The position numbers and the translations under genes are program-made. The notes under the pieces were generated by a model. That model was not told where the DNA came from, ran no database searches, and saw only the letters and a program-made list of their open reading frames with translations. Source: a bacterium (GTDB taxonomy: Bacteria > Patescibacteriota > UBA1384 > VFKW01). From it: 64,000 nt of DNA. How positions within the stretch are numbered: position 1 is the stretch's first letter; each line of letters opens with the position of its first letter. The DNA is taken from assembly GCA_030647355.1 (NCBI GenBank), contig JAUSIS010000013.1:177165-241164 (forward strand), in the 5' to 3' direction. This document shows positions 1 through 64,000 of this stretch, piece by piece.

Positions 1-77
1 AACCCGTTAAGCTGGCCTTTTTAAATGTGTAAAAATGTGCTATAATCACTAAATATAAATTTTTCAAAAGGAGAAGA

Positions 78-1697
78 ATGCCTAAAGCAAAACAAACCAA
101 ATATATTTTTGTCACCGGAGGCGTTCTTTCCGGGCTCGGTAAAGGCATCACCGCCGCTTCCATCGGAAACATCTTAAAAGCGCGCGGTTTTTCAATTTAC
201 ATGCAAAAATTCGACCAATACTTAAACGTTGACGCCGGCACCCTAAACCCGGGTGAACACGGGGAATGTTTCGTCACCGACGACGGCGCCGAAACAGACC
301 TCGATCTCGGTCATTACGAGCGATTTACCGATACCAGTTTATCCAAGAATTCCTCAATCATGACCGGCCAAATCTATCAATCAATCCTCGAGAAAGAAAG
401 AAATGGCCAATTTTTAGGCAAAACTATCCAGGTCATTCCCCATGTAACCAATGAAGTCAAAGAACGCATCAAAAAAGCTGCTAAAGAATCCGATTGCGAC
501 ATCTTAATCACCGAAATCGGCGGCACGATAGGGGATTACGAGGGCATGCATTTTATCGAAGCTATTCGCCAAATGCCCTATGACGTTGGGCATGATAATG
601 TTTTATATGTCCATGTCGGTTTTCTCCCATACTTGGAAGTTACTGAAGAATTAAAGAGCAAACCGATTCAAAACTCCGTTCACGACTTGCAAGCCATGGG
701 TATTCACCCCGATGTCATCATGTGCCGTGCCGATCATGTCGTCAGCGAAAATATCCTCAAGAAAGTCGCCCTTTTCTGCGGCGTTGACAAAGACGCCGTC
801 ATCCCGCTGGAAACCGTGCAGAGCGTCTACGAAGTCCCTTTGATCCTGGAAAAATACCAATTGGACAAATTAATTACCAAAAAACTCTGCCTACCCGATA
901 AAAATGGTCGCCAAGACGACTGGGCAAATCTTGTCAAAAAAATCAAGGCACCAAAAAACAAAAAAGTCACCATCGGCCTAGTCGGCAAATACATGGGCAT
1001 GAAAGATACCTATCTCTCCATCACCGAAGCAGTTAAAGCTGCAGCATTTTATTATGAAGCCGATCTTGATATTCAATGGATAGATTCCGAAGAGGTTGAA
1101 AAGAAAGGCACCGATCTGCTAAAAAAAGTTGACGGCATCCTGGTTCCCGGCGGCTTCGGCAACCGCGGCATCGAAGGCAAAATCACCGCTGCCAAATATG
1201 CCCGTGAAAACAACATTCCCTATCTTGGACTTTGCTTAGGACTACAAATCGCCGTGATTGAATTTGCCAGAAATGTCTGCAATCTCAAAGGTGCTCATTC
1301 AACGGAAATGGATCCTAAAACACCTTATCCGGTTATTCATATCATGCCCGAACAAGAAAAACTGCTCGAAGGCAATCAATACGGCGGCACCATGCGTCTC
1401 GGCGCCTATCCCTGCATTTTGAAAGATAAAAGTAAAGCCCTGGAACTCTATGGAGAGAAAAAGATCTCCGAGCGCCATCGCCATAGATATGAAGTGAACA
1501 ATAAATACCGCTCCGAGCTGGAAAAATGTGGCCTAGTCTTTTCCGGTACCTCCCCAAGCGGGCACCTGGCAGAAATCATCGAACTCCCCAATAATCGATT
1601 TTTCATGGCTTCACAATTCCACCCTGAATTCAAATCCAGACCCAATAGGCCGCATCCGCTTTTTGCCGGTTTCATAAAAGCCACAATAAAAAGTTAG
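78..1697 (+). CDS. pyrG: CTP synthase
   Basis: 539 aa. N-terminus MPKAKQTKYIFVTGGVLSGLGKGI is the canonical CTP synthase ATP-binding region. C-terminal type-1 glutamine amidotransferase with GLCLG Cys and HPEF. RBS aaaggag upstream. Confidence 0.95.
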   Translation: MPKAKQTKYIFVTGGVLSGLGKGITAASIGNILKARGFSIYMQKFDQYLNVDAGTLNPGEHGECFVTDDGAETDLDLGHYERFTDTSLSKNSSIMTGQIYQSILEKERNGQFLGKTIQVIPHVTNEVKERIKKAAKESDCDILITEIGGTIGDYEGMHFIEAIRQMPYDVGHDNVLYVHVGFLPYLEVTEELKSKPIQNSVHDLQAMGIHPDVIMCRADHVVSENILKKVALFCGVDKDAVIPLETVQSVYEVPLILEKYQLDKLITKKLCLPDKNGRQDDWANLVKKIKAPKNKKVTIGLVGKYMGMKDTYLSITEAVKAAAFYYEADLDIQWIDSEEVEKKGTDLLKKVDGILVPGGFGNRGIEGKITAAKYARENNIPYLGLCLGLQIAVIEFARNVCNLKGAHSTEMDPKTPYPVIHIMPEQEKLLEGNQYGGTMRLGAYPCILKDKSKALELYGEKKISERHRHRYEVNNKYRSELEKCGLVFSGTSPSGHLAEIIELPNNRFFMASQFHPEFKSRPNRPHPLFAGFIKATIKS

Positions 1698-1797
1698 TTG
1701 CTTCTCAAGCTAAGTCCAAACAATTAAAAAGAGGGGACTGCATGTGCCAAAACACACCACAGCCCCCATAATCATAAAACAGTTTCCCGTCAGCTCA

Positions 1798-3171
1798 TTA
1801 CTCAGATGGCACAGGAATCGGATAGTCGCCATCGAAACACGCCATACAAAACTGATCCTTCGGACAGCGTGTCGCTTCTATCGTGCTCTCCTGGCTCAAG
1901 TAGTTAAGCTGATCGGCGCCGATATAGTCGCGTACTTCCTCAATCGTCTTATCAGCCGCGATCAGCTCGCCGCGCGTTGACATTGCAATCCCATAGAAGC
2001 AGGGATACTTAACCGGCGGCGCCACCACCTCAACCTCCACCCGCAACGCCCCTGCGTCCTTCAGCATGGCAACCGTACCGCCGGTTGTATTTGCTCGGAC
2101 AATGCTGTCTTCCACTTCGGCCAGTCGCTTGCCTGCCACCATTGGCTCTAGAGCCGCGTATTTGTGGCGTACCAAGTCATCCCACCCATCAGGTGCGATG
2201 AACGTTCGACCAAGGTACCGATTCTTGGCAAAACCGTAACCAAACGGTACTCCAGACGCCTCGGCAAAACCGACTGCCGCATGATTGCCCGACTCCGGTA
2301 CCGGTATTACTTTGTCCAGATTAACCGGCTTACATTGCCTCGCCAAGTTCTGGCCTAGCCGATGCCGCACTTCACACACCCACTGGCCCATCATCACACT
2401 ATCCGGCCGGGAAAAGTAGATGAACTCGAAAATGCACAATTTCCGTTTGGCCTCAACCGGCAATTGATAGTGGAACCGATTCCGCCCGTCAATCACCAGC
2501 ATCTCACCGGGAGCTATCTCTCGCGTCGTCTCTGCCCTAAGAAATCCGAAGGCACATGTCTCCGAGGTCAGCAAATAAAACTCCTCGCCCCGTTCGTTTC
2601 TCGATCGCCCCAGATAGAGCGGACGAATGCCAAATGGGTCACGCACCCCGATAAGCTTCCCTTCCGCCAATACCAGAAGCGCATACGAGCCTTCGATTGA
2701 CATACAGGTCTCTATCACTGCTTCCTCGATCGTAGGTGCCGTTGATCGGGAAATCATCGCCGCGATAATCTCCGTATCGCTCGTTGATTCAAACTCGACG
2801 CCCTCCGCCTCCAATTCCTTGCGCAACTCAGCGCTCTTGGGCAGATTGCCATTGTGCACAACCGCAACTTTCCGGCGATCAGTCCTGTAATGGGGATGTG
2901 CATTCAGCAATACTGATTCCCCAGTCGTACTGTAACGCACATGGCCGATCGCCACCGTACCCGGTAATGACTGGATTATATCCTTAGTCAACCCGGTAGT
3001 GACCAAACCGCATCGCTTTTCTGTTCGGATCGTTCCATTGTCCCACGCCGCCTCACCTGCCGCTTCCTGGCCCCGATGCTGGAGCATGTACAATCCCGTA
3101 TACGTATAAGCCGCCGGCAAAAATGGCGTATCGCACTTACTCACCGTCGCTACACCGAACACACCACACAT
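1798..3171 (-). CDS. purF: Amidophosphoribosyltransferase (glutamine PRPP amidotransferase)
   Basis: 457 aa. Begins MCGVFGV (Ntn-type catalytic Cys after Met), then a PRTase domain and a C-terminal Cys cluster (CPKDQFCMACFDGDYP) typical of Fe-S PurF. Confidence 0.92.
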   Translation of the reverse strand: MCGVFGVATVSKCDTPFLPAAYTYTGLYMLQHRGQEAAGEAAWDNGTIRTEKRCGLVTTGLTKDIIQSLPGTVAIGHVRYSTTGESVLLNAHPHYRTDRRKVAVVHNGNLPKSAELRKELEAEGVEFESTSDTEIIAAMISRSTAPTIEEAVIETCMSIEGSYALLVLAEGKLIGVRDPFGIRPLYLGRSRNERGEEFYLLTSETCAFGFLRAETTREIAPGEMLVIDGRNRFHYQLPVEAKRKLCIFEFIYFSRPDSVMMGQWVCEVRHRLGQNLARQCKPVNLDKVIPVPESGNHAAVGFAEASGVPFGYGFAKNRYLGRTFIAPDGWDDLVRHKYAALEPMVAGKRLAEVEDSIVRANTTGGTVAMLKDAGALRVEVEVVAPPVKYPCFYGIAMSTRGELIAADKTIEEVRDYIGADQLNYLSQESTIEATRCPKDQFCMACFDGDYPIPVPSE

Positions 3172-3337
3172 TGTCCTCTCCTCCTGGTTGACCGTATATT
3201 TTTGTCAAGGAACCACATTTCAATTCCTATCTTCCCACTGCCACACTATCATGAGTTTGTCTTAATGGAAACCCAATAATCATTTTTAAACTAAACCAAT
3301 ATGTTGTAGCCCAAGCTTTAGCTTATTTTTTCCAACC

Positions 3338-3368
3338 AAAAAGACGAAACTTCTCAATCTCGTCTTTT
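3338..3368. terminator. Putative hairpin terminator between the Cys-rich peptide gene and purF
   Basis: aaaagacg...cgtctttt inverted repeat (8-bp stem, large loop) with flanking A/T tracts, just downstream of the 3392..3583 minus-strand ORF. Confidence 0.35.
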
Positions 3369-3391
3369 CGTACTTCTTACTGCTTACTTTC

Positions 3392-3583
3392 TTACTGCTT
3401 ATCTTTGTAGCACTCGCATTCGCATTCACCGGTCGTGCAACATTTGCATTGGCACTGGCAGCGTTTCCCTAGATCGCAAACATTGCCTACATGCTCTAGT
3501 TTCTCGTCCACTTCCGGCTTTCTATTTCGCAAAAAGCCCAATATCTCATCCAATTTAGCCAGAATCTCCTCGTCTTTATCCAT
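3392..3583 (-). CDS. Small cysteine-rich protein (metallothionein-like or RiPP-precursor-like), 63 aa
   Basis: Strong SD (AGGAGG). Acidic helical N-terminal half (MDKDEEILAKLDEILGFLRN) then 11 Cys in the last 28 aa (CDLGKRCQCQCKCCTTGECECECY). 52 nt downstream of the VanW gene on the same strand. Confidence 0.5.
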   Translation of the reverse strand: MDKDEEILAKLDEILGFLRNRKPEVDEKLEHVGNVCDLGKRCQCQCKCCTTGECECECYKDKQ

Positions 3584-3634
3584 ATGCCTCCTGATAATTA
3601 TTTACTCTCTAACTATAACACAAACGTCAATACC

Positions 3635-5650
3635 CTACAGGCTGGGCGGTGGCGCAGGCGGAGTTTCGACAACAGGAGTAGCCACCGGAACCGGTACCGG
3701 CGCTACAGGCACAGGTTTAGTCCCCACTAAATACTTCGCTCCCCAGGGCTTGAATTTACTGTTAAAAGTCTGTTTATTGATCTCTTGCCCGCCCCTCACC
3801 ACAGAGTAATTAACCACTACTGTCGCTCCCGGGTGCGATCCTTCCAGTTGCTGTGTCTGCCCAACAAACAATGTATCGGTATTAATATACTGGGCCGCGG
3901 GCGCCGGAATAACATTTGATATCGCAGGAGTCGAAATCGTCGCCACTCTTCCGTCTTTTGTCCCCCAAAAATCAAATGTTAATTTATTGCCTTCAACTCT
4001 TCCTTGCACTAAAATCCACGCTCCCGTATCATTCACAAACCTCAAATCAGGATGGGGCCCGTAAATCGTCGAATCCAATCCCGGGCCTAAATATTTTCCA
4101 TTCCCATCCGTCTCATAATAACCCACCCGATAAGCATGATTCTTCCGTTCCGTAATCTTCAATCCTGAATATAAAGCTGACCGAAATAGGGTAGAAGACA
4201 CCTGGCACAAACCTCCTCCATATTCCGGAATCGTCTGCGAGCCCTTAATAACCAGCCCCTGAACAAACCCGCTTGAGGCATCAACATTGCCAATTGCTTT
4301 AACTGTAGAAAATTCTTCCCCCGGTTTTATAAGCGTCCCCGTTACAATCCTGGCCCCGTTTGCAATATTATGCTTACGTGCATCACTGCTTCCCTTAAAA
4401 TTAGTCGCCCCACTACCGACTATCTCCTTTATTCCCAAATTCATATAATTAGCTTCCGTAACGTCGGGCTCCACCACCTTTACAGCCAGCTCTATATCCG
4501 ATTGCTGACCATCCTGAATTGCCCCTATAATCGGACCTAAGCTGGCATCTTGATCAAAAACATATCCTTCTTTACTCGGTGCCGTCACAGTCAGAACCCC
4601 GTTTGCATCCATACTCAACCTGGCATTCTGCGGCGCTCCGTCAATGTCTTTCGATATCTTTTTCAAATATGACTTGACTTCCTGCTGATCGACATAAGAG
4701 GTCAATTGATATTGGCCTGGAGCACCTTCAACACCAACTGATTTGAATTTTATCCAGTTCGAAAATGTATCGGTCCCCACTACCCAAGCCCCCTTCTGCC
4801 ATTTCAGACTCAATTTACTCTTAAGCATCGTCAAAACCTGCTGGCGGGCATTTTCTGTATCTCCTAATGTCACCTTAGGATGGGAAGTAAAAACTTGGAC
4901 CAAAACCTTCTTTTTTACCATATTATCAAAATTTCGCTTAATTGATTTCTCCAGAGCAACTTTATCCACTCTCAAGCCAGTTCTCTCTTGGACGAAGGTA
5001 ACATTGTTGTTTTTTATCACGCCTGTCGCATCTTTTTCCGGAATATCAACATCCTCCGCTATCTTGCTGACAAAACCATCAAATGCTTCCTTGTCAAAAC
5101 TATACACTGGCAATACCTTGCTAGCCCTGCCTAGAGCCGCTAGGCGACTCCCTAATCGCCTCCAGAAGGTTTTCTCCCTCCCTACCCCATAAACTGCCCT
5201 TGCAGTTTTTGTGGCATCATAGGAAAGCTTGATGTCGCTCAAGGGCAATTCCCAATCTTTATCCTGATACTGAACCGCTATTGTCTCTCCTTCAAACTCC
5301 CTCACCCGTTGACCAACAACTTTTTCAATATCCCGTAACGGCCTACTCCCCACATTCATCCCTGCCATAACTACTCTCGGATACGACTTCTCTCTATAAG
5401 AAAGAATATATATTCCATAAATAATAGCTAAGAGACAGACCGCTAGCACCATAAGTGAACCCCACCGGTAATAACTGGCTTTACCCCTATCTGTTTTTCT
5501 TAAAGATAGACCCAATGCACCCAGAGAGATAAAACTCAAAATAGCCGCTAAATAGTATTTCGCTTTAGCTGGTTTCAAATATCTTCTAATTACCCAAAAA
5601 ACGTCCCATCCCTGTTTCTTGGGTTCTTTTTTGACTTTTTTCTTTGCCAC
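3635..5650 (-). CDS. VanW-domain protein with N-terminal TM anchor and Pro-rich C-terminus
   Basis: 671 aa. Lys-rich N-terminus plus a single TM. VanW-like core (GGGLCQVSSTLFRSALYSGLKITERKNHAYRVGYYE). C-terminal PVPVAPVPVPVATP low-complexity tail. Confidence 0.7.
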   Translation of the reverse strand: MAKKKVKKEPKKQGWDVFWVIRRYLKPAKAKYYLAAILSFISLGALGLSLRKTDRGKASYYRWGSLMVLAVCLLAIIYGIYILSYREKSYPRVVMAGMNVGSRPLRDIEKVVGQRVREFEGETIAVQYQDKDWELPLSDIKLSYDATKTARAVYGVGREKTFWRRLGSRLAALGRASKVLPVYSFDKEAFDGFVSKIAEDVDIPEKDATGVIKNNNVTFVQERTGLRVDKVALEKSIKRNFDNMVKKKVLVQVFTSHPKVTLGDTENARQQVLTMLKSKLSLKWQKGAWVVGTDTFSNWIKFKSVGVEGAPGQYQLTSYVDQQEVKSYLKKISKDIDGAPQNARLSMDANGVLTVTAPSKEGYVFDQDASLGPIIGAIQDGQQSDIELAVKVVEPDVTEANYMNLGIKEIVGSGATNFKGSSDARKHNIANGARIVTGTLIKPGEEFSTVKAIGNVDASSGFVQGLVIKGSQTIPEYGGGLCQVSSTLFRSALYSGLKITERKNHAYRVGYYETDGNGKYLGPGLDSTIYGPHPDLRFVNDTGAWILVQGRVEGNKLTFDFWGTKDGRVATISTPAISNVIPAPAAQYINTDTLFVGQTQQLEGSHPGATVVVNYSVVRGGQEINKQTFNSKFKPWGAKYLVGTKPVPVAPVPVPVATPVVETPPAPPPSL

Positions 5651-5744
5651 TTCTCTCCTTGTAGCTCTTCAATCGAATTGTACCGCCCAATCTCTCCTTT
5701 GTCAAAACCCACTTGTTAAAACGGCCGCCGCCACTCTTCTTTAC

Positions 5745-6170
5745 CTCTTCCTGCTCTAAAAACAGGATGTGCCTTAAAAAGACATCTCGCAAATTTATAA
5801 GCTTGGTCTCTTTTCCTTTTCTTCAAGATTGAAATATGGTGTTTGAGAGGTATCTCGGAGGCATACTCGCCTCCTTTCTCTAAAAAACGAAATATGCTTT
5901 ATTAAAGGTCTCTCGCAGGTGAAGCAAGCTCAGTCTTTCTCGGTCCCATTTCTCTTCCAACCAAGAAGAATGTTGTCTTTCGAGAGGTATCTCGTAGGTC
6001 GAGAGGGCAATCGTCACTTCTCCCCTTCTAAAAACAGAATATGCATTGAAAAGACATCTCGGAGGTTTGCAAGCTTGGTTCCGCCAGCCGGCGGATTGCA
6101 AACCGAGAGTAAGCGCCGTTTGCCGCTGGAGCAAACGGACGCGGTCTTTGAAAAGCATATCCTGTTTTAT
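5745..6170. repeat. Tandem array of about 145-bp imperfect repeats (about 2.5 copies plus one inverted partial copy) with a periodic GRYATCTCG motif
   Basis: Repeated blocks ctaaaaacagRatRtgcNttaaaaagacatctcgcaNN...aagcttgg and gaaatatggtgtttgagaggtatctcggagg...ctcctttctc. Core GRYATCTCGNAGG at 5781, 5849, 5906, 5986, 6053. Inverted copy of aaaacaggatatgc at 6141-6165. Confidence 0.7.
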
Positions 6171-6174
6171 CTCT

Positions 6175-6408
6175 TTATTCTCCCCTCAAAATCTCCTGCA
6201 AAACAGCCCTTGCCAGATTTTCCCGCCTCTTTTCCATCTTTTTATCACAAATGAGTTCGCTGTAGATCGCATCGCCTTCTTGAGCATCTTTATCCAAAAA
6301 ACGCCTCGGCACTACCAATTCTTGCCCCTCATACAAAAGCACCGCCTTTGCCCCCTCAAATCTATCTAAGATGAAATATAATTCTTTTGAATTAATTCTT
6401 TGGGACAA
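6175..6408 (-). CDS. DUF3006-like small protein
   Basis: 77 aa. Pattern ILDRFEGAKAVLLYEGQELVVPRRFLDKDAQEGDAIY resembles the DUF3006 family (IDRFEG..AVLE....VPR..LP..AKEGD). Confidence 0.45.
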   Translation of the reverse strand: MSQRINSKELYFILDRFEGAKAVLLYEGQELVVPRRFLDKDAQEGDAIYSELICDKKMEKRRENLARAVLQEILRGE

Positions 6409-6582
6409 GTTGACCTCCGTTACAAATCCAAAATTCGAATTTCAAATATCAAATCAATACCCAAGCCCAAAATCCAAATCTTGACATTTAGCCATTTGGG
6501 CTTCATTTGGCATTGAAAATTGGAAATTTGACATTAAATCTCCCTCAGTACTTATCAGCTTAATTCTTACCAGCTTATTAGC

Positions 6583-8595
6583 TTATTTCACTATAAACCT
6601 GACAATCAGCAGCGCCACAATATTCAACACCTTAATCATCGGATTGATCGCCGGACCGGCTGTATCTTTGTAAGGATCGCCAACCGTATCGCCCGTAACC
6701 GCCGCTTTGTGCGCTTCCGAACCTTTTCCGCCCAAATTACCTTCTTCAATGTACTTCTTGGCATTATCCCAAGCCGCCCCGCCAGTTGTCATCGAAATCG
6801 CTACAAACAAACCTGTTATAATCGCTCCGACCAGCATTCCACCCAGCGCCTGCGCGCCCAAGCCGAATCCAACGATAAACGGTGCCGCAATCGGTAACAA
6901 TGCCGGAAAAATCATCTCTCTTTGCGCCGCGGCAGTCACGATATCCACACATCTTGAATAATCCGGCTTTACCTTGCCTTCCATTATCCCTTTTCTCTCC
7001 TTAAACTGACGACGCACTTCCTGTACTACCGCACCGGCCGCTTTCCCCACCGCTTCCATCGAAAGCGCCCCAAAGAAGTAGGGGAGTAGTCCCCCGATAA
7101 ATAACCCGATCAATACTTTCGGTTCTTCAATCGAGAAACTAATGTGCTTGCCCATGTCGGCAATTTCTTGCGTATATGCAGAAAACAAGACAATCGCCGC
7201 CAATCCCGCCGAGGCAATAGCATAGCCCTTGGTTACCGCTTTGGTCGTATTGCCCACAGCATCCAGTGGATCCGTCACAGCCCGCACCTTATCACCCATC
7301 TCGGCCATCTCGGCAATTCCTCCGGCATTATCAGTAATCGGACCATAAGCATCAATCGCCACAATAATTCCTGTCATGGATAACATAGCAAACGCCGCTA
7401 CTGCCACTCCATATAATTCAGCCAAATTGTATGAAACCAAAACCCCAGCGGCAATCAGAAGGACCGGCCAGAAAGTCGATCTCATAGATAATGCCAAACC
7501 GGCAATAATATTCGTTCCATGCCCCGTAACTGACGCTTCCGCCACTTTCTGAACAGGTCTGTTCTTGGTAGATGTGTAATATTCGGTAATAATCACCATT
7601 CCTGCCGTCACTACCACGCCAACCAACGAACAATAGAACAGATCCATAACTGTCACGCCTTTCAAACCCTTCATCATCCAGTTTGTGATAGGGTAGAAAG
7701 CCGCAATGGCAATAACCGCCGAAACAATCAAGCCTTTATACAACGCTTTCATAATGTCATTATCTTTACCCAACCTGACAAAGAATGTCCCGATAACCGA
7801 AGCCAAAACTGATACCCCGCCCAAAGCTAGAGGATAGAGAACTGCATTCTCATTGTTTTTAAATAGTAAATTACCCAGTAACATCGCCGCTACAGCCGTC
7901 ACCACATAAGTTTCGAACAGATCAGCCGCCATACCCGCGTCATCTCCGACGTTATCGCCTACGTTATCGGCAATAACTGCCGGATTTCTTGGATCATCTT
8001 CCGGAATTCCCGCTTCCAATTTACCGACCAAATCAGCGCCGACATCGGCTGCTTTAGTATAAATTCCGCCTCCCAATCGAGCAAAAATAGAAATAAGCGA
8101 GGCTCCGAATGCCAAACCAATCAAACTCTTAACATCATGCGTAACAGAATAAAAAACCGTCACGCCAAGTAATGCCAAACCCGCTACCAGTAAACCAGTT
8201 ACAGCACCTCCGCGAAATGCCAAAGTTAAAGCTTGTCCTAAACCCTGTCTGGCTTTCTCGGCTGTCCTGACATTAGCTCTAACTGCTACATTCATGCCAA
8301 TATAACCGGCTGCTGCCGATAAAATCGCTCCCACGGCAAAGCCCCAAGCTGTTGTCCAGCCCAGTTGTTTGACAAAACCAATAACTAAAAATAATACTAA
8401 AGCTACCATCGCTACCACGCGATATTGACGATTCAAATATGCCGAAGCGCCCTGCTGAATCGCTAGTGCGATTTCCTGCATTTTCTTGTTGCCAGCATCT
8501 TGTGATAAAACCCAGCGAATTAAATAAACACCATACAAAATGGTGATAATTGAGGCACCGACTGCCAAACGAACAGGTGTAAGCCACTCTGGCAT
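6583..8595 (-). CDS. hppA: Membrane-bound proton/sodium-translocating pyrophosphatase
   Basis: 670 aa polytopic protein with hallmark H+-PPase motifs ([39 protein letters not shown]). Confidence 0.93.
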
Positions 8596-8961
8596 ACTGC
8601 TCCTTTCTTAATAAATCCAAATGGCAAAATCCTAATTTCCCAATCAAAATCCAAATTTGTAAAAGTCAAAAATTTGAACTTGGGGTTTGAACTTAATTCG
8701 GCATTTGCCATTAGAAATTTGAAATTCTATTATTTCCCCTTAAATTTACCAAAATATCGCTCATCTGTCAAACGCCTTCAATTGTCATTGCGAGGCAATG
8801 CCGAAGCAATCTTTCCTCCTCCACCAACACATGCAATTGATTTTTCCCGTTTTTTAATATAAAATCAACCCAGCCAATAAGAGTAAGGATTAATCCTTGC
8901 CGCCTGAGATCCTGGGATTTATTCCAGGACCAAATCCAGGTCAATTTGGAGGATTCGTACC

Positions 8962-9801
8962 TTGAAAGAGTTAGGTAAAAAGATCAGCGTACCGACACTC
9001 GTAGGAAGCTTCAGTTCTGACGGAGGCATTGCCGGCAAGAGCGTTCCGTTCACAATTCGAGATGAACGAGCTCGCGGTGGACTTATCGAGATTGACCTCG
9101 GGTATCTCGATCCCGGGATCAAGGAAAAACTATTCGCTCTACCCTGGGAAACCGACGACTACCTTGACTTCAACGGGGGACCCCAGATTAGATCCAGCCG
9201 CCGGGGAGAGTTCCAAACCACCGCCGCTCAACTTCTCGCTCTGATTGCTCCTTGCTGGGGTATGACAATCGAGAACATGTCAATCAATGACCCTCGACCG
9301 GAGCAATTCTTCGAAGAAGGTAAGACGCGTTTCCCATATGCAATCTCCGTCACACAGAAGATGCGAGAGGTGGTTATAGAAAGCCAACTCCGTCCACTAC
9401 TAATGGCTCTCTGCCAAGCAACACAACTTCTGCATTACTGCGACTCCATCCAGGACCCAGCAACTCCCCCGCAGAAGCACGACTTCGTCGTCGAGATCAT
9501 GAGGGACATTACGAGAGATCGGCACTTGATACCGTCCAATGATCGTGAGACTTTCAATGAACACTTCTTCCTTTGCGGAGAGAAAGTCAAGGTAGAGAAT
9601 GATCTGCATCACGATCTTGCATGTTGTGTCGCCGATTGGGATTCCAACCCATTCCCGGACGACAAGAGCAACCGAACCGTCGGGCATTTTCTGAGAACGG
9701 TGATCGAATGGCTGTGCCAGAGACACCACCTCGACTTCTCTCTATACCAAGCAGCTATCATCAATTACGCTGACTTGCTCGAAGCACTAAAGACCGACTA
9801 A
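8962..9801 (+). CDS. Hypothetical protein (TTG start)
   Basis: 279 aa, no recognisable domain. Good SD (ttggagga) 8 nt upstream of TTG. Followed by a strong terminator. Confidence 0.5.
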   Translation: MKELGKKISVPTLVGSFSSDGGIAGKSVPFTIRDERARGGLIEIDLGYLDPGIKEKLFALPWETDDYLDFNGGPQIRSSRRGEFQTTAAQLLALIAPCWGMTIENMSINDPRPEQFFEEGKTRFPYAISVTQKMREVVIESQLRPLLMALCQATQLLHYCDSIQDPATPPQKHDFVVEIMRDITRDRHLIPSNDRETFNEHFFLCGEKVKVENDLHHDLACCVADWDSNPFPDDKSNRTVGHFLRTVIEWLCQRHHLDFSLYQAAIINYADLLEALKTD

Positions 9802-9816
9802 GAACCCAGCCTCAAC

Positions 9817-9853
9817 GCCCCGCCCTTTCCCGGTAAAGAGCGGGGCTCTTTTT
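9817..9853 (+). terminator. Rho-independent terminator
   Basis: ccccgc...gcgggg stem followed by ctcttttt. Confidence 0.6.
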
Positions 9854-9861
9854 ATACCATC

Positions 9862-9905
9862 CACCAAGATCTCCAATATCACGATCCTCAAATAAACCCG
9901 TTTCT
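9862..9905 (-). pseudogene. Displaced remnant of the pyrB 3' end (att-like duplicate)
   Basis: atctccaatatcacgatcctcaaataaacccgttt is about 85-90% identical to 11798-11838 inside the pyrB C-terminal codons. Its reverse-complement translation KKRVYLRIVILEIL matches the pyrB C-terminus KNGLYLRMAILEML. Confidence 0.55.
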
Positions 9906-9996
9906 TCCTAAGTGTTGACCTAACTAAAAACTGCTATAAAATTAAGCCGAACAGCACCTTGACGTTTTAATCAATCCAACCTACGGAGGTCAACTC

Positions 9997-11724
9997 GTGA
10001 TTTACACCCTAACGAACAAGAATCCTGGTTTCCCCATCAGTGCCGCAATTATTGCTCAGATTGATGAGGAAAAAAGAGTCCGCCACACCCGCGAGATGAT
10101 TCTACTTTTCGGACTCGGCTCCCAGTTTGATCATCTTATCAAGCAGGAAATAGAAAAGCTGGGCGTCTTCTGTATGGTTGCCGACCCGGCCACTATCTCC
10201 TCTGATGATGTCAAGCAGGTAGCTCCCATCGGAATCATTTTGTCCGGCGGTCCCTCATCTGTTGTTGATGAACCGCCACCACTCGACAAGACCATTCTTG
10301 GACTGGGCATTCCTACCTTAGGCATCTGCCTGGGGCTGCAAGGAATTGCCCAGTATGTCGGCGCCGAAGTCACCTCCGCCTCGCAATCCCCCAGCGGTTA
10401 TCGCGAATTCGGCACCCACATCGCCACTATCACCGAAGACAGCTCATCGGTTAACGCCTTATTCCGTGGTTTGCCGCGGATGATGGATGTACTGGAGAGC
10501 CACGGCGACTGTGTTCAGCCGTCGCCTAAACTGACTATCTTGGCCACAACCGAGAATGCGCCGGTTGCCGCCGCTCGGGGCGCCGCTAAGGAGCATCAGC
10601 ACCTTTACGGTGTCCAGTTCCATCCCGAGGTGGAAGAGACCCAGTTCGGCAGCCGAATTCTGGCGAATTTCTGCTTTGGAGTTTGTGGCGCCAAGGAGAG
10701 TTTCCGGGCTCAGGATGAAGCGGAAATAAAAACCGAGTGGCTACGCCAAGAAATTGGCGATAAGCTTGTCGTTATTGGCCTGTCTGCCGGTTCTGATTCC
10801 TCAACCTGCGCCCATCTTGTCAAGAAAGCCTTGAATGACCAACCCGGACGCGTTCTCGGCGTCTACATTAAAGCTACCGATAGACCCGAAGATGAGGAAT
10901 TCGTCCGCCGGCACTTTGGCAATCAGGACTGGATTGAACTGAAGGTGGTGGATGCTACCTCTCAATTCCTGAAAGCTCTCCGTAACCAGCCGTGGTGGTG
11001 GCCATCTAAGTGGTGTCCGCTCCAGCGCCGCATTACCATGAAGCAGAAGCGCCGAGCGATGAAGCGCGTCTACCATCAAGTCCTTGAGGATGAGATCACT
11101 ATCTTCGCTGCCGCCAAGAACCGCCCACGTGACGAGGTTGTCATTATACAGGGAACCCTGTACACCGACCTTTGCGAAAGCGGCCATGGCTATAACACCG
11201 GTGCCCGTCGAGCCACCATCAAAGAGCACCACAATGTCGGCATTCCCTTCTCTGTTAAGGAGCTCTGTCCTCTGGATGACTGCGTCAAGGACAACGGCCG
11301 TAACATTGGTCGCGCCATCGGCGTGCCAGAGGAACTTTTAACGCGTCATCCCTTCCCCGGACCGGGATTAATAGTCCGGATTGAAGGCGAAGTGACCGCC
11401 GATAAGCTCCGTATTGCCCGCGCCGCCGATAAGATCTGGATAGACGAACTGCGCGATAAGGGCTTTTACCACAAGGTCTGGCAAGCCGGCGTCTTTGTAA
11501 CCCAGTCAGGTACAACCTGCACTAAGGGTGATGACGCCACTTCCGGTCTTGTTATTATCTTTTGGGCGGTGAATAGTACCAACGGCTTTACTGCCCGCGC
11601 TGCTGACCTTCCAATGTCTTTCCTTAGAAGGGTTAGTCAGCGCATGACTAACGAAATCCGTGAGGTGGGAGCGGCCGCATATCGAACTTCCGACAAACCG
11701 CCAACCACCATTGAATTCGGTTAA
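9997..11724 (+). CDS. guaA: GMP synthase (glutamine-hydrolysing), divergent
   Basis: 575 aa, GTG start with GGAGG SD. GATase-1 (GICLGLQ, FHPEV). PP-loop ATP pyrophosphatase with atypical LSAGSDSS. C-terminus DKPPTTIEFG matches the GuaA terminal KPPATIEWE motif. Higher GC than surroundings. Confidence 0.8.
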   Translation: MIYTLTNKNPGFPISAAIIAQIDEEKRVRHTREMILLFGLGSQFDHLIKQEIEKLGVFCMVADPATISSDDVKQVAPIGIILSGGPSSVVDEPPPLDKTILGLGIPTLGICLGLQGIAQYVGAEVTSASQSPSGYREFGTHIATITEDSSSVNALFRGLPRMMDVLESHGDCVQPSPKLTILATTENAPVAAARGAAKEHQHLYGVQFHPEVEETQFGSRILANFCFGVCGAKESFRAQDEAEIKTEWLRQEIGDKLVVIGLSAGSDSSTCAHLVKKALNDQPGRVLGVYIKATDRPEDEEFVRRHFGNQDWIELKVVDATSQFLKALRNQPWWWPSKWCPLQRRITMKQKRRAMKRVYHQVLEDEITIFAAAKNRPRDEVVIIQGTLYTDLCESGHGYNTGARRATIKEHHNVGIPFSVKELCPLDDCVKDNGRNIGRAIGVPEELLTRHPFPGPGLIVRIEGEVTADKLRIARAADKIWIDELRDKGFYHKVWQAGVFVTQSGTTCTKGDDATSGLVIIFWAVNSTNGFTARAADLPMSFLRRVSQRMTNEIREVGAAAYRTSDKPPTTIEFG

Positions 11725-11750
11725 CGACTACTAGACCTTTACCAACCAAC

Positions 11751-11775
11751 GGGGTGCATACGCACCCCTCTTTTT
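11751..11775. terminator. Bidirectional hairpin terminator between guaA and pyrB
   Basis: ggggtgcatacgcacccc followed by tcttttt. Confidence 0.6.
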
Positions 11776-11785
11776 ATTACTCGCT

Positions 11786-12706
11786 TTATCTTACCAACAT
11801 CTCCAATATCGCCATCCTCAAATAAAGCCCGTTTTTTGCCTGGCGAAAATACGCCGCTCTCTTGTCATGATCCACTTCGGGAGCAATTTCCGTTATACGC
11901 GGTAATGGATGCATAATAATCGCCTGTTTATTCAGCTTACGCAAGAGCGCTTTGTCTACCTGATAAACATCTTTCACCTGATTGTAGTCATTTTCCGAGG
12001 CAAACCGCTCTTTCTGTACTCGCGTCATATACAAAACATCAATCTTGCCTAAGATTTCTCCAAAATCCTGCAGTTCCCTGAACTTCACCCCTCTTGCCTG
12101 CATTTCTGCCCTTATCTTCTGGGGAACGGCCAGCCTCGGTGGAGAAATTAAAAAAAATTGACAACTTTTGTAAAGCATCGCCAAATTAAGTAGAGAATGG
12201 ACCGTCCTCCCGTATAGTAAATCGCCTACTAAAGCAATTCTGAGCCCCTCGATTTTCCCCAATTCCTTGCGCATAGTATAAAAATCCAGCAATGCTTGCG
12301 TCGGATGCTCACCCGCACCGTCTCCGGCATTGATAATTGGGACCTCGGAAACCCTTGCCGCCCTCCTGGCTGCTCCTTGAATGTAATGGCGCATAACAAT
12401 CGCATCGGCATACCCGTTAACAACCCTGATAGTATCCTCCAATGTCTCGCCTTTAGATGAAGAACCAAATTGGCCGGCATTCTCACTCGAGATTACCTTG
12501 GCGCCCAATTTTAATGCTGCCGTCTCAAAGGAGAACCGAGTACGGGTACTAGGTTCAAAAAAAAGACAGGCGATGACCTTGTCTTGTAACGGTTTGGGCA
12601 ATGTGCCGGCTTGATCCCATCTTTCCCATTCATCCGTTCTCTGGAATATTTCTTCCAACATCCGGCTATCCTTAAATTGGCCGGAACTCACTAGATGTTT
12701 AATCAT
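11786..12706 (-). CDS. pyrB: Aspartate carbamoyltransferase catalytic subunit
   Basis: 306 aa with STRTR carbamoyl-phosphate motif and HPTQ (ATCase rather than OTCase HPCQ). Confidence 0.9.
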   Translation of the reverse strand: MIKHLVSSGQFKDSRMLEEIFQRTDEWERWDQAGTLPKPLQDKVIACLFFEPSTRTRFSFETAALKLGAKVISSENAGQFGSSSKGETLEDTIRVVNGYADAIVMRHYIQGAARRAARVSEVPIINAGDGAGEHPTQALLDFYTMRKELGKIEGLRIALVGDLLYGRTVHSLLNLAMLYKSCQFFLISPPRLAVPQKIRAEMQARGVKFRELQDFGEILGKIDVLYMTRVQKERFASENDYNQVKDVYQVDKALLRKLNKQAIIMHPLPRITEIAPEVDHDKRAAYFRQAKNGLYLRMAILEMLVR

Positions 12707-12807
12707 ACTCCTCCTTAATGAAGATTATACATCGAGCCGTTTGCTTGTAAAGTACATGAAAAAAACCCGCCGGAAACCCGGCGGGCATGATAGTACATTG
12801 CTTAGGA

Positions 12808-13839
12808 TCAACTCCGACTGGGGATCTTCATATCCTCGGCCTGGTACTTCCTCAGTACCTTCCCGGTGATCATCGCTACGATTATGTCATACCGATCTTT
12901 CGTGTCGTAGATGACCTCATTCGGTACCTGCAGAGACTCCGCCACATAGGCCAGATGCTCCTCGTTTTCCGTGTCCAGGTTCTGCAGACCGACCCCCCAG
13001 GGCGTTCCGACCTCCCGTCCCCAGATTCTGACCGGCTCCTTGTCATAGAAGATCGGGTCGCGGCCCTCCTGAATTGCTGCCGCCAAACCCTCGTAAGTAG
13101 TGAACCGCGATGAATCCGGAGTGAGAACCTCATCTGCCACCTTGCCGTCGAAAGTGTTCTCAAACTTGGTGTCAAGAATGAGAATCCCGCGCTTAGCGGC
13201 ATACTCATAAGCTCTCTGGTAGATAGCCAGATCCATACTTGCCAAACGGCCGCCCTCAAACCCGGTGAGTTCAGCATACCGCTGAATCGTCACCGGCAAG
13301 TCATGGCCCTCTTCAGCTTTCGTCGTCGGCGTAAAGATCGGCCGGGGAAGCTTCTGCCACTTGGAAAGACCAGAAGGAAGGATATTGCCACAGGCAGTCC
13401 CGTCCTTCAGATAATCCTTCCAAACGGATCCGCCGATGTGCGCTCGGAAGATCATCTCGTACTTCCAGATCTTACATCTCTTCACCAGCAGGATGCGTTC
13501 CAACGGCAGCTCAGCGACATCCTTCATGTTCCAGCCGGCCGCTTTCCATCGCCCAACATTCCACCCCCAGGCAAGCAGGTGGTTCGGAATATCTTGGAAC
13601 ACCTGCGTCAGCCAGAAGTGAGTCAGCGCGATCAGCACTTCGCCCTTGCCCTGCACCAAACATGGCAGAACGAAATCGAAGATCGAAAGCCGGTCGGACC
13701 GCATCATCAGGAGCTGATCCGGCTTCCCGGGAATCTCGTACAGCTCTCCGACCTTACCGCGATACAGCAGGATGTAGCCAAGCTTAATCAGCTTGCGGCT
13801 AAACGAGCTCTCGGCTACCTTTTCCGGAATTCTGGACAT
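12808..13839 (-). CDS. purC: Phosphoribosylaminoimidazole-succinocarboxamide (SAICAR) synthase, long form
   Basis: LLYRGKVGELYEIPG...DRLSIFDFV...KGEVL...FW pattern of SAICAR synthetase. Start placed at MSRIPEK (13839) with an aaaggaaaag RBS; the ORF-track start at 13902 is an in-frame upstream Met. Confidence 0.85.
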   Translation of the reverse strand: MSRIPEKVAESSFSRKLIKLGYILLYRGKVGELYEIPGKPDQLLMMRSDRLSIFDFVLPCLVQGKGEVLIALTHFWLTQVFQDIPNHLLAWGWNVGRWKAAGWNMKDVAELPLERILLVKRCKIWKYEMIFRAHIGGSVWKDYLKDGTACGNILPSGLSKWQKLPRPIFTPTTKAEEGHDLPVTIQRYAELTGFEGGRLASMDLAIYQRAYEYAAKRGILILDTKFENTFDGKVADEVLTPDSSRFTTYEGLAAAIQEGRDPIFYDKEPVRIWGREVGTPWGVGLQNLDTENEEHLAYVAESLQVPNEVIYDTKDRYDIIVAMITGKVLRKYQAEDMKIPSRS

Positions 13840-14098
13840 CAGTCTTTTCCTTTCATTTCTATCGTTCAGATTTACCGCAAAACAACAAAGAGTCGCCATC
13901 AACTCCTTGTCATATCATTCACCAGCAGATTATCACATATCTTAAAATCTGACAATCCAATTATTATTAATATCTTCTTCACAATTAAAAGAATCCGATG
14001 AACTCTTTTTAGTATCAAATAATCAACCTCACTAATCTCTAGAAAACTTATCCAGCCCAAATTCACCTTAATTAAGGCAACAATTTTATTCTAATCCT

Positions 14099-14380
14099 TT
14101 ATCTATCAGGCAGCACCGCCTTTAGACCCAATTTAGTTTCAATATTTTTCACCCGCTCTTCCAAAATATAATAATCAGCTTTATGCACCATTTCCGTCAT
14201 TTTGAAATCATGCGCCACTTGGGACCTCTTAAGTAATTCAAATTGCCCATCGTGCTCTTCAAGCTTTTTATGGACACGTCCAAACTCCTTTGCCGTCATC
14301 ACTGCCAAATTACCGACCTCCCTTTCAACAACCTCTCCAACTACGCCCTTGATTTGTCTTAGATCATCCTTAGTCAACAT
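14099..14380 (-). CDS. Hypothetical small protein
   Basis: 93 aa charged, predicted helical. No recognisable family. Confidence 0.35.
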   Translation of the reverse strand: MLTKDDLRQIKGVVGEVVEREVGNLAVMTAKEFGRVHKKLEEHDGQFELLKRSQVAHDFKMTEMVHKADYYILEERVKNIETKLGLKAVLPDR

Positions 14381-14490
14381 TTTGCCTCCGTGTAGTTATT
14401 ATTAATCTCCAACTATCCGCTGTCAATACACATAAGCAGCCGACAATTGAGCTTGGACTCTAAAATTTTTTACTTTTTCATTTCCACTTT

Positions 14491-15624
14491 TTACTTTTGG
14501 AGATTTACCGCTTCCTCATAAACCCGCAAAGTCTCGCTCGCCATCTTTCGCCAAGAATATTTCTTCACTTGCTCTTTACCCAACTGAACCAATTCATCGC
14601 GCCTATTTTTATTATTAATTAACTTATCTAAAACCCGGGCTATGTTATGCGGATCCCTCGGGTCAAAATACTCCGCCGCATCCTGCAAAACCTCCGGCAT
14701 GCAGGAAGTATTCGATGTCGCTACCGGCACCCCCGCCGCCATCGCCTCTAAATGAGTCAAACAAAAACCTTCATACAAAGAAGCCAAAACATAAATCATT
14801 GCCCCGTCATAGATCGCCGGCAAATCTTCCTCCGGAATAAACCCCGTCATCACCACCCCGCCAACCTTTTTCCTGACCTCCTCGGCTTTGGCAATTATTT
14901 CCGGAAAATCAACATTCTGCTTACCACCGATAACTAAATTAATCTCATCTTCATATTGCTCTTTCAAAATCTCATAAGCCTCCAAAAGTGGAATAATGCC
15001 CTTATGCGGCCGCCATTGGCTGATAAACAACAAATATGGTTCTTGTATTTTATACTGACCCAAAATTTCTTTCCTTATTTTTTCATTTGTCTTTCCGTCA
15101 TACTCACTATCAACCGCTTCGTAAGTTACCACTACGTCGTCTGGCTTTGCCCCCAACATCCTCACCACATCCTCTTTTGAAGCCACCGACGGCACGATCA
15201 CTTTCCTTGCCGATCTTGCCGCATGTTTCATAATGTAATCATAAGCCAATTTCCTGATTGGATTTTTTTGCTTCCTGCCCACCGGATACAGACTCATGAT
15301 CAGATCATGTATAGTCACCACAAAAGGCGTCTTGGAAAAAATCGGATGATTAAAATTCGTATAATGAATCAAGTCTAGCTTTTCTCTTTCGATAATTTTC
15401 CCGAATTTCCTCTGCTCATCCAAAGAATAATGGATTATATCCGCCTTCACCGCCTTAAAATTCTCTGCCGGCTGCACCCATTCCTTCATGTCATCACCAG
15501 TTAAGAAAACTACATATTCATTTTTTTTGTCAATCACCGCCAGCTCGTTTATCAATCCGCGCGTATACCGCCCGATTCCCCCCGTTTCCTTTCTGTACAT
15601 TCTGGCATCAATCCCTATTCTCAT
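14491..15624 (-). CDS. Glycosyltransferase family 4 (GT-B, group 1)
   Basis: 377 aa. MRIGIDARMYRKETGGIGRYTRGL N-terminus. C-terminal sugar-nucleotide-binding E..E region typical of GT4. Confidence 0.85.
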   Translation of the reverse strand: MRIGIDARMYRKETGGIGRYTRGLINELAVIDKKNEYVVFLTGDDMKEWVQPAENFKAVKADIIHYSLDEQRKFGKIIEREKLDLIHYTNFNHPIFSKTPFVVTIHDLIMSLYPVGRKQKNPIRKLAYDYIMKHAARSARKVIVPSVASKEDVVRMLGAKPDDVVVTYEAVDSEYDGKTNEKIRKEILGQYKIQEPYLLFISQWRPHKGIIPLLEAYEILKEQYEDEINLVIGGKQNVDFPEIIAKAEEVRKKVGGVVMTGFIPEEDLPAIYDGAMIYVLASLYEGFCLTHLEAMAAGVPVATSNTSCMPEVLQDAAEYFDPRDPHNIARVLDKLINNKNRRDELVQLGKEQVKKYSWRKMASETLRVYEEAVNLQK

Positions 15625-15700
15625 ATCTCTCCTCCTTGTCTTTAGATTATTGGATTGGTTCGCACTTACAGGTACAACCCTTGCCTATGAAGTGAGTCAA

Positions 15701-15744
15701 AGCGTAGTGCCGTCCGAGTTGCTTGCAACCAGGACAAAACGCTC
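15701..15744 (-). promoter_or_regulatory. Conserved 5'-UTR hairpin motif (copy 1), about 77 nt upstream of the GT4 start
   Basis: agcgtagtgccgtccgagttgcttgcaaccaggacaaaacgctc. Near-identical to 55676-55722 upstream of rfbD. Outer AGCGU/ACGCU stem enclosing a GTTGC...GCAAC hairpin. Confidence 0.4.
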
Positions 15745-15782
15745 ACTGAATAGGTATATATCTGACTAGCACTCAAACTTTA

Positions 15783-15811
15783 TTAGCAAATCCGACAAAT
15801 TAGACTATAAT
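15783..15811 (+). promoter_or_regulatory. Sigma70-like promoter for the gtrB-like operon
   Basis: TTAGCA-N17-TATAAT about 45 nt upstream of the 15855 ATG. Confidence 0.4.
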
Positions 15812-15854
15812 CTAGCTGCCTTCATTCTAACACTAAATCAACCATCGAGGAATT

Positions 15855-16811
15855 ATGCCAAAAACAAGCCCTACTTTAGCCATCATCGTTCCATGCTTTA
15901 ACGAGCAGGCGATTTTAGATGACTCAATAACTAAACTGCTCCAAGAGTTAAAAAACCTCATTTCTCAAAAAAAAATAAATTCACACAGCTTTCTTTACCT
16001 TGTAAACGATGGCAGCCAGGACAAAACGCAAAAGATTATTGAAAAAACCCATGCTAAATACCCGTCCAAAGTAAGAGGATTAACTTTCTCTCGTAATTTT
16101 AGCCACCAAAATGCCATTCTAGCCGGTCTTTCCAAGTGTAGCCATAAAGCCGATATTTTTCTCACTATAGATGCCGACCTGCAAGATGATATTACTGTTA
16201 TCGGCAAATTCATTGACGCCTATCTGGAAAAAAATGAAATCGTCTATGGTGTCAGAAAAGACAGAAAAACCGACTCTTATTTTAAAAAAACCACCGCCCA
16301 AACATTTTACAAATTGATGCATCTGATGGGAGTGGAAATAATCTACAACCACGCCGACTATCGTCTAATAAGCCAAAGAGCCCTAGATGAATTGGAAAAA
16401 TTTCAGGAAGTTAATCTATTTCTTCGGGGTATATTCCCACTTCTCGGCTTCAAAAATAAGATCATCCATTACAACCGGCAAAACCGACAAAATGGCAAAT
16501 CAAAATACTCTCTATCGAAGATGCTCTCCCTTACTCTGGACGGAATAACTTCATTTAGTATCAAACCGCTCCGCTTAGTTACTTGGGTGGGATTTTTAAT
16601 TTTTCTTTTTTCACTCATCATGAGCATCTGGGTGATTATTGATAAACTATTCATTGGCCACACCGTGAGCGGCTGGGCATCTACTGTCCTGCCGATCTAT
16701 TTCATCGGCGGCATCCAAATTCTATCCATTGGTATAATCGGCGAATATCTGGGTAAAATATACCGGGAAGTCAAGCACCGCCCGCCATTTATTATCGAAA
16801 AAGAGTTATGA
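15855..16811 (+). CDS. GT2 polyprenyl-phosphate sugar transferase (GtrB/ArnC-like)
   Basis: 318 aa. GT-A fold (IIVPCFNE, NDGSQD, DADLQDD) plus two C-terminal TM helices. Overlaps the downstream GtrA gene. Confidence 0.85.
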   Translation: MPKTSPTLAIIVPCFNEQAILDDSITKLLQELKNLISQKKINSHSFLYLVNDGSQDKTQKIIEKTHAKYPSKVRGLTFSRNFSHQNAILAGLSKCSHKADIFLTIDADLQDDITVIGKFIDAYLEKNEIVYGVRKDRKTDSYFKKTTAQTFYKLMHLMGVEIIYNHADYRLISQRALDELEKFQEVNLFLRGIFPLLGFKNKIIHYNRQNRQNGKSKYSLSKMLSLTLDGITSFSIKPLRLVTWVGFLIFLFSLIMSIWVIIDKLFIGHTVSGWASTVLPIYFIGGIQILSIGIIGEYLGKIYREVKHRPPFIIEKEL

Positions 16812-17218
16812 ACCATCAGAAGCTTAACAGTTCATTTACTCGATTCATTATTGTTGGTGTAATCAACAACGCCATAGACTTTGGCCTACTTAATTTACTC
16901 CATCTTGCATTTCAGTTAAATCTCTACTGGGCAATCAATATTAGCTTTTCCGCATCAACCATCAATAGCTATTTTCTCAATCGCCACTGGACATATCAAT
17001 ACAAATCAAACCAAAAAGACCACCTTAAAAAAATCAGCCAATTCTTCTTTGTTAGTATAGTTGGGTTACTCATGAACAACGGCATAATCTACTTCGTCAC
17101 TAACCAAACTAACCTAAACTACAATTATGGAAAAATTATCGCCACAGTACTTGTAGTTCTGTGGAATTATTCAATCAACAAATCCTGGACTTTCAAAAGT
17201 CCCCGCCAATCTATATAA
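16808..17218 (+). CDS. GtrA-family membrane protein (polyprenyl-P-sugar translocation)
   Basis: 136 aa, 4 TM. FTRFIIVGVINNAIDFGLLNLL is the GtrA signature. Translationally coupled (ATGA) to the GtrB-like gene. Confidence 0.8.
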   Translation: MNHQKLNSSFTRFIIVGVINNAIDFGLLNLLHLAFQLNLYWAINISFSASTINSYFLNRHWTYQYKSNQKDHLKKISQFFFVSIVGLLMNNGIIYFVTNQTNLNYNYGKIIATVLVVLWNYSINKSWTFKSPRQSI

Positions 17219-17237
17219 TCACTGGGTAGGAGTTTTC

Positions 17238-18560
<1,323 letters not shown>

Positions 18561-18664
18561 ACCTCCGTTGTTTTTTAGTAAAATCGCTGCGACTTTACTG
18601 AGCGGTTGACTTTCTCAAGATCGTCAAGTAAAATCCAAATAGAACATAAAAAATAAAATATATG

Positions 18665-18800
18665 TCTTATCAAGAGTGACGCTAGGGAATTGGCCCAGTG
18701 ATCGTCCAGCAACCTTAAATCTAGTAGCTTATATGCTTACTGCTTACCAGCTTACTAACTTATTCGGTGCTAAATCCAAGCCCCAGAGGCAAGATAATAC
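18665..18800 (+). promoter_or_regulatory. SAM-I (S-box) riboswitch in the metK leader
   Basis: tcttatcaagag / gctagggaattggcccagtgatcgtccagcaacc / ggtgctaaatcc / gataa match the SAM-I consensus P1-P2-P3 and P1 closing. The P3 loop carries a copy of the cttactgcttaccagcttac dispersed repeat. Confidence 0.75.
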
Positions 18801-18804
18801 ACTC

Positions 18805-18827
18805 AGCGCCTCACGGCGCCTTTTTAA
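18805..18827 (+). terminator. Riboswitch expression-platform terminator
   Basis: gcgcctcacggcgcc hairpin then ttttt, 30 nt before the metK ATG. Confidence 0.6.
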
Positions 18828-18856
18828 AAATAACAAATTAAGTAAAGGAGCAAAAA

Positions 18857-20023
18857 ATGGAAAGAACACTTTTTACGTCTGAATCGGTTACAGAGGGACA
18901 CCCCGACAAAATGGCTGACCAAATTTCCGATGCGTTGCTTGATGCCCTTCTGGAAAAAGATGAAAAATCCAGGGTGGCAATCGAAACGCTTCTTACTAAT
19001 GGAGTCTGTATCATTGCCGGAGAAGTCACTACCAACGCCTATGTAGATATGGCAAAAATCGCCCGCAAAGTAATCAAGGAAATTGGTTACAATGGCTGCG
19101 GCTTCCATCATGAAACAAGCGGAGTCATGACAGCCATTAAAGAGCAATCTTCCGATATTGCCCAAGGTGTTGACAGCTATGTCAAAACTGAAAGCGGTAA
19201 GATCGTCAGAGAAGATCTCGAGCATCTGGGCGCCGGCGATCAAGGATTAATGTTCGGATACGCCTGCAATGAAACGCCCGAGCTGATGCCCCTGCCAATA
19301 ATTCTCGCTCAACGGCTATGTCAAAAATTAGCATCCGTACGTAAAAAAGGGACTATTACCGGCTTAAGACCAGACGGTAAATCGCAAGTTACCATCGAGT
19401 ACGTTGACGACAAACCAAGCAGAATCCACACTGTACTCATTGCCGCCCAGCACGACCCATATAAAGACATCAAAAAACTCCGCAAAGAAATAACCGATAA
19501 AGTCATTAATCCCGTGCTAAAATCTTATGGACATCGGATAGATTCAAAAACCAAGATTTATATCAACACAACCGGCAAATTTGTCATTGGCGGACCGGAA
19601 GGCGACACCGGCTTGACCGGCCGTAAAATCATCGTTGACACTTACGGCGGCTATGCTCGGCATGGCGGAGGCGCTTTCTCGGGCAAGGATCCGTCCAAAG
19701 TTGACCGCTCCGGCGCCTATGCCGCCAGATGGGTAGCCAAAAGCATCGTCGCTTCGGGATTAGCCGAAAAATGCGAGGTTCAATTGGCTTATGCTATAGG
19801 TAAACCGGAACCGCTTTCTATCTATGTTAATACTTTCCAAACTAGTAAAAAGACTGACGAAGAAATAATTAAAAAAATCTCTGACAACTTCGACTTAAGG
19901 CCTGGCATGATTATCAAAAACTTAGGACTAAGACGCCCGTTATACCGCCAGTGTGCCGCTTATGGCCACTTTGGTCGTCCGGAACTAAACCTCCCATGGG
20001 AAAAAGCTAAAAAAATTAGATAG
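18857..20023 (+). CDS. metK: S-adenosylmethionine synthetase
   Basis: 388 aa. [13 protein letters not shown] and [16 protein letters not shown] motifs. RBS aaaggag. Confidence 0.95.
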
Positions 20024-20150
20024 CTTAATTCTTACCGCTTATTGCTTACCAACTTACTCCCAGTCATTGCGAGGCCTCAGCCGTGGCAAACCCCCCATAT
20101 CCTTCGAGCCCGGTCGAGAAGCTCTTCTTAATTCTTACTGCTTATTTCAC
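20024..20150. repeat. Composite dispersed repeat (family A ends plus family B core)
   Basis: cttaattcttaccgcttattgcttacc at each end of a cagtcattgcgaggcctcagccgtggcaaa...gagcccggtcgagaagctcttc core. About 95% identical to the copy at 22040-22160. Confidence 0.6.
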
Positions 20151-20164
20151 TTGGAGAAAATACT

Positions 20165-21094
20165 ATGCCTATCACCGTACACCACCAACCACCAACCACC
20201 AACCACCAACTAGTTATCGTCGGCTCTATCGGGCTAGACGATATTGAAACACCATTTGGCAAGGTTAAATCAGCTTTGGGGGGTAGCGCCATCTATGCAT
20301 CGCAAGCCGCCTCCTATTTTACCAAACCAAGTGTTGTGAGTATCATGGGCAACGATATACCAGAAGAATACTTGAAAATCCTCAACCGGTTCGATATTTC
20401 CGGCATAGCCCTAACTGAAAAAACCTTTCGTTGGACCGGGTCATACGAATATGATATGAATGAAGCCAAAACCATTGATACAAAACTAAATGCCTTATCT
20501 GAATTTGAAGCCAATGTCCCTAAAAATTATCAAGAGGCAAAATATCTCCTTCTCGGTAACATCGACCCCGACCTGCAACTCAAAGTATTAAGCCAAATGA
20601 AAGACCATCCCTTCACCTTGCTTGATACAATGAATTTTTGGATAACTTCGAAGCGCGACAAACTCGAACAAATAATCAATAAAGTCAACTTTTTGGTGAT
20701 CAACGAGGGGGAAGCAAGACAATTCTGCCAAACACCCAACCTGATAAAAGCCGGAAAAATGTTGCTCAATCTAGGACCAAAATTTATAGTCATCAAAAAA
20801 GGGGAACATGGTGCCTTGTTATTCTCTAATAATGATTTCTTCTCTGCTCCCAGCTATCCCCTGGAAGAATTAAAAGATCCGACCGGTTGCGGCGACTCAT
20901 TTGCTGGCGGGCTAATCGGTTATCTTGCCAAAACCGACCAAATTAGCGAAAAAAACATCAGAAAAGCCATTATTTATGGTACAGCCGTCGCTTCGTTTTG
21001 CGCTGAAGATTTTGGCACCAAGAAAACTATTAAATTAACAATTAAAGATATCGAGGAGCGATATGACTTTCTCACCAAAATCAGACAATTTTAA
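20165..21094 (+). CDS. PfkB-family carbohydrate/nucleoside kinase (probable adenosine kinase)
   Basis: 309 aa. Ribokinase-like fold. C-terminal DPTGCGDSFAGGLIGYL anion-hole motif. Sits between metK and ahcY. N-terminus contains HQPPTTNHQPPTTNHQ from a caccaac x4 DNA repeat (20180-20210). Confidence 0.75.
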   Translation: MPITVHHQPPTTNHQLVIVGSIGLDDIETPFGKVKSALGGSAIYASQAASYFTKPSVVSIMGNDIPEEYLKILNRFDISGIALTEKTFRWTGSYEYDMNEAKTIDTKLNALSEFEANVPKNYQEAKYLLLGNIDPDLQLKVLSQMKDHPFTLLDTMNFWITSKRDKLEQIINKVNFLVINEGEARQFCQTPNLIKAGKMLLNLGPKFIVIKKGEHGALLFSNNDFFSAPSYPLEELKDPTGCGDSFAGGLIGYLAKTDQISEKNIRKAIIYGTAVASFCAEDFGTKKTIKLTIKDIEERYDFLTKIRQF

Positions 21095-21147
21095 ATAAAA
21101 TCTCAAAATGTACTACCAAAAACCCCATAATATGATATAATTAAGAT

Positions 21148-21420
21148 ATGAATTATCAAAAATACACTTGGTATAATCGAAACGCAAAACTAGACAACCC
21201 CGAGACAATCCATCAAGTACTGTCATTTGGGAAAATTGATGAGATCAAGAAGATGGAACACATGCTTGGGTTAGAACAAATCACGCAAGTATATTTAAAA
21301 TATCCAAAAAATATTTATTCCCGACCGGTTTTCGCCTTTATCAACAAATATATTCTCAAAAACAAGGAGCCCATAGATGAGCGAAAATATCTCAAAAATA
21401 CATCTCGAAATCTTGAGTAA
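21148..21420 (+). CDS. Hypothetical small protein, possible antitoxin partner of the AbiEii-like gene
   Basis: 90 aa. Overlaps the downstream nucleotidyltransferase gene by 44 nt. No recognisable motif. Confidence 0.3.
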   Translation: MNYQKYTWYNRNAKLDNPETIHQVLSFGKIDEIKKMEHMLGLEQITQVYLKYPKNIYSRPVFAFINKYILKNKEPIDERKYLKNTSRNLE

Positions 21421-22039
21421 ACAGCAACAAGAAGTTCTGTTAAAACTCCAGCCGGTCCTAAAAGATTTCGTCCTCGGCGGCGGTACGGCGTTGGCGCTAC
21501 AGATCAAACATCGGCAATCTTTCGATTTCGATTTCTTTACTCTAAAACCAATTGATAAAAATCTACTGGAGAAAATTAGTCAACTCGGTTTTTCGTCAAC
21601 TGCGCCAATATTTGATAGCGTTGATGAATTAACTCTGATTATTGACAATGAAATCAAAATAACCTTTTTGTCTTATCCGTTTTCTAAAATATTTAATCTC
21701 GTTTTTCTAGATCAAAACATCCAAACATTCTCCCTCTCCGGCCTTGCAGCCCAAAAAGCTTATACAATCGGTAGGGGTGGAGTCTGGCGCGATTATTATG
21801 ATATTTTTACCTTACTTCGCCACAAATTTTTTACTCTAAAGGAAATCATCGGATTGACCCAGAAAAACTACGGTGACATTTTTAATCCCAAGCTGTTTTT
21901 GTCGCAGCTGGTCTATTTCGAGGACATTCAGGATTACTCCATTGAGCCAATCAATAATAGCTTAAACCCAATAGCTAGTAACGAAGTTAAAGCTTTTTTA
22001 GAAGAAGAAGTAGAAAAATATCTTGAAAGCATCAAATAG
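21377..22039 (+). CDS. AbiEii/AbiGii-family nucleotidyltransferase (type IV toxin-like, DUF1814)
   Basis: 220 aa. N-terminal FVLGGGTALALQIKHRQSFDFDFF matches the LKGGTAL...R.S.DIDF motif of AbiEii nucleotidyltransferases. Confidence 0.6.
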   Translation: MSENISKIHLEILSKQQQEVLLKLQPVLKDFVLGGGTALALQIKHRQSFDFDFFTLKPIDKNLLEKISQLGFSSTAPIFDSVDELTLIIDNEIKITFLSYPFSKIFNLVFLDQNIQTFSLSGLAAQKAYTIGRGGVWRDYYDIFTLLRHKFFTLKEIIGLTQKNYGDIFNPKLFLSQLVYFEDIQDYSIEPINNSLNPIASNEVKAFLEEEVEKYLESIK

Positions 22040-22160
22040 TCTTATTTCTTACCAGCTTACTCCCAGTCATTGCGAGGCCTCAGCCGTGGCAATCCCCCCC
22101 ATATTCTTCGAGCCCGGTCGAGAAGCTCTTCTTACTACTTACTAGCTTATTGCTTACTAG
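22040..22160. repeat. Composite dispersed repeat, second copy
   Basis: cagtcattgcgaggcctcagccgtggcaatccccccc...gagcccggtcgagaagctcttc flanked by cttaYttcttac...gcttattgcttac motifs. Confidence 0.6.
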
Positions 22161-22177
22161 CTTCTGAAAGGAACAAC

Positions 22178-23581
22178 ATGTCACTACCCGCCAAGTCAAA
22201 GGACTACAAAGTCGCCGACCTCTCGTTACACGAGTGGGGTCGAAAAGAAATTGAATCAGCCGAAAAAGAGATGCCAGGACTGATGGCTCTCCGCCAAGAA
22301 TATGGCTCCCAAAAGCCCCTGAAGAGCGCTAGGATAGCCGGTTGCCTGCATATGACTATTCAGACTGCTGTTTTAATTGAAACCCTCTTAGAGCTCGGCG
22401 CAGAAGTTCGCTGGTCCAGTTGCAATATCTTCTCCACTCAAGACCATGCTGCTGCTGCCATTGCCAAAAAAGATATACCTGTTTTTGCCTGGAAAGGTGA
22501 AACAGAAGAAGATTATTGGTGGTGCATCGAGCAAACCCTAAAATTCCCAACCAACCCCTCCGTCATTGCGAGGAACTCCTCTTCCGTCATTGCAAAAGCC
22601 TTTAGCCCCGGACTCGATCCGGGGGAAGAGAAGCAATCTTCCCAAGGTCCCAACATGATCCTCGACGACGGCGGAGACTTAACACTGCTCGTTCACGAAA
22701 AACACCCTGAACTTCTCAAGGACATCATCGGCGTCTCCGAAGAAACAACTACCGGAGTTCACCGGCTTTATCAGATGATGGAAGCGAAAACTTTGAAAAT
22801 GGCCGCCATAAATGTGAATGATTCGGTCACCAAATCAAAATTTGACAATAAATACGGCTGCCGCGAATCTCTCGCCGATGGCATCAAACGCGCAACCGAT
22901 ATCATGATTGCCGGAAAAGTAGTTGTTATCGCCGGTTATGGCGATGTCGGCAAAGGCTGTGCCCAGAGCATGCGCGGCTACGGCGCCCGAGTTATTATCA
23001 CAGAAATCGATCCGATAATTGCCCTGCAAGCAGCCATGGAAGGCTTTGAAGTTCTCACGATGGATCAAGCCGCCGAGATAGGGGACATATTTGTCACCGC
23101 CACGGGCTGCTGTGATGTTATAACTGGTAAGGATTTGGGAAAGATGAAAGACGGCGCAATAGTCTGCAACATCGGACATTTTGATAGCGAAATAGATGTC
23201 AAATGGCTGGAAGATCAAAAAGACATCAAGGAAGAAAACATAAAACCCCAAGTTGATCGGTTTATTTGGCCAAACGACAAATCAATTACCTTACTCTCCC
23301 GCGGCCGTCTCGTCAATTTAGGCAATGCCCACGGCCATCCCAGCTTCGTCATGAGCACCTCCTTCACCAATCAAACGCTCGCCCAGATCGCCCTCTACAC
23401 CGAGAGCAGAAAATACGAAAAAGGAAAAGTTTACACTCTTCCCAAAGAATTAGATGAAAAAGTCGCCCGCCTCCACCTCGACAAGCTCGGCGTCAAATTA
23501 ACTAAGCTTACTAAAAAACAAGCCGACTACCTAGGCATCCCCCAAGACGGCCCTTTCAAACCCGATTCCTATCGTTATTAG
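22178..23581 (+). CDS. ahcY: Adenosylhomocysteinase with a 33-aa in-frame repeat insertion
   Basis: Start at [26 protein letters not shown] (the ORF-track start at 22070 reads through the upstream repeat). NAD-binding [11 protein letters not shown]-terminus ...KPDSYRY. Insertion [33 protein letters not shown] between the conserved LKF and [10 protein letters not shown]. Confidence 0.92.
22550..22648 (+). repeat. Family-B palindromic repeat inserted in-frame inside ahcY
   Basis: 99 nt: two gtcattgc half-sites, palindrome ccccggactcgatccgggg and gaagagaagcaatc. Related to the intergenic gtcattgcgagg...gaagcaatc copies. Length is a multiple of 3 with no stop. Confidence 0.6.
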
Positions 23582-23616
23582 CTTAATTCTTACCGCTTAC
23601 GAGCTTATTGCTTATA

Positions 23617-23650
23617 TTTGCCCCTACAAACCCGACTCCTACCACTATTA
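23617..23650 (+). pseudogene. Short remnant copy of the ahcY terminal codons
   Basis: gcccctacaaacccgactcctaccactattaa versus the genuine 3' end ggccctttcaaacccgattcctatcgttattag (about 80% identity), 36 nt after the real stop and separated from it by a family-A repeat. Confidence 0.4.
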
Positions 23651-23737
23651 ACAATTGTTACTTGGGAATGAATTCCCCTCAATCCTTACTAGCGGCCTAT
23701 AGCCAAGACCACTGAAAAACTTACCCCATAGTAGTCA

Positions 23738-23835
23738 TTGCGAGCAAGGCGAAGCAATCTCTAAACAAGGAACTGATTGCCACGGCCATTAAAAACGGCC
23801 TCGCAATGACAATCTAGAATGTTTTTCAGCGATCC
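23738..23835. repeat. Family-B palindromic repeat plus gtttttcagcgatc arm
   Basis: gtcattgcgagcaaggcgaagcaatc ... ggcctcgcaatgac inverted pair, then gtttttcagcgatc, which is inverted relative to gatcgctgaaaaac at 25167-25181 on the other side of the AAA-ATPase gene. Confidence 0.55.
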
Positions 23836-23847
23836 TATAGCCACCTA

Positions 23848-23887
23848 TTGACAAAAATGACTCCATAAATTATAATAAATTTATGGA
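23848..23887 (+). promoter_or_regulatory. Consensus sigma70 promoter with overlapping palindromic operator
   Basis: TTGACA(23848-23853)-N17-TATAAT(23871-23876). Palindrome ctccataaatt-ataat-aaatttatggaa spans the -10, with a third ctccataaatt half-site just downstream. 50 nt before the AAA-ATPase ATG. Confidence 0.6.
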
Positions 23888-23926
23888 ATTGAACTCCATA
23901 AATTAATCTTAATATAAGGAGTTACT

Positions 23927-25066
23927 ATGACAAAATACACTCAAATACCAAGAGTATATGATAATCTGGAAAAATACTTAAAAAAAAATACCGTACTGGT
24001 GATTTATGGTCCAAGGAGAGTGGGGAAAACTACCATACTCAAAAACTTTCTAAAGAGCTATAAGGGCAAATACAAACTTAGCTCTGGAGACGATATTGAT
24101 GTCCAAGAAATCGTAGGATCCAGCCGCTTTTCTACTATTCTTGAATATGCAAGTAATATAGATCTTTTGGCCATTGATGAAGCTCAAAAGATTAGGGGGG
24201 TCGGTCAGGGTCTAAAAATTATAGTTGATCAGATAGAGGGCATTATTGTCATCGCAACAGGATCATCATCTTTTGATTTGGCTAATCAAGTCGGAGAACC
24301 ATTGACCGGACGCAAGAAGACGCTTACCCTATACCCCATAGCTCAAAAAGAACTCAAAGATTATTTTGGCGTATTTGAATTAAAGAAAAAACTACCGGAA
24401 TTTCTAGTTTTCGGTTCATATCCAACAATCATAACAGCCAAAACAAAAGAAGAAAAAACTCAACTACTTCTCGAAATAGTAAATTCATATCTCTTAAAAG
24501 ATATTTTAGCTTTGGATAATATCAAAAATTCCACTTTCATTATAAATCTCTTAAAGCTGCTCGCTTTTCAAGTTGGATCAGAAGTATCGCTAAATGAACT
24601 CGGCACCCAGCTTAATGCCGATGTTAAAACAGTAGCAAGATATTTAGATCTTCTTGAAAAAACCTTTGTCATAACAAGACTAGGTGGGTATAGTAGCAAT
24701 TTGAGGAAAGAAGTAACAGACAAATACAAATATTACTTCTGGGATAATGGAATTCGCAATGCAATCATCTCTCAATTCAATAATCTGGAGGACAGAAACG
24801 ATGTCGGTCAACTCTGGGAAAATTTCATCGTGATTGAACGGCTAAAGAAGTTGTCGTACGACAATATCTACGGCAATCGCTTTTTTTGGCGGACATATGA
24901 TCAAAAAGAAATAGACTTAATTGAAGAACGAGACGGAAAACTCTTTGGCTACGAAATAAAGTGGGGCACAAAGAAAGTCAAGAATCCCGACGAGTTTTTA
25001 AAAACATACAACAATGCCAGTTTTAAAGTGATAAGTCAGGATAATTACATAGAATTTATCAGCTGA
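23927..25066 (+). CDS. AAA+ ATPase with DUF4143-like C-terminal domain
   Basis: 379 aa. Walker A GPRRVGKTT, Walker B LLAIDEAQ. C-terminal region typical of the ATPase/DUF4143 family. RBS aaggag. Confidence 0.7.
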   Translation: MTKYTQIPRVYDNLEKYLKKNTVLVIYGPRRVGKTTILKNFLKSYKGKYKLSSGDDIDVQEIVGSSRFSTILEYASNIDLLAIDEAQKIRGVGQGLKIIVDQIEGIIVIATGSSSFDLANQVGEPLTGRKKTLTLYPIAQKELKDYFGVFELKKKLPEFLVFGSYPTIITAKTKEEKTQLLLEIVNSYLLKDILALDNIKNSTFIINLLKLLAFQVGSEVSLNELGTQLNADVKTVARYLDLLEKTFVITRLGGYSSNLRKEVTDKYKYYFWDNGIRNAIISQFNNLEDRNDVGQLWENFIVIERLKKLSYDNIYGNRFFWRTYDQKEIDLIEERDGKLFGYEIKWGTKKVKNPDEFLKTYNNASFKVISQDNYIEFIS

Positions 25067-25330
25067 TTAGCCTCGCCTCATTTATCATTCTGAATCTTCT
25101 CCCCCATCATTCTAACCCGTCATATCTTGTCATTCTGAACTGTCAAGTGAAGAAGCGAGATCGCTGAAAAACCTCCTTCGTCATTCCAAAACCGGGTGGC
25201 ACCCAATATTTGGAATCCAGATATGAGGTTAATAGATTCCGGATCCGCCTTGGCTCGAAAGACAGGTCTGGGATCCCATTCCTGAATCAAGTTCAGGACA
25301 GACTCCGACCGGAATGACGATTTTAAAGGC
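25060..25330. repeat. Cluster of gtcattctgaa / cgtcattcc repeat words with a long imperfect palindrome
   Basis: gtcattctgaa (x2), cgtcattccaaaacc ... ggaatgacg inverted about 140 bp apart, and gatcgctgaaaaac. A variant of the family-B gtcattgcgag repeat. Confidence 0.5.
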
Positions 25331-25501
25331 TTTCACTGGGTTTTTCAGCGGACTCGAAGCTTCACTTCACTTCCTACACCGTCAATTTGAAAAAAACCAA
25401 AAATCCAAAGCAAAAGGACCTGTCCCTAAGAGGTCTTACTTATTGATAAACATACCATTGATTATATATTCGAAATACATTAAAATTAAGTTGAGGCAAA
25501 A

Positions 25502-25843
25502 ATGAAACTAAATAAATTGATCAATGAAACAAAAGGGAAATATTTTAGAAAATTTGATCCTGAAATGGTTCACTTTTATCGTACAAAAATGCCTAAAAAA
25601 TTAAATGTTAAAATTCATCAAGATGAAAACTGTAATAAATATTGGGCTGAAATTGATTTTGATGGTAAGTCTTCTAAAGATAAAATTTTTACTCAAGCAA
25701 AAAATCTGAACAATATCGACACTATGATCAATGATGCCATTGCTACATATTATGAAGTACCTTTTATATACGCAAAGCATATAGTAATAAGCAAAAATTA
25801 TGAACCTGAGGGAAAACTCAAAGAAACACTCAGAACTACCTAA
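25502..25843 (+). CDS. Putative HicB-like (UPF0150) antitoxin
   Basis: 113 aa. YWAEIDFDGKSS...FTQAKNLNNIDTMINDAIATYYE resembles the HicB N-domain (Y.A...G...TQGDTLEEALENAKEAIELYLE). Sits 8 nt upstream of hicA. Very low GC. Confidence 0.4.
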   Translation: MKLNKLINETKGKYFRKFDPEMVHFYRTKMPKKLNVKIHQDENCNKYWAEIDFDGKSSKDKIFTQAKNLNNIDTMINDAIATYYEVPFIYAKHIVISKNYEPEGKLKETLRTT

Positions 25844-25851
25844 GGAATAGG

Positions 25852-26076
25852 ATGGGGCTCAAACCTTGTACTGCGAAAAAGTTAATACGCTCATTTATTA
25901 AAAATGGATGTATTATTATTGATGGCGGGAAAGGCTCTCATACAAAAATTAAACACATCAAAACTGGCGCCACAACGACAATCCCAAAAGGAGATCTAAC
26001 CAACGTACGACATGCAATACTCAACTGGGCTGAAAATCTCGGAATCACCAAAGACAATATAGAACAATATTTATAA
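25852..26076 (+). CDS. hicA: HicA-family mRNA interferase toxin
   Basis: 74 aa. LKPCTAKKLIRSFIKNGCIIIDGGKGSHTKIKH...TTTIPKG matches the HicA (YcfA) pattern K..EL...L...G......GSH......TIP.H. Confidence 0.65.
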   Translation: MGLKPCTAKKLIRSFIKNGCIIIDGGKGSHTKIKHIKTGATTTIPKGDLTNVRHAILNWAENLGITKDNIEQYL

Positions 26077-26289
26077 AAGATTACATGGGATTTATCAGCT
26101 AATTAGCTTATCCCACCTGCAGAACCCCGCTAAAGGCGGTAGCCACTTATTAGCTTACAAGCTTATTGCATATTAATATTATCGTTCGAGGCCAGGCCGA
26201 GAACTTAACCTTTTAGTTCTCGATTCTCTTCGATCTCTCGAACAATATTCTATTCTTAATCCTTACAATCTTACCAGCTTATCGCTTGC

Positions 26290-26408
26290 CGGCTCGTAAT
26301 CATCTCGACAAACTCGGCGTCAAGCTAACAAAATTAACCAATAAACAAGCCGACTACCTCGGCCTCCCCGTAGGTGGCCCATATAAAAGTGATAATTACC
26401 GATACTAG
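26290..26408 (+). pseudogene. Displaced copy of the ahcY 3' end, about 2.7 kb downstream of the intact gene
   Basis: Translates to [35 protein letters not shown], against the genuine AhcY C-terminus [35 protein letters not shown]. About 75% nucleotide identity. No upstream ahcY body. Confidence 0.65.
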
Positions 26409-26424
26409 CACGTAGGAATAAATT

Positions 26425-27408
26425 ATGATTATAGCAAAAACACCCATCCGAATTAGTTTTGCCGGGGGCGGAAGCGATCTTCATTCATTCTACAAAAATC
26501 AACTGGGTGCTGTTGTTAGTACCACAATTGATAAATATATATTTGTAACTGTTAATAAAAACTTCGACGCGGGAGTTAAGCTTAAATATTCAAAATCGGA
26601 AGATGTTAAAAAAGTTACTCAACTCAAACACAATCGCGCTAAAGCTATCCTTAATTATCTAAAATTAGATGGAGGGTTAGAAATATCTTCTCTAGCCGAT
26701 ATACCCTCCAAAGGTACTGGTCTCGGCTCGTCAAGCTCTTTCACCGTCGCTTTGCTTCATGCTCTTCATACTTATAAGCAAGAATACGCTTCTCCTGAAC
26801 AATTAGCCCAAGAAGCTTGCCGAATAGAAATTGATATTTTAAAAGAACCAATCGGCAAACAAGACCAATATGCAGCCGCCTATGGTGGCTTAAATTTTAT
26901 CCAATTCAACCCTGATAAATCTGTTTTTGTTGACCCAATCATCTGCAAACAAGAAACCATCCTGAAATTAGAAGGTAATCTCTTAATACTTTTTACAGGT
27001 ATTACACGCAGTGCATCTAGTATCCTGTCAAGCCAGAAAAAGAATATGGAAACTGAAACTAAAAAAACTCAAATAATGAAAAAAATGGTAGCATTGGCTC
27101 GTGATCTAAAAAACGAACTTCAAAAAAATAATGTTGAAGTTTTCGGGCAAATTCTTCACGAAAACTGGTTACTTAAGAAAGAAATGGCGAGCGGTATATC
27201 CAACGACAAAATTGATTACTGGTATAATAAAGCCATGAAAGCTGGTGCTACTGGTGGCAAATTATTGGGTGCAGGAGGAGGGGGATTTCTATTATTTTAT
27301 GCCCCTAAAGAGAAACATGATGCTATCAAGCGATCTCTAAAATCTTTGCGCCCTTTGGACTTTAAATTTGATTACCAAGGAAGTAAAATAATTTTTATCC
27401 ATGATTAA
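26425..27408 (+). CDS. hddA: D-glycero-alpha-D-manno-heptose 7-phosphate kinase (GHMP kinase)
   Basis: 327 aa. PIRISFAGGGSD and GHMP motif PSKGTGLGSSSSFTVALL. Followed by gmhA, gmhB and hddC. Confidence 0.75.
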   Translation: MIIAKTPIRISFAGGGSDLHSFYKNQLGAVVSTTIDKYIFVTVNKNFDAGVKLKYSKSEDVKKVTQLKHNRAKAILNYLKLDGGLEISSLADIPSKGTGLGSSSSFTVALLHALHTYKQEYASPEQLAQEACRIEIDILKEPIGKQDQYAAAYGGLNFIQFNPDKSVFVDPIICKQETILKLEGNLLILFTGITRSASSILSSQKKNMETETKKTQIMKKMVALARDLKNELQKNNVEVFGQILHENWLLKKEMASGISNDKIDYWYNKAMKAGATGGKLLGAGGGGFLLFYAPKEKHDAIKRSLKSLRPLDFKFDYQGSKIIFIHD

Positions 27409-27991
27409 TAAAGGAGAACTCATGATAACAACTGCAAATAAATATTTGGGAGAACTGCAAGAAACTATATCAGGATTGCCACTCAAAACACTTGAGAAAA
27501 TCAAAGACATACTTCTTGAAGCCCACCAGAAAAACCGGCAGATCTTTATGATTGGTAATGGAGGAAGCGCTTCCACCTCCTCCCACATAACTTGCGATAT
27601 TGCCAAAGGTATTCTAGGTCACACTGGCGAAAAAAAATCCAAACGCTTCAAAATCATTTCCCTTAATGATAATGTCGCTCTAATGAGTGCCTGGGCTAAC
27701 GACACCATCTACGACAATATTTTTTCTGAACAAATTAAAAACCTTGCCAAAAAGGATGATATCGTAATTGCCTTAAGTGCCAGCGGTAATTCACCGAACA
27801 TCATTAAAGCCGTTGAGACGGCTAACGAAATTAGCTGCATTACGATTGGCTTGGCTGGTTTCAATGGAGGCAAACTTGCAAAATTAACAGATATTTGTCT
27901 GACGGCTAAAATTGACAAATATGATATTGCTGAAGACACTCATCTGATTCTCGGCCACATTCTTACTAGATGGTTTTTTGAGAATGTATAA
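27401..27991 (+). CDS. gmhA: Sedoheptulose-7-phosphate isomerase (SIS domain)
   Basis: 196 aa. IFMIGNGGSASTSSH and SASGNSPN motifs. Overlaps hddA by 8 nt. Confidence 0.85.
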   Translation: MINKGELMITTANKYLGELQETISGLPLKTLEKIKDILLEAHQKNRQIFMIGNGGSASTSSHITCDIAKGILGHTGEKKSKRFKIISLNDNVALMSAWANDTIYDNIFSEQIKNLAKKDDIVIALSASGNSPNIIKAVETANEISCITIGLAGFNGGKLAKLTDICLTAKIDKYDIAEDTHLILGHILTRWFFENV

Positions 27992-28520
27992 ATCGGATCG
28001 CTCTATCTAAATCCCGCAATATATAGTCCGGTCTATGTATCCAATTTTCGACGAATTGAACCTGTTTTTTACCCCTACCTGTTAAGACTAAAATCGTTCG
28101 ACAACCGGCAATTGCCCCGGCTTCGATCCCTTCTTGAGCATCGTCAATCATAAAAGAATTAGTTAAATCAATATGAAGATCTTGTGCCGCACGTAAGAAC
28201 ATGCCAGGTTTCGGTTTGCGGCAATCGCAATTATCCCCGTACCCATGCGGACAATGATAAAAAGCTCTAATTCTGTCATTTCCCAGAATTTTCTGGATAT
28301 TTTCATGAATATTGTACAAATCATTTTCACTCATTAACCCCCTGCTAATGCCTCTCTGGTTAGTAAGTACCACGCTTAAAAATTCACTTCTGGCAAGTAA
28401 TCTCAACCCCGCCAGCGCATTCTTATAAAACCTAAATTCACCCCATGACTTAATATAATCATGCTCCTTAGTAATATGATTAATCACCCCATCACGATCT
28501 AAGAAAACTGCCTTGTTCAT
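27966..28520 (-). CDS. gmhB: D,D-heptose 1,7-bisphosphate phosphatase (HAD superfamily)
   Basis: 184 aa. AVFLDRDGVIN and VLTNQ HAD motifs. CxHxxxxxxCxC zinc-binding loop as in GmhB. Confidence 0.85.
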   Translation of the reverse strand: MNKAVFLDRDGVINHITKEHDYIKSWGEFRFYKNALAGLRLLARSEFLSVVLTNQRGISRGLMSENDLYNIHENIQKILGNDRIRAFYHCPHGYGDNCDCRKPKPGMFLRAAQDLHIDLTNSFMIDDAQEGIEAGAIAGCRTILVLTGRGKKQVQFVENWIHRPDYILRDLDRAIRFIHSQKTI

Positions 28521-29230
28521 GAAAAACCTAATTCGTCCACCTTGCCCTGAGCCAACCGATAAGTCTCTAGCGTTCCAATATCCAACAAGAACTCTGTCAT
28601 TTTGTAACCATAAAGAGATTGATTATCTTCCAGTAATTTTGGGAATAAATCATGCCCAAAATCGAAAAATTTACCTTCTGGGATATATTTAATGACCTCC
28701 GATTCGCAAAGATAGATACCAGCATTCGCCCAGTTAGTCGTAATTTCTTCTGACTTAGGTTTTTCTTTAAATGATACTATTCTAGCATCTGAATCCATCT
28801 CAACAATTCCTTTACTTTCAGGATGCTCTTCGTAATATAAAGCTATAGTTACCAACCCACCTTTTTTCCGATGAAATTTGGCTAAATTATCTAGATTAAT
28901 GTTCGTTAAATTATCACCGTAGAAAACAAAAAAAGGTTGATCAAAAAATTCTGAAATTTTTTTGAGCGCGCCAGCAGTACCCATAAGCTCAGCCTCCTTA
29001 GAGTATTTTATTGTCATACCGAACTTTTTGCCATCACCAAAATACTCCATAATCATCTCTGGTAAGCAATATAAATTCATCGCACAATCTTTCACACCAA
29101 ATTTTTTCAATAAACGCAACTGATACTCAAGTAATGGCTTATTCCCAATTGGTAGCATTGGTTTAGGGATTTTATCAGTTAGAGGACGCAGTCTGGTTCC
29201 CAACCCAGCCGCTAATATCATGGCCTTCAC
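28517..29230 (-). CDS. hddC: D-glycero-alpha-D-manno-heptose 1-phosphate guanylyltransferase
   Basis: 237 aa. MKAMILAAGLGTRLRPLT...PKPMLPI sugar-1-P nucleotidyltransferase motif. Coupled to gmhB (TGA/ATG overlap). Confidence 0.7.
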   Translation of the reverse strand: MKAMILAAGLGTRLRPLTDKIPKPMLPIGNKPLLEYQLRLLKKFGVKDCAMNLYCLPEMIMEYFGDGKKFGMTIKYSKEAELMGTAGALKKISEFFDQPFFVFYGDNLTNINLDNLAKFHRKKGGLVTIALYYEEHPESKGIVEMDSDARIVSFKEKPKSEEITTNWANAGIYLCESEVIKYIPEGKFFDFGHDLFPKLLEDNQSLYGYKMTEFLLDIGTLETYRLAQGKVDELGFS

Positions 29231-30228
29231 TACTTCTCCTTGTATCCATTCGGATGCTTTTTATACCACTCCCAAGCAGTCTCAATAATTGTCTTCAAAT
29301 CCGAATATTGATTCTTGTACCCCAAGACATCTGACATCTTGCTCGAATCAGCTATTAATCGGGCAGGGTCACCCGGCCGTCTCCCTTCAACAATTACCTT
29401 GAATTCTTTACCCGATATCTTTTTTACCCATTCGATAATCTCTTTCACACTATAACCCTTCTTATTACCACAGTTAAAATAATCGGTACCGCAACCATTG
29501 TCTAAGTATTTCAAGGCAGCTACATGAATCCCGGCAAGATCGCTAACATGGATAAAATCTCTAATACCTGTACCATCTGGAGTTGGATAATCATCGCCGA
29601 ATATTTTAAAAGCCTCTCTCTTGCCTAAAGCAGTCAATATTGCCAGAGGAATCACATGCGTTTCTGGATCATGATTTTCCCCGATCTTACCATCGGGATC
29701 AGCCCCCGATGCACAAAAATAACGCAGCGACACCGACTTAATGCCATAAGCCCTGTCATAAGCCCCCAGAATCTGCTCAAACTGCCATTTAGTTAGCCCA
29801 TAAGGATTCGTCGGGCTTTTTGGATGATCTTCATTTGTGACCTCACTCTGCGGCTCTCCGTAGACAGAAGCGCTAGATGAAAAAACTATTCGCCTTACCC
29901 CATTGCCCCGCATCGCTTCCAATAGATTCATGCCACCAGTAATATTATTATCAAAATACTTGGCTGGATTTTCCACCGAATCAGGCACCGAAGCATACGC
30001 CGCAAAATGCACAACGCCGTCAATCTTATTTTCTGCAAATATTTGGTTCAACTGTTCTTTGTCCCGCAAGTCGCATTTGACTAACTTACCCCCGACTACA
30101 GCATTCTCGAATCCATTCTCCAAGCTATCAACTACCACCAATTCATAGCCCTGTTTCAGTAATTCTTTAACTGTATGCGACCCAATATACCCTGCCCCAC
30201 CGGTCACTAAAATACAATATTTTCCCAT
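29230..30228 (-). CDS. galE: UDP-glucose 4-epimerase
   Basis: 332 aa. ILVTGGAGYIGSH, catalytic YGxxK (YGLTK) and SSSASVYG. Confidence 0.85.
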   Translation of the reverse strand: MGKYCILVTGGAGYIGSHTVKELLKQGYELVVVDSLENGFENAVVGGKLVKCDLRDKEQLNQIFAENKIDGVVHFAAYASVPDSVENPAKYFDNNITGGMNLLEAMRGNGVRRIVFSSSASVYGEPQSEVTNEDHPKSPTNPYGLTKWQFEQILGAYDRAYGIKSVSLRYFCASGADPDGKIGENHDPETHVIPLAILTALGKREAFKIFGDDYPTPDGTGIRDFIHVSDLAGIHVAALKYLDNGCGTDYFNCGNKKGYSVKEIIEWVKKISGKEFKVIVEGRRPGDPARLIADSSKMSDVLGYKNQYSDLKTIIETAWEWYKKHPNGYKEK

Positions 30229-30363
30229 CGTTTCTCCTAAAATTCCCTCTAATATAACTCATCAATTACAATTTTACCAATCCTACGGTAATTTTACAAA
30301 TCAGTTAATAATCTTGTAATATTTAAACCATTTCGTATAATTTAGAGGACGTGAAAGGACAAT

Positions 30364-30834
30364 ATGAGCAAAAAAGAAATCAAATTCGCCCCTCGGGAAA
30401 TCTTCGAACAAATTCTAGAATGGAGCGTGATCCCGACTTTCGATCTAATCATCGAGTATGGAAATCAGGGTATCCTGCTAGTGAAACGGAAAAACGCGCC
30501 ATATAAAAATCAATGGGCATTACCTGGATTAAGGATGTTTAAGGGAGAAGAGATAGATGATGTCTTAGCCAGAATAGCTAAGAATGAGGTAGGTATACAA
30601 ATCGACCCTAAGCAAAAACATTTGATTAACCAATACGTTGGCAAATTTTCTACCGAATACAAGAGACAGGACATATCAACCGGTTATTCTATTAGAGTTG
30701 ACTCTGCGCAACCAATTAACCTTAATAAAGAACATTTTTTCCAATTCCGGATAATCACATCTCATCAACAAATTCCATCCCCAATGGGCGCGATGTATAG
30801 TCACTATCTCAAAGAGTATTTTTCAAATAGATAA
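30364..30834 (+). CDS. NUDIX hydrolase (possible GDP-sugar hydrolase)
   Basis: 156 aa. Degenerate Nudix box GEEIDDVLARIAKNEVG. Location inside the GDP-sugar block. Confidence 0.4.
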   Translation: MSKKEIKFAPREIFEQILEWSVIPTFDLIIEYGNQGILLVKRKNAPYKNQWALPGLRMFKGEEIDDVLARIAKNEVGIQIDPKQKHLINQYVGKFSTEYKRQDISTGYSIRVDSAQPINLNKEHFFQFRIITSHQQIPSPMGAMYSHYLKEYFSNR

Positions 30835-30843
30835 GGAAGTTAT

Positions 30844-31428
30844 ATGGAAATCCAGCGCCAAGAAGCAAAACCAAATTTTCAAGAGCTAAGTCCTGAAATT
30901 GAGACAAAATTAGGATTAAAGCTAGATCACCAGGATAATCGCCGTAAGATCTACATCATAACTGATCCAGAAAAATTTTTACTAGAAAGTGGGGATTTTG
31001 CAGGAATAGGATTTTCTTACTCCAAAATAAAAAAACTATTTGAAAAATATCCTAACGGATTAAAGCAAATGTTCATCATCGAGCCTTCCAACCAAGAGAT
31101 GCAATTAGGCGGACACTATCACACTCCACTCAAATCAGAAGGCACTGGCCAGGAAATCTTTTTATTTATTGACGTGCCAACCGAAACAACAATCAAAGCC
31201 GAGCAATATCAGCTTGACCAATCCAAAGGTTTAATAAGTTATCGCGTAAAAAGTGGCGATGAGATTACTAATGGCCCTTATCAACACCATACTTTCACTT
31301 GCAACGGGCCATTCACCATGATGCAATTAACGGAAGCCAAAACGTTCAAAGATGACGACCTACATCAGTTCTCTGCAGACGATTGGTCGCAAGAAACAGG
31401 GCGCCTAATACCTAAAACAGAAAAATAA
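30844..31428 (+). CDS. Cupin-like protein, FdtA/WxcM-like sugar ketoisomerase fold (tentative)
   Basis: 194 aa. GGHYH and YQHHTF resemble the RGxHAH...WHxxH metal-binding motifs of sugar 3,4-ketoisomerases. Confidence 0.3.
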   Translation: MEIQRQEAKPNFQELSPEIETKLGLKLDHQDNRRKIYIITDPEKFLLESGDFAGIGFSYSKIKKLFEKYPNGLKQMFIIEPSNQEMQLGGHYHTPLKSEGTGQEIFLFIDVPTETTIKAEQYQLDQSKGLISYRVKSGDEITNGPYQHHTFTCNGPFTMMQLTEAKTFKDDDLHQFSADDWSQETGRLIPKTEK

Positions 31429-31603
31429 GAATTTTTTATAGTCAGTAAAACGCAACCATTTGAAAATAATTATATCCTCTACTATTATCCAGAAGTTAAA
31501 ATACTCAGGGATAATATAAAAATAAGTATGAAAATACTCACAGCGGAAATCACTGGTCAAATTGAATAATTTATTATATATTGTTAATAATTGGAAGGTA
31601 GAA

Positions 31604-32440
31604 ATGAATAACGAAGAGCAAGAACATTTTTCAGATATACAGTTACAAGAAGATCCTGAAAAAAAAGACAATAATACCAAAGATAAGACACGGTTTTTCT
31701 CGCGACTTGCGGTTGAGGTCATGGGGTCATTAAGGCTCCATAAAAAAGAGGGGCTTTGGGACAGAAATGAAAAAAACCAAAGAGATTGGGGCAACGTCTC
31801 GGAGCATTGCCTAGTAGAAGTTGCTCGAACAAAAATACTATCTAGAGATCTGGGGCTAAGCGAAGACGAAACCAAAAAACTTACAATAGCCGCAGGTCTA
31901 CATGATTTTTTTAAAAAAGGTGAGAAATCATTTATGGGACAGAGCGGTTTGACCTGGGAGAGTACAGAACTATCCGAAGAAGAATCAAGAAGAATTATGA
32001 GAGAAAATGGATTTAGCGAGGAAATAATTGAACTTGCTCATTCAGTAGGTCATGGCTCATTGTCTAAAGTGGAAGAAATATTAAACAGACAAGATCTGAC
32101 TGAACATGAAATTGCTTTTTTAATAATGCATTATGTTGATGATTATACAATCGATAGTGAGTGGTGTAAGCCAGCTTATGATGAAAAAAACGATTTAGAT
32201 CGAAGGATAGAGAAAAATGAAACCAATCCTCGCTATCAAGTACTAAATCAAGACGGGGTTGGAAGATTTATGGAAAATGAAACAACTTTTCAAGCACAAC
32301 ACAGAATCGGAAAATTAGTGGAGTCAAGAATTGCTCAACTGATAGCAGATCGTTTACATGAGGAAATTAGGCCAACCGCCCTACCAACCCGTATTGATGA
32401 AGAAATTAAAAAAGAAATTGACAAAACCGAGCAAGGTTAA
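31604..32440 (+). CDS. HD-domain phosphohydrolase-like protein
   Basis: Start at MNNEEQ with GGAAGG RBS. H...HD signature (HCLVEVAR...AAGLHDFFK) and a second H-rich segment (AHSVGHG). Confidence 0.4.
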   Translation: MNNEEQEHFSDIQLQEDPEKKDNNTKDKTRFFSRLAVEVMGSLRLHKKEGLWDRNEKNQRDWGNVSEHCLVEVARTKILSRDLGLSEDETKKLTIAAGLHDFFKKGEKSFMGQSGLTWESTELSEEESRRIMRENGFSEEIIELAHSVGHGSLSKVEEILNRQDLTEHEIAFLIMHYVDDYTIDSEWCKPAYDEKNDLDRRIEKNETNPRYQVLNQDGVGRFMENETTFQAQHRIGKLVESRIAQLIADRLHEEIRPTALPTRIDEEIKKEIDKTEQG

Positions 32441-32501
32441 AAATTTATCAGTCTGATTTGTCACAATTTAAAGATATGTATAATAAAAAATTTGGAGATG
32501 T

Positions 32502-33566
32502 ATGAAAAAAGCATTAATCACAGGTATTACCGGTCAAGACGGCTCTTACTTAGCGGAACTACTGCTGGAAAAAGGATATGAAGTCCACGGTATAATACGA
32601 CGCTCATCAACTTTTAACACCTCAAGAATCGACCATCTCTATGCTGACCCTCACATCAATGGCGTAAAACTTTTCCTTCACTATGGCGACCTGTCAGATG
32701 CCAGCAATATCAGCCGATTACTTGCAAAAATAAAACCAGCAGAAATCTACCATCTTGGTTCCCAGAGCCACGTTCGCGTAAGTTTTGACATTCCGGAATA
32801 CACTGCCGACGTTTCAGGCATTGGCACCCTGCGTATCCTTGATGCCATTCGGGAAGCGGACATCAATACTAAATTTTATCAAGCCTCCTCTAGTGAAATG
32901 TTTGGCAAAGTCCAAGAGACTCCACAGAGAGAGACCACTCCATTCTACCCTCGTTCCCCTTATGGGTGTGCGAAGGTGTTTGCCTATTGGATTACCGTCA
33001 ACTATCGTGAAAGCTACAATCTTTTCGCCTGCAACGGAATACTATTCAATCATGAATCTCCCCGCCGCGGTGAAACCTTTGTGACTCGAAAAATAACTCG
33101 AGGACTAGCCCGCATTAAATTGGGTATTGATGAGAAGTTATATTTAGGTAACCTTGATGCTAAGCGCGACTGGGGTTATGCCAAAGACTACGTAGAAGCC
33201 ATGTGGCTAATGCTTCAGCAAGATCAACCGGACGATTATGTTGTCGCGACTAATGAAACTCATAGCGTCAGAGAGTTTGTAGAAGAAAGTTCCAAATATC
33301 TAAATTTTGAACTAGAATGGCAAGGCAAAGGAATAAATGAAATCGGCATTGATAAAACAACTGGCAAAACAATTATCAAAATCGATCCCAAATATTTTAG
33401 GCCATCAGAAGTAGATCTATTAATTGGTGATTATAGTAAAGCCAAAAAACATCTTAAATGGCAACCCAAAGTCACATTTAAAGAACTATCCAAAATAATG
33501 GCGGAAGCCGATCTAAAAAATGAAAGAAAAAACCATTTAACTAAAACTCGGGAGGCAGTTGCATGA
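32502..33566 (+). CDS. gmd: GDP-mannose 4,6-dehydratase
   Basis: 354 aa. [36 protein letters not shown] is the canonical Gmd N-terminus. Catalytic YxxxK. Confidence 0.93.
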
Positions 33567-34498
33567 AAAAAAACTCAAAAATTTTTGTCGCCGGACATCA
33601 GGGTCTAGTAGGTTCGAATATCACCAAAAAGCTTCAGCAGCAAGGTTATACAAATTTAATATTAAAAACATTTTCCGAGCTAAACTTAATGGACTTTGAG
33701 GCGACCAAAAAGTTCTTCGAAACAGAAAAACCGGAATATACTTTTCTGGCCGCTGCAAAAGTCGGCGGGATCTTAGCCAACAAAGATTTCGGTGGAGACT
33801 TTATCTACAACAATTTATCAATTGAGATTAATGTTATTAAAAGTGCGCAACTAGCGAAAGTCACGAAGCTACTTTTCCTCGGAAGCAGCTGTATTTACCC
33901 AAGAGATTGCCCCCAACCAATTAAGGAAGAATATTTGATGACAGGCCCATTAGAAGAAACCAACAAACCCTATGCTGTAGCCAAAATAGCGGGCATTGTG
34001 ATGTGCCAAGCATTCAATAAGCAGTATGGTACCAATTTTATATCTGTAATGCCAACAAATCTTTACGGTCCTGATGATAATTTTGACTTAAAAAACTCCC
34101 ACGTTCTCCCAGCTTTAATCAGAAAAATGCATGAGGCAAAAGAAAGCAATTCGCCAACGGTAGAAATCTGGGGCACAGGCACACCAAAAAGAGAATTCCT
34201 CTTTGTCGAAGACCTTGCCGATGCTTGCGTTTATCTTATGAATAATTATGATGATCCTAGCATAATCAATATTGGGGTCGGCCAAGACCTTACCATTAAA
34301 GAATTAGCCCAAACAATTAAGGAAATTGTCGGTTTTAAGGGTCAGTTGGAATTCGACACATCAAAACCGGACGGCACGCCCAGAAAACTTTTGGATGTAT
34401 CAAAACTTAACTCAACTGGTTGGAAAGCGAAAACAGATCTAAAAGACGGGATCCAATTTTCTTACACCTGGTTCGTTGAACACTGGAAAGATAAATAA
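33563..34498 (+). CDS. fcl: GDP-L-fucose synthase (GDP-4-keto-6-deoxymannose 3,5-epimerase/4-reductase)
   Basis: 311 aa. [22 protein letters not shown] catalytic motif. 4-nt overlap with gmd. Confidence 0.9.
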
Positions 34499-35573
34499 AA
34501 TTGAAGTAAAACCCTTTGAAAGAGATTTAATGCCTGAGCCACACAATAACATATTAAAAAAAGTAAAAATAGGATTACTATCCGAATTTCCGGCACCTAT
34601 AATTTATGGTGGGCTTGAAATGCAATGCGTTAGAACTTTTGGTGCACTACAACAAACAGGACTGGATGTATCTTTGGTAGATTACTATGTGCCTGAACAG
34701 AAAATTGATATTTTGCACATTTTTGGCAACCCCCCCAGTATGTATGAGATATGCGTATCTGCCTCCAAGACTAAAAAAATTGTTATCAGCACTGTGTTTG
34801 GCGGTGCTCAAATTTCTCGCCCTCTATCTTTTGGAATTAAAACTTTATCCAGCATGCTTGAGCTGGCAGGCCAAAAGATTGACCATACTAGAGTACGAGT
34901 TATGCTTGAGCTTGCAAGTCACATTATCAGTTTAAATGAGATAGAAAGAGATTTTATCATTGAACGGTATAATATTGATCCTAGGAAAATAACTATCATC
35001 GCCAACGGCATTGATGATTTTTACTTTAATGTCTCAGCTGAGCCGTTCATTAAGAAATATCAGATCCGGGACTACGTTCTTTTTACTGGAAATATCAATC
35101 CCAGAAAAAACCCGCTGAGGCTTGCACTGGCACTAAACAAGCTGAACGCTAAGGGGGTATTTATCGGCAAGACAGTCGCGACAGAACTGGCCTACGCCCA
35201 AGAGTTCGAGAAAGTGATTAACAGTTCTCTGAATTTATTATGGATTCAAGGGCTGTCAAACAAAGACCCTTTGCTGCCAAGCGCCTACAAAGCATCGGCG
35301 GTGTTTTGTTTGCCAAGTTTTGCTGAGGGACAGAGTTGCTCTGTCCTAGAGGCGATGGCATCCGCGAAGCCGGCCATTATGGCAGATAGGCCCTATGCGT
35401 ATCAAGACGGATTTGAACATTCATTGAAATGTGATCCTAGTAGTGTCGATAGTATCTCTGAAGCAATTAAAGAGGTTCTTAAGCATTCAGAAAAATACAG
35501 CTACCAACTGCCGGATAACTATAATTGGCATAATGTCGCCAACGCAATAATAGAGGTATATAAAAAATTATAA
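34476..35573 (+). CDS. Glycosyltransferase family 4 (GT-B)
   Basis: 365 aa. C-terminal EG..C.VLEAMA...P motif typical of GT4. Confidence 0.65.
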   Translation: MNTGKINKIEVKPFERDLMPEPHNNILKKVKIGLLSEFPAPIIYGGLEMQCVRTFGALQQTGLDVSLVDYYVPEQKIDILHIFGNPPSMYEICVSASKTKKIVISTVFGGAQISRPLSFGIKTLSSMLELAGQKIDHTRVRVMLELASHIISLNEIERDFIIERYNIDPRKITIIANGIDDFYFNVSAEPFIKKYQIRDYVLFTGNINPRKNPLRLALALNKLNAKGVFIGKTVATELAYAQEFEKVINSSLNLLWIQGLSNKDPLLPSAYKASAVFCLPSFAEGQSCSVLEAMASAKPAIMADRPYAYQDGFEHSLKCDPSSVDSISEAIKEVLKHSEKYSYQLPDNYNWHNVANAIIEVYKKL

Positions 35574-35624
35574 GAGTATGTATTAAGTTTAATCTAAATT
35601 ATTTAGTATTAAGGAGACCTCCGT

Positions 35625-36620
35625 ATGATAAAAACAGCCACAACATCAGATAAAAAATCTACTACAGTAATCTGCCCTGTATGCAAAAATAATACAAAGA
35701 AAGTCAGAACACTTGATCAAAAATTTATCTTAAAAGGACTTCAATATTATTATAATGAGTATTTCGATAACAAGATGACTAAAAATTTAAATATTCATGA
35801 CTATTCAATATATAGATGCAATTACTGTACGCTTGAATTTTCCTTGCCTCCAATAACGGGCAATAATGACTTTTATGAATGGGTAACAAGTCACCCAAAT
35901 TATTTTCATTCTAATCGATGGGAATGGCCAACTATTGTAGCCAATCTTGTAAAACAATCAAAGAAAAGAAAAATTAGAGTTCTTGAAGTTGGTTGTGGAT
36001 CAGGTATTTTTCTAAACATGATTAACGGCTTAAGAAATACTGATGTTATTGGCATTGATTCGACTCCTTCAGCAGTGGAAGAATGTCATAAAAAAGGATT
36101 AATGGTTTATCTCGAAACACTAGAATCTTTTTTATCTAAACCAAAACACAAAAACCAACGGTTTGATTATGTAATAGCCTTTCATACTTTGGAGCACATT
36201 GAACGGCCAAAAGAATGGGTTAGTATTATGACTCGCATCTTAAAGCCCAAAGGTACAATTATTCTAAGTACACCTTATTCGCCATTGAGTTTTGAAACCA
36301 AATGGTACGATCCCTTAAATTATCCCCCACACCATATGACACGTTGGAACCAAAGGGCCTATCACGAACTAGCTTCCCAACTCGGCCTAAAAGCGAATAT
36401 TGTGACTTCGCCTTCATCTTCTCTAATAGTCCGTACGCTAATAAGCCTCAATTTGAGTTGGAATAGTGCATCTGAGCCTATGTCTGTGCGGAAGACTTTT
36501 TTACAAGCTATTGTGCATCCGATTACCGTTGTTTGGGAAATCCAGAGACAGTTTAAAAGAGAGAAGGTAAATGGTCGACCAGCTGGCGATATAGCCCTTG
36601 TTCAAATCAACAAAAAATAA
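35625..36620 (+). CDS. Class I SAM-dependent methyltransferase with N-terminal Cys4 zinc ribbon
   Basis: 331 aa. CPVCKNN...CNYC ribbon. Motif I VLEVGCGSGIF. Confidence 0.7.
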   Translation: MIKTATTSDKKSTTVICPVCKNNTKKVRTLDQKFILKGLQYYYNEYFDNKMTKNLNIHDYSIYRCNYCTLEFSLPPITGNNDFYEWVTSHPNYFHSNRWEWPTIVANLVKQSKKRKIRVLEVGCGSGIFLNMINGLRNTDVIGIDSTPSAVEECHKKGLMVYLETLESFLSKPKHKNQRFDYVIAFHTLEHIERPKEWVSIMTRILKPKGTIILSTPYSPLSFETKWYDPLNYPPHHMTRWNQRAYHELASQLGLKANIVTSPSSSLIVRTLISLNLSWNSASEPMSVRKTFLQAIVHPITVVWEIQRQFKREKVNGRPAGDIALVQINKK

Positions 36621-36768
36621 ATAATCCATGCTGTTATAAAAATTGTTTTTAATCAAAATATGTTGAGGAGATAAACATAAACTTTATAATTAAAATTCTA
36701 ACGATGGGAATAATATTATTTTAATCAAGATTATTAAAGAAATACATTATAAGGTATTCGGTCATAAG

Positions 36769-38001
36769 ATGACAGCTGACATGAGTACTTTTTTGAGGTC
36801 ACTTTCGTGGTCATTATTCGGTACTGCAATAAGTGCTTTTCTTTTTTTTATAATTAATATACTAGCAGGAAGATTGCTGGGTCCTACCGAATACGGTAAG
36901 TATAATTTGGTCGCTACGATCTCAGGTGTTTTGGCAGTTTTTATTACACTTGGATTCGATACAACAGTGATAAAATTTGTCTCTTCTACTAAAAAAGAGG
37001 AAGACAAAAATTTTTTTCTATCGAACGCTCTGATAATAATATCGATTTCATCGATCGTAATATTATTATTGGTGGTTACTCTGTCGAGATTCTTAGCGAT
37101 TAAACTGAATACCGACAAGCTGCTCGTAATAATTGGTGCTCTTTATGCTATTATATTTACTTTTAAAACCTTTTTTGATTCTATTATCCGAGCTTTGCAT
37201 AAATTTAAAATTCAAGCATTCGTGAAATCCATCGAAGCATTGGTCGCGACCATATCATTTTTTGTTTTAATTATTGTTTTAGAACACAAAAGCTATGTCT
37301 TTTATGTGTGTGCTGTTTTTATTGCAGCCATAGTTCTTTTATTAATTTATTTTTATCAGATTAAAGCAAGATTTCGAAGATGGAGCGGTAAGCATTTTCA
37401 ATCTGCTAAACCATATGCGATGACTGTATTGGCCACTTCGTTAGCCACTATAGTGACGGTTACAATTGATAGATTTGCAATCAATATTGCATTAGGACCA
37501 AAAGTTTTAGGTATTTATAGTGCTTATCTTATTTCAACCACAATAATTGCGTCTCAAATATCTGCTGCAATTACAAATGTATTTTTCCCAACTATAAGCA
37601 AATCACCAGACAAAATTGGGTTGATGCGAAAGGTAGACAATTTATTAATATGGATAGGGTTCCCTTTTTTAATTATAATGTCATTATTATCAATTGCTAT
37701 TATATTTCTATTTGGAGTGAATTACCATTTAAATTTAATTTATGTATTTCTTTCTTCGTCTGTGGCCTTTTTACAGTTAGCTGCTGTTTTTTATGTAACC
37801 ATAGCTATGACTTCAGAAAAATTATTTGTTTTATACACAAAATTTGCTTATTTAAAATTAATAATAATATTGGTGGTATATTCAGCTTTGTTTGTGTTAA
37901 AGTTAATAAGCATATCAAGTGTTTTAGAAGTTTTAGCCATTGCTTCCATCTATGATATTTTTGTTACCAGATACATTATAGAAAATAAATCAGGAGATTA
38001 G
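36769..38001 (+). CDS. Wzx-like oligosaccharide flippase (MOP superfamily)
   Basis: 410 aa, about 12 TM helices. Adjacent to glycosyltransferases. Confidence 0.65.
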   Translation: MTADMSTFLRSLSWSLFGTAISAFLFFIINILAGRLLGPTEYGKYNLVATISGVLAVFITLGFDTTVIKFVSSTKKEEDKNFFLSNALIIISISSIVILLLVVTLSRFLAIKLNTDKLLVIIGALYAIIFTFKTFFDSIIRALHKFKIQAFVKSIEALVATISFFVLIIVLEHKSYVFYVCAVFIAAIVLLLIYFYQIKARFRRWSGKHFQSAKPYAMTVLATSLATIVTVTIDRFAINIALGPKVLGIYSAYLISTTIIASQISAAITNVFFPTISKSPDKIGLMRKVDNLLIWIGFPFLIIMSLLSIAIIFLFGVNYHLNLIYVFLSSSVAFLQLAAVFYVTIAMTSEKLFVLYTKFAYLKLIIILVVYSALFVLKLISISSVLEVLAIASIYDIFVTRYIIENKSGD

Positions 38002-38003
38002 TT

Positions 38004-38777
38004 ATGCCACAAAAACCTTTTATTACTATCCTAATTCCATCCTGGAACTCTGAATTATTCATCGAAAGAGGAGTACAATCTATTTTAAAAAATAGCTACG
38101 ACAATATTGAAGTCCTTATCATGGATAATAACTCTACCGATCGGGCAAGCAAAATTATTTCAGAATTAAAAGATGATAGAGTTGTCTTCTCCGCACAAAA
38201 AGACAAAAGCATGTATGAAGCATTGAACAGGGGCATTAAAGAGGCCAAAGGTGAGATAATCTGCTGGATTGGATCAGATGACAGATACGACAAAGACGCA
38301 TTAAAAATTATTGCGGATACCTTTAAAGAAAACCCAAGCATTAACTGGCTGGTCGGAGAAGGCAAATTTGTATTTGAAAATGAAAATAATAGAACAATTT
38401 ACCACCAATTGCCGCAAGAAATCACCCCCGGTATTATTATTAACGGAAACCCTTTGATAAGTCCAAGTGTAGCGTTTCGTAAGAACTTTTTTGAAAAAGC
38501 CAACTGCTTTGACGAAAACTATAAATACGCAGCTGATTATGATCTTTGGATAAAATTTGTTCTTATGCAAAATCCTTTCATAATTCGCTCATCATTATCA
38601 TTATTCTCACTTAATGGCGATAATATTAGTTCAAAAAATAAAATCGATATATATAAAGAAACAATCCGAATATTGAATAGTATCAAAACGGAAAAATACT
38701 TTACATCGATTTTCTTGAATAAAATAAGGATGAATCTATTTATTTATTATAATTATATTTGTAGCATGATAAAATGA
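38004..38777 (+). CDS. Glycosyltransferase family 2
   Basis: 257 aa. ITILIPSWNS, MDNNSTD and GSDD motifs of GT-A. Confidence 0.85.
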   Translation: MPQKPFITILIPSWNSELFIERGVQSILKNSYDNIEVLIMDNNSTDRASKIISELKDDRVVFSAQKDKSMYEALNRGIKEAKGEIICWIGSDDRYDKDALKIIADTFKENPSINWLVGEGKFVFENENNRTIYHQLPQEITPGIIINGNPLISPSVAFRKNFFEKANCFDENYKYAADYDLWIKFVLMQNPFIIRSSLSLFSLNGDNISSKNKIDIYKETIRILNSIKTEKYFTSIFLNKIRMNLFIYYNYICSMIK

Positions 38778-39646
38778 GTAACATGAAACAATACTATGTC
38801 TCAATTATCATCCCTTCATTTAATAAGGGAGATTTAATCCTAGGAACAATAGAGAGTGTTTATGCTAGCGACTTTCAAGGTCAGCTAGAAGTAATTATAA
38901 TAGATGATAATTCAACCGATCCAGAAACAATACATGCTTATCAAGTTATTCGCAAAAAATACCCCATGGTTATTATTAAAGAAAACGAACATAAACATCC
39001 TCATACTATCGGCCCAGGCTCAGCACGTAATCTTGGCCTAAAGATTTGCCACGGGCAATACGTTGTCTTCTTAGATAATGATGATCTGATTACACCTAAT
39101 TTTCTTTCCTCGGCCTTAGATACAATCATTTCAAAGCAGGGAATCAGCTTTGTCTATAGCGACATCATCACTTTCGGTTCACAAACAGGCCTAAGAATAA
39201 CCCCAGAATACTCTCTGGATCGTCTTAAAAAATATAACTACATTCCTGTCACTTCCTTATTCAAAAAACAACCTCTTGTAAATGTGGCCGGGTTTAGAAC
39301 CAATTTATTCTCAATGGAAGACTGGGATTTATTCATTAGACTTGGATTAAAGAGATGTTTCGGCCAAAAAATTCCCAAGGAGAAAGAAGCATATTTACTA
39401 TATCGCATTACTAAAGGTCAGGGCGTAAATCAGTCAGCCTCATCTCCTCGGAAACGCTTTGTAGTTAGAAATCAGATACTCAAAGCCAATAAACTTTATA
39501 CCCCAGTATCTATATTTTGGAATATTGCAGCAATAGTATATGCTTCATTATCAAGCTTCTCCCGAGTATCCGAATCACGCGCTTTCGACCTTATAAATCC
39601 AGCCTCAAAGACGAGAATAAATCAACTACTAAGTAAGGCGAAATAA
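38774..39646 (+). CDS. Glycosyltransferase family 2
   Basis: 290 aa. VSIIIPSFNKGDLI, IIDDNSTD, FLDNDD motifs. Confidence 0.85.
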   Translation: MSNMKQYYVSIIIPSFNKGDLILGTIESVYASDFQGQLEVIIIDDNSTDPETIHAYQVIRKKYPMVIIKENEHKHPHTIGPGSARNLGLKICHGQYVVFLDNDDLITPNFLSSALDTIISKQGISFVYSDIITFGSQTGLRITPEYSLDRLKKYNYIPVTSLFKKQPLVNVAGFRTNLFSMEDWDLFIRLGLKRCFGQKIPKEKEAYLLYRITKGQGVNQSASSPRKRFVVRNQILKANKLYTPVSIFWNIAAIVYASLSSFSRVSESRAFDLINPASKTRINQLLSKAK

Positions 39647-39657
39647 CATCGGAGATA

Positions 39658-40281
39658 TTATTCTTTAGAAGCATAGGTAGTAAGATGTTCAGGAAAAGAG
39701 GTTTTCGCCCGATAACCACATTCTTTTAATATCACTTCTAATCTCTTTGAAGTTCGGACATTGTTTCTCATGTGGTATGAAGCAATTGCGAAATTGACTG
39801 CATTTTTATCTAACCAATTTTTCAATGAATCAATAACTTCAATTTCTGCTCCCTCGATATCCATTTTTACAAAATCAATTTTCTCAACCCCAATACGCTT
39901 AATCTCTTCATCAAGTTTAACGGTTTTAATAATTATAGGATTAGTATTATTATCACCATAAATACAAGACGAGCCAGCACCTTGGCCATTATAAAAAGTT
40001 AATTCAGTAGACTTATCCCATAGCCCCTTTTTAATAACAATAATATTTTTAAGTTTATTTAATTTAATATTAGCTAACAATTTTATATAGCTCAAAGGAT
40101 CTGGCTTAAATGCTATTACTTTGCCATTTGGCCCAACCACTTTTGCAGTATAAACTGCAAAAGCTCCAATATAAGCACCTGCATCCACAACGTTGTCGCC
40201 AGATTTTAATTTAAATATAAAATAATTATCAATAAAATTTACCCTGAAATCATTTTCATATTTCGAATTATAAAAAAACAT
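39658..40281 (-). CDS. FkbM-family methyltransferase
   Basis: 207 aa. VVDAGAYIGAFAVYTAKVVGPNGKVIAFKPDP matches the FkbM family. Confidence 0.7.
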   Translation of the reverse strand: MFFYNSKYENDFRVNFIDNYFIFKLKSGDNVVDAGAYIGAFAVYTAKVVGPNGKVIAFKPDPLSYIKLLANIKLNKLKNIIVIKKGLWDKSTELTFYNGQGAGSSCIYGDNNTNPIIIKTVKLDEEIKRIGVEKIDFVKMDIEGAEIEVIDSLKNWLDKNAVNFAIASYHMRNNVRTSKRLEVILKECGYRAKTSFPEHLTTYASKE

Positions 40282-40400
40282 CTCACTTTATTTTTTTGGG
40301 CACGGAAAAATAATTTTATTTTTCCTTCTGGAAAATAACTGGCTATTTGTACTAGCATTCGCTGAATTTCCACTTTGACCATTTGCCTCCTAATAAATAC

Positions 40401-42458
40401 TTAACGTAATTTGAATATAACAACACTGTTATCATGGTATATTGAATGTGATAAGTAATCAGCAGCAAAATATTTATATCTGTTCTTATAATCGTTCCGA
40501 TCGAGATATTTTGGGCTACCAATAAATTGAAGTTTTTTAAATCTTTCAAGTGAATATATCAGATAAACCGAACTATTCATATTTGTAATGCTCTTTTCCT
40601 CTATCTTTGTCTCTTTCCTGGAAATCACTTGACCAGATTTATCATAAGTCAGAATTACAATCCTATTCGGCACTCCATCATCTCTTATCATGCTATCATA
40701 TTTCTCAATTGCCTTTAAGCTAAAGACGTTAAATTTCGAATTCATATCAATTATGGGTATATTTACAAAATTTCGTTCACTATAGGTAGCTATCCCTGTG
40801 CTATGCATTTGAGTTGAAACTAGCACTGAATCTTTCGGAGTGTTTTGTTTGATAAAATTAATTGCCGAAACCTCTTTCCTAGAAAACAATATCCCACGAT
40901 TAGCGGATAAATAAATAATTGCAGAAGTACCAAAAAGAATAACAAACAGCATGAGAACAATTAGGGCTTTTCTTACCCATGGCAAACGATACTCAAAAAG
41001 TTCTAAAAACCTACCAATTAAGAGTACAAAAATTATATCAATCCCAAGACCTAAGAAGATCCATGCTCTCTCTGGTAAAAAAGCAAATGTTGAAATTCTT
41101 GGATATATTTCTGCAATGAAATAAAAAAGTAGTGTAAAAAACATTAACGGAAGATATGGTACCCATCCTCCAATTACATTCTTTCTTTTAATACCTAATT
41201 TTTTAGAAGCAAGAAATATTATTCCAAATAAAAATACTGTAAATAAAAAGGCTAAAGCCCCTAAATACGCATACCAAAATAGACCTTTTGTTCCAGGATA
41301 ATTAAAAACTATCCCATCTGGGTTCAGATAATGATTCACATACCACCAGCGCCAATGCAAACCTGAATTTAATATATCCGTAAAAGAAGGAAAGACCGAT
41401 AGTACCATTTTCAACTTAGAAAGAATATTTAGAATAATTAAATATGGGGAAACGACAAGAAAAATAATAATTAGTTTCTTAAAAAAAGTTAATCTATTTT
41501 TATTAAAAATTTCAATCTCATACAAAAGAAGGCCTATTAAACTCGTAAATAAGATTACAAAACCTAATTCATGATAAAGAATACTAACAATACCTAAAAC
41601 AACCGATGACAAAATCATTTTGAGATCATGATTTTTAAGACCAATGATTGAAAAAATAAGCATAGAAATTGAAAATAATAAAATGAAACTCTGCGGAATA
41701 CTGTATTGAATTTGAAACACCAAATAGGGTGCCGAGAGAAATAATAATGAAAATATTAGATAAGTCGACTTGCCCTTCAGAATATATTTAGTAAGCAAGG
41801 CAGCCGGTAGTAAAAATGATGACATGACAACCGTAGGTAATACATATTGTAATATTGAAAAAACTGATATACCGCTTGCATAATGAACAAGCAATATGAA
41901 CGGTGTAAAGATTGGTCGTCTCTCCAGCACTGGCTGAATAATTGTGCCCATTTTAATCGATTGTTCAATAGTTCCAGCAAGAGTATATGTATCATCGCCC
42001 GGGAAAAAGGGGTAAATTAACCATGAAACAAGATTAATTAAAAACGGGAATGCTAAAATCAGGTAAAATATTAAGTTTTCTTTTCTTGTACCAATTCTTT
42101 TTGGAACATGAATATTATCAACTTTTTGAAACTTAATTATAAGAAAAAGTATAACAGTTATTAAGACAAGTGCAAAAATCTGATTAGCTGGGGTGTAAAC
42201 TTTCGAGATGATCGAAATTACTACCTCCACAATTGTTAATATTGCGATGGAAACTGGTAGCACTGCTATCAAATTGAATGGTTTTACAAAATATTTATCG
42301 ATATTTAAAAAAGATGAAACAAGCAGTCCTGGAATTATGAAAATAAAAAACAAGCCAACGATATTCAAAAAAAATCCAAAATGAAAAAACTTAAAAATAG
42401 CCAAGCTTAAAAAATAAAGAAAAATTAGCGCAATAAAAATTTTATTATTTTTAACCAT
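40401..42458 (-). CDS. Large polytopic membrane protein, putative GT-C-type glycosyltransferase
   Basis: 685 aa. About 13-15 N-terminal TM helices then a roughly 200-aa soluble C-terminal domain. Genomic neighbours are GT2 and Dpm1-like genes. Confidence 0.45.
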   Translation of the reverse strand: MVKNNKIFIALIFLYFLSLAIFKFFHFGFFLNIVGLFFIFIIPGLLVSSFLNIDKYFVKPFNLIAVLPVSIAILTIVEVVISIISKVYTPANQIFALVLITVILFLIIKFQKVDNIHVPKRIGTRKENLIFYLILAFPFLINLVSWLIYPFFPGDDTYTLAGTIEQSIKMGTIIQPVLERRPIFTPFILLVHYASGISVFSILQYVLPTVVMSSFLLPAALLTKYILKGKSTYLIFSLLFLSAPYLVFQIQYSIPQSFILLFSISMLIFSIIGLKNHDLKMILSSVVLGIVSILYHELGFVILFTSLIGLLLYEIEIFNKNRLTFFKKLIIIFLVVSPYLIILNILSKLKMVLSVFPSFTDILNSGLHWRWWYVNHYLNPDGIVFNYPGTKGLFWYAYLGALAFLFTVFLFGIIFLASKKLGIKRKNVIGGWVPYLPLMFFTLLFYFIAEIYPRISTFAFLPERAWIFLGLGIDIIFVLLIGRFLELFEYRLPWVRKALIVLMLFVILFGTSAIIYLSANRGILFSRKEVSAINFIKQNTPKDSVLVSTQMHSTGIATYSERNFVNIPIIDMNSKFNVFSLKAIEKYDSMIRDDGVPNRIVILTYDKSGQVISRKETKIEEKSITNMNSSVYLIYSLERFKKLQFIGSPKYLDRNDYKNRYKYFAADYLSHSIYHDNSVVIFKLR

Positions 42459-43487
42459 CTAAACGACCCACACAATTAACTTCCAATATGCCGTTAAAAA
42501 TAAAGAATAAATTCTGAATCCCGAAGCTGATAGCTCTGAAAATGATATCACAGAACTCAAATATTGCTTTAATTCTCTTTCGCTAACTTTTCTTTCCTCA
42601 ATTATTTTACGCCATTCAATAATTTTATTAAACCAGTGAATCACATCAATATATGATTTCATTTTAATCAAAAACCAACCTGAAACAATTGAATAAATAA
42701 CCACTAATAATTCATTCAGTACAGCTATAGGTAAGATTACTAATAAATACCCAGTAGAGAAATTCTTCAACATAAAAATAATTCTGTTTCTTTCTGCATA
42801 AAATAATTTATTTTTATTTCTTGAGAAAGAGTATTTATGCCAGACCTGAGCATCTGGTTGCAAGTTAATTTTGAAACCAGCTATCCTCGCCCTCCAACTA
42901 AAATCGACATCCTCATGGTACATAAAAAAACTTTTGTCAAATAAACCTAATTGTCTAACTATTTTTGCCGGAATAAACATCGCCGCACCGCTTGCTAAGG
43001 CAATATCCTCAGGCAAACCTATTTCTTTATAATTTTTCCGGTAATTACCGACATAACTCATGCCTAAATAATGCAAGACATTCCCAGATGTGTTAATTAA
43101 ATCTGTTTTCTTCCCGTTCTCGTGTAATAAGATTAAAGGTTGTAAGATTAAGTTTCTTTTTGCAGATTTAATAAGTAAATCTAGGCAATTCTCATTGACG
43201 ATAGTGTCTGGATTCAACAAAAAGATATACTCACATCCGTCATGCATCGCTTTTTCAGCGCCAATATTATTCGCATTAGCAAAACCATAATTCTGCTCGA
43301 GTTTAATAGTCTCAACACCCGTCCATTTTTTTTCAATATATTCCAGTGAGTCATCACTCGATTTATTATCTACAAAATAAACCTTGAAATCCTGACAGCT
43401 TGAATCAAAAACACTTCCCAAACAATCAGGAAGGTACTTTCTGCTATTATACCCAACTATTATTATCCCAACTCTACTCTTCAACAT
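42459..43487 (-). CDS. Glycosyltransferase family 2 with C-terminal TM segment
   Basis: 342 aa. IIIVGYNSRKYL, VDNKSSDD, NPDT motifs. Confidence 0.8.
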   Translation of the reverse strand: MLKSRVGIIIVGYNSRKYLPDCLGSVFDSSCQDFKVYFVDNKSSDDSLEYIEKKWTGVETIKLEQNYGFANANNIGAEKAMHDGCEYIFLLNPDTIVNENCLDLLIKSAKRNLILQPLILLHENGKKTDLINTSGNVLHYLGMSYVGNYRKNYKEIGLPEDIALASGAAMFIPAKIVRQLGLFDKSFFMYHEDVDFSWRARIAGFKINLQPDAQVWHKYSFSRNKNKLFYAERNRIIFMLKNFSTGYLLVILPIAVLNELLVVIYSIVSGWFLIKMKSYIDVIHWFNKIIEWRKIIEERKVSERELKQYLSSVISFSELSASGFRIYSLFLTAYWKLIVWVV

Positions 43488-43809
43488 CCCTCAATCCTAA
43501 TTTCATTACCAAATCCCTCAACTGACGCTCTAATCTATGGGACTTAACATACACTCTATAAGTAATAAAAAATAAGAAAACAAACGCGATCCCCAGATAT
43601 GTACCTATACCTGTATTTTGGTTACCAAATTGGCTATTCAATTCTATAAACAAAACTGGCTTAAGCGCAAATACTGCAATTATTGCCCATGCTATAACCC
43701 AGAATAGAAACATTCCTAAGGTTTCTTTTTTCTTTTTATAATCCAAGTAAGTCTTGGATGCAACTAATATAAATAATATGATAGAAATTATTTTGGCTAG
43801 AAAAATCAT
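43474..43809 (-). CDS. DUF2304-like small membrane protein (GT2 partner)
   Basis: 111 aa, two or three TM helices. Overlaps and follows the Dpm1-like GT2, the usual DUF2304 arrangement. Confidence 0.5.
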   Translation of the reverse strand: MIFLAKIISIILFILVASKTYLDYKKKKETLGMFLFWVIAWAIIAVFALKPVLFIELNSQFGNQNTGIGTYLGIAFVFLFFITYRVYVKSHRLERQLRDLVMKLGLRDVEE

Positions 43810-44507
43810 TTCTGCCTCCCAATTCTAATCGCAATAGACTTTGTTAATATATTCACTGCATTTAAAATATCTTGTCCTTTAGCCCTCGAATAATCAGTAT
43901 AAACTACTTCAATCGGCACTTCTGTAAAAGCTAATTTATTGCGCCTAATTTCCCCTACAATCTCCGAACATATCTCATATCCAACCGAATGTAGCTTCAT
44001 TTTTTTCAACGCGCTTTTGGAAAACGCTTTCATTCCCGATTGAGAATCTGAAGTCCATTTTCTAAAAACAATGAAAGTGATAACATTCATCGTCCAGTTC
44101 CCAAAAACCTTTACAAAAGGCATGCCATTATGATTTTTCATTCGAGAGCCTATCACTACATCTTTGCTATCACTTAATATCGGTTTTATTAAATGCTGAA
44201 TATCCTTAACCCTGTGCTGACCATCTGCATCCATAGTTACAATAATATCCGCTTTCTCCTTCTTTGCCACCTCCAAGCCGGTAATCGTCGCCGCTCCTAC
44301 ACCCATATTTAAGACTAACTTGATCGCTCTATCAGCATACTGTTTCGCAACCTCGTAAGTCCTGTCTTCACTACCGTCATCCACCACAATACTAACAATC
44401 TCATCTATTCCCTTTATTTTCTTCGGCAAAGACTTCAAAACCGCCCCAATCACTTTTTCCTCATTATGGGCCGGTATAACAATCGCTAATTTCATAACAA
44501 CCCTCAA
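43806..44507 (-). CDS. GT2 polyprenyl-phosphate sugar synthase (Dpm1-like)
   Basis: 233 aa. LAIVIPAHNEE, VVDDGSED, DADGQH motifs. Confidence 0.85.
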   Translation of the reverse strand: MRVVMKLAIVIPAHNEEKVIGAVLKSLPKKIKGIDEIVSIVVDDGSEDRTYEVAKQYADRAIKLVLNMGVGAATITGLEVAKKEKADIIVTMDADGQHRVKDIQHLIKPILSDSKDVVIGSRMKNHNGMPFVKVFGNWTMNVITFIVFRKWTSDSQSGMKAFSKSALKKMKLHSVGYEICSEIVGEIRRNKLAFTEVPIEVVYTDYSRAKGQDILNAVNILTKSIAIRIGRQK

Positions 44508-44584
44508 TCAAGCTATATTACTTTATCAACTATTAATCAATCTTTTCTAACTTAACTTTATCTGATACAATTTAAACAAATATT

Positions 44585-45988
44585 ATGGATAAAATCAAAT
44601 ATCTTCTCGAAAATAAAATAATTTATTACTTGATTCTCGCCTGTTTCCTTGTTGGACTTCTTTTTCTTGTTTATCAATATGCCTTACTAACAAATTTTCC
44701 TATCGGCGATGATCCTGCCATTCATATCATATACGCTAAAACCTTATCTTACTCCCAAATTTGGCAACAAATTATTTATCCGCTACCACTTATTATATTT
44801 AAATATCTTCATAACCTCACATCAATTGAATACCCAAAACTCTTTACCTTACTAATCCCAACCTTCCTACTGTTTTCGGTTATAGCTATAAGCATTTACA
44901 CATATGGAATTAAAAAAAACATCCTCATCCCAATTACCGCCGCCATCCTTTTTTCAACTGCTAGGTGGACTATCGATGGATTGAGAATGGGATTGCTCGC
45001 AGAAACCTTCGGTTGGGTCATTTTACTGATTACTCTGATTGGATTGTCAAGACAAAATATCATAATTACTCTTATTGGCAGTATCCTATTGCCTTTTTCT
45101 CATCCTTTTTCCACCGTTGTCTATACTCTCATATTTTTACTTTATTTTATCATCTCAATTAAAAACCCCCTTGAACGAAAATTTTTATTCACCATTGCAG
45201 GTGCTTATTTAGCTTTATTTCTACTGTTCCATTTTTTAAAACCGGAACTCATCGATCGTTTTGTAAATTTTTCCAACCCTGAAGTCCGCGGCTGGGGAGA
45301 ACGCAGTTTCATAAATGTTATCACCGGCGAAGCTCCTTACCGATTCCTTATCCCATTAGTTTCTTTGATCGGTATTATCGTTTCATTTAAGGATTGGAAG
45401 AAACCCGTTATAAAAATATCCTACTTATTATTACTTGTTGGAATGTTTTTTTCTTTCAATCATCTCTTTGGAATGCAATTTATTGTTTTCCGTTTCTATC
45501 CTTATCTGGAAATGGGAATGATCATTTTCGCCGCCATCGGTTTGAACTATCTCATCACAAACCTCAAATATAAATCTACTCCCGCCTTATTATTAACTAT
45601 CATATTTTCCCTAATACTTGCTGCTCCAAATTTCCACATCAATCGCTCCGGTATCAAAATACAAGCTCATGATGTCAGCGCCAAAGCAATCATGCTTCCC
45701 GCTGACCAAGCCGCAATAGAATGGATCGACAAAAACACGCTGCCGACCGACACCATCGCCACCGATATCCGTCATTCTATCTGGATAACAGCGTTAGCCA
45801 ATAGAGCAGCTTTTGATTATCAAAATATCTATTTCGACAGTGTTTTATTAACAAAAGAACCCGATCCAAACTTATTAACAGCCAAATATATCTATTATCC
45901 AATTGGCCACACCATTCCTGAAGAGATAACCCAATTTTACAAACCCATCTTCTCTCAAGACGGTGTCACAATCGAGGTTAAAAAATGA
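44585..45988 (+). CDS. Polytopic membrane protein, putative GT-C-type glycosyltransferase
   Basis: 467 aa, many TM helices. Divergent from the Dpm1-like GT2. Confidence 0.4.
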   Translation: MDKIKYLLENKIIYYLILACFLVGLLFLVYQYALLTNFPIGDDPAIHIIYAKTLSYSQIWQQIIYPLPLIIFKYLHNLTSIEYPKLFTLLIPTFLLFSVIAISIYTYGIKKNILIPITAAILFSTARWTIDGLRMGLLAETFGWVILLITLIGLSRQNIIITLIGSILLPFSHPFSTVVYTLIFLLYFIISIKNPLERKFLFTIAGAYLALFLLFHFLKPELIDRFVNFSNPEVRGWGERSFINVITGEAPYRFLIPLVSLIGIIVSFKDWKKPVIKISYLLLLVGMFFSFNHLFGMQFIVFRFYPYLEMGMIIFAAIGLNYLITNLKYKSTPALLLTIIFSLILAAPNFHINRSGIKIQAHDVSAKAIMLPADQAAIEWIDKNTLPTDTIATDIRHSIWITALANRAAFDYQNIYFDSVLLTKEPDPNLLTAKYIYYPIGHTIPEEITQFYKPIFSQDGVTIEVKK

Positions 45989-46353
45989 TCAAATACGATT
46001 CTAAAAAAACTACCATTTTCCTATTATTATATATTTGCCTTGCCCAATTTACCGATTTCCTTCTGCATCTGTGGTTTTTCATCCCCATTCTTATATTAAC
46101 TATTTTTTACTCTGCCAAAGAAATCAAAAAACAAGAATTTTTGCATCTTGCTATTAATTTCCTAATATTTTATCTTATCCTAGAAAGAGTTATCCGCTTG
46201 CCCTATCTCATTCTGACAAAACATGGTTATTCACTCGCCATCTCTATAATTCTCTCAATTCTCTATATCTGTTTTATTCTTTTTATAATCAATATTTTAA
46301 CTAATTTGGGAATCAAACAATATCGAAAGAAGCTTCCATTGCATCAAAAATAA
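45985..46353 (+). CDS. Small membrane protein
   Basis: 122 aa, 3-4 TM. ATGA overlap with the upstream gene. Confidence 0.35.
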   Translation: MIKYDSKKTTIFLLLYICLAQFTDFLLHLWFFIPILILTIFYSAKEIKKQEFLHLAINFLIFYLILERVIRLPYLILTKHGYSLAISIILSILYICFILFIINILTNLGIKQYRKKLPLHQK

Positions 46354-46356
46354 TAA

Positions 46357-47604
46357 TTATTTCATATTATTCTTTGAGATCATCAAACCACTAATTAAAA
46401 ACATCAAAAATATCCCAACCTGACCTGTATAGATATTAATAAAAAGACCTGAAATTGCCATAGCCAATGTCAATAAAAAGGCCGACTTATATTCCAACAT
46501 CCCATATTTTTTATAACTTGCTGCTAGAAAATATCCAAACATCGCCACAAGCAACCCCATCCCAATTAACCCCAGTTGTTCAAATGTATCCAAATAAATA
46601 TTTTCCGTCCAACGGTTAGTTGTCCCATCCAGACTATACTGCGAAGCCGGCCCAGCTGTCCCCATCCCGCGGCCAACCAACCCGATCTCATTTCTTGTAT
46701 CCCATATTCTCTCATACTGTTTAATCCTGTCTTGAGACGAAGCATAATGAGTCAATAAATCTTTCGTCGATGCATTACTATAAACCACTAATCCCAATCC
46801 AGCCAGCAAAAATAAACCCAAACACAAAGAAGTAACCGCTATCCTTAAATTAAACCTATCTTTCAAATAAACAAATAAAACACTAAATAACATCAATATA
46901 GCCCCGATCAATGCACTCCTACAAAATGTAAGAACCAGTACAACAAAAAATATTCCCAAAAGCCATTTGCTCGTTTTGCCAAATTTTTGAAAAATCCCCA
47001 AACAACATCCTACAAGTGCCATCATATACAAACCGAGAGCATTTGGTCCAGCCAAAACCCCTTGTAGACGAGGTATTTTTAGTGAACCGGAAATATGCTC
47101 ACTAACCAACGCCCCCGTCGAAGACAAACTGGTTGTCAAAGGAATTCTAACCCCGACTAGCTCCAAAATTGCCAGAGCAGAAATAACTGATCCCCCTACT
47201 ATCAAAACTTTATATATCCAGCTCTTCTGCTTTTCAGTCAAATCCATCAGACTAACCGACAAAAACAATACGATCGGCATAAAAATAAACCTAAACCCTC
47301 GGAGCCACTGCATCAAGCTATCTTCTCTCCAAAATACCGACAGCAAACCAAATAAGATAAAAACCACAAAAAGCCACAATGACTTATCTATTTTCTTTTT
47401 CTTCAAATAGACCCCGTACAATGCCATCAAAAAAATCAATCCGACAAACAAATCTCTTAGTAAACTAATCGAAGATTTACCTGTTAAACTCACAATCCAC
47501 GAGCTAAAAGGCAAAAAACCAAGCAATCCAACCAAACCATAAAACACCCACTTATTTATTCTTTCAATTTTTGCTAGATTATTTTTTTCCATTCGTTCTC
47601 CCAA
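46357..47604 (-). CDS. O-antigen ligase/polymerase-like (Wzy_C) membrane protein
   Basis: 415 aa, about 10-12 TM with a large external loop, as in the WaaL/Wzy family. Confidence 0.5.
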   Translation of the reverse strand: MGERMEKNNLAKIERINKWVFYGLVGLLGFLPFSSWIVSLTGKSSISLLRDLFVGLIFLMALYGVYLKKKKIDKSLWLFVVFILFGLLSVFWREDSLMQWLRGFRFIFMPIVLFLSVSLMDLTEKQKSWIYKVLIVGGSVISALAILELVGVRIPLTTSLSSTGALVSEHISGSLKIPRLQGVLAGPNALGLYMMALVGCCLGIFQKFGKTSKWLLGIFFVVLVLTFCRSALIGAILMLFSVLFVYLKDRFNLRIAVTSLCLGLFLLAGLGLVVYSNASTKDLLTHYASSQDRIKQYERIWDTRNEIGLVGRGMGTAGPASQYSLDGTTNRWTENIYLDTFEQLGLIGMGLLVAMFGYFLAASYKKYGMLEYKSAFLLTLAMAISGLFINIYTGQVGIFLMFLISGLMISKNNMK

Positions 47605-48973
47605 CTCCCAACGCCTGACTCCGGACTGCTAATCCCGCTATCCACCCTAACAAAAACCAGATATACGTTATATACAAGGTTGAAAAAAATTGATACTGTA
47701 CGATAATACCTACCAAAGCCGAGATAAGAGCACCTAAATAATAATTATTTTTGTCATTTTTATCCGTTGCCACCTTTGCCTTCAAACCCCAATAAATTAC
47801 AAACCCGAGAAAACTCAATATTACCAGCATCCCCACCAAACCTGTTTCCGCCAATATTTCTAGCGGCTCATTATTTACAATCTGATTCGTTCCATAAACG
47901 GTTGCCTTTCCAGCCGCGTATGGTCCGAAATTACCAATTCCTACCCCAAAAAGCGGCTTGCTCTTCCAAGCCTCGATTGCCAGATCATAAGTACTTTTTC
48001 TATCATTTGTCGAATAATCATTCTGATCAACTGCATGGTTGGTAAACCTGCTGATAGCCATCCTGCTATTTTGGGTATTATTAACTTGTCCAGGGTTCAA
48101 TCGATTGGATTCTATTTTCTGATACCAACCAGCAAACCCAATCATCAAAAATGCAAACCCTGTAATAACTACTCCCTCCCCAACCAATAATAAAACCCTT
48201 TTCCAGTTATCTAATCTCGCGTACATGAGCAGAACTGCCAAAACCATAAACGCCGCCCCAAGATATGCCCCTCTTGAAATCGACAAAACTAACACTGCAC
48301 CAATTAATATGGTTAAAATTCTTCTCCATAAAGCAGAAATTATTTTCCAATCTTTCAATTCAGCAATCATTAAAAATGCCAGTGGTATTATCATAAAATT
48401 ACCCATATAGAGAGGCTCTAAAAACGTCGATTGAATTCTTGGAAAGCCAAATACTAATTTTGTATATTCCAACCGTAAACCAGTAAAAATTGTTGACACA
48501 CCCAAAACATCTCCGATGAATTGATACAATCCAAATAAAGTAATCAAACCAGATACAACCAGCAACGTCTTTATCATTAATTCTTTTTTATCCCTTAAAA
48601 CCAACTGAGATGCTACCAAAAAGACAACACATGCATAGGCGGAAAAAATTAGATAATGAACTCCTCTGCCGATATCGATCGCCCCCCGAAGTGACACCAA
48701 GCAAACCAGTAAATAAACCAACAATAAAAGATAATATTTTTTGACTTTAATTTTCTCTCTTTTCCTCATCCAATCCCAGATAATTATCAAAAAAGAAACT
48801 CCCAATAAAATCTCATTTATTTTAATCGTCGCTCCGGTAATATCAAAAGAGGGGAGTCGCTCAAACGGCAACGATGCTACCAAAATTGCCGGCATCCACT
48901 CTCGCTTAACAACCATCAGCACTGTTCCTATTAGCGCCAAAACCAATATCAACCAAATCAACTTTTCCTCCAC
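47579..48973 (-). CDS. O-antigen ligase/polymerase-like membrane protein (second copy)
   Basis: 464 aa polytopic. Loop containing PLFGVGIGNFGPY resembles Wzy_C. Confidence 0.5.
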   Translation of the reverse strand: MEEKLIWLILVLALIGTVLMVVKREWMPAILVASLPFERLPSFDITGATIKINEILLGVSFLIIIWDWMRKREKIKVKKYYLLLLVYLLVCLVSLRGAIDIGRGVHYLIFSAYACVVFLVASQLVLRDKKELMIKTLLVVSGLITLFGLYQFIGDVLGVSTIFTGLRLEYTKLVFGFPRIQSTFLEPLYMGNFMIIPLAFLMIAELKDWKIISALWRRILTILIGAVLVLSISRGAYLGAAFMVLAVLLMYARLDNWKRVLLLVGEGVVITGFAFLMIGFAGWYQKIESNRLNPGQVNNTQNSRMAISRFTNHAVDQNDYSTNDRKSTYDLAIEAWKSKPLFGVGIGNFGPYAAGKATVYGTNQIVNNEPLEILAETGLVGMLVILSFLGFVIYWGLKAKVATDKNDKNNYYLGALISALVGIIVQYQFFSTLYITYIWFLLGWIAGLAVRSQALGVGRTNGKK

Positions 48974-49773
48974 CCTCGCAACTTAAAATAATTAACCATT
49001 ACTATTGGCCAACGCAACATATCTAAACACATTACCGACCATAATCCATAATGCTTCGCAAAAAACCGCGCTTGGTTTTGATAATACATCTGCTTCTGCT
49101 TCCAACCTACACCAAAGCTCCTCCCGCCCAGATGAACAATCTCCACTTCCGGATACCACGCCACCTTGAATCCCTCTTCTTTCACCCCCTGACACAAATC
49201 CGTATCTTCAAAATACATAAAAAATCGCTCGTCAAAACCGCCAATTTTTTTAAACAAATCCCTTCGAATCAAAAGCACCGCGCCTGTCACCCAATCAACC
49301 TCCGCATAACCCTTGCTGTTCAATTTTGCCTTAAAATTTACATTTCTCCCTAAAAGAGACCATAAACTTGGCTCTCTCCCATACTGCCCAATTTGCTCCG
49401 TTCCTCCATCCTCCAAAACCAATTTCGGCCCTATTGCCCCGACATCTCTATGTCTCCCCATAAATTCCACCATTCTCCTGATCCCATCGTCCACCAAAAC
49501 CGTATCGCTATTTAAAAACAGTAAATATTCTCCCGACGCCATCTTTGCCCCGATATTATTTGCCGCCCCAAAACCCACATTTTTCTCATTTTCCACTACC
49601 CTTACCCAACCAAAGCTAGCTCTCACCGCCTCCACAGAGCCGTCAGACGAGGCATTATCCACTACCGTAACCTCAACTTCATTTTTATCCAAAAACCTCT
49701 CCAAGGACGCCAAGCAGTCAAGCAATAGCTTTTTAGTATTATAACTGATGATTATTATTGATAACTTCACCAT
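48958..49773 (-). CDS. Glycosyltransferase family 2
   Basis: Start chosen at MVKLSIIIISYNTKKLL. VDNASSDGS, FGFGAANN, NSDT motifs. Confidence 0.85.
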   Translation of the reverse strand: MVKLSIIIISYNTKKLLLDCLASLERFLDKNEVEVTVVDNASSDGSVEAVRASFGWVRVVENEKNVGFGAANNIGAKMASGEYLLFLNSDTVLVDDGIRRMVEFMGRHRDVGAIGPKLVLEDGGTEQIGQYGREPSLWSLLGRNVNFKAKLNSKGYAEVDWVTGAVLLIRRDLFKKIGGFDERFFMYFEDTDLCQGVKEEGFKVAWYPEVEIVHLGGRSFGVGWKQKQMYYQNQARFFAKHYGLWSVMCLDMLRWPIVMVNYFKLRGWRKS

Positions 49774-49819
49774 CAACCTATCTTGCTCATAACCCGATAA
49801 AATAATACAATATCCATAG

Positions 49820-51121
49820 ATGGCCGAACAAAAAACAAAAATAGCTTTAATATGCAACGACTATATCGGATCAAAAATGGCTGGACCAGGTATCCGTTAT
49901 TTTGAAATGGCCAAAGTGTTCTCTCAACATTTCGAAACCACCTTATTTGTACCCGACTCCTGCGATTTTAAATCTGACGACTTCCAAATCATCACTTACA
50001 ACTCCGCTAAATCCAGCTCCAGTATAGCAAAAAAACTGGGTAATTGCGACTATGTCATCGCCCAGAACCTCCGCCCTACCCTCATAAAATTTATAAAACA
50101 AAATAAAATCCGCTATATTTCCGATCAATATGACCCTCTCCTCATTGAAATTCTTGAATATACAAAAGGTGATTCCCAACAATTAAAACAAAACACTTCA
50201 AAATTTATATATCATCTGACCATGCTGCAGTTTTTCACTGCTGACCATGTTCTTTGCGCCTCTGAGATTCAAAAAAGTTTCTATCTCGGCTTAATGTCCG
50301 GTAACCAACTTATATCCCCAAATGAATATAAAAATGACCCTGGTCTCAATAATTTTATGAGTTTATTGCCCTTTGGCATTTCCCAAGACAAGCCGATATA
50401 TACAAACCCAAACCAGATGGAAGAAAAATTTCCGCAAATAAAACCTGATGATAAAATTATTTACTGGGGTGGGGGAGTGTGGAATTGGTTCGATGCTCTT
50501 TCTGCCGTCAAAGCAATCGAGATTATCTCCAAAAAACGCTCCGATATTAAACTTTTCTTTTTAGGCACACGGCCTCCCAACCCCAAAATCAAAGAAATGG
50601 CCATGGTAGGGAGAACTGTCGATTATTGTCGCCAGCACAATCTACTTGATAAATTTGTCTTTTTCAATTTTGGCTGGACCCCTTATGAGGAAAGAGTCAA
50701 TTACCTACTTCGTTCCTCTGTCGGCATCTCAACTCATTTTTCTTCACTTGAAACCAGATTTTCCTTTCGCACCAGAGTGCTAGATTATTTTTGGGCCGAA
50801 CTTCCCATGGTCTTAACCAAAGGTGATTATATGGCCGATCTAACACAAAAACATAATCTCGGTCTTGTAGTCGATTATCAAGACTCTACGGCTATCGCCG
50901 CCGCAATTGAGAAAATCATCGATCATCCCGATACTTACAAAATAATGAAAGCCAATATCGTCGAGTTCAAAAAACAATTTTTATGGGAACAATCCGCCAA
51001 AGAATTAATTGAAAAGGTTAAATCAGATAAAATAGTTTTCCATCCCATAAGCCCATCCAAATTTCAAGCCTTACAATTTAATTTTTACTACTGGGGATTT
51101 AGAAAGAAATTTTTCAAATAA
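49820..51121 (+). CDS. Glycosyltransferase, GT-B fold (GT4-like)
   Basis: 433 aa. Two-lobed Rossmann-like organisation with a conserved E in the C-lobe. Confidence 0.45.
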   Translation: MAEQKTKIALICNDYIGSKMAGPGIRYFEMAKVFSQHFETTLFVPDSCDFKSDDFQIITYNSAKSSSSIAKKLGNCDYVIAQNLRPTLIKFIKQNKIRYISDQYDPLLIEILEYTKGDSQQLKQNTSKFIYHLTMLQFFTADHVLCASEIQKSFYLGLMSGNQLISPNEYKNDPGLNNFMSLLPFGISQDKPIYTNPNQMEEKFPQIKPDDKIIYWGGGVWNWFDALSAVKAIEIISKKRSDIKLFFLGTRPPNPKIKEMAMVGRTVDYCRQHNLLDKFVFFNFGWTPYEERVNYLLRSSVGISTHFSSLETRFSFRTRVLDYFWAELPMVLTKGDYMADLTQKHNLGLVVDYQDSTAIAAAIEKIIDHPDTYKIMKANIVEFKKQFLWEQSAKELIEKVKSDKIVFHPISPSKFQALQFNFYYWGFRKKFFK

Positions 51122-51158
51122 TATTCATATAATCAAAAAAGTTACAAAAAAGGTAAAA

Positions 51159-52610
51159 ATGGAACCGGATATTCACGCCAATCCTAATAAAATCGCTTCC
51201 AACACTCTTTTCCAGATTATTTCAAAATTTGCTATCCTTTTATTGTCTCTAATTGCGATTAAAATTATTACCAATACACTTGGTGTCAGCGGTACGGGCT
51301 ACTTTAACACTATTACCACCTATTTCGGGTTCATCATCATTGCCGCTGATTTAGGACTTTTCTCTGTCGCCGTACGCGAAATTTCCAAACAACCGGAAAA
51401 ACAAAGAAAAATTTTATATAACGTTTTTACAATAAGACTGATTTTCTCAACAATCTTTACAATTATCGGTATTTCCCTCGCTTTCTTGACACATTACCCC
51501 TCCCAAATAAAATACGGACTTCTTATTGCTAGCTTATATCCGATTATAAATCTTGTCTCCAGCGTTTATGATATCTTTTTTCAATACAAATTAGAGATGA
51601 AAAAAGTCGCCATTTCTGAACTTTTTTCAAAAATTATTACTACCGTTATTTTACTCATTTTTACTTATTATAAGGTCAATTTTTACATCTTTATGACTAC
51701 CATTCCCATCGCCGCCCTCCTAATATTTATCTGTAAAATCTACCTTAGCCGCAATGAATTAAAGCTCAAATTTGAATACGACAAACCAGTTTATAATAAT
51801 CTATTAAAAATGTCTTTACCTTTAGGTATTGTCTTTATTGTTAATAATTTCTATTTTAAAGTTGACACATTGATTCTCTTTTTCTTTAAAGGCGCTACTG
51901 CTGTCGGTATTTATTCCGTTACCTATCGTATCCTCGAAACCACTCTTTTCACTGGCTCATTTCTTTCAAGTTCATTAAAACCATTACTATCCACCTCTGT
52001 TCACAACGATCCGGCTAAAACCGAAAAAGCCCTCCAGCGCGGTTCGGCCTTCTTGGTTTTTATGGCTTTATTTTTGACCATTTCTTGTGTTACCTTTCCA
52101 AGAGAAATCATCACTCTTTTAAGTAACAACTCCTTCATTTCCGGACAATACGCCCTAGTAATTCTCGGTTTCGTCTCTATATTTATCTATACCGGCGGCT
52201 TACTTGGCGAAATTATGATTGCCCTTGATCTTCGTCGAATTTTAATTCGTAACTCAATATTCATCTTACTTTTCAATGTTATTCTTAATGTCCTGGTTAT
52301 TCCTCGCTATTCCTTCACCGGCGCCGCCGTTACTACCTTGATTTCAGAAATTGTATTATTTACCATCACCGCTACGATAGTAAAAAAATATTTCAAACTT
52401 GCTTTTGATTGGCCTAGAATTGCTAAATTACTTGGTATCGCATTTTTATCAATCCTGCTCGGTTATACCTTCAAAAGCTATACACCATTTCTATTAAATC
52501 TTCCTTTAGTGTTATTATTTTATGCCGTCATTGCATATTTTGCCGACGCCATCCCCAGAGAAATTACCGATAATTATCTCAAAACTATAAAATCCCGTTT
52601 CTCAAGATGA
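51159..52610 (+). CDS. Polysaccharide flippase (Wzx/MOP superfamily)
   Basis: 483 aa, 14 predicted TM helices. N-terminus typical of the polysaccharide biosynthesis protein family. Confidence 0.65.
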   Translation: MEPDIHANPNKIASNTLFQIISKFAILLLSLIAIKIITNTLGVSGTGYFNTITTYFGFIIIAADLGLFSVAVREISKQPEKQRKILYNVFTIRLIFSTIFTIIGISLAFLTHYPSQIKYGLLIASLYPIINLVSSVYDIFFQYKLEMKKVAISELFSKIITTVILLIFTYYKVNFYIFMTTIPIAALLIFICKIYLSRNELKLKFEYDKPVYNNLLKMSLPLGIVFIVNNFYFKVDTLILFFFKGATAVGIYSVTYRILETTLFTGSFLSSSLKPLLSTSVHNDPAKTEKALQRGSAFLVFMALFLTISCVTFPREIITLLSNNSFISGQYALVILGFVSIFIYTGGLLGEIMIALDLRRILIRNSIFILLFNVILNVLVIPRYSFTGAAVTTLISEIVLFTITATIVKKYFKLAFDWPRIAKLLGIAFLSILLGYTFKSYTPFLLNLPLVLLFYAVIAYFADAIPREITDNYLKTIKSRFSR

Positions 52611-52613
52611 TAC

Positions 52614-52640
52614 AAAAATGAGTCGCTAGCGACTCATTTT
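52614..52640. terminator. Bidirectional rho-independent terminator
   Basis: Perfect palindrome aaaatgagtcgc-ta-gcgactcatttt just after the flippase stop. Confidence 0.65.
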
Positions 52641-52694
52641 AATAATTCTTACTGTCCACCCCGACCGAAGTGTCAGGGCTGGCCAACTTACTTT

Positions 52695-52937
52695 TTTTGG
52701 GTTAGCATATGAGGCTACCGAATCACCCAATCTTCTTTCCACCGCCTCATAATTCACTTTTTTACCACTTGCTCACTCTACCTCGTCAATTACTTCAAAA
52801 ACCGTATATCCTTTGCCGGTTCCCAGATTAAAAACTCCAGATTCATCCTTTTCCATTAGCAGGGTTAGGATAATATTAAAAGCTCTCCCCGCTACTTGTA
52901 TTATTGTGTTGTAGGCAACGTTTCTCGCAATAGTCAT
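52695..52937 (-). pseudogene. Decayed fragment of a galE-type epimerase C-terminal region
   Basis: Minus-strand frames read ...RAFNIILTLLMEKDESGVFNLGTGKGYTVFEVIDEVE* and KVNYEAVERRLGDSVASYANP. These match ...KALKLLLDGDKSDVFNLGTGTGYSVLEVLSEVE and KINYKVVDRRPGDPAVSYANP of the intact epimerase at 53568..54749. Frameshifts and stops present. Confidence 0.6.
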
Positions 52938-53006
52938 ATATCTTCCGACCTATTATACCATAAAAAACGGACAATTTCCGCGTCTTAAACTATATTTTAG
53001 CTATAA

Positions 53007-53528
53007 TTACTGGCTCGTTTTATATACAAATAATTGATTACTAAGCAGCTCGTTTTCCGGTAGAACTCTTAATCCTTCCTCCAAGGTCTTTACCGCCTCA
53101 TCTTTAAGATCAAGCTTAAACTGAATTTCAGCTTTTTCAAGATAAAGAGTCACCTGTGAAGAATCTAGTTTGATGGCCGAATCCAAACTTTGCAGAGCAT
53201 CATTGAATTGCCCTTGATTCTTACTATCCATCGCATTCTGATAATAACTCGCCACCGTAGCTTGAGTTTTAGAAGTTATTGGTGGTTGAACCGTTGGTGT
53301 ACTGGTCGAGGGAGAACCTCCGCCGCCAGGGCTGCCGCCCTTAACGTCGGGTTCTGTTTGAGAAGGGGCTGTACTGCCAGGAACATCTGGCTGATCAACT
53401 TGCATCTGCACTGGCGGCTTTGTACTTTTCGGTTTGGAAGAACGAATAAAAATTAAGGAAACGCCCACACAGACAAGAACTATAATGGCTAAGATTACCA
53501 ATTTATGTTTGCCTAAAAATAACCCCAT
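53007..53528 (-). CDS. Membrane-anchored protein with Pro/Ser/Thr-rich linker and TPR-like C-terminal domain
   Basis: 173 aa. One N-terminal TM, low-complexity linker (GGSPGGGGSPSTSTPTVQPP), helical C-terminus. Confidence 0.4.
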   Translation of the reverse strand: MGLFLGKHKLVILAIIVLVCVGVSLIFIRSSKPKSTKPPVQMQVDQPDVPGSTAPSQTEPDVKGGSPGGGGSPSTSTPTVQPPITSKTQATVASYYQNAMDSKNQGQFNDALQSLDSAIKLDSSQVTLYLEKAEIQFKLDLKDEAVKTLEEGLRVLPENELLSNQLFVYKTSQ

Positions 53529-53567
53529 CGATACTCCTCAATATCATTATAACACGCCAGGTAATCA

Positions 53568-54749
53568 TCAGTCACCATATCCTTTGAGATGGGTAGAATG
53601 CCACTTCCAGGCAGTTACTGCCATATCCGCCAAACTATATTTCGCTTTCCAGTTCAGCTTGTCGTTAGCTCGCTTGGGATTAGCATAAGAAACCGCCGGA
53701 TCCCCTGGACGCCGATCAACAACCTTGTAATTAATCTTTCTTCCGCTTGCCTTTTCCACCTCTGATAAAACTTCTAAGACTGAATATCCCGTGCCTGTGC
53801 CTAAATTAAACACATCCGATTTATCTCCATCAAGTAATAATTTAAGTGCTTTCACATGGCCATCCGCTAAATCTAGTGGATGAATATAATCTCTGACACC
53901 CGTTCCATCTTTTGTTGGATAATCGTTCCCAAATACTTGCAGCTTGCCCAAATTTCCTAAAATACTCAAGATAGTTCTTGTCATAAGATTCGTCGGTTCT
54001 GGCTTGTCATCCCCCATCTTGCCGTCCAAACTGGCTCCGCAAACATTGAAGTAACGGAGCGCTACGCATTTAATACCATAAAGTTTATCGTATTTTTCCA
54101 TAATTATTTCATCAAATAATTTGGTTAAACCATAAACCGATGAAGGTATCATAAGCTTAATTTTTTCTTCATCGGTAAGCAATAAATCTTGGCGCAAAGC
54201 AAACATTTGTTGGTAGCTCTCCAATATTTTTCCCAAAAACTCGTTTTTTTTCACTTTCTGCCCGTCCCAGTGACCTTCCAACAAACAAGACTTCCCGGGT
54301 TTAAAATCCTGCAAGTAATTCTCTTCCAGCGGAAAATATTTATCTTCCGGATCGCCATATACAGCTGCGGTTGAAGATTTAATAATATACTTACATCCCT
54401 TTTCTCTCATCACATCAAGCAGTTTAATGAAATTTTCCACATTATTTATCATGTATTTTTTGGGATTTTCCATTGATTCGCCCACCGACAAATAAGCCAC
54501 AAAATCAATCACTGCTTCAATTGGATATGTATCAAACACTCGTCTAACCCCTGCAATATCAGCTAAATCTACAATTTCCAGGTGCAATTTACTACTGACA
54601 CCAGACCCCTGACCACCTAGAGCGGCGCTTAGCGCCGCCTCATGCCCATTCTCTAAACTATCCAGCACCACAACTTCCCAGCCATTATTTATTAGTTCTC
54701 TAACTGTAAAACTGCCAATATAGCCAGCCCCACCAGTTACTAGAATCAT
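53568..54749 (-). CDS. NAD-dependent sugar epimerase, GalE family with about 55-aa insertion
   Basis: 393 aa. ILVTGGAGYIGSF, SSTAAVYGDP, YGLTK, and C-terminus as in UDP-glucose 4-epimerase. Extra segment between VYGDP and YGLTK. Confidence 0.8.
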   Translation of the reverse strand: MILVTGGAGYIGSFTVRELINNGWEVVVLDSLENGHEAALSAALGGQGSGVSSKLHLEIVDLADIAGVRRVFDTYPIEAVIDFVAYLSVGESMENPKKYMINNVENFIKLLDVMREKGCKYIIKSSTAAVYGDPEDKYFPLEENYLQDFKPGKSCLLEGHWDGQKVKKNEFLGKILESYQQMFALRQDLLLTDEEKIKLMIPSSVYGLTKLFDEIIMEKYDKLYGIKCVALRYFNVCGASLDGKMGDDKPEPTNLMTRTILSILGNLGKLQVFGNDYPTKDGTGVRDYIHPLDLADGHVKALKLLLDGDKSDVFNLGTGTGYSVLEVLSEVEKASGRKINYKVVDRRPGDPAVSYANPKRANDKLNWKAKYSLADMAVTAWKWHSTHLKGYGD

Positions 54750-54756
54750 AAAACTC

Positions 54757-55608
54757 CTATCTGGCTTTCAAATAATCTGCCAGCGCCGATTGCCAATCTC
54801 TCATTACTATCCCCAGATTAGCTAATTTTGCAGTAGACAGCACTGAATATTGTGGCCTTTTGGCCGGCCCTGGATATTCATTTGTAGAAATAGGGGAGAC
54901 CTTAATCTCTTTATTTACTAGCCTAAAAATCTCGCATGCGAAATCATACCAACTACAATGCCCGGAATTAACCGCATGGAAAACTCCGGTAACATTTTTA
55001 TCAATCAATTTTTTAATTGCTCCTGCCAAGTCTTTAGTGTAAGTAGGGGAGCCAACTTGGTCGTTAACCACTCCCAAAGTTGTTTTTTCTTCGGCTAATT
55101 TTAGCATGGTCTCAACAAAATTCTTTTTACTTCGAGCTCCATCGAGAAGCCCGTTTTCCCCATAAAGCCAAGCAGTTCGAGCAATAATGTATTCCGGTAA
55201 ATTAGAAATTCTTTTTTCGCCAGCTAACTTGCTTTTCCCGTAAATACTCTGCGGGTTGGTCTGATCGTTTTCTTTGTAGGGCTGTGTTGCTGTTCCGTCA
55301 AATACATAATCAGTCGAGACATAAACAACTTTAGCCCCAACCTCTTTTGCCAATTCTGCAACATTTTCAGTAGCTTCATCATTAATTAAAAAAGTGGTTT
55401 TTTGGTCTGATTCGGCACCGTCAACATTGGTGTACGCGGCTGCATGAATAATGACTGCTGGCTTAAATTCTCTGCCAACCTTGAGCACTTCCTCACGATT
55501 GGTAATATCCATCTCTTCTTTATCGGTTGCCAAAATCTCATCATCGGCAAATACTCTTTTCAACCAATAACCAAGCTGTCCGTTAGCCCCCGTAATTAAT
55601 ATTTTCAT
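54757..55608 (-). CDS. rfbD: dTDP-4-dehydrorhamnose reductase
   Basis: 283 aa. MKILITGANGQLG, catalytic YGKSK. Confidence 0.9.
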   Translation of the reverse strand: MKILITGANGQLGYWLKRVFADDEILATDKEEMDITNREEVLKVGREFKPAVIIHAAAYTNVDGAESDQKTTFLINDEATENVAELAKEVGAKVVYVSTDYVFDGTATQPYKENDQTNPQSIYGKSKLAGEKRISNLPEYIIARTAWLYGENGLLDGARSKKNFVETMLKLAEEKTTLGVVNDQVGSPTYTKDLAGAIKKLIDKNVTGVFHAVNSGHCSWYDFACEIFRLVNKEIKVSPISTNEYPGPAKRPQYSVLSTAKLANLGIVMRDWQSALADYLKAR

Positions 55609-55675
55609 TTTTCTCCTCTGATAAAAACAGGCTTCCTGCTACTTAATCGAGCATATGGTTATGAGGAGAGTTAAG

Positions 55676-55722
55676 CGTAGTGCCGTTCAAGTTGCGTTAG
55701 CAACCTGAACAAAACGCTCTCC
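55676..55722 (-). promoter_or_regulatory. Conserved 5'-UTR hairpin motif (copy 2), about 68 nt upstream of the rfbD start
   Basis: aagcgtagtgccgttcaagttgcgttagcaacctgaacaaaacgctc. About 85% identical to 15701-15744. Same distance from a minus-strand start codon. Confidence 0.4.
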
Positions 55723-55764
55723 GAATGACTATACGCTCGATTTATCATCCCTTTTCCTTAGTTA

Positions 55765-56778
55765 TTATCTATTACTATACTGCTTCTTATAATAATCCTG
55801 ATATTCGCCCGATTTTACTCTTTTCCACCAATCCTCATTATCCCGATACCATTGGACCGTTTTCTCCAACCAGTCTTCAAAATCATGCTCTGGCTCCCAA
55901 CCCAATTCCCGCCTGATTTTACTGGCATTAATCGCATATTTTACATCATGTCCGGGACGATCTCCTACCATTTCAATCTTATCTTCACTCTCTCCCAGTA
56001 TTTTCAGGATCATCCTCGCCACTTCCAAGTTGGTATATTCCCGATGCTGGCTGCCCACCAGATATGTTTCACCTATTTTACCCTTTTCCAAAACCAAATC
56101 TATGGCACGGCAGTGATCAGTCACATAAAGCCAGTCGCGTACCTGATTCCCTGGTTTATAAATGGGGATTTTTTTACCTTCCAAAATATTAGTAACTGCC
56201 AATGGAATAAGTTTCTCCGGAAAGTGATATGGTCCAAAATTATTTGAGCAGTTAGTAATAGTAATCGGCAAGCCGTAAGTGATGTGATATGCCCGCACCA
56301 AATGGTCAGAAGCCGCCTTGCTTGCCGCATAAGGACTACGCGGGTTATATGGACTGTCCTCCACCCATTCTTCCTTAGAATCCAGCTCAATCATCCCATA
56401 AACTTCATCAGTCGAAACATGATGAAACCTTTGTACCTTTAATTCTTTGGCAACATTCAGCAAAACCTGCGTTCCGATCACATTGGTTCGGACAAAAACC
56501 GCCGGACCGGTAATACTCCTGTCAACATGCGATTCTGCGGCAAAATGCACTACTATATCGCAGCCTTGCATAGCCGATTTCACATGCTCATATTCACAGA
56601 TATCACCCTTAACGAATCTATATCTTCCATCCCCGTCAATCTCTTTTAAATTCTCCAAATTTCCCGCATAGGTCAGCGCATCAAAATTAACGATCTCGAT
56701 ATCGCTATGCTCATTAAGCATATAACGAATAAAATTCGACCCGATAAATCCGGCTCCTCCGGTTACAAAAAGTTTCAT
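55765..56778 (-). CDS. rfbB: dTDP-glucose 4,6-dehydratase
   Basis: 337 aa. MKLFVTGGAGFIGSNF, YAASKAASD catalytic motif. Confidence 0.93.
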   Translation of the reverse strand: MKLFVTGGAGFIGSNFIRYMLNEHSDIEIVNFDALTYAGNLENLKEIDGDGRYRFVKGDICEYEHVKSAMQGCDIVVHFAAESHVDRSITGPAVFVRTNVIGTQVLLNVAKELKVQRFHHVSTDEVYGMIELDSKEEWVEDSPYNPRSPYAASKAASDHLVRAYHITYGLPITITNCSNNFGPYHFPEKLIPLAVTNILEGKKIPIYKPGNQVRDWLYVTDHCRAIDLVLEKGKIGETYLVGSQHREYTNLEVARMILKILGESEDKIEMVGDRPGHDVKYAINASKIRRELGWEPEHDFEDWLEKTVQWYRDNEDWWKRVKSGEYQDYYKKQYSNR

Positions 56779-56779
56779 G

Positions 56780-57262
56780 TTACTCCTCTTTTAGTAAATC
56801 CCAATCAAATCCTATTTCCTTATCATATGGATCAATTCTCTCTTCGTCCGGATTCGTGCTGTCGTAGGCTTTCGTTACATGATAAAAAAGCAAACATGGT
56901 TCTTTTGACAATACCTTGTAACCGTGCACCACTCCGACCGGAATCAAAACCAACTTATAGTCATCAGTTCCGCCATAAATCACATCCGTCTGACCATGCG
57001 TTAGGGAATCTTTCCTTTGATCATATAATACTATCGCCGCCTTGCCGGAAGCCAGAAACCATAAATCATCTTGATATTTGTGCCAATGAAACGCCTTTAT
57101 TGTACCCGTGTGGGCAATCGTAAAATTACTCTGTCCAAATTTAGACATCAAATTATCGTCATCCCGCAAAACTTCCATCAAAACACCGGGTTTGATGTCT
57201 TGTTTTAAATCCGGCTTATCTTCCCAAACCTTCAGTTCTTTAATTTTCACTCCATCTATCAT
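56780..57262 (-). CDS. rfbC: dTDP-4-dehydrorhamnose 3,5-epimerase (RmlC-like cupin)
   Basis: 160 aa cupin with HxH..F/W..Y pattern. Immediately follows rfbB. Confidence 0.75.
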   Translation of the reverse strand: MIDGVKIKELKVWEDKPDLKQDIKPGVLMEVLRDDDNLMSKFGQSNFTIAHTGTIKAFHWHKYQDDLWFLASGKAAIVLYDQRKDSLTHGQTDVIYGGTDDYKLVLIPVGVVHGYKVLSKEPCLLFYHVTKAYDSTNPDEERIDPYDKEIGFDWDLLKEE

Positions 57263-57410
57263 CTTTCTACCTTCCTCGCTTAGTTAGTTATTCTTTGTTA
57301 AAAACCCTCGCGCAGACCGAAGCGGGCATGGTGTCGCAAAGCGACGAGCAAGGACGAGCGGGAGCGCAATTTTCTCGCTGGGAAAATTGATAGCGTGTTT
57401 TCGGCAAAGC

Positions 57411-58133
57411 TTAACTAACCGTTTGTTTGGCCTTCTCCGCCATAATATTACTAATACTCAAAAGTCCCTCAAATGTCCCCGCATCTTCCCAAACACCTTC
57501 AATAATATTTACTTTCAATTCTTTCATCTGTAAAAACACATTATTCAAATCGGTTATTTCAATCTCTCCTCGAGCGGATGGCTTCAAATTCTTCGCCAAC
57601 TGAATCACCTGATTATCGTAAACATATAACCCCACCACCGCATAGTTGCTTTTTGGCTTTGTTGGCTTCTCTTCGATCGAGAGAACGCTCATTTTGTCGT
57701 CAAAATCCACTACTCCGAACCTCTCCGGATCTTCCACCTCTTTGGCAAATACCATCCCGCCTTTTTCAAACGATTTAATCTGCTTAGTAAAATCGTGGTC
57801 AAAGATATTATCACCCAAAATCATTGCAACTGACTCCTCGCCTATAAAATCCTCACCTACAATGAATGCATCTGCCAATCCTCTGGGTTCCTCTTGAATC
57901 GCATAACTGAATTTAGCCCCAAAATCTTTGCCTGAACCCAAAAGATGCATAAAATGGCCGGCATGTTCCGGTGCTACGATAATTAATATCTCCTCAATAC
58001 CAGCTTTTACCAATGTCTCAAGCGGATAAAAAATCATCGGCTTGTTATACACCGGCAATAACTGCTTGGAGGTGACTTTAGTTAGCGGTCTAAGTCGTGT
58101 TGCTTTCCCTCCCGCTAAAACAATCCCTTTCAT
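57411..58133 (-). CDS. rfbA: Glucose-1-phosphate thymidylyltransferase (short form)
   Basis: 240 aa. MKGIVLAGGKATRLRPLT...KQLLPVYNKPMIFYPL. Confidence 0.9.
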   Translation of the reverse strand: MKGIVLAGGKATRLRPLTKVTSKQLLPVYNKPMIFYPLETLVKAGIEEILIIVAPEHAGHFMHLLGSGKDFGAKFSYAIQEEPRGLADAFIVGEDFIGEESVAMILGDNIFDHDFTKQIKSFEKGGMVFAKEVEDPERFGVVDFDDKMSVLSIEEKPTKPKSNYAVVGLYVYDNQVIQLAKNLKPSARGEIEITDLNNVFLQMKELKVNIIEGVWEDAGTFEGLLSISNIMAEKAKQTVS

Positions 58134-58277
58134 ATTTTCCTTTCTGACTCAAATTTTCTTTACTTCGAGTTTGCATAGCCCTTCCTCATCATTGCGAGCG
58201 TAATGTGGCAATCTTTCCCTTTCCCAACTTACTTCTTACTGCTTATTGCTTAATTCTTACTAACTTGCCGGCCTTTC

Positions 58278-58832
58278 TTAAAATCTCAAAAAATGTCTAA
58301 CTTTATCTGTAACATGTTCACTCGCCGTTGGATGTTCGGGTAAATACCTTAGTAAAAAATGCCTGACTTCCTCGACCGGCTGATCCTCCAGCAAGAGTGA
58401 TAGGGGTAAGCCAACTTCCACTTTCTCAAAGTGTGCAACCGGACTTGGCTGCTCCGTTATCCAGAAAGATTTCAACTTATCATAGCTATAAACATATCCC
58501 ATGATAACCACGCCATTCTGCCCCAATTCAGCTTTGAATTTTCTCGGCTCGATATGTCCATATTGTGCGAACACAAAGATGAGCAAAATCATTACCAGAA
58601 TTAATGAGTAATCGGCTAAAGTCAACTGATACCCAAAATACTGCGCGGCCGCTACAAACAGGAAAGATAACCCTAGAATCAAAATAACTATTCCAAAGAT
58701 CCAGTACTGATTCTTTGAGTAGTAGTGAAATTCTGCCGCCTCCCAATTAATACTCTCTTTAGGCGCTAGACGTTCTATATGTTTATACTTTTTCTTAATG
58801 TTCTTCTTGGTAATATCCGTGCATTTTTTCAT
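58278..58832 (-). CDS. Hypothetical membrane protein
   Basis: 184 aa with two central TM helices. No recognisable family. Confidence 0.4.
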   Translation of the reverse strand: MKKCTDITKKNIKKKYKHIERLAPKESINWEAAEFHYYSKNQYWIFGIVILILGLSFLFVAAAQYFGYQLTLADYSLILVMILLIFVFAQYGHIEPRKFKAELGQNGVVIMGYVYSYDKLKSFWITEQPSPVAHFEKVEVGLPLSLLLEDQPVEEVRHFLLRYLPEHPTASEHVTDKVRHFLRF

Positions 58833-59023
58833 TTTCCCCTCCTATCTCGAGCAAGCCGAGATAATTACTCACCTGTAATATATCATTGATAGTAAGTGTT
58901 AGTCAATAAAGTTTTATTATCGATGGCAAAAGAAATAATTAAAAAATTACAGTAATCACGCCAGATAAACCACCAGCACACCTGAAATACCTCAAATATT
59001 TGAGATTTTACCATCAATCACAT

Positions 59024-59049
59024 GGCGGGACACCCGGGTCTAGAACCTT
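59024..59049. repeat. GGCGGGACACYCGGGYCTAGAACCTT motif, copy 1
   Basis: Identical-orientation copies at 59024, 60828 and 62059, each in a minus-strand intergenic region. Confidence 0.6.
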
Positions 59050-59082
59050 TATTTACTTCAATATCTCTTTCTTCCCCCTACT

Positions 59083-59649
59083 TTATTGTGCGGCTGGCAA
59101 TTCGGGTGGTAGGGATTGTTGATACAATGTTTGCAACCAGTACGTACCTAGTATTACTAAGCCGACTACTATGATAATAGATAGGATAAAAACAACAACA
59201 CCCCATTTCGTCCATGATTGCTGGACGGCCTTAAATTGTTCCACGTTTTCAAACTTACGGTTCTTCCATGCCCATTCATTACCTTTAATTCCCAGAATGA
59301 TAGCTACGACTAAGGTCATCGGACCAATTAGAGTTAAGAGTATGACACAGATTTGATAGGCAATTGACCAAGCTTGTACGCTACCGTTAATACCAATGAT
59401 ACCCAGGATAACGGTTATAGCTAAACTTAATGGCCCAATGAGAGCAAATAATCCAATCCAAACCCGATTGCCGATTGACCAAATCCATGTCAAGGAAAAA
59501 GCGCCCCAATTCCATCGATTTAACTCTGGAGGAAAAGGTCTATTAGAGCCACCGGCACTCGGAGTTGCATTAGCAGAGGGACCAGTCAGCCTAGACAAAG
59601 TATTGTCTGCAGACGAGGCAGGGGACGTCGAAGATATAGTTTCTTCCAT
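59083..59649 (-). CDS. Hypothetical membrane protein with Pro/Ala/Ser-rich N-terminus
   Basis: 188 aa. Low-complexity N-terminus then about 4 TM helices. Confidence 0.4.
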   Translation of the reverse strand: MEETISSTSPASSADNTLSRLTGPSANATPSAGGSNRPFPPELNRWNWGAFSLTWIWSIGNRVWIGLFALIGPLSLAITVILGIIGINGSVQAWSIAYQICVILLTLIGPMTLVVAIILGIKGNEWAWKNRKFENVEQFKAVQQSWTKWGVVVFILSIIIVVGLVILGTYWLQTLYQQSLPPELPAAQ

Positions 59650-59689
59650 GTTTCCTCCTTATCTATTATACCTGCCAAGTAAGTGATCC

Positions 59690-59860
59690 TTGGCGGAAGG
59701 GGTGGGATTCCTCCTCCCCCGTCGTTTCACTGTGCTGCCGCACCCTGGGCGCTCACATCTCGCTCCCGCCGCATTTGTGCTCGTTATTCCTCGCACGCGG
59801 CCCTCCGGGGCCTGGGAGTCTCGCTGACGGCTCACAAGAAATATTCGCCTTTCCTCCACC
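59690..59860. ncRNA. GC-rich (about 65%) island, candidate structured RNA of unknown class
   Basis: A 170-bp segment with GC content far above flanking DNA, in the gap between two minus-strand CDSs, rich in complementary G/C runs (ggaggaggaatcccacccc, ccccggagggccgcg). No confident match to RNase P, tmRNA or SRP consensus. Confidence 0.3.
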
Positions 59861-59862
59861 TT

Positions 59863-60807
59863 TTACTGCTCATTTTTAAAAAAAGACTCAGCCTGTTTAA
59901 ATGATTTTTCTAGAATATCCAATTGTTCATTTAATCCGTAAAGTGGCGATGTAAGAGATCGCAATCTGAGAACCAATGTATTGGTATCTTCTGAATTTAC
60001 AACTTCATCGGGTCTAAACTCAGGATGTTCAGGATATTGATGCACATGAGCCATAAATGAATCAATATCTTCTTTCACATTTTTTATCGTAATCAAAAAT
60101 AAAGTCCTACTATGGTCAAACCCTTGTCTCTGTTGGCTAATTATTTTTGGATCAACCTTATCAAAATTATCCAGTTGTTTAATTGATGTATCGTGGAGCG
60201 TATTAATCCGTAGCTCAGTCCTCTTAACTTCATCTAGTACTTCAGATTGCACTTTCTCTAATCGTGCAATAACCTCTTCAAATGTGTACCCCTTTTCGGT
60301 AGTAGCTGAGTTTTGGGCAAGCTGTTCGCCTATTTCATGATTTAACTGTATTTTTTCCTTTCCTGTTTGTGCAGCCTTACTGGCCCACTCTTGAGTATCG
60401 GTCGAGATCGGCTCACCGGCAGCTTGTAATATTTTTTCAGCTAACTCGTCCTGCAATATCATTACTTCTCGCTCCAAGTCCTCGCATTCCCTATGCTCCT
60501 TAGGCTCTTGATTATCATCCATAAATCTGTTATTTACCGATATCATAGATCGTAAAAAACTTGCTTCCGATTTACTTGCTCTTAGTTCCGGGACTTTCTC
60601 GGCAAACCCACAGGCAAAAAGCAAACTTTCGGTGTCTTTAATAGTATCACCTGTCAATTCAATTTTAGACAATTCTCTCTTCTGGAGTTCCAGTTTCTCT
60701 CTCGTCGACAAAGTGGGTAATTTACCTTCCTTCTCCCAATCAAACCCGTTGACACCCGGTTCATGTTCCACGATAACCTCCTCATATTTTATTTCTAAAT
60801 CAAGCAA
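59863..60807 (-). CDS. Hypothetical coiled-coil protein
   Basis: 314 aa, highly charged with heptad-like segments. No recognisable motif. Confidence 0.4.
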   Translation of the reverse strand: MLDLEIKYEEVIVEHEPGVNGFDWEKEGKLPTLSTREKLELQKRELSKIELTGDTIKDTESLLFACGFAEKVPELRASKSEASFLRSMISVNNRFMDDNQEPKEHRECEDLEREVMILQDELAEKILQAAGEPISTDTQEWASKAAQTGKEKIQLNHEIGEQLAQNSATTEKGYTFEEVIARLEKVQSEVLDEVKRTELRINTLHDTSIKQLDNFDKVDPKIISQQRQGFDHSRTLFLITIKNVKEDIDSFMAHVHQYPEHPEFRPDEVVNSEDTNTLVLRLRSLTSPLYGLNEQLDILEKSFKQAESFFKNEQ

Positions 60808-60827
60808 TAACCAGGGAAATATTCTAA

Positions 60828-60852
60828 GCGGGACACTCGGGTCTAAAACCTT
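60828..60852. repeat. GGCGGGACACYCGGG motif, copy 2
   Basis: agcgggacactcgggtctaaaacctt, 20 nt upstream of the 59863..60807 start and downstream of tRNA-Ser. Confidence 0.55.
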
Positions 60853-60888
60853 CTGACCCTGTCCTCTGCCACCTGTCTTCTGGATTTG

Positions 60889-60975
60889 CGGTGAGGGTGG
60901 GATTCGAACCCACGGAGCCCTTACGAGCTCAACATCTTAGCAGGATGCTGCCTTCAACCTCTCGGCCACCTCACC
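60889..60975 (-). tRNA. tRNA-Ser (anticodon GCU), class II with long variable arm
   Basis: Reverse complement GGTGAGGTGGCCGAGAGGTTGAAGGCAGCATCCTGCTAAGATGTTGAGCTCGTAAGGGCTCCGTGGGTTCGAATCCCACCCTCACCG. Anticodon loop CT-GCT-AA, GTTCGAATC T-loop. No encoded CCA. Confidence 0.85.
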
Positions 60976-61980
60976 ATATGAATCCAAATACTTCTTAATA
61001 TGTTTAGGATTGTGACTTCCTATTTCTTGAAAATATTTTCTAACATCCTTGGTATCATACAATCTTAAATCTCCACGACAATCTACCTTAGGATGAATAC
61101 CAATCTGCTCTAAAATTATCTTGACCGATTCTATCAAATTCACTGACCGTGAGCTAAATCCTATTTTATAATAAATGTATTGCTTACCTCTCACGGAATA
61201 TCTATGCTTGTACACACATCCATCTGTATCAACCAACCCCCTAACACAAGCTAACGAATATTTCATATCCTTCTTGATCCATTCCGGAATATCAATTTGA
61301 TGTTTAACCTTATTACCCTTAACCAATCCATTCTTTAATAAATACGCTACTAAATTTTTTCTAGAAACCTGAATATTTACTACGGAATTTCGAATTATTT
61401 CGCTGGGCTGAATTCTAAAAAGTTTTATCATCAATTGACAAACATATTTTGCATATTCCCGATCGTCAACCCGATTTAAAGTGATTGTAACCTGATAATC
61501 TGTAATTCCACCATCACCAATCAGTATCCCAAACATTTCTGCTAAATTCACACTTTTTTTGGGGAACAAGACTATTTTTGGACAGCTTATGCTATTTGTC
61601 GAAAAACGCCCTTTGGTTAGCCACCATTCCTCCCACCCTTTTCTCCTTTTCTCCGGATCAGTACAAATTGTTCCATATTTTCTGATTGTTGTCTCTGCAC
61701 CTAATCGGGCAGCTTTTTTTGTTGACCAAAAAGCCGGACGAATTTCAACATCATCTGGTATTTTTATTCCCATATGGCTAACCAACTTATCAACCGCCTT
61801 CTCCGTCATCGAAAAACGCTCCCTCTTCCAATCTGTCAAAGTCCGAACTCCAACTTCGCAGAATACAGACAATTCTAAATTTGACCCAAACACACCCATT
61901 GCTCTGTTTAAAAACTCTGCCTGCTTCCCCTTTAGGAATAACACGCGATTAGAATAATCTTTTTTAATCAATTCCGCCAT
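60937..61980 (-). CDS. LAGLIDADG-family homing endonuclease (double-motif)
   Basis: 347 aa. Two LAGLIDADG motifs (FGILIGDGG and VRGLVDTDGCV). The 3' end overlaps the 5' half of tRNA-Ser(GCU) by 39 nt. Confidence 0.8.
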   Translation of the reverse strand: MAELIKKDYSNRVLFLKGKQAEFLNRAMGVFGSNLELSVFCEVGVRTLTDWKRERFSMTEKAVDKLVSHMGIKIPDDVEIRPAFWSTKKAARLGAETTIRKYGTICTDPEKRRKGWEEWWLTKGRFSTNSISCPKIVLFPKKSVNLAEMFGILIGDGGITDYQVTITLNRVDDREYAKYVCQLMIKLFRIQPSEIIRNSVVNIQVSRKNLVAYLLKNGLVKGNKVKHQIDIPEWIKKDMKYSLACVRGLVDTDGCVYKHRYSVRGKQYIYYKIGFSSRSVNLIESVKIILEQIGIHPKVDCRGDLRLYDTKDVRKYFQEIGSHNPKHIKKYLDSYGEVAERLKAASC

Positions 61981-62058
61981 ATTTCCATTATACTATGTTT
62001 TAAATGTACAATACAGCATCCCGGCCAAGCGGTGGGGGTGAGATTCGTCCAGCTCTTT

Positions 62059-62084
62059 GGCGGGACACTCGGGCCTAGAACCTT
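62059..62084. repeat. GGCGGGACACYCGGG motif, copy 3
   Basis: ggcgggacactcgggcctagaacctt. Preceded at 62030-62053 by gcggtgggggtgagattcgtcc, a degenerate copy of the tRNA-Ser(GCU) 3' end (gcggtgagggtgggattcgaacc). Confidence 0.55.
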
Positions 62085-62171
62085 GTAAGTCCTTCGACTC
62101 GATTCCTCGCTCAGGACATTCGTCTCGTTTGCTCCCTGGTCGAAGACCATGAGCGAGCAAAGCGAGTCGAA

Positions 62172-62261
62172 TGGCGGAGAGTGCAGGATTCGAACCTGCG
62201 AGAGTCTCTCGACCCTTCTGGTTTTCAAGACCAGCGCCATCAACCACTCGGCCAACTCTCC
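62172..62261 (-). tRNA. tRNA-Ser (anticodon UGA), class II, CCA encoded
   Basis: Reverse complement GGAGAGTTGGCCGAGTGGTTGATGGCGCTGGTCTTGAAAACCAGAAGGGTCGAGAGACTCTCGCAGGTTCGAATCCTGCACTCTCCGCCA. Anticodon loop CT-TGA-AA. Confidence 0.85.
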
Positions 62262-62584
62262 ACAAAGGGCTGGATTCAAGACTGTCCCGACCAAACCCCT
62301 GTCCCACTTGAGAGCAATCTATTTGGCAAAGAGAAATAATCATCTATTTTGCCGAGAGATTGAAATCGAGTGGGAGCTCCGGCACCCCACCATTTTATCT
62401 TAATTTACGCTATTAAGCCATTAGATTATATCAGAAAAAGCCCGAAAATCAAGTTATTACGCCTGTACATGCGAAAACCGCATCTCAACAATTGCTGCGA
62501 AAAATCTGTATTTTTGAAATTTGAAATTTGGATTTTGAAATTTACCTGTGTTATATTGTTCCTGTAGAGAAAAAAGGAGAAACT

Positions 62585-64000
62585 ATGGATGATCTCTCAT
62601 CATTCAATCAAACTATGCGTCGCCAAGACGAAGAAACAAACGCTCAAATGCTTGCAGCACAATACAGCGTCCCCTATATAAATCTTATCGGTTATCCAAT
62701 CGCTCCGGACATTCTATCAATAATTCCCCAAGAGCTAGCAGTTAAATATAACTCCATTGCTTTCATGCGAGCCCAAAACAAAGTCCATGTTGCCATACTG
62801 ACCCCGGAAAATCCCGAAATGATCAAATTCCTCCAAGAATTAGCCGTCAAGACAAAATACGAATTCGCCTTTGTTCTCTGTTCTCCCGCCAGCATCAATC
62901 ACGCCCTAGAATTATACAAAACCCTAAAACCCGACCAATCCTCCCATTCGTCCGACCAAATAGACACTTCCCAAACCTCTGCCGATGACATCCTTAAGGA
63001 TGTAAAAAATCTAACCGACCTAAAAGATAAAATCAAAACCATCTCCACCACGCAGCTTCTGGATGTCATTTTCGGTGGAGCAGTAAAAATTGATGCTGCC
63101 GACATCCATCTCGAGCCAGCGGAAAATGGAGTTAGAATTCGCTATCGAATTGATGGAGTCTTGCAGGAAGTCGCCATCCTGCCGCTCGATGTCTATAAGT
63201 CACTCAATTCCCGCATTAAATTTCTCTCCAATCTAAAACTGGACGTGAAAACCACCCCCCAAGATGGTCGCTTCAGCATAAAGACCGGCCCCACCGACAC
63301 CATAGATATTCGTATCTCCACCATGCCTGCCGCCTATGGCGAAATCATTGATATGCGCTTGCTCAACAGTAAAGATGAAATCGTTGACCTTGCCAATCTA
63401 GGAATCCGCCCTGATGCCCTAGCTCTCATCGAAGAAGCCGTCGCCAAACCAAACGGGCTGGTACTAAACACCGGTCCTACCGGTTCCGGTAAAACAACCA
63501 CCTTGTATGCAATACTAAATAAGCTCAACAAACCCGGAATAAAAATAATCACCCTGGAAGACCCAATCGAGTATAAAATACCTAATATCGATCAGGTTCA
63601 AATAAACGCCGAAAAAGGATACACTTTTGCCGCCGCTCTTCGCGCCTCCTTAAGGCAAGACCCGAACATTATTATGGTTGGGGAGATGCGTGACAAGGAG
63701 ACAGCCGAGATCGGTCTGCAAGCCGCTATGACTGGACATTTGGTATTATCAACCCTACACACCAACAATGCACCCGCCTCACTCGGTCGCCTCATGGATA
63801 TGGGTATTGAGCCCTATCTTCTAGCCGGCTCCATCAACCTGATTATCGCCCAAAGGTTAGTACGAAAAGTCTGCGTAAGCTGTAAAGGCAAAGGCTGCTC
63901 TATCTGCAATCATACCGGTTTCAAAGGCCGTATTGCGATCATTGAATGCCTGAAACCTAATGATGTTATAAACAATCTAATTATCCGAAAAGCCCCTCTC
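62585..64000 (+). CDS. Type IV pilus / type II secretion assembly ATPase (PilB/GspE family), 3'-partial
   Basis: RBS aaaggag. N-terminal GSPII-like domain. Walker A GPTGSGKTT, Asp box, Walker B MVGEMRD, His box, and a CxxC...CxxC tetracysteine motif. Runs off the window end. Confidence 0.9.
   Translation, partial: MDDLSSFNQTMRRQDEETNAQMLAAQYSVPYINLIGYPIAPDILSIIPQELAVKYNSIAFMRAQNKVHVAILTPENPEMIKFLQELAVKTKYEFAFVLCSPASINHALELYKTLKPDQSSHSSDQIDTSQTSADDILKDVKNLTDLKDKIKTISTTQLLDVIFGGAVKIDAADIHLEPAENGVRIRYRIDGVLQEVAILPLDVYKSLNSRIKFLSNLKLDVKTTPQDGRFSIKTGPTDTIDIRISTMPAAYGEIIDMRLLNSKDEIVDLANLGIRPDALALIEEAVAKPNGLVLNTGPTGSGKTTTLYAILNKLNKPGIKIITLEDPIEYKIPNIDQVQINAEKGYTFAAALRASLRQDPNIIMVGEMRDKETAEIGLQAAMTGHLVLSTLHTNNAPASLGRLMDMGIEPYLLAGSINLIIAQRLVRKVCVSCKGKGCSICNHTGFKGRIAIIECLKPNDVINNLIIRKAPL

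Follow-up and report, generated by a model that had tools for sequence, protein, structure and literature searches.

An undescribed and very narrow protein family, comprising about ten sequences from Saccharibacteria-like bacteria, is defined by a real, translated gene for a 63-aa protein, which occupies a conserved position beside a gene encoding a VanW-domain protein. The N-terminal helical head of the protein is under strong purifying selection and is better conserved than the VanW neighbour; its cysteine-rich tail is hypervariable, and is predicted to be disordered. A cytoplasmic two-module protein, in which a docking or oligomerising helical head carries an expandable metal-thiolate tail, is tentatively favoured as a model, with a chance of being correct that falls somewhat short of even. 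The features on which the analysis is based are reported in Table 1. The window, here and in the following, is the whole 64-kb stretch of DNA which was analysed; its GC content is 40.6%.

Table 1. Features of the small-protein locus and of its conserved neighbours, with their positions in the window.
Feature	Position	Strand	Details
Intrinsic-terminator-like hairpin	3337..3370	-	15-bp stem, 21 nt past the small-ORF stop, followed by a U-tract
Small-protein CDS, 63 aa	3392..3583	-	stop codon 3392-3394; ORF list and translation
Cys-rich tail, aa 36-63, CDLGKRCQCQCKCCTTGECECECYKDKQ	3395..3478	-	9 Cys, 5 CxC, 1 CC
N-terminal conserved domain, aa 1-35	3479..3583	-	acidic start, predicted helix 3-21, Pro23 kink, predicted helix 23-33
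Shine-Dalgarno AGGAGG	3587..3592	-	3 nt 5' of the small-gene ATG; read from the sequence
Candidate extended -10 box TGTTATAGT	3612..3620	-	in the 51-nt VanW/small-gene spacer; read by eye
Membrane-anchored PG_binding_4 + VanW protein, 671 aa	3635..5650	-	Pfam; VanW E 5.9e-37
DUF3006 gene	6175..6408	-	Pfam; conserved order DUF3006 - VanW - small gene

Translation of the ORF from its ATG start (MDKDEEILAKLDEILGFLRNRKPEVDEKLEHVGNVCDLGKRCQCQCKCCTTGECECECYKDKQ, 63 aa) gave exactly the sequence quoted in the first-pass annotation of this DNA, and a protein database search revealed an identical entry, the NCBI MAG protein Q7S37_04955 ('bacterium'). The strong Shine-Dalgarno sequence and the terminator, which the annotation had assigned to the gene, were both recovered. 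A GGAG-type Shine-Dalgarno sequence is found at the equivalent place in all eight aligned small-gene loci, as AGGA in two of them. The hairpin located beyond the stop codon has a folding energy of -18.3 kcal/mol (z = -4.24; none of 200 shuffled sequences folded equally well), and an analogous terminator hairpin is present in the L001 homologue (-17.3 kcal/mol, z = -4.0); a simple terminator scan did not call the hairpin of the window. From the putative -10 box we infer that the gene may possess its own promoter within the spacer. TGnTAxxxT-like boxes occur at a comparable distance in L001, L004 and L009, and a looser one in L006; a full sigma-70 promoter was not called in the 51-nt spacer by a consensus scan. 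No Rfam element was found at the small-gene locus. As a separate observation, a 15-nt unit (reverse complement AAGCAGTAAGAAAGT-like) is present in 2.1 copies at 3374-3406. As the repeat runs across the small-ORF stop codon, 'KQ-stop' occurs a second time immediately downstream; this repeat may be a trace of a change in tail length.

Relatives of the protein were collected by a protein search, followed by growing alignments, against sets of 5.8 billion and 1.84 billion proteins. Besides the 63-aa protein itself (P0001), only about nine relatives (P0002-P0010) were detected, all of them metagenomic; one, P0005, is located in a Candidatus Saccharibacteria MAG (locus L004). The 145-aa database entry for P0009 (L011 97-534 / L012 69-506) is a call reading through stop codons: under code 11 its locus encodes a 53-aa family member, ending in CDCGCDHC. 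Selection was evaluated by pN/pS on a core of 23 codons, ILAKLDEILGFLRNRKPEVDEKL, for the eight loci with available DNA. In this core pN ranges between 0 and 0.22, versus 0.58-1.27 for pS. The comparison of L006 and L007 revealed 11 synonymous changes and no non-synonymous ones, in genomes whose VanW proteins are only 62% identical. Core identity is 17-23 residues out of 23, versus 57-63% for the VanW neighbour protein in the same genome pairs. Low pN versus pS, the conserved Shine-Dalgarno sequence and the hairpin of L001 together indicate a translated gene under strong selection; since the family is so small, these statistics rest on few lineages. On the basis of the same pN/pS values, a spurious or antisense ORF was rejected. 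The annotation had argued against an AT-rich spurious ORF from a codon repeat ('gcattcgcattc', the antisense of GAATGCGAATGC, encoding E-C-E-C), which Tandem Repeats Finder did not report; the conclusion stands, on the evidence from selection on the head.

Searches in Pfam, NCBIfam and PHROGs revealed no family matching the small proteins. For P0001 no Pfam or NCBIfam match was obtained at E <= 1, metallothionein families included, and for the other members the matches stayed below threshold and concerned unrelated families, with no metallothionein family among them. A sequence-profile search of the PDB returned only noise (E > 0.5), and Foldseek found 0 matches in the PDB for the AlphaFold2 model, a two-helix model being uninformative for such a search. 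Relatives were likewise absent from a phage collection searched by tblastn, from IMG/VR viral contigs and from JGI metagenome contigs, which leaves a phage origin unsupported.

The head is characterized by a helix-Pro-helix motif, I-x-x-KL-x-EIL-x-x-L-x-x-RKPEVD-x-KL, fifteen positions of which (I7, K10, L11, E13, I14, L15, L18, R21, K22, P23, E24, V25, D26, K28 and L29) are invariant in eight sequences. AlphaFold2, run on the family alignment, modelled the first helix with a pLDDT of about 84 and the second, following the kink, with a value of about 71. The acidic, helical 'leader-like' character attributed to the N-terminal half in the annotation was thus recovered, with a net charge between -2 and -4; this is also the nearly invariant part of the protein, contrary to what had been expected to be conserved. 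The acidic head contains no hydrophobic segment and no signal peptide, so the protein is probably cytoplasmic. The invariance of charged residues suggests that the head provides a specific interface, either for self-association or for a partner. The hydrophobic moment of helix 1 is reached by 12% of shuffled sequences, a difference which is not significant, and amphipathicity was therefore not used as evidence.

The VanW protein encoded upstream also shows a weak G5 match below threshold, and its gene stops 51 nt short of the small-gene ATG; gene order, strand and domain are as the annotation described them, except for the gap, given there as 52 nt. VanW domains have been shown to be peptidoglycan L,D-transpeptidases (PMC11348318), and the product of this gene is probably one of them. 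Eight related loci provide usable DNA on the upstream side of the small gene, and in seven of them a VanW homologue is present there. In L004, L006, L007, L008 and L009 its identity ranges between 57 and 84%; in L002 the C-terminal end of the VanW gene was recognized by eye and, weakly, by a tblastn match of 16 residues, and in L001 its proline-rich C-terminal end was seen by eye only. For P0010, no VanW gene is present in the 1.2 kb of upstream DNA. The Saccharibacteria locus L004 reproduces the order DUF3006, VanW, small gene of the window and has pyrG nearby, and its pyrG product begins almost identically to the one encoded in the window. On this basis the window is assigned to a Saccharibacteria-like CPR bacterium. 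Between VanW and the small gene, L006 and L007 carry insertions of one to three unrelated genes. A single copy of the small gene, orthologous in its chromosomal position, is present in every locus examined. Conservation of the ORF, or at least of its cysteine pattern, in syntenic regions had been proposed in the annotation as a check of the gene: the ORF is kept downstream of VanW in seven other loci, under purifying selection, and the cysteine pattern is retained only in its first residue, the remainder being hypervariable.

All 9 cysteines of the protein, previously counted as 11, are contained in the last 28 residues, where they make up 32% of the sequence. Given the 1.0% Cys found in the long ORFs of the window, at least 9 Cys in 28 residues are expected with a binomial P of ~7e-12, far beyond chance; the other ORFs of the window contain at most 5 Cys per 28 residues. 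AlphaFold2 assigned no structure to residues 36 to ~55 (pLDDT < 50), and a short, low-confidence helix to residues 57-61. All family members have a Cys opposite C36 in the alignment, if a one-residue indel is allowed, and this invariant Cys is always found five or six residues past the KL of the head. Two subfamilies may be distinguished: at this place the first, made up of the 63-aa protein, P0002 and P0003, has the motif xVGxxC, and the second, which includes the other members, has A/M-x-x-C-x-C. Across the family the tails range between 14 and 83 residues and contain 1 to 22 Cys, 0-10 CxC and 0-2 CC; the P0002 homologue, for instance, has 78 aa and 11 Cys, and P0003, P0005 and P0006 carry merely 1-2 Cys. 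The tails of 10 members have 0-2 aromatic residues (one Tyr in the tail of the window protein), 0-5 Ser plus Thr, and many Asp, Glu and Lys; in several of them His is located beside Cys, as in CDHC, CGHDHKHE and CAHVHDKGC. In the longest tail, that of P0008, a 36-nt unit is present in 2.1 tandem copies, which indicates that tails grow by tandem duplication. The existence of members with only 1-2 Cys in turn indicates that the extended tail is dispensable for the core function, the selected core being the head plus one Cys.

The favoured model accommodates these features as follows. The acidic helix-Pro-helix of residues 1-35, with its invariant hydrophobic a/d-type positions and several invariant charged residues, would most likely serve for self-association or for docking onto a conserved partner. 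The second module would start at the invariant Cys and consist of a disordered, metallothionein-like CxC/CC tail, interspersed with Glu, Asp, Lys, Gly and some His, in which soft metal ions such as Cu(I), Zn(II) or Cd(II) are most likely bound in metal-thiolate clusters. With metal bound, the tail could buffer, store or hand over the metal, or scavenge oxidants. Its capacity would be set lineage by lineage through tandem duplication and deletion, and such tuning would account for the range from 1 to 22 Cys. The composition of the tail, the disorder prediction, the duplication found in P0008, the similar module of a 759-aa protein and the lack of RiPP genes nearby (both described below) are the reasons for preferring this model. 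Against it stand the lack of homology to metallothionein families, the members with 1-2 Cys and the fact that metal-homeostasis genes (P-type ATPase, CsoR/ArsR-type sensor) were not found among the scanned ORFs of the window, nor was anything of the kind among the neighbouring genes scanned in L004, L006 and L007; a conserved head joined to a hypervariable tail is, moreover, also the signature of RiPP precursors.

By definition metallothioneins are small proteins rich in Cys, and those of bacteria commonly have His among their ligands (PMC10612145). The 63-aa protein resembles metallothioneins, such as the fungal Cu-thioneins (e.g. yeast Cup1) or the bacterial SmtA/BmtA and MymT, in its small size, in the presence of both CxC and CC, in the Cys content of the tail, in the near lack of aromatic residues, in the occurrence of some His and in being predicted to be disordered without metal, as apo-metallothioneins are. 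The metallothionein-like spacing noticed in the annotation therefore stands as an analogy, unaccompanied by homology to any metallothionein family in Pfam or NCBIfam. With Cup1 a literal CQCQC string is shared, and BLASTP aligned 8 identities out of 15 at a pairwise E of 0.006. The BLASTP likeness to Cup1 and to a mammalian metallothionein is compositional only. Further differences are that Cys positions other than the first are not conserved among the homologues, some of which have only 1-2 Cys, and that the conserved part is a helical domain without Cys, absent from metallothioneins.

Several metallochaperones carry variable metal-binding tails, which are His-rich in HypB, SlyD and UreE and contain vicinal Cys in ArsD. 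They share with the small protein the combination of a conserved folded or docking domain with a low-complexity tail of metal ligands, whose length varies between species and which is dispensable in some. In contrast to them, the domain of the small protein comprises only about 30 residues, the ligands are Cys and not His, and no gene for a cognate metalloenzyme or pump is linked to the small gene.

Part of the same evidence would also fit a small regulator or adaptor, a reading which is unlikely, yet carries some weight. The function would then reside in the head, which would recognise a conserved partner; candidates are the VanW-type L,D-transpeptidase, through its basic N-terminus on the cytoplasmic side, and other components of envelope synthesis. 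The invariant Cys and the tail would together form a switch responding to redox state or metal. The VanW linkage, which persists in 7 of 8 loci even where genes have been inserted, points in this direction, as do the invariant charged residues K10, E13, R21, K22, E24, D26 and K28 on the surface of the head, consistent with a specific interface, and the members with 1-2 Cys, in which the minimal unit is the head plus one Cys. The acidity of the head may also be set beside the very basic N-terminus of the VanW protein (MAKKKVKKEPKKQ...). On the other hand, the linkage may simply be a gene order that a single clade has inherited, DUF3006 and pyrG being syntenic as well, and it does not extend to the 1.2 kb of upstream DNA of P0010. 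The VanW catalytic domain is, in addition, extracytoplasmic, and the small protein lacks an export signal.

The alternative of a RiPP precursor, in which the helical head would be the leader for a maturase encoded elsewhere in the genome and the Cys tail the core, modified to thioethers, thiazoles or disulfides and then released, is improbable. Precursors of the Nif11 and NHLP types have a conserved head and a variable tail, and can be unlinked from their maturase. The small protein behaves likewise, as its head is helical, acidic and more conserved than a flanking housekeeping-type gene, its tail is free in length and sequence, and the shorter tails, CVCDPKDKE for instance, have a length that is normal for cores. 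A conserved helical N-half followed by a hypervariable Cys-rich C-half, encoded by a small gene with its own Shine-Dalgarno sequence and terminator, is also what is seen in Nif11/NHLP prochlorosin-like and SCIFF/ranthipeptide precursors. Of the RiPP layout suggested in the annotation, the conserved head and variable tail are the part which found support; the accompanying remark that no radical-SAM or lanthionine synthetase gene is nearby was confirmed and extended. Within the 64-kb window, Pfam scans covered the ORFs of 120 aa or longer; neighbouring genes in L004, L006 and L007 were scanned as well. No radical-SAM, YcaO, LanM/LanB/LanC, MNIO, peptidase-ABC exporter or RRE protein was detected among these ORFs of the window, and no RiPP maturase, protease or exporter among the scanned neighbours in the three other loci. 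All the genes scanned are housekeeping genes, polysaccharide genes or unknowns; those of the window include pyrG, purF, H+-pyrophosphatase, guaA, pyrB, purC, metK, ahcY and a polysaccharide cluster.

Additional features of the window were recorded in the course of these scans. The surface-polysaccharide/sugar-nucleotide cluster is very large (~14500-58100), and contains many GT2 and GT4 glycosyltransferases, two Wzy_C O-antigen-ligase-like proteins, two flippases, rml genes, a GDP-mannose dehydratase and a FkbM methyltransferase, together with several large ORFs lacking a Pfam match, e.g. 40401-42458 and 44585-45988. A SAM (S-box) riboswitch (18664-18800, plus strand, 50.4 bits) is located directly 5' of metK (18857-20023), and an ORF for an AbiEii-type nucleotidyltransferase toxin (21377-22039, plus strand) lies between the genes for a pfkB-family kinase and for S-adenosylhomocysteine hydrolase. 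On the minus strand, an ORF with a LAGLIDADG_3 homing-endonuclease-like domain (60937-61980) overlaps, by its last ~39 nt, the 5' part of tRNA-Ser(gct) (60888-60975).

Other properties of the family also argue against a RiPP precursor. No precursor or leader family (Nif11, NHLP, SCIFF, etc.) was matched at E <= 1 in NCBIfam and Pfam, and no conserved GG/GA cleavage motif is present. By inspection, the region preceding the Cys reads 'HVGNV' or 'EVGTR' in 3 members and, without Gly, 'MAVxC' or 'KMLxC' in the others; a 'VGN' motif is confined to 3 members and absent from the other subfamily. The tails are very poor in Ser/Thr and very rich in Asp, Glu and Lys, one of them reaches 83 aa with 22 Cys, and each locus examined carries a single copy. 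A broader proposal is considered quite improbable: the head would be a leader whose maturase is encoded elsewhere in the reduced genomes of these Saccharibacteria, and the family would represent Cys-based ribosomal natural products of a new class, which episymbiotic CPR bacteria produce with cores that are hypervariable.

A module similar to the small proteins forms the C-terminus (LLAKLDEILAKLDEILDAIKNHKVEVD...CECNCG; more fully, LLAKLDEILAKLDEILDAIKNHKVEVDVTGKVTCECNCG) of a 759-aa helical-repeat protein from a Melainabacteria MAG (L005 3889-6168, plus strand), which also counts against a RiPP precursor: if the module is homologous, the head would be an autonomous module and not a leader peptide. 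The match has a tblastn E of 3e-6 among pattern candidates and a pairwise BLASTP E of 7e-9, but only 0.24 database-wide. The 759-aa protein gave nothing over threshold in Pfam, NCBIfam and PHROGs; a DnaJ gene is located downstream of its gene. An XRE-type HTH protein, P0012, ending in EEIIAKLDEILALLKKRK (L010 166-504, plus strand, ending in HEEIIAKLDEILALLKKRK-stop), is identical to helix 1 of the family at 14 of 18 positions and was treated as a chance similarity, its database E being 4.2; such a match would fit the use of helix 1 as a reusable dimerisation helix.

The idea of a Cys-codon-rich regulatory leader ORF acting by attenuation, or of a spurious or antisense ORF, retains a negligible chance: the ORF is short and enriched in a single amino acid, a terminator hairpin comes after it and it is located upstream of purF in the window, but the downstream gene varies by locus and is convergent in L001, L002, L004, L008 and L009, the Cys-rich part is the unconserved one, no Rfam element is present and it is the amino-acid sequence of the head that is under selection, so that attenuation is effectively refuted.

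Returning to the model of a docking head with a metal-thiolate tail, bacterial metallothioneins are few and phylogenetically patchy, and CPR bacteria, Saccharibacteria included, possess tiny genomes and live on the surface of the bacteria that serve as their hosts; to our knowledge, nothing metallothionein-like has been described for Saccharibacteria or other CPR bacteria. The impact of the finding is limited by the very narrow distribution of the family, about ten sequences among 5.8 billion proteins. In terms of function, the family most likely adds a new variant in architecture to the small Cys-rich proteins that bind metal, and no new principle. If the model is true, an invariant 30-residue helical module joined to a size-adjustable metal-thiolate tail would define a new small-protein family and a new architecture in bacterial metal or thiol handling, and would provide a compact natural scaffold for metal-binding tags. 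The persistent adjacency to VanW is a concrete lead to a link with the cell envelope.

Follow-up and report, generated by a model that had tools for sequence, protein, structure and literature searches.

A 13-nt word that recurs five times between a DUF3006 gene and a VanW gene is best explained as the most conserved stretch of a previously undescribed Y-shaped structured element, which, as far as structure modelling can tell, would act as RNA on the minus strand. We put at about 55% the probability that the array holding these words represents one intact and four decayed tandem copies of this ~138-nt element, which would be an elaborated terminator or 3′-end RNA element that was amplified and then decayed.

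A tandem repeat array between the DUF3006 and VanW genes

Every gene in this part of the window, i.e., of the whole 64,000-nucleotide (64-kb) stretch of DNA that was analysed, lies on the minus strand. The DUF3006 gene (6175..6408; Pfam PF11213, E = 7.6e-11) is the last of an H+-pyrophosphatase (H+-PPase)/DUF3006 pair, and the VanW/PG_binding_4 gene (3635..5650; PF04294 and PF12229) follows downstream of the array. The gap from the DUF3006 stop (6175) to the VanW GTG start (5650) measures 524 nt, and an independent Logan assembly (L001, run SRR13727527) is 100% identical across all of it.

The word GRYMTCTCGNARR matches the plus strand at 5781, 5849, 5907, 5986 and 6053 (span 5781-6065). The chance expectation is 0.17 per 64-kb window, and a count of five was reached by 0 of 100 shuffles. 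The first-pass annotation had listed the same five 13-mer cores, the third of which starts at 5907 and not at 5906 as given there. A search for a comparable density of the 13-mer elsewhere returned no match in the rest of the 64-kb window. Additional matches at up to three mismatches in the window remained at chance level and fell within coding DNA, and the motif was found at no other promoter in the window.

The cores are irregularly spaced (67, 79, 58 and 68 nt), so that the repeat runs through different reading frames. The ORFs at 5586-5792, 5880-6158, 5919-6254 and 6046-6369, earlier suspected to be artefacts of the repeat, probably are just that, as none has a Pfam match at E <= 1. A coding repeat or pseudogene was likewise rejected, with cores in three frames and ORFs without a Pfam match.

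The proposal of a tandem array was borne out by the homology of its units, numbered U1 to U5 from the DUF3006 side. Local alignment against dinucleotide shuffles gave z = 13.0 for U1-U5, 7.8 for U2-U4, 6.6 for U3-U4, 4.8 for U1-U3 and 3.8 for U1-U4. A repeat search recovered a 53-nt pair at 5755 and 6027 (83% identity, 272 bp apart) as well as a 48-nt family with three copies. Two unit subtypes alternate as A-B-A-B-A, and the A+B double unit of 146 and 126 bp fits the earlier description of 2.5 units of about 145 bp. Tandem Repeats Finder reported nothing at the array because the copies are only ~60-83% alike and differ by indels. The inverted partial unit described before is real and lies at 6144-6168, 84% complementary to both 6031-6055 and 5759-5783. 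Nine of 13 invariant alignment columns cluster within one 14-column window in the core (permutation p ~0.003), in a test that is biased by the anchoring of the units on that core.

A co-varying Y-shaped element and its probable eroded copies

The intact element (6031..6168, minus strand, 138 nt) begins 6 nt past the DUF3006 stop and is modelled as a three-way-junction hairpin. Its outer stem pairs 6168-6155 with 6044-6031 and 6149-6144 with 6055-6050, and arm P2 pairs 6142-6130 with 6124-6113. Arm P3 is built from helix 4 (6108-6105 with 6060-6057), helix 5 (6104-6096 with 6072-6064) and helix 6 (6095-6090 with 6085-6080) and carries two bulges, an invariant ACCAAGC at 6079-6073 and UCC at 6063-6061. 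A U5 run follows at 6030-6026. The core of this unit, U1, reads CCTCCGAGATGTC (6053..6065, minus strand; model columns 104-116 and pattern match) and runs from the final two bases of helix 5 through the UCC bulge and the 3′ strand of helix 4 (GAGA) to the junction U, ending with the GUC that opens the 3′ arm of the outer stem. The minimum free energy of the element is -64.4 kcal/mol (6172-6024), corresponding to z = -6.4, against -0.3 and +0.2 on the two strands for the remainder of the gap.

Two further intact copies lie on a related Patescibacteria contig (L149), and each of the three folds by itself into the common architecture. A calibrated covariance model of the Y element, R1, scores the window copy at 160.7 bits and the L149 copies at 150 and 129 bits. 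In a model-fitted alignment of these three copies, which come from two genomes, pairing is kept in 97.4% of pair cells and compensatory changes occur at 23 of 51 pairs, a count reached by 0 of 500 shuffles and compared with one to three pairs in slid controls. RNAalifold independently recovered both arms with 12 compensatory pairs. The compensatory changes are distributed over five of the six helices; helix 4 and its flanks are constant. With eight G-U pairs to one A-C mismatch, the minus strand is favoured, and at 3 of 3 loci the element is oriented as its flanking genes. Searches of the window and L149 against Rfam 15 gave no match at gathering thresholds, and relaxing E up to 10 produced spurious hits only, with 19.7 bits at most and below the gathering scores.

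The remaining four units appear as eroded copies on the minus strand, described here with R2, a sequence-only unit model. U5 (5747..5808, A subtype, core 5793-5781; 44.9 bits, alignment with U1 at z = 13) preserves a 3′ half in the order ACCAAGC, helix-5 strand, GAGAT, 3′ arm and U5 run, and is 83% identical to U1 over 53 nt. U3 (5873..5935, A subtype, core 5919-5907; 40.9 bits, fold z = +0.45) is an eroded 3′ half as well, with ACTGAGC, helix-5 strand, GAGAG, 3′ arm and a U6 run. Of the B subtype, U4 (5815..5871, core 5861-5849; 38 bits, alignment with U2 at z = 7.8) resembles the unit trailing the L149 copies (L149:4102-4151). U2 (5952..6006, core 5998-5986; 36.6 bits, fold z = +0.75) retains CTCTCGA immediately 5′ of CCTACGAGAT, which by its sequence looks like helix 4 with the interior of P3 deleted. 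Over 111 kb, the R2 model and alignment A6 recovered the eight units and no further sequence.

None of the orphan units folds significantly, single units ranging from z = +0.75 to -1.4. The idea that every unit forms a separate small RNA hairpin or terminator was rejected, since 5651-6030 folds no better than shuffles on either strand and the core pairs with different partners in different units. A terminator-like hairpin on the plus strand (5857..5874, GGAGGC-ATACTC-GCCTCC followed by TTTCTCT) has no plus-strand gene upstream and is probably a by-product of the U3/U4 junction. CGAGA is invariant across 8 of 8 aligned units, the structureless ones included, although this is partly a selection effect, as the units are recognised via this core. 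Such invariance in decayed copies is not explained by simple neutral decay and may reflect sequence-specific recognition of the word, on RNA or DNA.

The element at gene 3′ ends and probably at a second locus

On L149, two tandem Y copies and a trailing unit lie directly after DUF3006, between convergent genes. The layout matches that of the window: DUF3006 occupies 3501-3734 and the first element starts at 3741, 6 nt after the stop. Next after the copies comes the 3′ end of the convergent TrmB-like gene, and between the two genes there is no other terminator-like hairpin. No VanW gene adjoins this array, nor is there any promoter for it to serve. Identity between the window element and L149 copy 2 reaches 84%, compared with 74% (nucleotide) for the adjacent DUF3006 genes, and the ORF starting at 6158 meets a stop after 12 codons in copy 2 (read by eye). 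In sequence, the outer arms of L149 copy 1 have next to nothing in common with those of copy 2 and the window, yet pairing is kept, with 8 of 14 outer-stem pairs compensatory. Arms that differ and still pair point to selection for pairing and not for a transposase-binding sequence. The U5 run follows the window copy and L149 copy 2, and is poor in copy 1.

In five relatives (L150, L151, L152, L154 and L006/L008), DUF3006 is followed by a simple hairpin of the form AAAA-stem-loop-stem-TTTTT, which starts at the stop codon in L150 and L151 and 35-77 nt downstream in L152, L154 and L008. Where checked, these simple terminators are trailed by AGA or AAG, just as the Y element is. L148, the closest DUF3006 relative (84% amino-acid identity), lacks both a Y element and an obvious terminator.

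The VanW gene has a promoter of its own downstream of the array (5677..5705, minus strand; TTGACA-17-TACAAT, 11 of 12 consensus matches), followed by the ribosome-binding site (RBS) AAGGAG and the GTG start. The arrangement TTGACA-N17-18-TACAAT (TAAAAT in L006), 45-55 nt upstream of the start, is present in 6 of 6 VanW genes, i.e., in the window and five relatives (L148, L005, L003, L009 and L006), and in 0 of these five does the array occur at the VanW promoter. Judged by sequence, the VanW promoter is independent of the array. A reading of the units as duplicates of the VanW promoter and RBS region was rejected, as the best alignment of the array to 5725-5640 scores 22, reached by 69 of 500 shuffles.

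Taken together with the position of the element, the preferred reading is that it would serve as an elaborated intrinsic terminator, or as a structure that forms or stabilises the 3′ end of the H+-PPase/DUF3006 transcript, and would insulate this transcript from VanW with its own promoter. The array would have expanded through local tandem duplications and unequal crossing-over before deletion and decay set in. U2-U5 would then be remnants of further copies in which only the 3′ part is left (helix-5 strand, CGAGA, 3′ arm and U-run) and folding is lost. In the window copy and L149 copy 2, the hairpin leads into U5 at the position that simple terminators take in the five relatives, which agrees with an intrinsic terminator, but the stem base is A/U-rich, the U-run of L149 copy 1 is poor and, at 138 nt, the hairpin is far larger than the canonical intrinsic terminators that this organism uses elsewhere. 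The invariant bulges and loops would be superfluous for a plain terminator, which makes it likely that the element does more than terminate. An additional sequence-specific partner, either a protein or a tertiary contact, is suggested by the invariance of ACCAAGC, UCC and CGAGAU.

A probable decayed copy of the Y element lies at a second locus in the window (57282..57420, minus strand), between rmlA-like and rmlC-like genes and on their strand. R1 scores it at 22.9 bits (E = 0.003), compared with a maximum of 17.4 bits, from short hairpins only, in 853 kb of unrelated control DNA. The outer stem is still present in this copy, as are P2, with its CCAGC loop, and a bulge reading ACCAUGC; P3 is broken at its middle helix, there is no U-run and the fold is not significant (z = -0.74). 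A co-linear local alignment with L149 copy 1, to which its P2 arm is closest, scores 32, reached by 1 of 1000 shuffles.

Searches for more copies found nothing beyond chance. A 25-mer search of genome-collection contigs gave one chance match, in Pectobacterium. In viral contigs, the 25-mer and two other patterns gave no match or chance matches only, and blastn against phage and plasmid collections gave none. A metagenome pattern (CGAGATRYC, gap, CCTNCGAGAKRYC) was too loose and returned chance matches only; blastn and R1 on the 137 loci yielded nothing real. A literature search on DUF3006, and on structured RNAs or miniature inverted-repeat elements (MITEs) in Patescibacteria, found nothing relevant.

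Several known repeats offer a comparison. An intergenic repeat of Firmicutes is small, non-coding and structured, with a predicted RNA fold like that of an intrinsic terminator, and sits at gene 3′ ends (PMC3184786). Similarly, the Y element occupies the site of a simple terminator in relatives, and the A-tract and U-tract on its flanks are retained. It differs in being a three-way junction with invariant bulges, at two loci per 64 kb and in Patescibacteria, and there is no sequence or model match. The bcr1 repeat of the Bacillus cereus group (~155 bp) and ERIC of enterobacteria (~127 bp) are long imperfect palindromes that are transcribed together with their neighbours; bcr1 RNA structure is maintained by compensatory base changes, and ERIC downstream of a gene can change mRNA decay (PMC3184786). 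The Y element is of similar size and, like bcr1, shows compensatory changes (in five of six helices). Unlike bcr1 and ERIC, with flanking direct repeats and many dispersed copies, its copies are few and mostly tandem at one locus, with no consistent target duplication. BOX of pneumococcus is modular, with boxA-boxB(n)-boxC sub-repeats in tandem within one intergenic element (PMC3184786), and the Correia element (CREE) of Neisseria has inverted-repeat ends and forms a hairpin RNA that RNase III can bind or cut, affecting neighbouring genes (PMC2649163). By analogy, RNase III could plausibly act on the outer stem of the Y element. Otherwise BOX and CREE are unlike it: there is no sequence relation, the modules here appear as decayed copies of one element instead of A, B and C boxes, and no promoter or IHF site was identified.

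Alternative readings and implications

A selfish, MITE-like interspersed palindromic repeat, with the array as a nest of decayed copies without host function, is possible though doubtful. Such an element would account for the decayed copy at the unrelated rmlA-like/rmlC-like locus, for the patchy presence of the element, which L149 has and L148, L150-L152, L154 and L006 do not, and for a between-genome identity that exceeds that of the neighbouring gene. The long terminal inverted arms (~25 nt, 84% complementary, pairing in the three intact copies) and the many decayed copies fit as well. On the other hand, the sequence of the terminal arms is not conserved between the L149 copies although their pairing is, no consistent target-site duplication is seen by eye in the A/T-rich flanks, and the 65 ORFs scanned in the window include no transposase, recombinase or reverse transcriptase. 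Outside the two arrays no orphan units are picked up by the unit model, and phage and plasmid collections and viral contigs hold no matches. The 64-kb window itself has two loci, of which one is decayed. This reading partly overlaps with the terminator-like 3′-end element that we prefer, because inserted palindromic repeats often act as terminators or mRNA-stability sites.

The Y element might instead define a new functional class of structured RNA restricted to Berkelbacteria-like Patescibacteria, whose invariant segments would be read by a specific protein or ligand and whose trailing half-units with CGAGAU would be kept as extra binding or processing sites; the locus would then be a multi-site platform and more than a terminator or debris. 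We consider this unlikely. Quite unlikely, too, is that CGAGAU is the site of a sequence-specific RNA- or DNA-binding protein and the array a multi-site sponge, a cooperative array or a series of processing sites. The invariance of CGAGA even in structureless units, the clustering of invariant columns in the core (p ~0.003), the contrast between a constant helix 4 with its flanks and the co-variation of all other helices, and, in both the window copy and L149 copy 1, a GAGAU directly ahead of the 5′ arm all speak for such a site. Yet the locus has no linked gene for a candidate partner, the rest of the 64 kb lacks the motif, the spacing is irregular and the conservation of the core is in part a selection effect.

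That the element is a riboswitch-like or attenuator leader controlling read-through from DUF3006 into VanW is very improbable. With its closing stem, three-way junction and subsequent U-run, the element recalls an aptamer with a terminator, and the GUUUGC/GCAAAC shared by the P2 and P3 stems of the window copy permits alternative pairings, but these stems are not kept in L149 copy 1 and there is no Rfam match. Made up of two segments totalling ~20 bp, the closing stem would need no ligand for its stability, the L149 copies precede the end of a convergent gene with no regulated gene, and downstream of the element VanW is served by a conserved promoter of its own.

Hardly credible is the proposal of the first-pass annotation that the words resemble transcription-factor operators, here in an upstream activating region for the VanW promoter, or replication-origin iterons. 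Several similar short direct words within a few hundred bp of non-coding DNA do recall plasmid iterons and transcription-factor arrays, the VanW -35 box is found 76-370 bp downstream of the five sites, and the B-subtype cores hold a small dyad, CGAGA-TACC-TCTCG. Against operators, the 13-mer is one strand of an RNA helix within a co-varying 138-nt structure, the L149 element and its trailing unit lie between convergent genes without VanW, the same promoter serves six VanW orthologues of which five relatives lack the array, and the motif is at no other promoter in the window. Iterons are directly repeated sites for an initiator, beside a rep or dnaA gene and an AT-rich region for unwinding, and a chromosomal origin shows a switch in strand skew. 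Against iterons, no Rep, DnaA-like or other initiator or regulator gene was found among the scanned ORFs of the window, cumulative GC skew is monotonic over the window without a sign change, and the spacing of 58-79 bp is irregular.

Other known systems were rejected as well. CRISPR arrays have near-identical repeats of ~25-37 nt, unique spacers and usually cas genes; here, unit identity is ~60-83% and extends into the would-be spacers, the period is 58-79 nt and no Cas family occurs in the window. Type III toxin-antitoxin RNAs (ToxI-like) form near-identical tandem units of ~34-36 nt upstream of a ToxN/AbiQ-type toxin gene; the units here are divergent and 58-79 nt long, and the downstream VanW/PG_binding_4 gene is not a ToxN-like endoribonuclease. 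The RYYYAAC and GTTRRRY boxes that end integron attC sites are absent, by eye, from the window copy and L149 copy 1. Retrons, IS110 bridge RNAs and omega-RNA-like guides, considered for the Y shape, were set aside on gene context only, the 65 ORFs containing no reverse transcriptase, recombinase, TnpB or IscB. TIGR-Tas arrays combine two alternating 8-12-nt repeats with 9-nt spacers in a 36-nt unit beside a Nop-domain Tas gene (PMC12045711); the period of 58-79 nt, the absence of a 36-nt unit and the lack of an encoded Nop-domain protein in the window do not fit.

A duplication of the DUF3006 3′ end with each unit was also considered: AGGGGAGAA occurs again after U1 and AGGGGAATAG again before L149 copy 2, recurrences reached by 29 of 500 and 112 of 500 shuffles and not significant by themselves. 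Each of the two matches the gene end of its own genome, which is suggestive.

The significance of the finding is moderate, with an inferred function and intact copies in only two genomes. When a short word recurs at intervals of 60-80 bp between genes, it can represent the conserved strand of a structured repeat in decay, and annotating such words as operator arrays or iterons needs comparative evidence first. The R1 model and the genomic anchor, the 3′ end of the H+-PPase/DUF3006 pair, are usable for finding more copies. What had been taken for DNA-binding sites is now a covariation-supported RNA structure absent from Rfam, in a phylum (Patescibacteria/CPR) with few non-coding RNAs described. 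One locus with an intact, co-varying copy and decayed half-copies side by side points to repeated tandem duplication and deletion at a terminator.

Repeat units between the DUF3006 and VanW genes

All annotated genes around the array lie on the minus strand, namely an H+-pyrophosphatase (H+-PPase) gene (8595-6583), the 77-aa DUF3006 gene (6408-6175) and a VanW/PG_binding_4 gene with a GTG start (5650-3635). The 13-mer GRYMTCTCGNARR occurs five times in 64 kb (5781, 5849, 5907, 5986 and 6053) versus 0.17 expected, and all five occurrences fall inside the 524-nt gap between DUF3006 and VanW. Relaxed searches of the window returned extra matches at chance level only, in coding DNA. In the minus-strand reading, five homologous units (U1 to U5) begin at 6065, 5998, 5919, 5861 and 5793, with spacings of 67, 79, 58 and 68 nt and pairwise alignment z-scores of up to 13. 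Two subtypes alternate, A-type (U1, U3, U5) and B-type (U2, U4), and an inverted 25-mer at 6168-6144 is complementary to the A-type arms. The divergence between copies is too great for Tandem Repeats Finder, which missed the array. Logan contig L001, which covers the locus in a second assembly, has an identical sequence. The repeats reported in the first-pass annotation were thus correctly recognized, and the ORFs called over them are probably artefacts, as it had stated.

Judging from its VanW homologues, the host belongs to Patescibacteria (CPR), the nearest named matches being Candidatus Berkelbacteria. No close relative is present in the database, where the top VanW match other than the window itself has 63% identity. 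The gene content of the 64 kb covers nucleotide biosynthesis and SAM metabolism and includes a large cluster for cell-envelope polysaccharide. Among 65 ORFs scanned in the window, whose GC skew is monotonic, no replication initiator, transposase, recombinase, reverse transcriptase, Cas or Nop protein was found.

Other repeats occur elsewhere in the window. Short arrays with CTTA every 8 nt (CTTANNNNCTTA...) number 15 on the plus strand and 0 on the minus strand (3383, 6551-6586, 18728-18763, 20045, 22048, 22138, 23596, 26146-26166 and 26262-26282); they are intergenic whatever direction the flanking genes have, and the three-copy form was found 4 times versus 0.04 expected. Such strict confinement to one strand points to a replication-oriented signal acting on the DNA, or to a strand-specific repeat. 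One cluster lies just past the H+-PPase stop codon and another within a SAM-I riboswitch match (18664-18800, plus strand; 50.4 bits, above the gathering score) upstream of metK (18857-20023); with its terminator-like hairpin (18806-18819), this arrangement is ordinary save for the embedded array. Repeats of approximately 100 nt (20038-20139 and 22041-22143, 94-95% identical) flank pfkB-kinase and AbiEii-toxin genes (20165-22039), a segment between metK and the SAH hydrolase gene that resembles a small inserted cassette or a duplication. The 25-mer GCGGGACACTCGGGTCTAAAACCTT is present in three copies of 92-100% identity (59025-59049, 60828-60852 and 62060-62084), two shortly downstream of two minus-strand tRNA-Ser genes and the third after ORF 59083-59649. 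ORF 60937-61980 (minus strand), which encodes a LAGLIDADG_3 homing-endonuclease domain, extends into the 5' part of tRNA-Ser(GCT) (60888-60975) and could be an intron or mobile insertion beside the tRNA, or an over-long ORF call.

A covarying Y-shaped element and its eroded copies

The minimum-energy fold of the first 149 nt past the DUF3006 stop codon (6172-6024, minus strand) is a Y-shaped hairpin of -64.4 kcal/mol (z = -6.4). Neither strand of the gap's other 380 nt folds more stably than shuffled sequence, and single units gave no significant fold. Within the hairpin, the 138-nt Y element (6168-6031, minus strand) comprises an outer stem and arms P2 and P3 (helices 4-6) around a three-way junction. 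Relatives were gathered by searching with DUF3006, the gene adjoining the array (n = 6). One of them, L149 (a Logan contig from run SRR21361134, with a DUF3006 77% identical to the window's in amino acids), carries two tandem Y element copies directly 3' of DUF3006 (3741-3879 and 3929-4066), trailed by one B-like unit (approximately 4102-4151). Copy 2 is 84% identical to the window Y element; copy 1 shows just 64-67% identity to either. Independent folding of all three intact copies reached a common architecture.

A covariance model built from these three copies (R1) scores its sources at 161, 150 and 129 bits. In the R1 alignment, standard pairs occupy 97.4% of pair cells, and pair-keeping changes affect both sides of 23 of the 51 pairs. 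None of 500 column shuffles equalled any of five pairing measures, and sliding partners by 1-3 columns left only 1-3 two-sided compensatory pairs. RNAalifold on a plain MAFFT alignment independently recovered both inner arms, with 12 compensatory pairs. Compensatory changes are seen in five of six helices, the sixth, helix 4 (UCUC/GAGA), being invariant, and the outer stem of L149 copy 1 keeps its pairing with a wholly different sequence. The ACCAAGC and UCC bulges, like the CUUAC junction, hardly vary at all. Counted in an alignment fitted to the model, on three sequences from two genomes, this covariation offers good but thin support for a structured element. As G-U pairs outnumber A-C mismatches 8:1 on the gene-sense strand and the element shares the orientation of the flanking genes at all three loci, an RNA read from the sense strand is favoured.

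The core CCUCCGAGAUGUC (6065-6053) corresponds to model columns 104-116 and spans, in order, the last two helix-5 bases, the UCC bulge, the helix-4 GAGA strand, the junction U and the three bases that open the 3' arm of the outer stem, so that U1 amounts to the 3' half of the intact Y element. U3 and U5 lack the 5' half but run from ACCAAGC across the helix-5 strand, core and 3' arm into the U-run; U2, U4 and the trailing L149 unit are reduced to the core plus a diverged arm. In U2, CTCTCGA still immediately precedes the core, which looks like a loss of the P3 interior. Searching 111 kb of window and related loci with a sequence-only unit model (R2) recovered exactly these eight units, counting those of L149, and nothing more. 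The array thus consists of a single intact Y element with four eroded ones. The window and L149 share the order of intact sequence before a B-type remnant, so the tandem state is older than the divergence of their lineages. By sequence the window copy is the orthologue of L149 copy 2, yet it stands at the copy 1 position; we infer from this that an unequal crossover or a deletion took place at least once.

Mobility, VanW control and known repeat classes

R1 also gave a full-length match of 22.9 bits at 57420-57282 (minus strand), flanked by rmlA-like and rmlC-like genes of the same orientation; on 853 kb of unrelated DNA the model scored at most 17.4 bits, with short hairpins only. The P2 arm and flanks of the match align co-linearly with L149 copy 1, and 1 of 1000 shuffles equalled this alignment score. 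Since its middle helix is broken and its fold not significant, this match is probably a decayed copy. Such a copy, the patchy presence among relatives and an element identity (84%) above that of the neighbouring gene (74%) would suit a MITE-like, semi-selfish element. Against this, the arms co-vary instead of keeping a fixed sequence, no target duplication was seen by eye in the A/T-rich flanks and the window lacks a transposase; we consider this origin possible, but less likely than a 3'-end RNA role.

The first-pass annotation had likened the repeat spacing upstream of VanW to iterons or arrays of transcription-factor sites. A sigma-70-like promoter (TTGACA-17-TACAAT, 5705-5677) separates the array from the VanW start. 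Promoter, RBS and M/V-A-K start also occur at five other VanW loci (L148, L005, L003, L009 and L006), with TTGACA as -35 box in four of the five (TTGACT in L006) and TACAAT as -10 box (TAAAAT in L006). The array is absent from all five, and in L148, which has the closest DUF3006 among the relatives (84%), DUF3006 and VanW are just 174 nt apart. Past the L149 array comes a convergent TrmB-like gene, its 3' end facing the array, and no gene downstream has a homologue in the window. The sole constant neighbour of the element is thus the DUF3006 3' end, and neither a VanW control region nor iterons or transcription-factor sites are supported.

Around DUF3006 there seems to be a hot spot of small insertions. 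Four relatives carry a GIY-YIG gene (79-95 aa) between H+-PPase and DUF3006 (L150:3182-3421, L151:3023-3310, L152:960-1247 and L153:198-485), and L148 has a 23S_rRNA_IVP/Avd-like gene in its place. In the syntenic relative L006/L007/L008, the DUF3006-to-VanW spacer is longer than the window's (760 nt, L006:2241-3001), has no similarity to the array and contains a clean bidirectional terminator (2317-2355).

Rfam 15 gave no match for the element in the window or L149, and phage, plasmid and viral collections yielded no similarity. The closest known kinds are terminator-like and palindromic interspersed repeats working at the RNA level. Among them, SPRITE, bcr1, ERIC, BOX and Correia elements (PMC3184786, PMC2649163) resemble the Y element in size, intergenic location at gene 3' ends and co-transcription geometry, and bcr1 likewise shows compensatory changes (PMC3184786). 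Unlike them, the Y element has a three-way junction with invariant bulges, forms mainly a local tandem array of decaying copies and resides in another host phylum. The array lacks a defining feature of CRISPR, TIGR (PMC12045711), type III antitoxin repeats and iterons, as does the Y element of a riboswitch leader.

A candidate 3'-end RNA element

A simple A-tract/GC-hairpin/T-tract terminator follows DUF3006 in L150, L151, L152, L154 and L006/L008, its hairpin starting at the DUF3006 stop codon in L150 and L151 and 35-77 nt downstream in the other three; where checked, the trailing bases are AGA or AAG. In the window and L149 this position is held by the Y element, whose outer stem is flanked by AUAAAAC (5') and GUUUUUAGA (3'), in the same manner as the relatives' terminators, and L149 has no further terminator-like hairpin between the convergent genes. 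Canonical terminators are used elsewhere by the window organism. Position, flanks and the lack of an alternative in L149 suggest that the Y element most likely serves the H+-PPase/DUF3006 transcript as an elaborated terminator or 3'-end structure. The invariant bulges, together with a CGAGA that persists unchanged even in remnants devoid of structure, suggest that some sequence-specific interaction takes place as well. The feature is best described as a new, lineage-restricted structured element, in which a terminator or 3'-end RNA would have been amplified in tandem and then eroded.

Follow-up and report, generated by a model that had tools for sequence, protein, structure and literature searches.

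A complete guaA unit between two copies of the pyrB 3' end: a possible recombination scar in a Patescibacteria-type genome

In the window analysed here, a 64-kb stretch of DNA from a Patescibacteria-type genome, two same-orientation copies of the 3' end of pyrB enclose a complete guaA unit comprising a promoter, a ribosome-binding site, a 575-codon open reading frame and a terminator. One copy is the functional end of pyrB itself (copy B, 11793-11841, minus strand), and the other lies beyond guaA at 9863-9909 on the same strand (copy A). pyrB (11786-12706, minus strand, 306 aa) is intact and matches TIGR00670 over its full length with 344.7 bits against a cutoff of 236.95; its tail agrees with the family consensus, and its C-terminus (...AKNGLYLRMAILEMLV) is typical for the family. 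The gene has a promoter-like site of its own at 12751-12724 (a consensus match) and codon usage typical of the window (distance 0.176). On the left flank, outside the repeat bracket, lies ORF279 (8962-9801, plus strand), an orphan with a GC content of 0.51 and atypical codon usage, which retrieved only itself among 5.8 billion clusters and had no Pfam, NCBIfam, PHROG or PADLOC match; its single-sequence AF2 model was uninformative (pLDDT 38.8). A consensus scan placed an intrinsic terminator for ORF279, T1, at 9817-9855 on the plus strand, with a stem and a CTCTTTTTAT tail (-18.7 kcal/mol, z = -3.3).

The promoter-like site of guaA (TTGACC-16-TAAAAT, 9915-9942, plus strand), a consensus match only at 10 of 12 positions, begins 5 nt past the end of copy A. 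A GGAGG ribosome-binding site read from the sequence (9985-9989, plus strand) lies 7 nt upstream of the GTG start of guaA (9997-11724, plus strand), and this start is supported because GuaA homologues align from residue 1. The same consensus scan found the guaA terminator, T2, at 11751-11777 on the plus strand, a stem with a TCTTTTTATT tail (-14.9 kcal/mol, z = -5.5). On the minus strand only GUUGGUUGG follows this stem, and T2 would therefore be a weak terminator for pyrB. From its domains and motifs, the 575-aa product is predicted to be a glutamine-hydrolysing GMP synthase of the Patescibacteria type: the Pfam domains GATase, NAD_synthase and GMP_synt_C all score above their cutoffs, the NCBIfam equivalog NF000848 scores 389.7, slightly below its cutoff of 400, and GICLG and HPE are conserved, with a PP-loop of SAGSDS against the family's SGGSDS; the protein also carries four insertions. 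The public annotation of the gene is short by 59 residues and labelled gamma-glutamyl hydrolase family protein, which is corrected here.

The preliminary description had taken guaA for a divergent, possibly foreign gene on account of its PP-loop and its GC content, and had proposed phylogeny and codon usage as checks; both arguments proved weak. Its nearest homologues are 59-64% identical, compared with 55-61% for pyrB, and all are of the Patescibacteria type, so that guaA is as distant from its relatives as its neighbour is. The PP-loop of the family normally reads SGGSDS or SGGTDS, but 3 of 120 members, the GuaA of the window among them, have an SAG variant. In the window, guaA (0.54) shares its high GC with ORF279, purC and a purF-like gene, and at two related loci it is again the GC-richest gene; since the excess recurs in other conserved enzymes of the window and in orthologues of guaA elsewhere, we do not regard GC and codon usage as decisive for a foreign origin. 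A viral origin was considered and rejected, since full-length identity to relatives on IMG/VR contigs does not exceed 35%, with one fragment of 86 residues at 56%. Taken together, these comparisons leave little reason to call guaA foreign, and its product is an unremarkable representative of the Patescibacteria GuaA family. Within pyrB, GC is lowest in the 3' part (0.435), against 0.54 for guaA, a difference that gives no hint of co-transfer from one donor.

The recurrence of the pyrB tail, first reported at 9866-9905 and 11798-11838, is real, although those limits are slightly narrow. On the pyrB coding strand the two copies are identical in 41 of 48 columns (85%), with six substitutions and one 1-nt gap, and their local alignment scores 65, compared with 34 for the best of 20 shuffled queries. 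A 28-nt degenerate pattern with up to three mismatches hits exactly two sites in 64 kb, where 0.00 are expected (100 shuffles). Hence the sequence is not widely repeated in the window, and local alignment found no third copy of the tail, as tandem accretion would leave, on either strand of it. The alignment runs on past a 10-nt indel into the CTCTTTTTAT terminator tail (9846-9909 versus 11768-11841), and this indel corresponds to the loss of the pyrB stop codon from copy A. Copy A thus represents displaced, decayed pyrB codons ~290-304, with homology that may reach left to 9846: as the preliminary description had it, the orientation is the same and the stop is lost, and the alignment adds a frameshift at the Leu294 codon and the absence of the last two codons. 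It lies in no open reading frame of at least 50 aa, has no secondary structure (fold z = 0.06) and would read ..RIVILEIL.. in the pyrB frame. All six substitutions are synonymous or BLOSUM-non-negative, without reaching significance (p = 0.06-0.10), and the codon-position pattern of the differences is not significantly non-random. Mismatches are evenly spread, the longest identical runs being 13 and 12 nt. Across 7978-20082 the window matches an independent Logan assembly of SRR13727527 with 100% identity, which indicates that the locus is not an artefact of assembling the metagenome-derived genome. The repeat pattern was absent from viral and JGI metagenome contigs.

The clearer and stronger parallel for a displaced 3' end lies at ahcY in the same window. 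A displaced ahcY 3' end of 38 codons plus stop (26292-26408, plus strand; tblastn E = 7e-18) lies 2.8 kb downstream of ahcY, and a second tail relic (PYKPDSYHY*, 23622-23651, plus strand) lies 41 nt past the ahcY stop. Differences in the long remnant fall 7/6/20 by codon position (p = 0.004), and 15 of its 23 changed codons are synonymous; this third-position bias argues that it derives from another, once-functional allele and not from a decayed duplicate. The two remnants, 9 and 39 codons long, begin at different codons, and are therefore a poor fit to one fixed att core. At pyrB and at ahcY alike, an intact gene is followed by new DNA and then by an orphan 3' fragment in the same orientation, and the arrangement proposed earlier for pyrB (intact gene, guaA unit, displaced old 3' end) is accordingly supported. 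In addition, a ~105-nt intergenic repeat (left copy 20037-20141, plus strand; right copy 22041-22146, ~95% identical) brackets pfkB, orf90 and AbiEii. In all, the 64 kb hold at least three bracketed segments (guaA; pfkB with AbiE; PDC-S01 with HicA), and those neighbouring guaA contain typical mobile cargo, namely the PDC-S01 ATPase, HicA and AbiEii. Together, the ahcY tails and the ~105-nt repeat point to recurrent insertion beside conserved genes in this genome.

Junctions of the bracketed segments carry strand-specific CTTAnnn heptamer arrays and GTCATTGCGAG hairpin motifs, which could provide portable homology or sites for a trans-acting recombinase. A heptamer array at the pyrB stop region is not claimed, its resemblance score of 26 falling inside the shuffle range, and a generic four-heptamer pattern returned only unrelated tandem repeats from viral contigs. 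No integrase, transposase or recombinase Pfam domain was found in the ORFs tested across the 64-kb window, in agreement with the earlier remark that no integrase remains, and the ends of the guaA cassette have no inverted repeats. Insertion of a transposon or IS element was rejected, given a repeat of 48-64 nt, no terminal inverted repeats and no transposase.

We tentatively favour, as possible though short of probable, the reading that copy A was left as a scar when recombination at the pyrB 3' end placed the guaA unit beside pyrB, most likely by a 3'-end displacement without an element-encoded integrase. The guaA unit would have come to lie between pyrB and what had been adjacent to it, ORF279 with T1. 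Of the two versions of the final ~16 pyrB codons, one would have stayed on the gene and kept it intact, and the other, pushed 1.93 kb off, would have been decaying as non-coding DNA, with the frameshift and the lost stop as its marks. Imported DNA might have anchored by homology in the conserved body of pyrB and carried its own pyrB tail with an adjacent guaA, with illegitimate joining inside the resident pyrB tail; such a pathway would be homology-facilitated illegitimate recombination or a two-step equivalent. We infer from the layout of the locus which way the event ran, how the donor was arranged and by which pathway recombination took place. Against this reading stand the substitution pattern at pyrB, which does not reach significance, the lack of a donor arrangement in the distant genomes sampled and the low GC of the pyrB 3' part beside that of guaA; the fairly sharp boundaries of the repeat also fit a circular intermediate. 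No gene for DNA uptake or RecA was seen in the 64 kb analysed of the 241,868-bp contig.

Comparison with relatives is bounded by distance. No pyrB or guaA of more than 64% identity was present in the collections, and the pyrB profile search of genome contigs covered a broad bacterial sample that lacked the source genome and, among the matches listed, any close relative. In this sample guaA lay within 6 kb of pyrB at none of 80 pyrB loci among the matches listed, all from distant genomes. pyrB stood beside none of the Patescibacteria-type guaA loci, again in distant genomes, and the adjacency was absent from the contigs of the nearest homologues. The donor arrangement, with guaA convergent on pyrB, was seen in no sampled genome, all of them distant. 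At two loci an H+-PPase lies nearby, as in the window, but its orientation is reversed and tig intervenes; these loci are therefore uninformative on synteny.

The preliminary description had explained the same geometry by site-specific integration. Spelled out, an element with a tyrosine or serine integrase would have entered the 3' end of pyrB and given the gene a new tail, and would later have lost its integrase and its other parts by deletion, or the remnant could still be mobilised in cis by an enzyme acting in trans. We consider this unlikely, although sharp-edged direct repeats surround a compact cargo, the target gene is reconstituted intact, and the neighbouring brackets hold the PDC-S01 ATPase, HicA and AbiEii. 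There is also a precedent: e14 and phage 21 integrate into the 3' end of E. coli icd, and e14 leaves a 163-bp pseudo-icd duplicate (PMC6379469, citing Hill et al. 1989). As e14 is portrayed in PMC6379469, the likeness extends to a slightly different replacement 3' end, to an old end left as a pseudogene fragment at the far att site and to conservative changes in the tail; unlike the locus described here, e14 has its own integrase and defined att cores, neither of which was found, and its duplicate is 163 bp in place of 48-64 nt, with a cargo here of one housekeeping-type gene. Such a cargo counts against the integrative element, as does the lack of any integrase domain in a 64-kb window with no fewer than three bracketed segments: no integrase stands beside the unit and no identical crossover core exceeds 13 nt, the mismatches being even where a core with a diverged arm would be expected, and the ahcY remnants start at different codons (9 versus 39 codons long). 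An old event could have erased an identical core. To about the same degree we doubt that a guaA fragment was inserted illegitimately with a target duplication of ~48-64 nt, by fill-in of a staggered break or template switching, after which copy A decayed neutrally and copy B was kept by selection. Copy A has truly decayed, with its 1-nt frameshift and the 10-nt indel that removed the stop, the codon-position pattern at pyrB is not significantly non-random, and the duplication apparently takes in the terminator tail, so that each of the two plus-strand genes has a U-tract. However, ~13% divergence would require useless DNA to have persisted for a long time in a streamlined genome, the parallel at ahcY plainly does not fit decay from an identical duplicate, and we know of no characterised mechanism for target duplications of this size, which also counts against it.

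Still less probable is a history without any insertion, in which a second pyrB, paralogous or xenologous, once stood in the interval from ORF279 to guaA and was deleted except for copy A. It would yield the same end state, a 3' fragment with its downstream flank, and the truncation at 9909 is abrupt, with no pyrB similarity beyond it; yet it calls for two pyrB genes in a reduced genome and for a deletion ending 5 nt before a working promoter, and it leaves the recurrence at ahcY unexplained. That the similarity arose by chance, or reflects a common function as regulatory DNA or structured RNA, is very improbable: the position of copy A just upstream of the guaA promoter is the sole point in its favour, set against an alignment score that shuffled sequences never approach and zero expected chance matches, no Rfam match at E<=1, no structure, a non-palindromic sequence and a similarity that tracks the pyrB reading frame.

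For 3'-end displacement without an integrase, several known systems offer comparisons. CIMEs and decayed integrative elements of streptococci target the 3' ends of conserved genes, and their att sites stay recognisable and identical to those of the cognate ICE. The pyrB locus resembles CIMEs in having att-like direct repeats around an integrase-less cargo at the 3' end of a conserved gene, and differs in that no cognate element or integrase is known for it. In Neisseria, minimal mobile elements are whole-gene cassettes swapped between conserved flanks by transformation and recombination, without mobility genes; they leave no duplicated gene ends and are defined by strain-to-strain polymorphism. 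A whole-gene cassette without mobility genes is common to both, but at pyrB a gene end is duplicated. At Rhs and T6SS effector loci, 3'-end displacement has been ascribed to homology-facilitated illegitimate recombination (PMC5361080, citing Jackson et al. 2009). As such loci are described in PMC5361080, the likeness is an intact gene followed by same-orientation orphan fragments of its own earlier tails, with new downstream cargo that lacks a mobility gene, and the ahcY remnants likewise form a series. Unlike the polymorphic toxins of that account, the anchors here are the core metabolic enzymes pyrB and ahcY, the pyrB remnant spans only ~16 codons, and the pathway is one we propose from the layout. 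Hence this type of scar is already known, and the pyrB/guaA case is most likely a further example with no integrase in sight. That it is one instance of an integrase-free, lineage-specific cassette exchange, moving core nucleotide-metabolism and defence genes in a reduced Patescibacteria-type genome, is a broader idea that we hold to be decidedly unlikely.

The scar offers physical evidence of how the streamlined genome of an uncultured Patescibacteria-type organism gains or relocates a core purine gene, guaA, which was placed beside a conserved gene without recognisable mobile-element machinery. Taken with the ahcY remnants, the pyrB scar suggests that insertions in this lineage repeatedly strike the 3' ends of conserved enzymes, and gene-tail remnants of this kind provide datable markers of horizontal exchange for organisms that defy cultivation.

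The pyrB gene (11786-12706, minus strand) is full length with a tail typical of its family, and its product is clearly aspartate carbamoyltransferase. The 3' end of this gene (copy B, 11793-11841) recurs in identical orientation as a 47-nt block (copy A, 9863-9909). On the coding strand the two copies are 85% identical over 48 columns (6 substitutions and one 1-nt gap), and their local alignment scores 65, whereas shuffled queries do not exceed 34. Searching the 64 kb with a degenerate 28-mer, allowing up to three mismatches, yields just this pair of sites against a chance expectation of zero, and local alignment reveals no third copy of the pyrB tail in the window. The independent contig of a second assembler (run SRR13727527) is identical across 12.1 kb. 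The duplicated tail reported in the preliminary description is thus confirmed, and it is not a common repeat of the window. Past an indel of 10 nt that deletes the pyrB stop from copy A, the alignment runs on into a terminator tail common to both copies, CTCTTTTTAT (9846-9909 versus 11768-11841). Copy A itself is frameshifted, without a stop, outside any ORF, unstructured and without a match in Rfam.

From the left, the locus comprises an H+-PPase gene (6583-8595, minus), the orphan gene ORF279 (8962-9801, plus) with its intrinsic terminator T1 (9817-9855), copy A, a promoter-like site (TTGACC-16-TAAAAT, 9915-9942) and an RBS (GGAGG, 9985-9989) 5' of guaA, guaA itself (9997-11724, plus), the terminator T2 after it (11751-11777), pyrB and purC (12808-13902, minus). 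The VanW/H+-PPase intergenic region holds a 53-nt direct repeat (5755-5807 and 6027-6079; 83% identical, 272 nt apart).

Judged by homology, the gene between the two copies is a Patescibacteria-type glutamine-hydrolysing GMP synthase of 575 aa. All three Pfam domains of the enzyme are detected, the NCBIfam equivalog score (389.7) lies just below the cutoff of 400, and identity to aligned homologues is 59–64%. Because these homologues align from residue 1, we place the start at GTG 9997; the public annotation (P0121) is 59 residues short at the N-terminus (516 aa) and carries the name 'gamma-glutamyl-gamma-aminobutyrate hydrolase family protein', which homology does not favour. The protein has four lineage-specific insertions and a SAGSDS PP-loop, whereas among 120 family members SGGSDS (85/120) and SGGTDS (28/120) prevail and SAG-type loops occur in three, this one included. 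Given that pyrB is equally distant from its own nearest homologues (55–61% identity), guaA is not unusually divergent for the lineage. Those pyrB homologues are Patescibacteria mixed, at the same 55–60% identity, with DPANN archaea (Nanoarchaeota, Woesearchaeota, Micrarchaeota and Aenigmarchaeota), a mixture suggestive of exchange of this type of pyrB between domains.

The GC content of guaA (0.542; GC3 0.59, about +2.2 SD) exceeds that of the window (0.406), but it is matched by purC (0.542) and a purF-like gene (0.546) and approached by ORF279 (0.51) and ahcY (0.486). Codon usage is typical of the window in pyrB and most atypical in purC (distance 0.73, GC3 0.68). In the two nearest loci from other Patescibacteria, guaA again has the highest GC of any gene. 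Import of guaA would be compatible with this composition, which establishes none, and the proposal of a foreign, divergent guaA is not established. The first ~24 kb is occupied by conserved enzymes of nucleotide metabolism and the methyl cycle (pyrG, purF-like, guaA, pyrB, purC, metK, ahcY) at a GC of 0.45–0.55, well above the 0.30–0.43 of the following polysaccharide/glycosyltransferase region (24000-64000).

The collections searched contain no close relative and not a single homologue of ORF279, and neither viral nor JGI contigs carry the copy A/B pattern. Among the matches listed, all from distant relatives, none of 80 pyrB loci has guaA within 6 kb, and no metagenome locus with guaA of this type has pyrB nearby; the nearest guaA homologues adjoin prs, and the nearest pyrB homologues have neighbours other than guaA. 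Its absence from these distant relatives makes the adjacency lineage-specific, consistent with rearrangement or insertion.

The most informative result is that the window holds parallels. The last 38 codons and stop of ahcY (22178-23581) occur again 2.8 kb downstream (26292-26408), and the intervening DNA codes for a HicA toxin and a PDC-S01/DUF4143 ATPase. Counted by codon position, the 33 differences split 7/6/20 (chi-square p=0.004), and 15 of the 23 altered codons are synonymous; this coding-type bias marks the copy as the tail of a different, once-functional ahcY allele, not a decayed duplicate. A shorter relic, PYKPDSYHY* (9 codons plus stop, 23622-23651), lies directly past the ahcY stop. 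Between metK and ahcY, an intergenic repeat of ~105 nt (20037-20141 and 22041-22146; ~95% identical) flanks a pfkB kinase gene, orf90 and AbiEii, a bracket that splits an apparent methionine-cycle gene pair.

The pyrB repeat is a real insertion scar of an already known kind. The geometry fits an insertion at the 3' end of pyrB that brought in a guaA unit and left two tail versions, and here the preliminary description was right. Its integrase mechanism is not established: classical integration into a gene's 3' end, as for e14 in icd (PMC6379469), would give such a layout but seems unlikely, with remnants of differing length and no integrase, transposase or recombinase domain among the ORFs screened throughout the 64 kb. 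The sole nuclease-like ORF among them encodes a LAGLIDADG-like protein (60937-61980, minus) and sits between the tRNA-Ser genes at 60888-60975 and 62172-62261, overlapping the first with its predicted 3' end. Duplicative illegitimate insertion with later decay of one copy is similarly doubtful, and former presence and loss of a second pyrB copy is less probable still. We tentatively favour 3'-end displacement through recombination of imported DNA, a process suggested earlier for Rhs and T6SS loci (PMC5361080), since there are several events yet no integrase, the remnants vary in length and the ahcY remnant diverged in a coding-type pattern. Incoming DNA would be anchored by homology within the conserved pyrB and then joined illegitimately inside the resident pyrB tail. 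In the pyrB tail, all six substitutions are synonymous or conservative, on too few sites for significance (p=0.06-0.10).

Tandem CTTAnnn heptamer arrays (20 matches) form ten clusters, every one intergenic (3376-3401, 6551-6587, 18728-18764, 20024-20048, 20127-20144, 22041-22051, 22131-22156, 23582-23614, 26247-26283 and 58228-58259). All are on the plus strand regardless of gene orientation, with none on the minus strand (about 2 expected), and arrays adjoin the stops of metK, ahcY, AbiEii and H+-PPase; there are 7 instances of the triple-heptamer pattern in the window and 0 in 2.16 Mb of other loci. The motif GTCATTGCGAG is enriched (8 matches versus 0.7 expected; 8784, 20063, 22066, 22562, 23734, 23800 on the minus strand, and 58188), with an inverted pair at 23734/23800, and is found within the repeat units and around the junctions, among them the intergenic stretch that precedes ORF279. 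Should the repeated brackets and the heptamer arrays, with their strand bias, turn out to belong to a single lineage-specific exchange system, the finding would be weightier.

Follow-up and report, generated by a model that had tools for sequence, protein, structure and literature searches.

Intervening-sequence (IVS) elements of 23S rRNA carry a gene for a four-helix-bundle protein (Pfam PF05635), and the IVS ORF is bracketed by a stem. Cyanobacterial STRR heptamers are one kind of intergenic heptanucleotide repeat. Long simple-sequence repeats of 7 nt were described by Mrazek in 2007 (as cited in PMC4679880), and TAACTGA heptamer repeats occur in Beggiatoaceae, Cyanobacteria, and Bacteroidetes, with the binding of S1, Csp, or CsrA as a proposed role and slippage as the proposed origin (MacGregor 2015, PMC4679880). 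Another relevant group is the CGTC-tagged REPs, including Rickettsia RPE-4 and RPE-6 and Neisseria dRS3. These are defined by an unpaired terminal CGTC (TGTC and CCTC are tolerated), an 8- to 9-bp stem opening with A-T and T-A, a 4- to 5-nt loop, and a 3-nt tail resembling CCA; they include in-frame intragenic copies and have no linked transposase (Di Nocera et al. 2013, PMC3733652).

Here, we compare these systems with two repeat families in a 64-kb stretch of an uncultured Patescibacteria (CPR) genome, referred to below as the window, which is the part of that genome covered by our analysis. Family A is a degenerate tandem array of the form (CTTA + 3 to 4 variable bases)n, and CTTA runs at 7- or 8-nt spacing with at least three units were counted as an array. 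The window contains 11 such arrays, every one of them on the + strand (0 on the - strand), versus 0.03 expected from a third-order Markov model, and 1.13 Mb of unrelated control loci contained none. The CTTA core is held to a strict 7/8-nt register across 35 units (20 heptads and 15 octads), while the noncore bases vary. The arrays are poor in G (7.6%) and rich in T (44%), differ in length and sequence, and have fuzzy boundaries; the window also contains (ACCACCA)4.3. The family A arrays are as follows.

3376-3401, + strand: four units (CTTACTG/CTTACTTT) between two - strand genes; TRF period 15, 94%
6551-6585, + strand: five units, overlapping the end of the H+-pyrophosphatase gene (6583-8595, - strand)
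18728-18762, + strand: five units in the P3 loop of a SAM-I riboswitch
20024-20056, + strand: five units, composite 1, metK-pfkB spacer
20127-20144, + strand: three units, composite 1, metK-pfkB spacer
22041-22059, + strand: three units, composite 2, abiEii-ahcY spacer
22131-22156, + strand: four units, composite 2, abiEii-ahcY spacer
23582-23614, + strand: five units, beginning directly past the ahcY stop codon
26146-26165, + strand: three units, downstream of hicA
26255-26281, + strand: four units, directly upstream of a 118-nt ahcY remnant
58228-58259, + strand: five units, after a family B unit, between two - strand genes

Both families are concentrated inside and just downstream of a riboswitch-controlled SAM-cycle operon, metK-pfkB-ahcY, and 8 of the 11 arrays fall within 18.7 to 26.3 kb. 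The first-pass annotation had placed repeats in nearly every intergenic gap, which overstates their reach, as A or B occurs in about 10 of the 32 gaps of at least 40 nt in the window. The SAM-I riboswitch (18664-18800, 50.4 bits) indeed carries array 18728-18762 as a 37-nt insert in its P3 loop, an insert also present in the relative L157, and arrays follow the TAG stop codons of metK, abiEii, and ahcY at a distance of 0 to 1 nt, as had been noted. Moreover, the H+-pyrophosphatase gene takes its stop, TAA on the - strand, from the last CTTA of array 6551-6585. Family A arrays lie 10 to 25 nt upstream of ribosome-binding sites (RBSs), and those at 20127-20144 and 22131-22156 end 13 to 22 nt ahead of start codons; three window arrays do not fit the pattern of ending shortly before a start. 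Across loci, an RBS, a start codon, and an open frame follow within 45 nt downstream for 11 of 65 arrays of at least four units in the sense direction and for 0 of 65 in the antisense direction, and arrays directly abut the ATG in L117, L099, and L154. One promoter-like site alone, at 23848, matches the full consensus (12/12).

The suggestion that arrays double as terminators was not sustained. Composites 1 and 2 fold no better than shuffled sequences (z +0.7 to +1.5), and the terminator scan, which picked up the riboswitch terminator at 18806-18819, detected no site in 20024-20164, 22040-22177, or 23582-23660. The arrays are G-poor and unstructured and lack the hairpin and T-tract of an intrinsic terminator, and we infer that they are cotranscribed spacers. 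An unstructured leader is nevertheless no general property of the family, because inverted array pairs in other genomes do fold (z -2 to -7). A purely mRNA-level role also fits poorly, because the arrays keep to the + strand even between - strand genes; 3 of the 11 lie in such positions, where the mRNA would read GUAAG, not CUUA.

Family B is a small hairpin unit, GTCATTGCGAG...GRAGCAATC. The hairpin is two-tiered, with a GTC head, a 5-bp ATTGC/GCAAT outer stem, a GA-rich internal loop of the form GA(G)/G(A/U)(A/G), and a short, variable apical hairpin with an inner stem of 2 to 4 bp and a loop of 3 to 9 nt; in the tail, a C precedes TTTCC, CCCCC, or TTCCC. With the preceding base included, the heads read CGTC (22560), TGTC (8783), AGTC (20062, 22065, and 23733), and CATC (58187), and in IMG/VR copies that base is mostly T or C. 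The window contains six exact and two one-mismatch matches to GTCATTGCGAG versus 0.7 expected, about 10 times expectation, and together with the array counts this bears out the earlier claim of two discrete families. One of the two one-mismatch matches, at 310, was rejected as a copy, being only the GHYERF motif of CTP synthase. The family B elements and the composites are as follows.

8784-8811, + strand: single unit, GTCATTGCGAG-GCAATGCC-GAAGCAATC, two-tier hairpin
20024-20144, + strand: composite 1 (A-B-A), metK-pfkB spacer
20063-20125, + strand: B unit and second small hairpin of composite 1, metK-pfkB spacer
22041-22156, + strand: composite 2 (A-B-A), abiEii-ahcY spacer
22066-22128, + strand: B unit of composite 2, abiEii-ahcY spacer
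22559-22645, + strand: B element with two heads, one tail, and an inner 7-bp hairpin, in-frame in ahcY
23734-23810: two B units tail-to-tail, a 77-nt palindrome with perfect 11-nt ends, GTCATTGCGAG/CTCGCAATGAC; z -3.7
58188-58214, + strand: B unit with a degenerate head, ATCATTGCGAG, followed by array 58228-58259 (joint span 58188-58259)

The two composites are identical in 96 of 104 columns, or 92%, slightly below the 95% or so first estimated. Recent mobility had been read from this likeness, and for the B core recent copying stands. The related L158 holds different REPs in these two spacers; transposition and gene conversion between spacers 2 kb apart both fit. No transposase domain was found among the 19 window proteins scanned, and no copying mechanism was identified for family B. 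A check for MITEs showed inverted ends at 23734-23810 and 25142-25370, with no flanking direct duplication visible in the sequence and no parent IS element found. Beyond the window, GTCATTGCGAG-N4-20-GRAGCAATC is present in more than 120 IMG/VR contigs of 30 to 72% GC, with an apical part that is mostly a GCGNAGC mini-hairpin or a longer complementary version. The family B unit is cosmopolitan and occurs in many unrelated contigs.

Two regions previously assigned to family B or its relatives belong elsewhere. There is no B motif at 57300-57390, and 25060-25330 contains a palindrome built on canonical CGTC-ATTCC... units, which is a different family. Its inner pair comprises CGTC-ATTCCAAA...TTTGGAAT-CCA at 25179-25219 and an inverted partner ending at 25322. 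The former has a CGTC head, a CCA tail at 25216, and an 8- to 9-bp stem (ATTCCAAA/TTTGGAAT, 25183-25216) but an 18-nt loop. This palindrome and two gene remnants complete the features.

23620-23652: ahcY 3'-end remnant, 33 nt, after array 23582-23614
25145-25368: nested palindrome of about 225 nt, outer arms 25142-25173 and 25339-25370; z -5.5
26292-26409: ahcY 3'-end remnant, 118 nt, directly after array 26255-26281

The B element at 22559-22645 had been listed as intergenic (22550-22648) and is instead an 87-nt in-frame insertion, encoding 29 amino acids, in the essential enzyme gene ahcY. AhcY aligns with rat SAHH over residues 12-130/5-123 and 160-470/122-431, and the insert lies between these segments. 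At this site, 103 of 110 close homologues have a loop of 3 to 5 residues, and the other 7 have 11 to 34 residues. The inserts of other lineages include TGTC-ATTCCCGC REPs, CGTC-ATTCCGGG REPs read in a different frame, and heptad arrays; in L160 and L161, this loop contains canonical CGTC REPs. The 29-residue insert is modeled with a pLDDT below 50 and without secondary structure, and it is probably translated as a disordered loop. L103 provides a second in-frame case, a B dimer within an ORF. The first-pass annotation had missed the ahcY insertion, the 7/8-nt tandem nature of family A, and the uniform strand of the arrays.

Whether copy number and positions vary between related strains had been put forward as a check, and relatives were compared here. 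REP content changes from lineage to lineage, array cores drift (AGCT, AGCTTA, and CTTAATA), and unit numbers differ, whereas the positions are shared: L157, L158, and L161 have arrays at the same operon junctions as the window. All three L157 arrays of at least four units are in metK-pfkB-ahcY, a concentration that is partly ascertainment, since hits to AhcY or PfkB were what led to the relatives. Perfect arrays elsewhere, such as (GCTTATT)7 in L127, (CTTATTCA)8 in L114, and (CTTTATA)8 in L110, are recently expanded. The co-occurrence of the two families, also an earlier claim, extends beyond this genome: heptad/octad arrays adjoin CGTC-type hairpins in two unrelated metagenome contigs (L127 and L114) and, in L161, within the insertion in AhcY. 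The CTTA core recurs at many loci and in contigs of 39 to 61% GC, as does even the 18-mer CTTAATTCTTACYGCTTA; slippage alone is therefore insufficient, and dispersal or motif selection is needed.

On balance, we favor, by a modest measure of confidence, an account in which the spacers hold two known kinds of repeats, slippage-derived A arrays and selfish or gene-converted REP-like B hairpins. Family A would arise and change length via replication slippage, like other bacterial heptanucleotide repeats, and recombination among arrays would keep it similar within a genome. It may be tolerated or even favored, because a G-poor, single-stranded leader by the RBS would not hinder, and may help, translation initiation. 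Family B would spread either as a selfish element, using a copying factor whose gene lies elsewhere, or through gene conversion; copies would survive only where harmless, namely, in spacers (often within or next to A arrays) and in protein loops that tolerate them.

Low-complexity bias or chance, named beforehand as the outcome that would undo the idea of discrete elements, could draw on the strong pyrimidine and C skew of the + strand, the degenerate units, and the fuzzy boundaries. The Markov expectation, the empty opposite strand and control loci, the strict register, the excess of the B motif, and the identical 18-mer in arrays of many other contigs leave it a negligible probability. Less easily dismissed, if still unlikely, is the proposal that the arrays serve a cassette-type mobile system as its cis-acting ends or landing pads. 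In this view, AbiE, the DUF4143 ATPase, HicAB, four-helix-bundle IVP genes, and REPs were inserted between or beside arrays by site-specific or replication-coupled recombination, the + orientation reflecting coupling to the replication fork. Two blocks, AbiE and DUF4143-HicAB, have arrays at their bounds; the ahcY 3' end is present in three copies and that of the DUF4143 gene in two, with the duplicates adjoining arrays; and the pfkB-ahcY interval is occupied by AbiE in the window and by an IVP gene in L157 but is empty in L158. Also, IVP genes are present in L157 and at 6 of the 75 metagenome loci that bear arrays but not in the 1.13 Mb of control loci, and arrays abut the IVP gene, on either side and mostly inverted, in L110, L130, L135, L139, and L157. 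This association with a four-helix-bundle protein hints at a specific partner protein or a mobile cassette, and the placement of all 11 arrays on one strand, with a strong, uniform GC skew, fits coupling to replication. However, no integrase, transposase, or HUH enzyme was found among the annotated genes at 18.4 to 27.4 kb or next to the outlying arrays; the arrays sit at ancestral housekeeping junctions and in a riboswitch loop, conserved in a relative with 80% AhcY identity; and homologous replacement by foreign ahcY-DUF4143 DNA would explain the duplicated gene ends as well. The earlier suggestion of att-like sites is weak: it has the duplicated 3' ends in its favor, but no recombinase domain was found in the genes at 18.4 to 27.4 kb, and the arrays are too variable in length and unit sequence for a defined recombination site such as an integron attC or phage att.

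We give a rather low probability to the arrays being Rho rut sites or mRNA sites bound by S1, a cold-shock protein, or a similar single-strand RNA-binding regulator, through which expression of the SAM-cycle operon would be coordinated or attenuated. The clustering of arrays in and just downstream of that operon, riboswitch included, in both the window and L157 is consistent with such control, as is their G-poor, unstructured, periodic sequence directly past stops and ahead of RBSs, and an equivalent proposal exists for TAACTGA repeats (PMC4679880). Conversely, this clustering is subject to the ascertainment noted above, three arrays are antisense to the local genes, inverted pairs elsewhere put the purine-rich TAAG version after stop codons, and the arrays are T-rich, not C-rich. 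More speculative, and in our estimation a long shot, is that Patescibacteria and some other phyla have an undescribed system, for mobility or maintenance, that uses CTTA-type heptad arrays as its cis sites. The periodic units would be bound by a multimeric four-helix-bundle (IVP/Avd-like) protein, and arrays and CGTC-type hairpins would move small cassettes (IVP and toxin-antitoxin genes) by replication-strand-coupled insertion into spacers, RNA loops, and protein loops. If true, such insertion would explain the single-strand orientation of arrays in this genome.

The repeats can be set beside described systems. Like an IVS ORF between the arms of its stem, a PF05635-type gene is bracketed by usually inverted arrays in L110, L130, L135, L139, and L157, whereas the window has neither such a gene nor rRNA and its arrays are direct and do not fold. 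Family A resembles the TAACTGA repeats in consisting of short tandem units (7 nt in those repeats, 7 or 8 nt here) in sets of two to six or more, almost all intergenic, that point to a downstream start and end a few nucleotides before it, sometimes replacing the Shine-Dalgarno sequence. It differs in that just a 4-nt core (CTTA) is conserved in a register alternating between 7 and 8 nt, that window arrays keep to one strand regardless of gene direction, that inverted pairs form beaded hairpins in other genomes, and that the arrays are linked with REP hairpins and IVP genes.

Family B shares with CGTC REPs a short hairpin, a head that in some copies reads CGTC or TGTC, a stem starting with AT, frequent inverted dimers, and a location mostly between codirectional or convergent genes near ORF ends. 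Like these REPs and Rickettsia RPEs, it has in-frame copies that add 20 to 30 amino acids to conserved proteins, and canonical CGTC REPs coexist with it in the window (25179-25219) and in relatives (L158, L160, and L161). Unlike them, it has a 5-bp outer stem separated by a GA-rich internal loop from a second small stem, in place of a single stem of 8 to 9 bp (a strict 8-bp CGTC REP detector found no B unit in the window), its head is often AGTC, its tail is a C and a run of pyrimidines in place of CCA, its loops are not confined to 4 to 5 nt, and it is flanked here by heptad arrays. Its host phylum, Patescibacteria, also lies outside the phyla surveyed in PMC3733652. Family B is a putative bulged variant of the CGTC-tagged REP/RPE superfamily. 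Both families are of known type, heptanucleotide intergenic repeats and REP/RPE elements, of which they are new members or variants.

Two dispersed repeat families had been placed in nearly every intergenic gap by the first-pass annotation, a description that was largely right, although overstated and partly mislocated. The first of these, family A, is a real repeat, but it is not the 25-bp word originally described: pattern and tandem-repeat scans resolve it into phased tandem arrays with CTTA repeated at a spacing of 7 or 8 nt. The window holds 11 arrays of at least three units, as against 0.03 expected under a third-order Markov model, and 1.13 Mb of unrelated loci yielded none. Among 35 measurable units, 20 are heptads and 15 are octads, the commonest being CTTACTG, CTTAATT, CTTACCAG, and CTTATTG. 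The arrays are poor in G (7.6%, versus 16.6% window-wide), and all 11 within the 64-kb window lie on the + strand, including those at 3376, 6551, and 58228, which sit between - strand housekeeping genes. The + strand GC skew is itself strongly negative across the window, irrespective of gene direction; it runs from -0.1 to -0.4 nearly everywhere between 1 and 64000, yet the + strand carries most of the genes from 9 to 39 kb.

The placement of arrays with respect to genes can be followed in the region around metK, pfkB, and ahcY.

Features of the metK-pfkB-ahcY region
18664-18800, SAM-I riboswitch
18806-18819, riboswitch terminator, the sole convincing terminator of this stretch in a terminator scan
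18857-20023, metK
20165-21094, pfkB-family kinase
21377-22039, 90-aa ORF, then abiEii
22178-23581, ahcY
23927-25066, DUF4143 AAA ATPase
25502-26076, hicB-like ORF and hicA
26425 (start), GHMP kinase

Arrays start 0 to 1 nt past the TAG stops of metK, abiEii, and ahcY, two arrays finish 13 to 22 nt ahead of the pfkB and ahcY starts, and one array supplies the stop codon of a - strand pyrophosphatase gene. A 37-nt insert in the riboswitch P3 loop is also a family A array; the SAM riboswitch was the only Rfam match at an E value of ≤1 between 18.6 and 26.5 kb. Because the promoter-like sites of this stretch (at least 10 of 12 consensus positions) that precede a gene or the riboswitch are limited to 18606, 25443, and 23848 (the last a perfect 12/12), and only the riboswitch terminator is convincing, the simplest reading is that metK through ahcY form a single transcript. 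The site upstream of the DUF4143 ATPase gene (23848-23923 region) is a sigma-70 promoter of perfect consensus, TTGACA-17-TATAAT, overlapped by a 31-nt direct repeat with the palindrome CCATAAATT...AATTTATGG, which is probably an operator; the entire region is conserved in L158, a related genome.

Comparison with L158 and with L157, a second relative, bears on the age of the arrays. Both keep the metK-pfkB-ahcY order, with AhcY identities to the window of 80% (L157) and 82% (L158), and both have arrays at the same operon junctions, immediately before start codons. The P3 loop of the L157 riboswitch carries an array insert alignable with that of the window. Array cores differ (AGCT in L157, AGCTTA in L158), as do unit numbers, and the pfkB-ahcY spacer of L158 contains a canonical CGTC-type palindromic hairpin repeat (REP), so that its REP content is not that of the window. 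The pfkB-ahcY slot is occupied by AbiE in the window, by a PF05635 four-helix-bundle gene between inverted arrays in L157, and by nothing in L158. Judged from these alignments, array positions are conserved among relatives; the comparison indicates that the positions are old, that the array sequences of a genome change together, and that turnover is faster for REPs.

Several further features of these operons were observed. The L157 riboswitch, which scores 32.1 bits (under the Rfam gathering threshold of 44.4 bits), has a second insert at 7230-7258, a small hairpin in the P2 loop, besides its P3-loop array. A perfect (ACCACCA)x4.3 heptad array lies within the 5' coding end of pfkB (20181-20210), and PfkB is 309 aa long in the window versus 297 aa in L157 and L158; since one heptad unit gained or lost would shift the frame, this array could be a candidate phase-variation switch. 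After a MAG protein of 100% identity, the next-best homologues of the window AhcY are from Patescibacteria and Magasanikbacteria MAGs, and the protein is of the short, eukaryote-like type (rat SAH hydrolase match, E value of 7e-199). PfkB has its nearest genome matches in two Patescibacteria MAGs (61-63% identity), followed by DPANN Woesearchaeota (55-62% identity). The AhcY type and the PfkB relatives together suggest that CPR bacteria and DPANN archaea have exchanged genes.

Two composite blocks, at 20024-20144 and 22041-22156, consist of an array, a family B unit with a second small hairpin, and another array, and they are identical at 96 of 104 positions. This likeness had been taken to imply recent mobility, an idea that is partly supported. 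The comparison with L158 does indicate that the B core common to both was copied after divergence from the L158 lineage, and either transposition or gene conversion would fit. The suggestion that the repeats double as terminators fared worse: the composites fold no better than shuffled sequence (z of +0.7 to +1.5), a terminator scan found no terminator-like site within them, and neither A nor B resembles an intrinsic terminator. On the same evidence, the composites were rejected as hairpins. The first composite contains the break point of a short-read assembly of the same organism.

Family B is a REP-like hairpin. Its motif, GTCATTGCGAG, occurs in the window in six exact matches and two with one mismatch, versus 0.7 expected; one of the latter, GTCATTACGAG at 310, was rejected as a copy because it codes for the CTP synthase motif GHYERF. 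The unit forms a hairpin of two tiers, for example GTC-ATTGC-GA-GGC-AAT-GCC-GAA-GCAAT-C, and at 23734-23810 two units lie tail-to-tail in a stable palindrome (z of -3.7). The element at 25145-25368 is not B; it is a nested palindrome of about 225 nt (z of -5.5) with canonical CGTC-ATTCC... units at its inner ends. The generic B unit, GTCATTGCGAG-N4-20-GRAGCAATC, is widespread: more than 120 IMG/VR contigs of 30-72% GC contain it, usually with CG(N)AGC, or a longer complementary form of this, as the apical part.

One B element is translated within AhcY. Alignment with rat SAH hydrolase breaks into two blocks (AhcY 12-130 to rat 5-123 and AhcY 160-470 to rat 122-431), and AhcY residues 131-159 (nt 22559-22645) are therefore an insertion. 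At the DNA level it is a two-headed B element that has a single tail and a 7-bp hairpin inside. An intein or intron was rejected, as 87 nt is too short and the required motifs are absent. The loop at this site has 3-5 residues in 103 of 110 parsable close homologues and 11-34 residues in the other 7. Among the relatives, L160 carries there a tail-to-tail dimer of a TGTC-ATTCCCGC REP, L161 a CGTC-ATTCCGGG REP in another reading frame followed by (ACTCCMA)5, and L158 (AAGCCCC)4. Because different inserts occupy the same spot, the loop is a recurrent, permissive landing place, struck independently in several lineages by differing REPs and by heptad arrays. The insert is not predicted to fold, having a pLDDT of <50 and no secondary structure in an AlphaFold model that is itself only moderate (mean pLDDT of 64).

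Other sequences near the arrays look acquired or duplicated. The ahcY 3' end is present three times: the functional end (23474-23581), a 33-nt remnant (23620-23652; PYKPDSYHY*) also carried by L158, and, just ahead of the GHMP kinase gene, 118 nt left over from an allele that has diverged (26292-26409; HLDKL...). With such copies on either side, the DUF4143-HicAB block appears to have been acquired. A second copy of the final 28 nt of the DUF4143 ATPase gene (25044-25071) follows hicA (26080-26107, 89% identity). Between the two copies lie the nested palindrome and the hicB-like ORF with hicA, an arrangement that looks like insertion of this block at the gene's end. Elsewhere, a LAGLIDADG-type ORF (60937-61980, - strand) and tRNA-Ser(gct) (60888-60975) share sequence in the 5' part of the tRNA. 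Close to a second tRNA-Ser (62172-62261) there are repeats resembling a tRNA 3' half, at 59023, 60826, 62024, and 62058; the 59023-62261 stretch may be a homing-endonuclease or integration hotspot.

Arrays of the A type extend well beyond the window. The 18-mer CTTAATTCTTACYGCTTA matched 75 metagenome contigs and a single viral contig in IMG/VR, so A has no phage link. At least 19 contigs have a TAAG-type array opposing a CTTA-type array, and such inverted pairs form beaded hairpins (z of -2 to -7), a folding that the window arrays lack. For arrays of at least four units, a ribosome-binding site, start codon, and open frame follow within 45 nt downstream in 11 of 65 cases in the sense direction and 0 of 65 in the antisense, and some arrays on other contigs directly abut an ATG. 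One array-bearing contig (L103, 3264-3392) has a tail-to-tail GTCATTGCGAG dimer in frame inside an ORF (…RLSTVIASHRVEREARQSNEKIAEPVPSRTRDLAPRNDNIILK…). The most extreme array-flanked case is L139 (Ga0209692_10000091, 34% GC; 1-2986), where GGTTAAG/AGTTAAG arrays run to as many as 25 units and an inverted CTTA-type array follows each of them. Together they flank three small genes in a row, including one for a PF05635 four-helix-bundle protein.

We propose that slippage and recombination would make and homogenize the A arrays, that B would be a selfish element whose copying depends on a function encoded elsewhere, and that both would persist at harmless sites, where G-poor arrays may help ribosome-binding regions stay single-stranded. 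An alternative, that the arrays belong to a cassette or mobile system, strikes us as improbable, yet it is kept alive by the 11/11 strand bias, by the fact that the CTTA core and the 18-mer are conserved in contigs whose GC content differs widely, and by links of arrays to REPs and PF05635 genes. Two contigs (L127 and L114) have CGTC-type REPs next to arrays or between them, and a strict detector found canonical CGTC REPs at about 11-fold higher density in array-bearing contigs than in controls; near the arrays themselves, it found 2 versus 0.39 expected, a very small count, and a permissive detector, whose hits are mostly false positives, found no enrichment (5 observed versus 5.1 expected). 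PF05635-like genes, usually flanked by arrays, occur at 6 of 75 array loci and nowhere in the 1.13 Mb of controls; a narrower version in which their protein takes part in such a system is less probable still. IS608-like targeting of TTAC within arrays was set aside, as just two independent B copies have CTTAC 5-10 nt upstream and the strand indicated by GC skew does not match.

Patescibacteria genomes are small and gene-dense, which makes persisting repeat DNA in their spacers noteworthy, and these repeats also occupy riboswitch loops and an essential SAM-cycle enzyme. In practice, they break short-read assemblies and seed metagenome catalogues with spurious small ORFs and inflated protein lengths. 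The pairing of arrays with REPs and four-helix-bundle genes, along with their one-strand orientation, could show how such repeats arise and spread.

Full-text matches to peptide and DNA strings taken from the repeats (such as VIPAKAGI and GTCATTGCGAG) were all irrelevant, and no publication in the literature searched connected Patescibacteria to REPs or MITEs. The elements are new variants of already known kinds. The closest published analogue of the arrays is the intergenic TAACTGA heptamer repeats, which face start codons and for which binding of S1, Csp, or CsrA has been proposed (PMC4679880); a general excess of heptanucleotide repeats is ascribed to polymerase slippage by Mrazek (2007), as cited there. 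The CGTC-tagged REP superfamily takes in Rickettsia RPE-4/6 and Neisseria dRS3, lacks a linked transposase, and includes in-frame intragenic copies (Di Nocera et al., PMC3733652). As the window B units fall outside its stem-length, loop, and tail criteria, we call B a bulged variant beside this superfamily, not a member of it. The AhcY insert is a clean natural case, outside Proteobacteria, of the Rickettsia-style "palindromic element in a protein."
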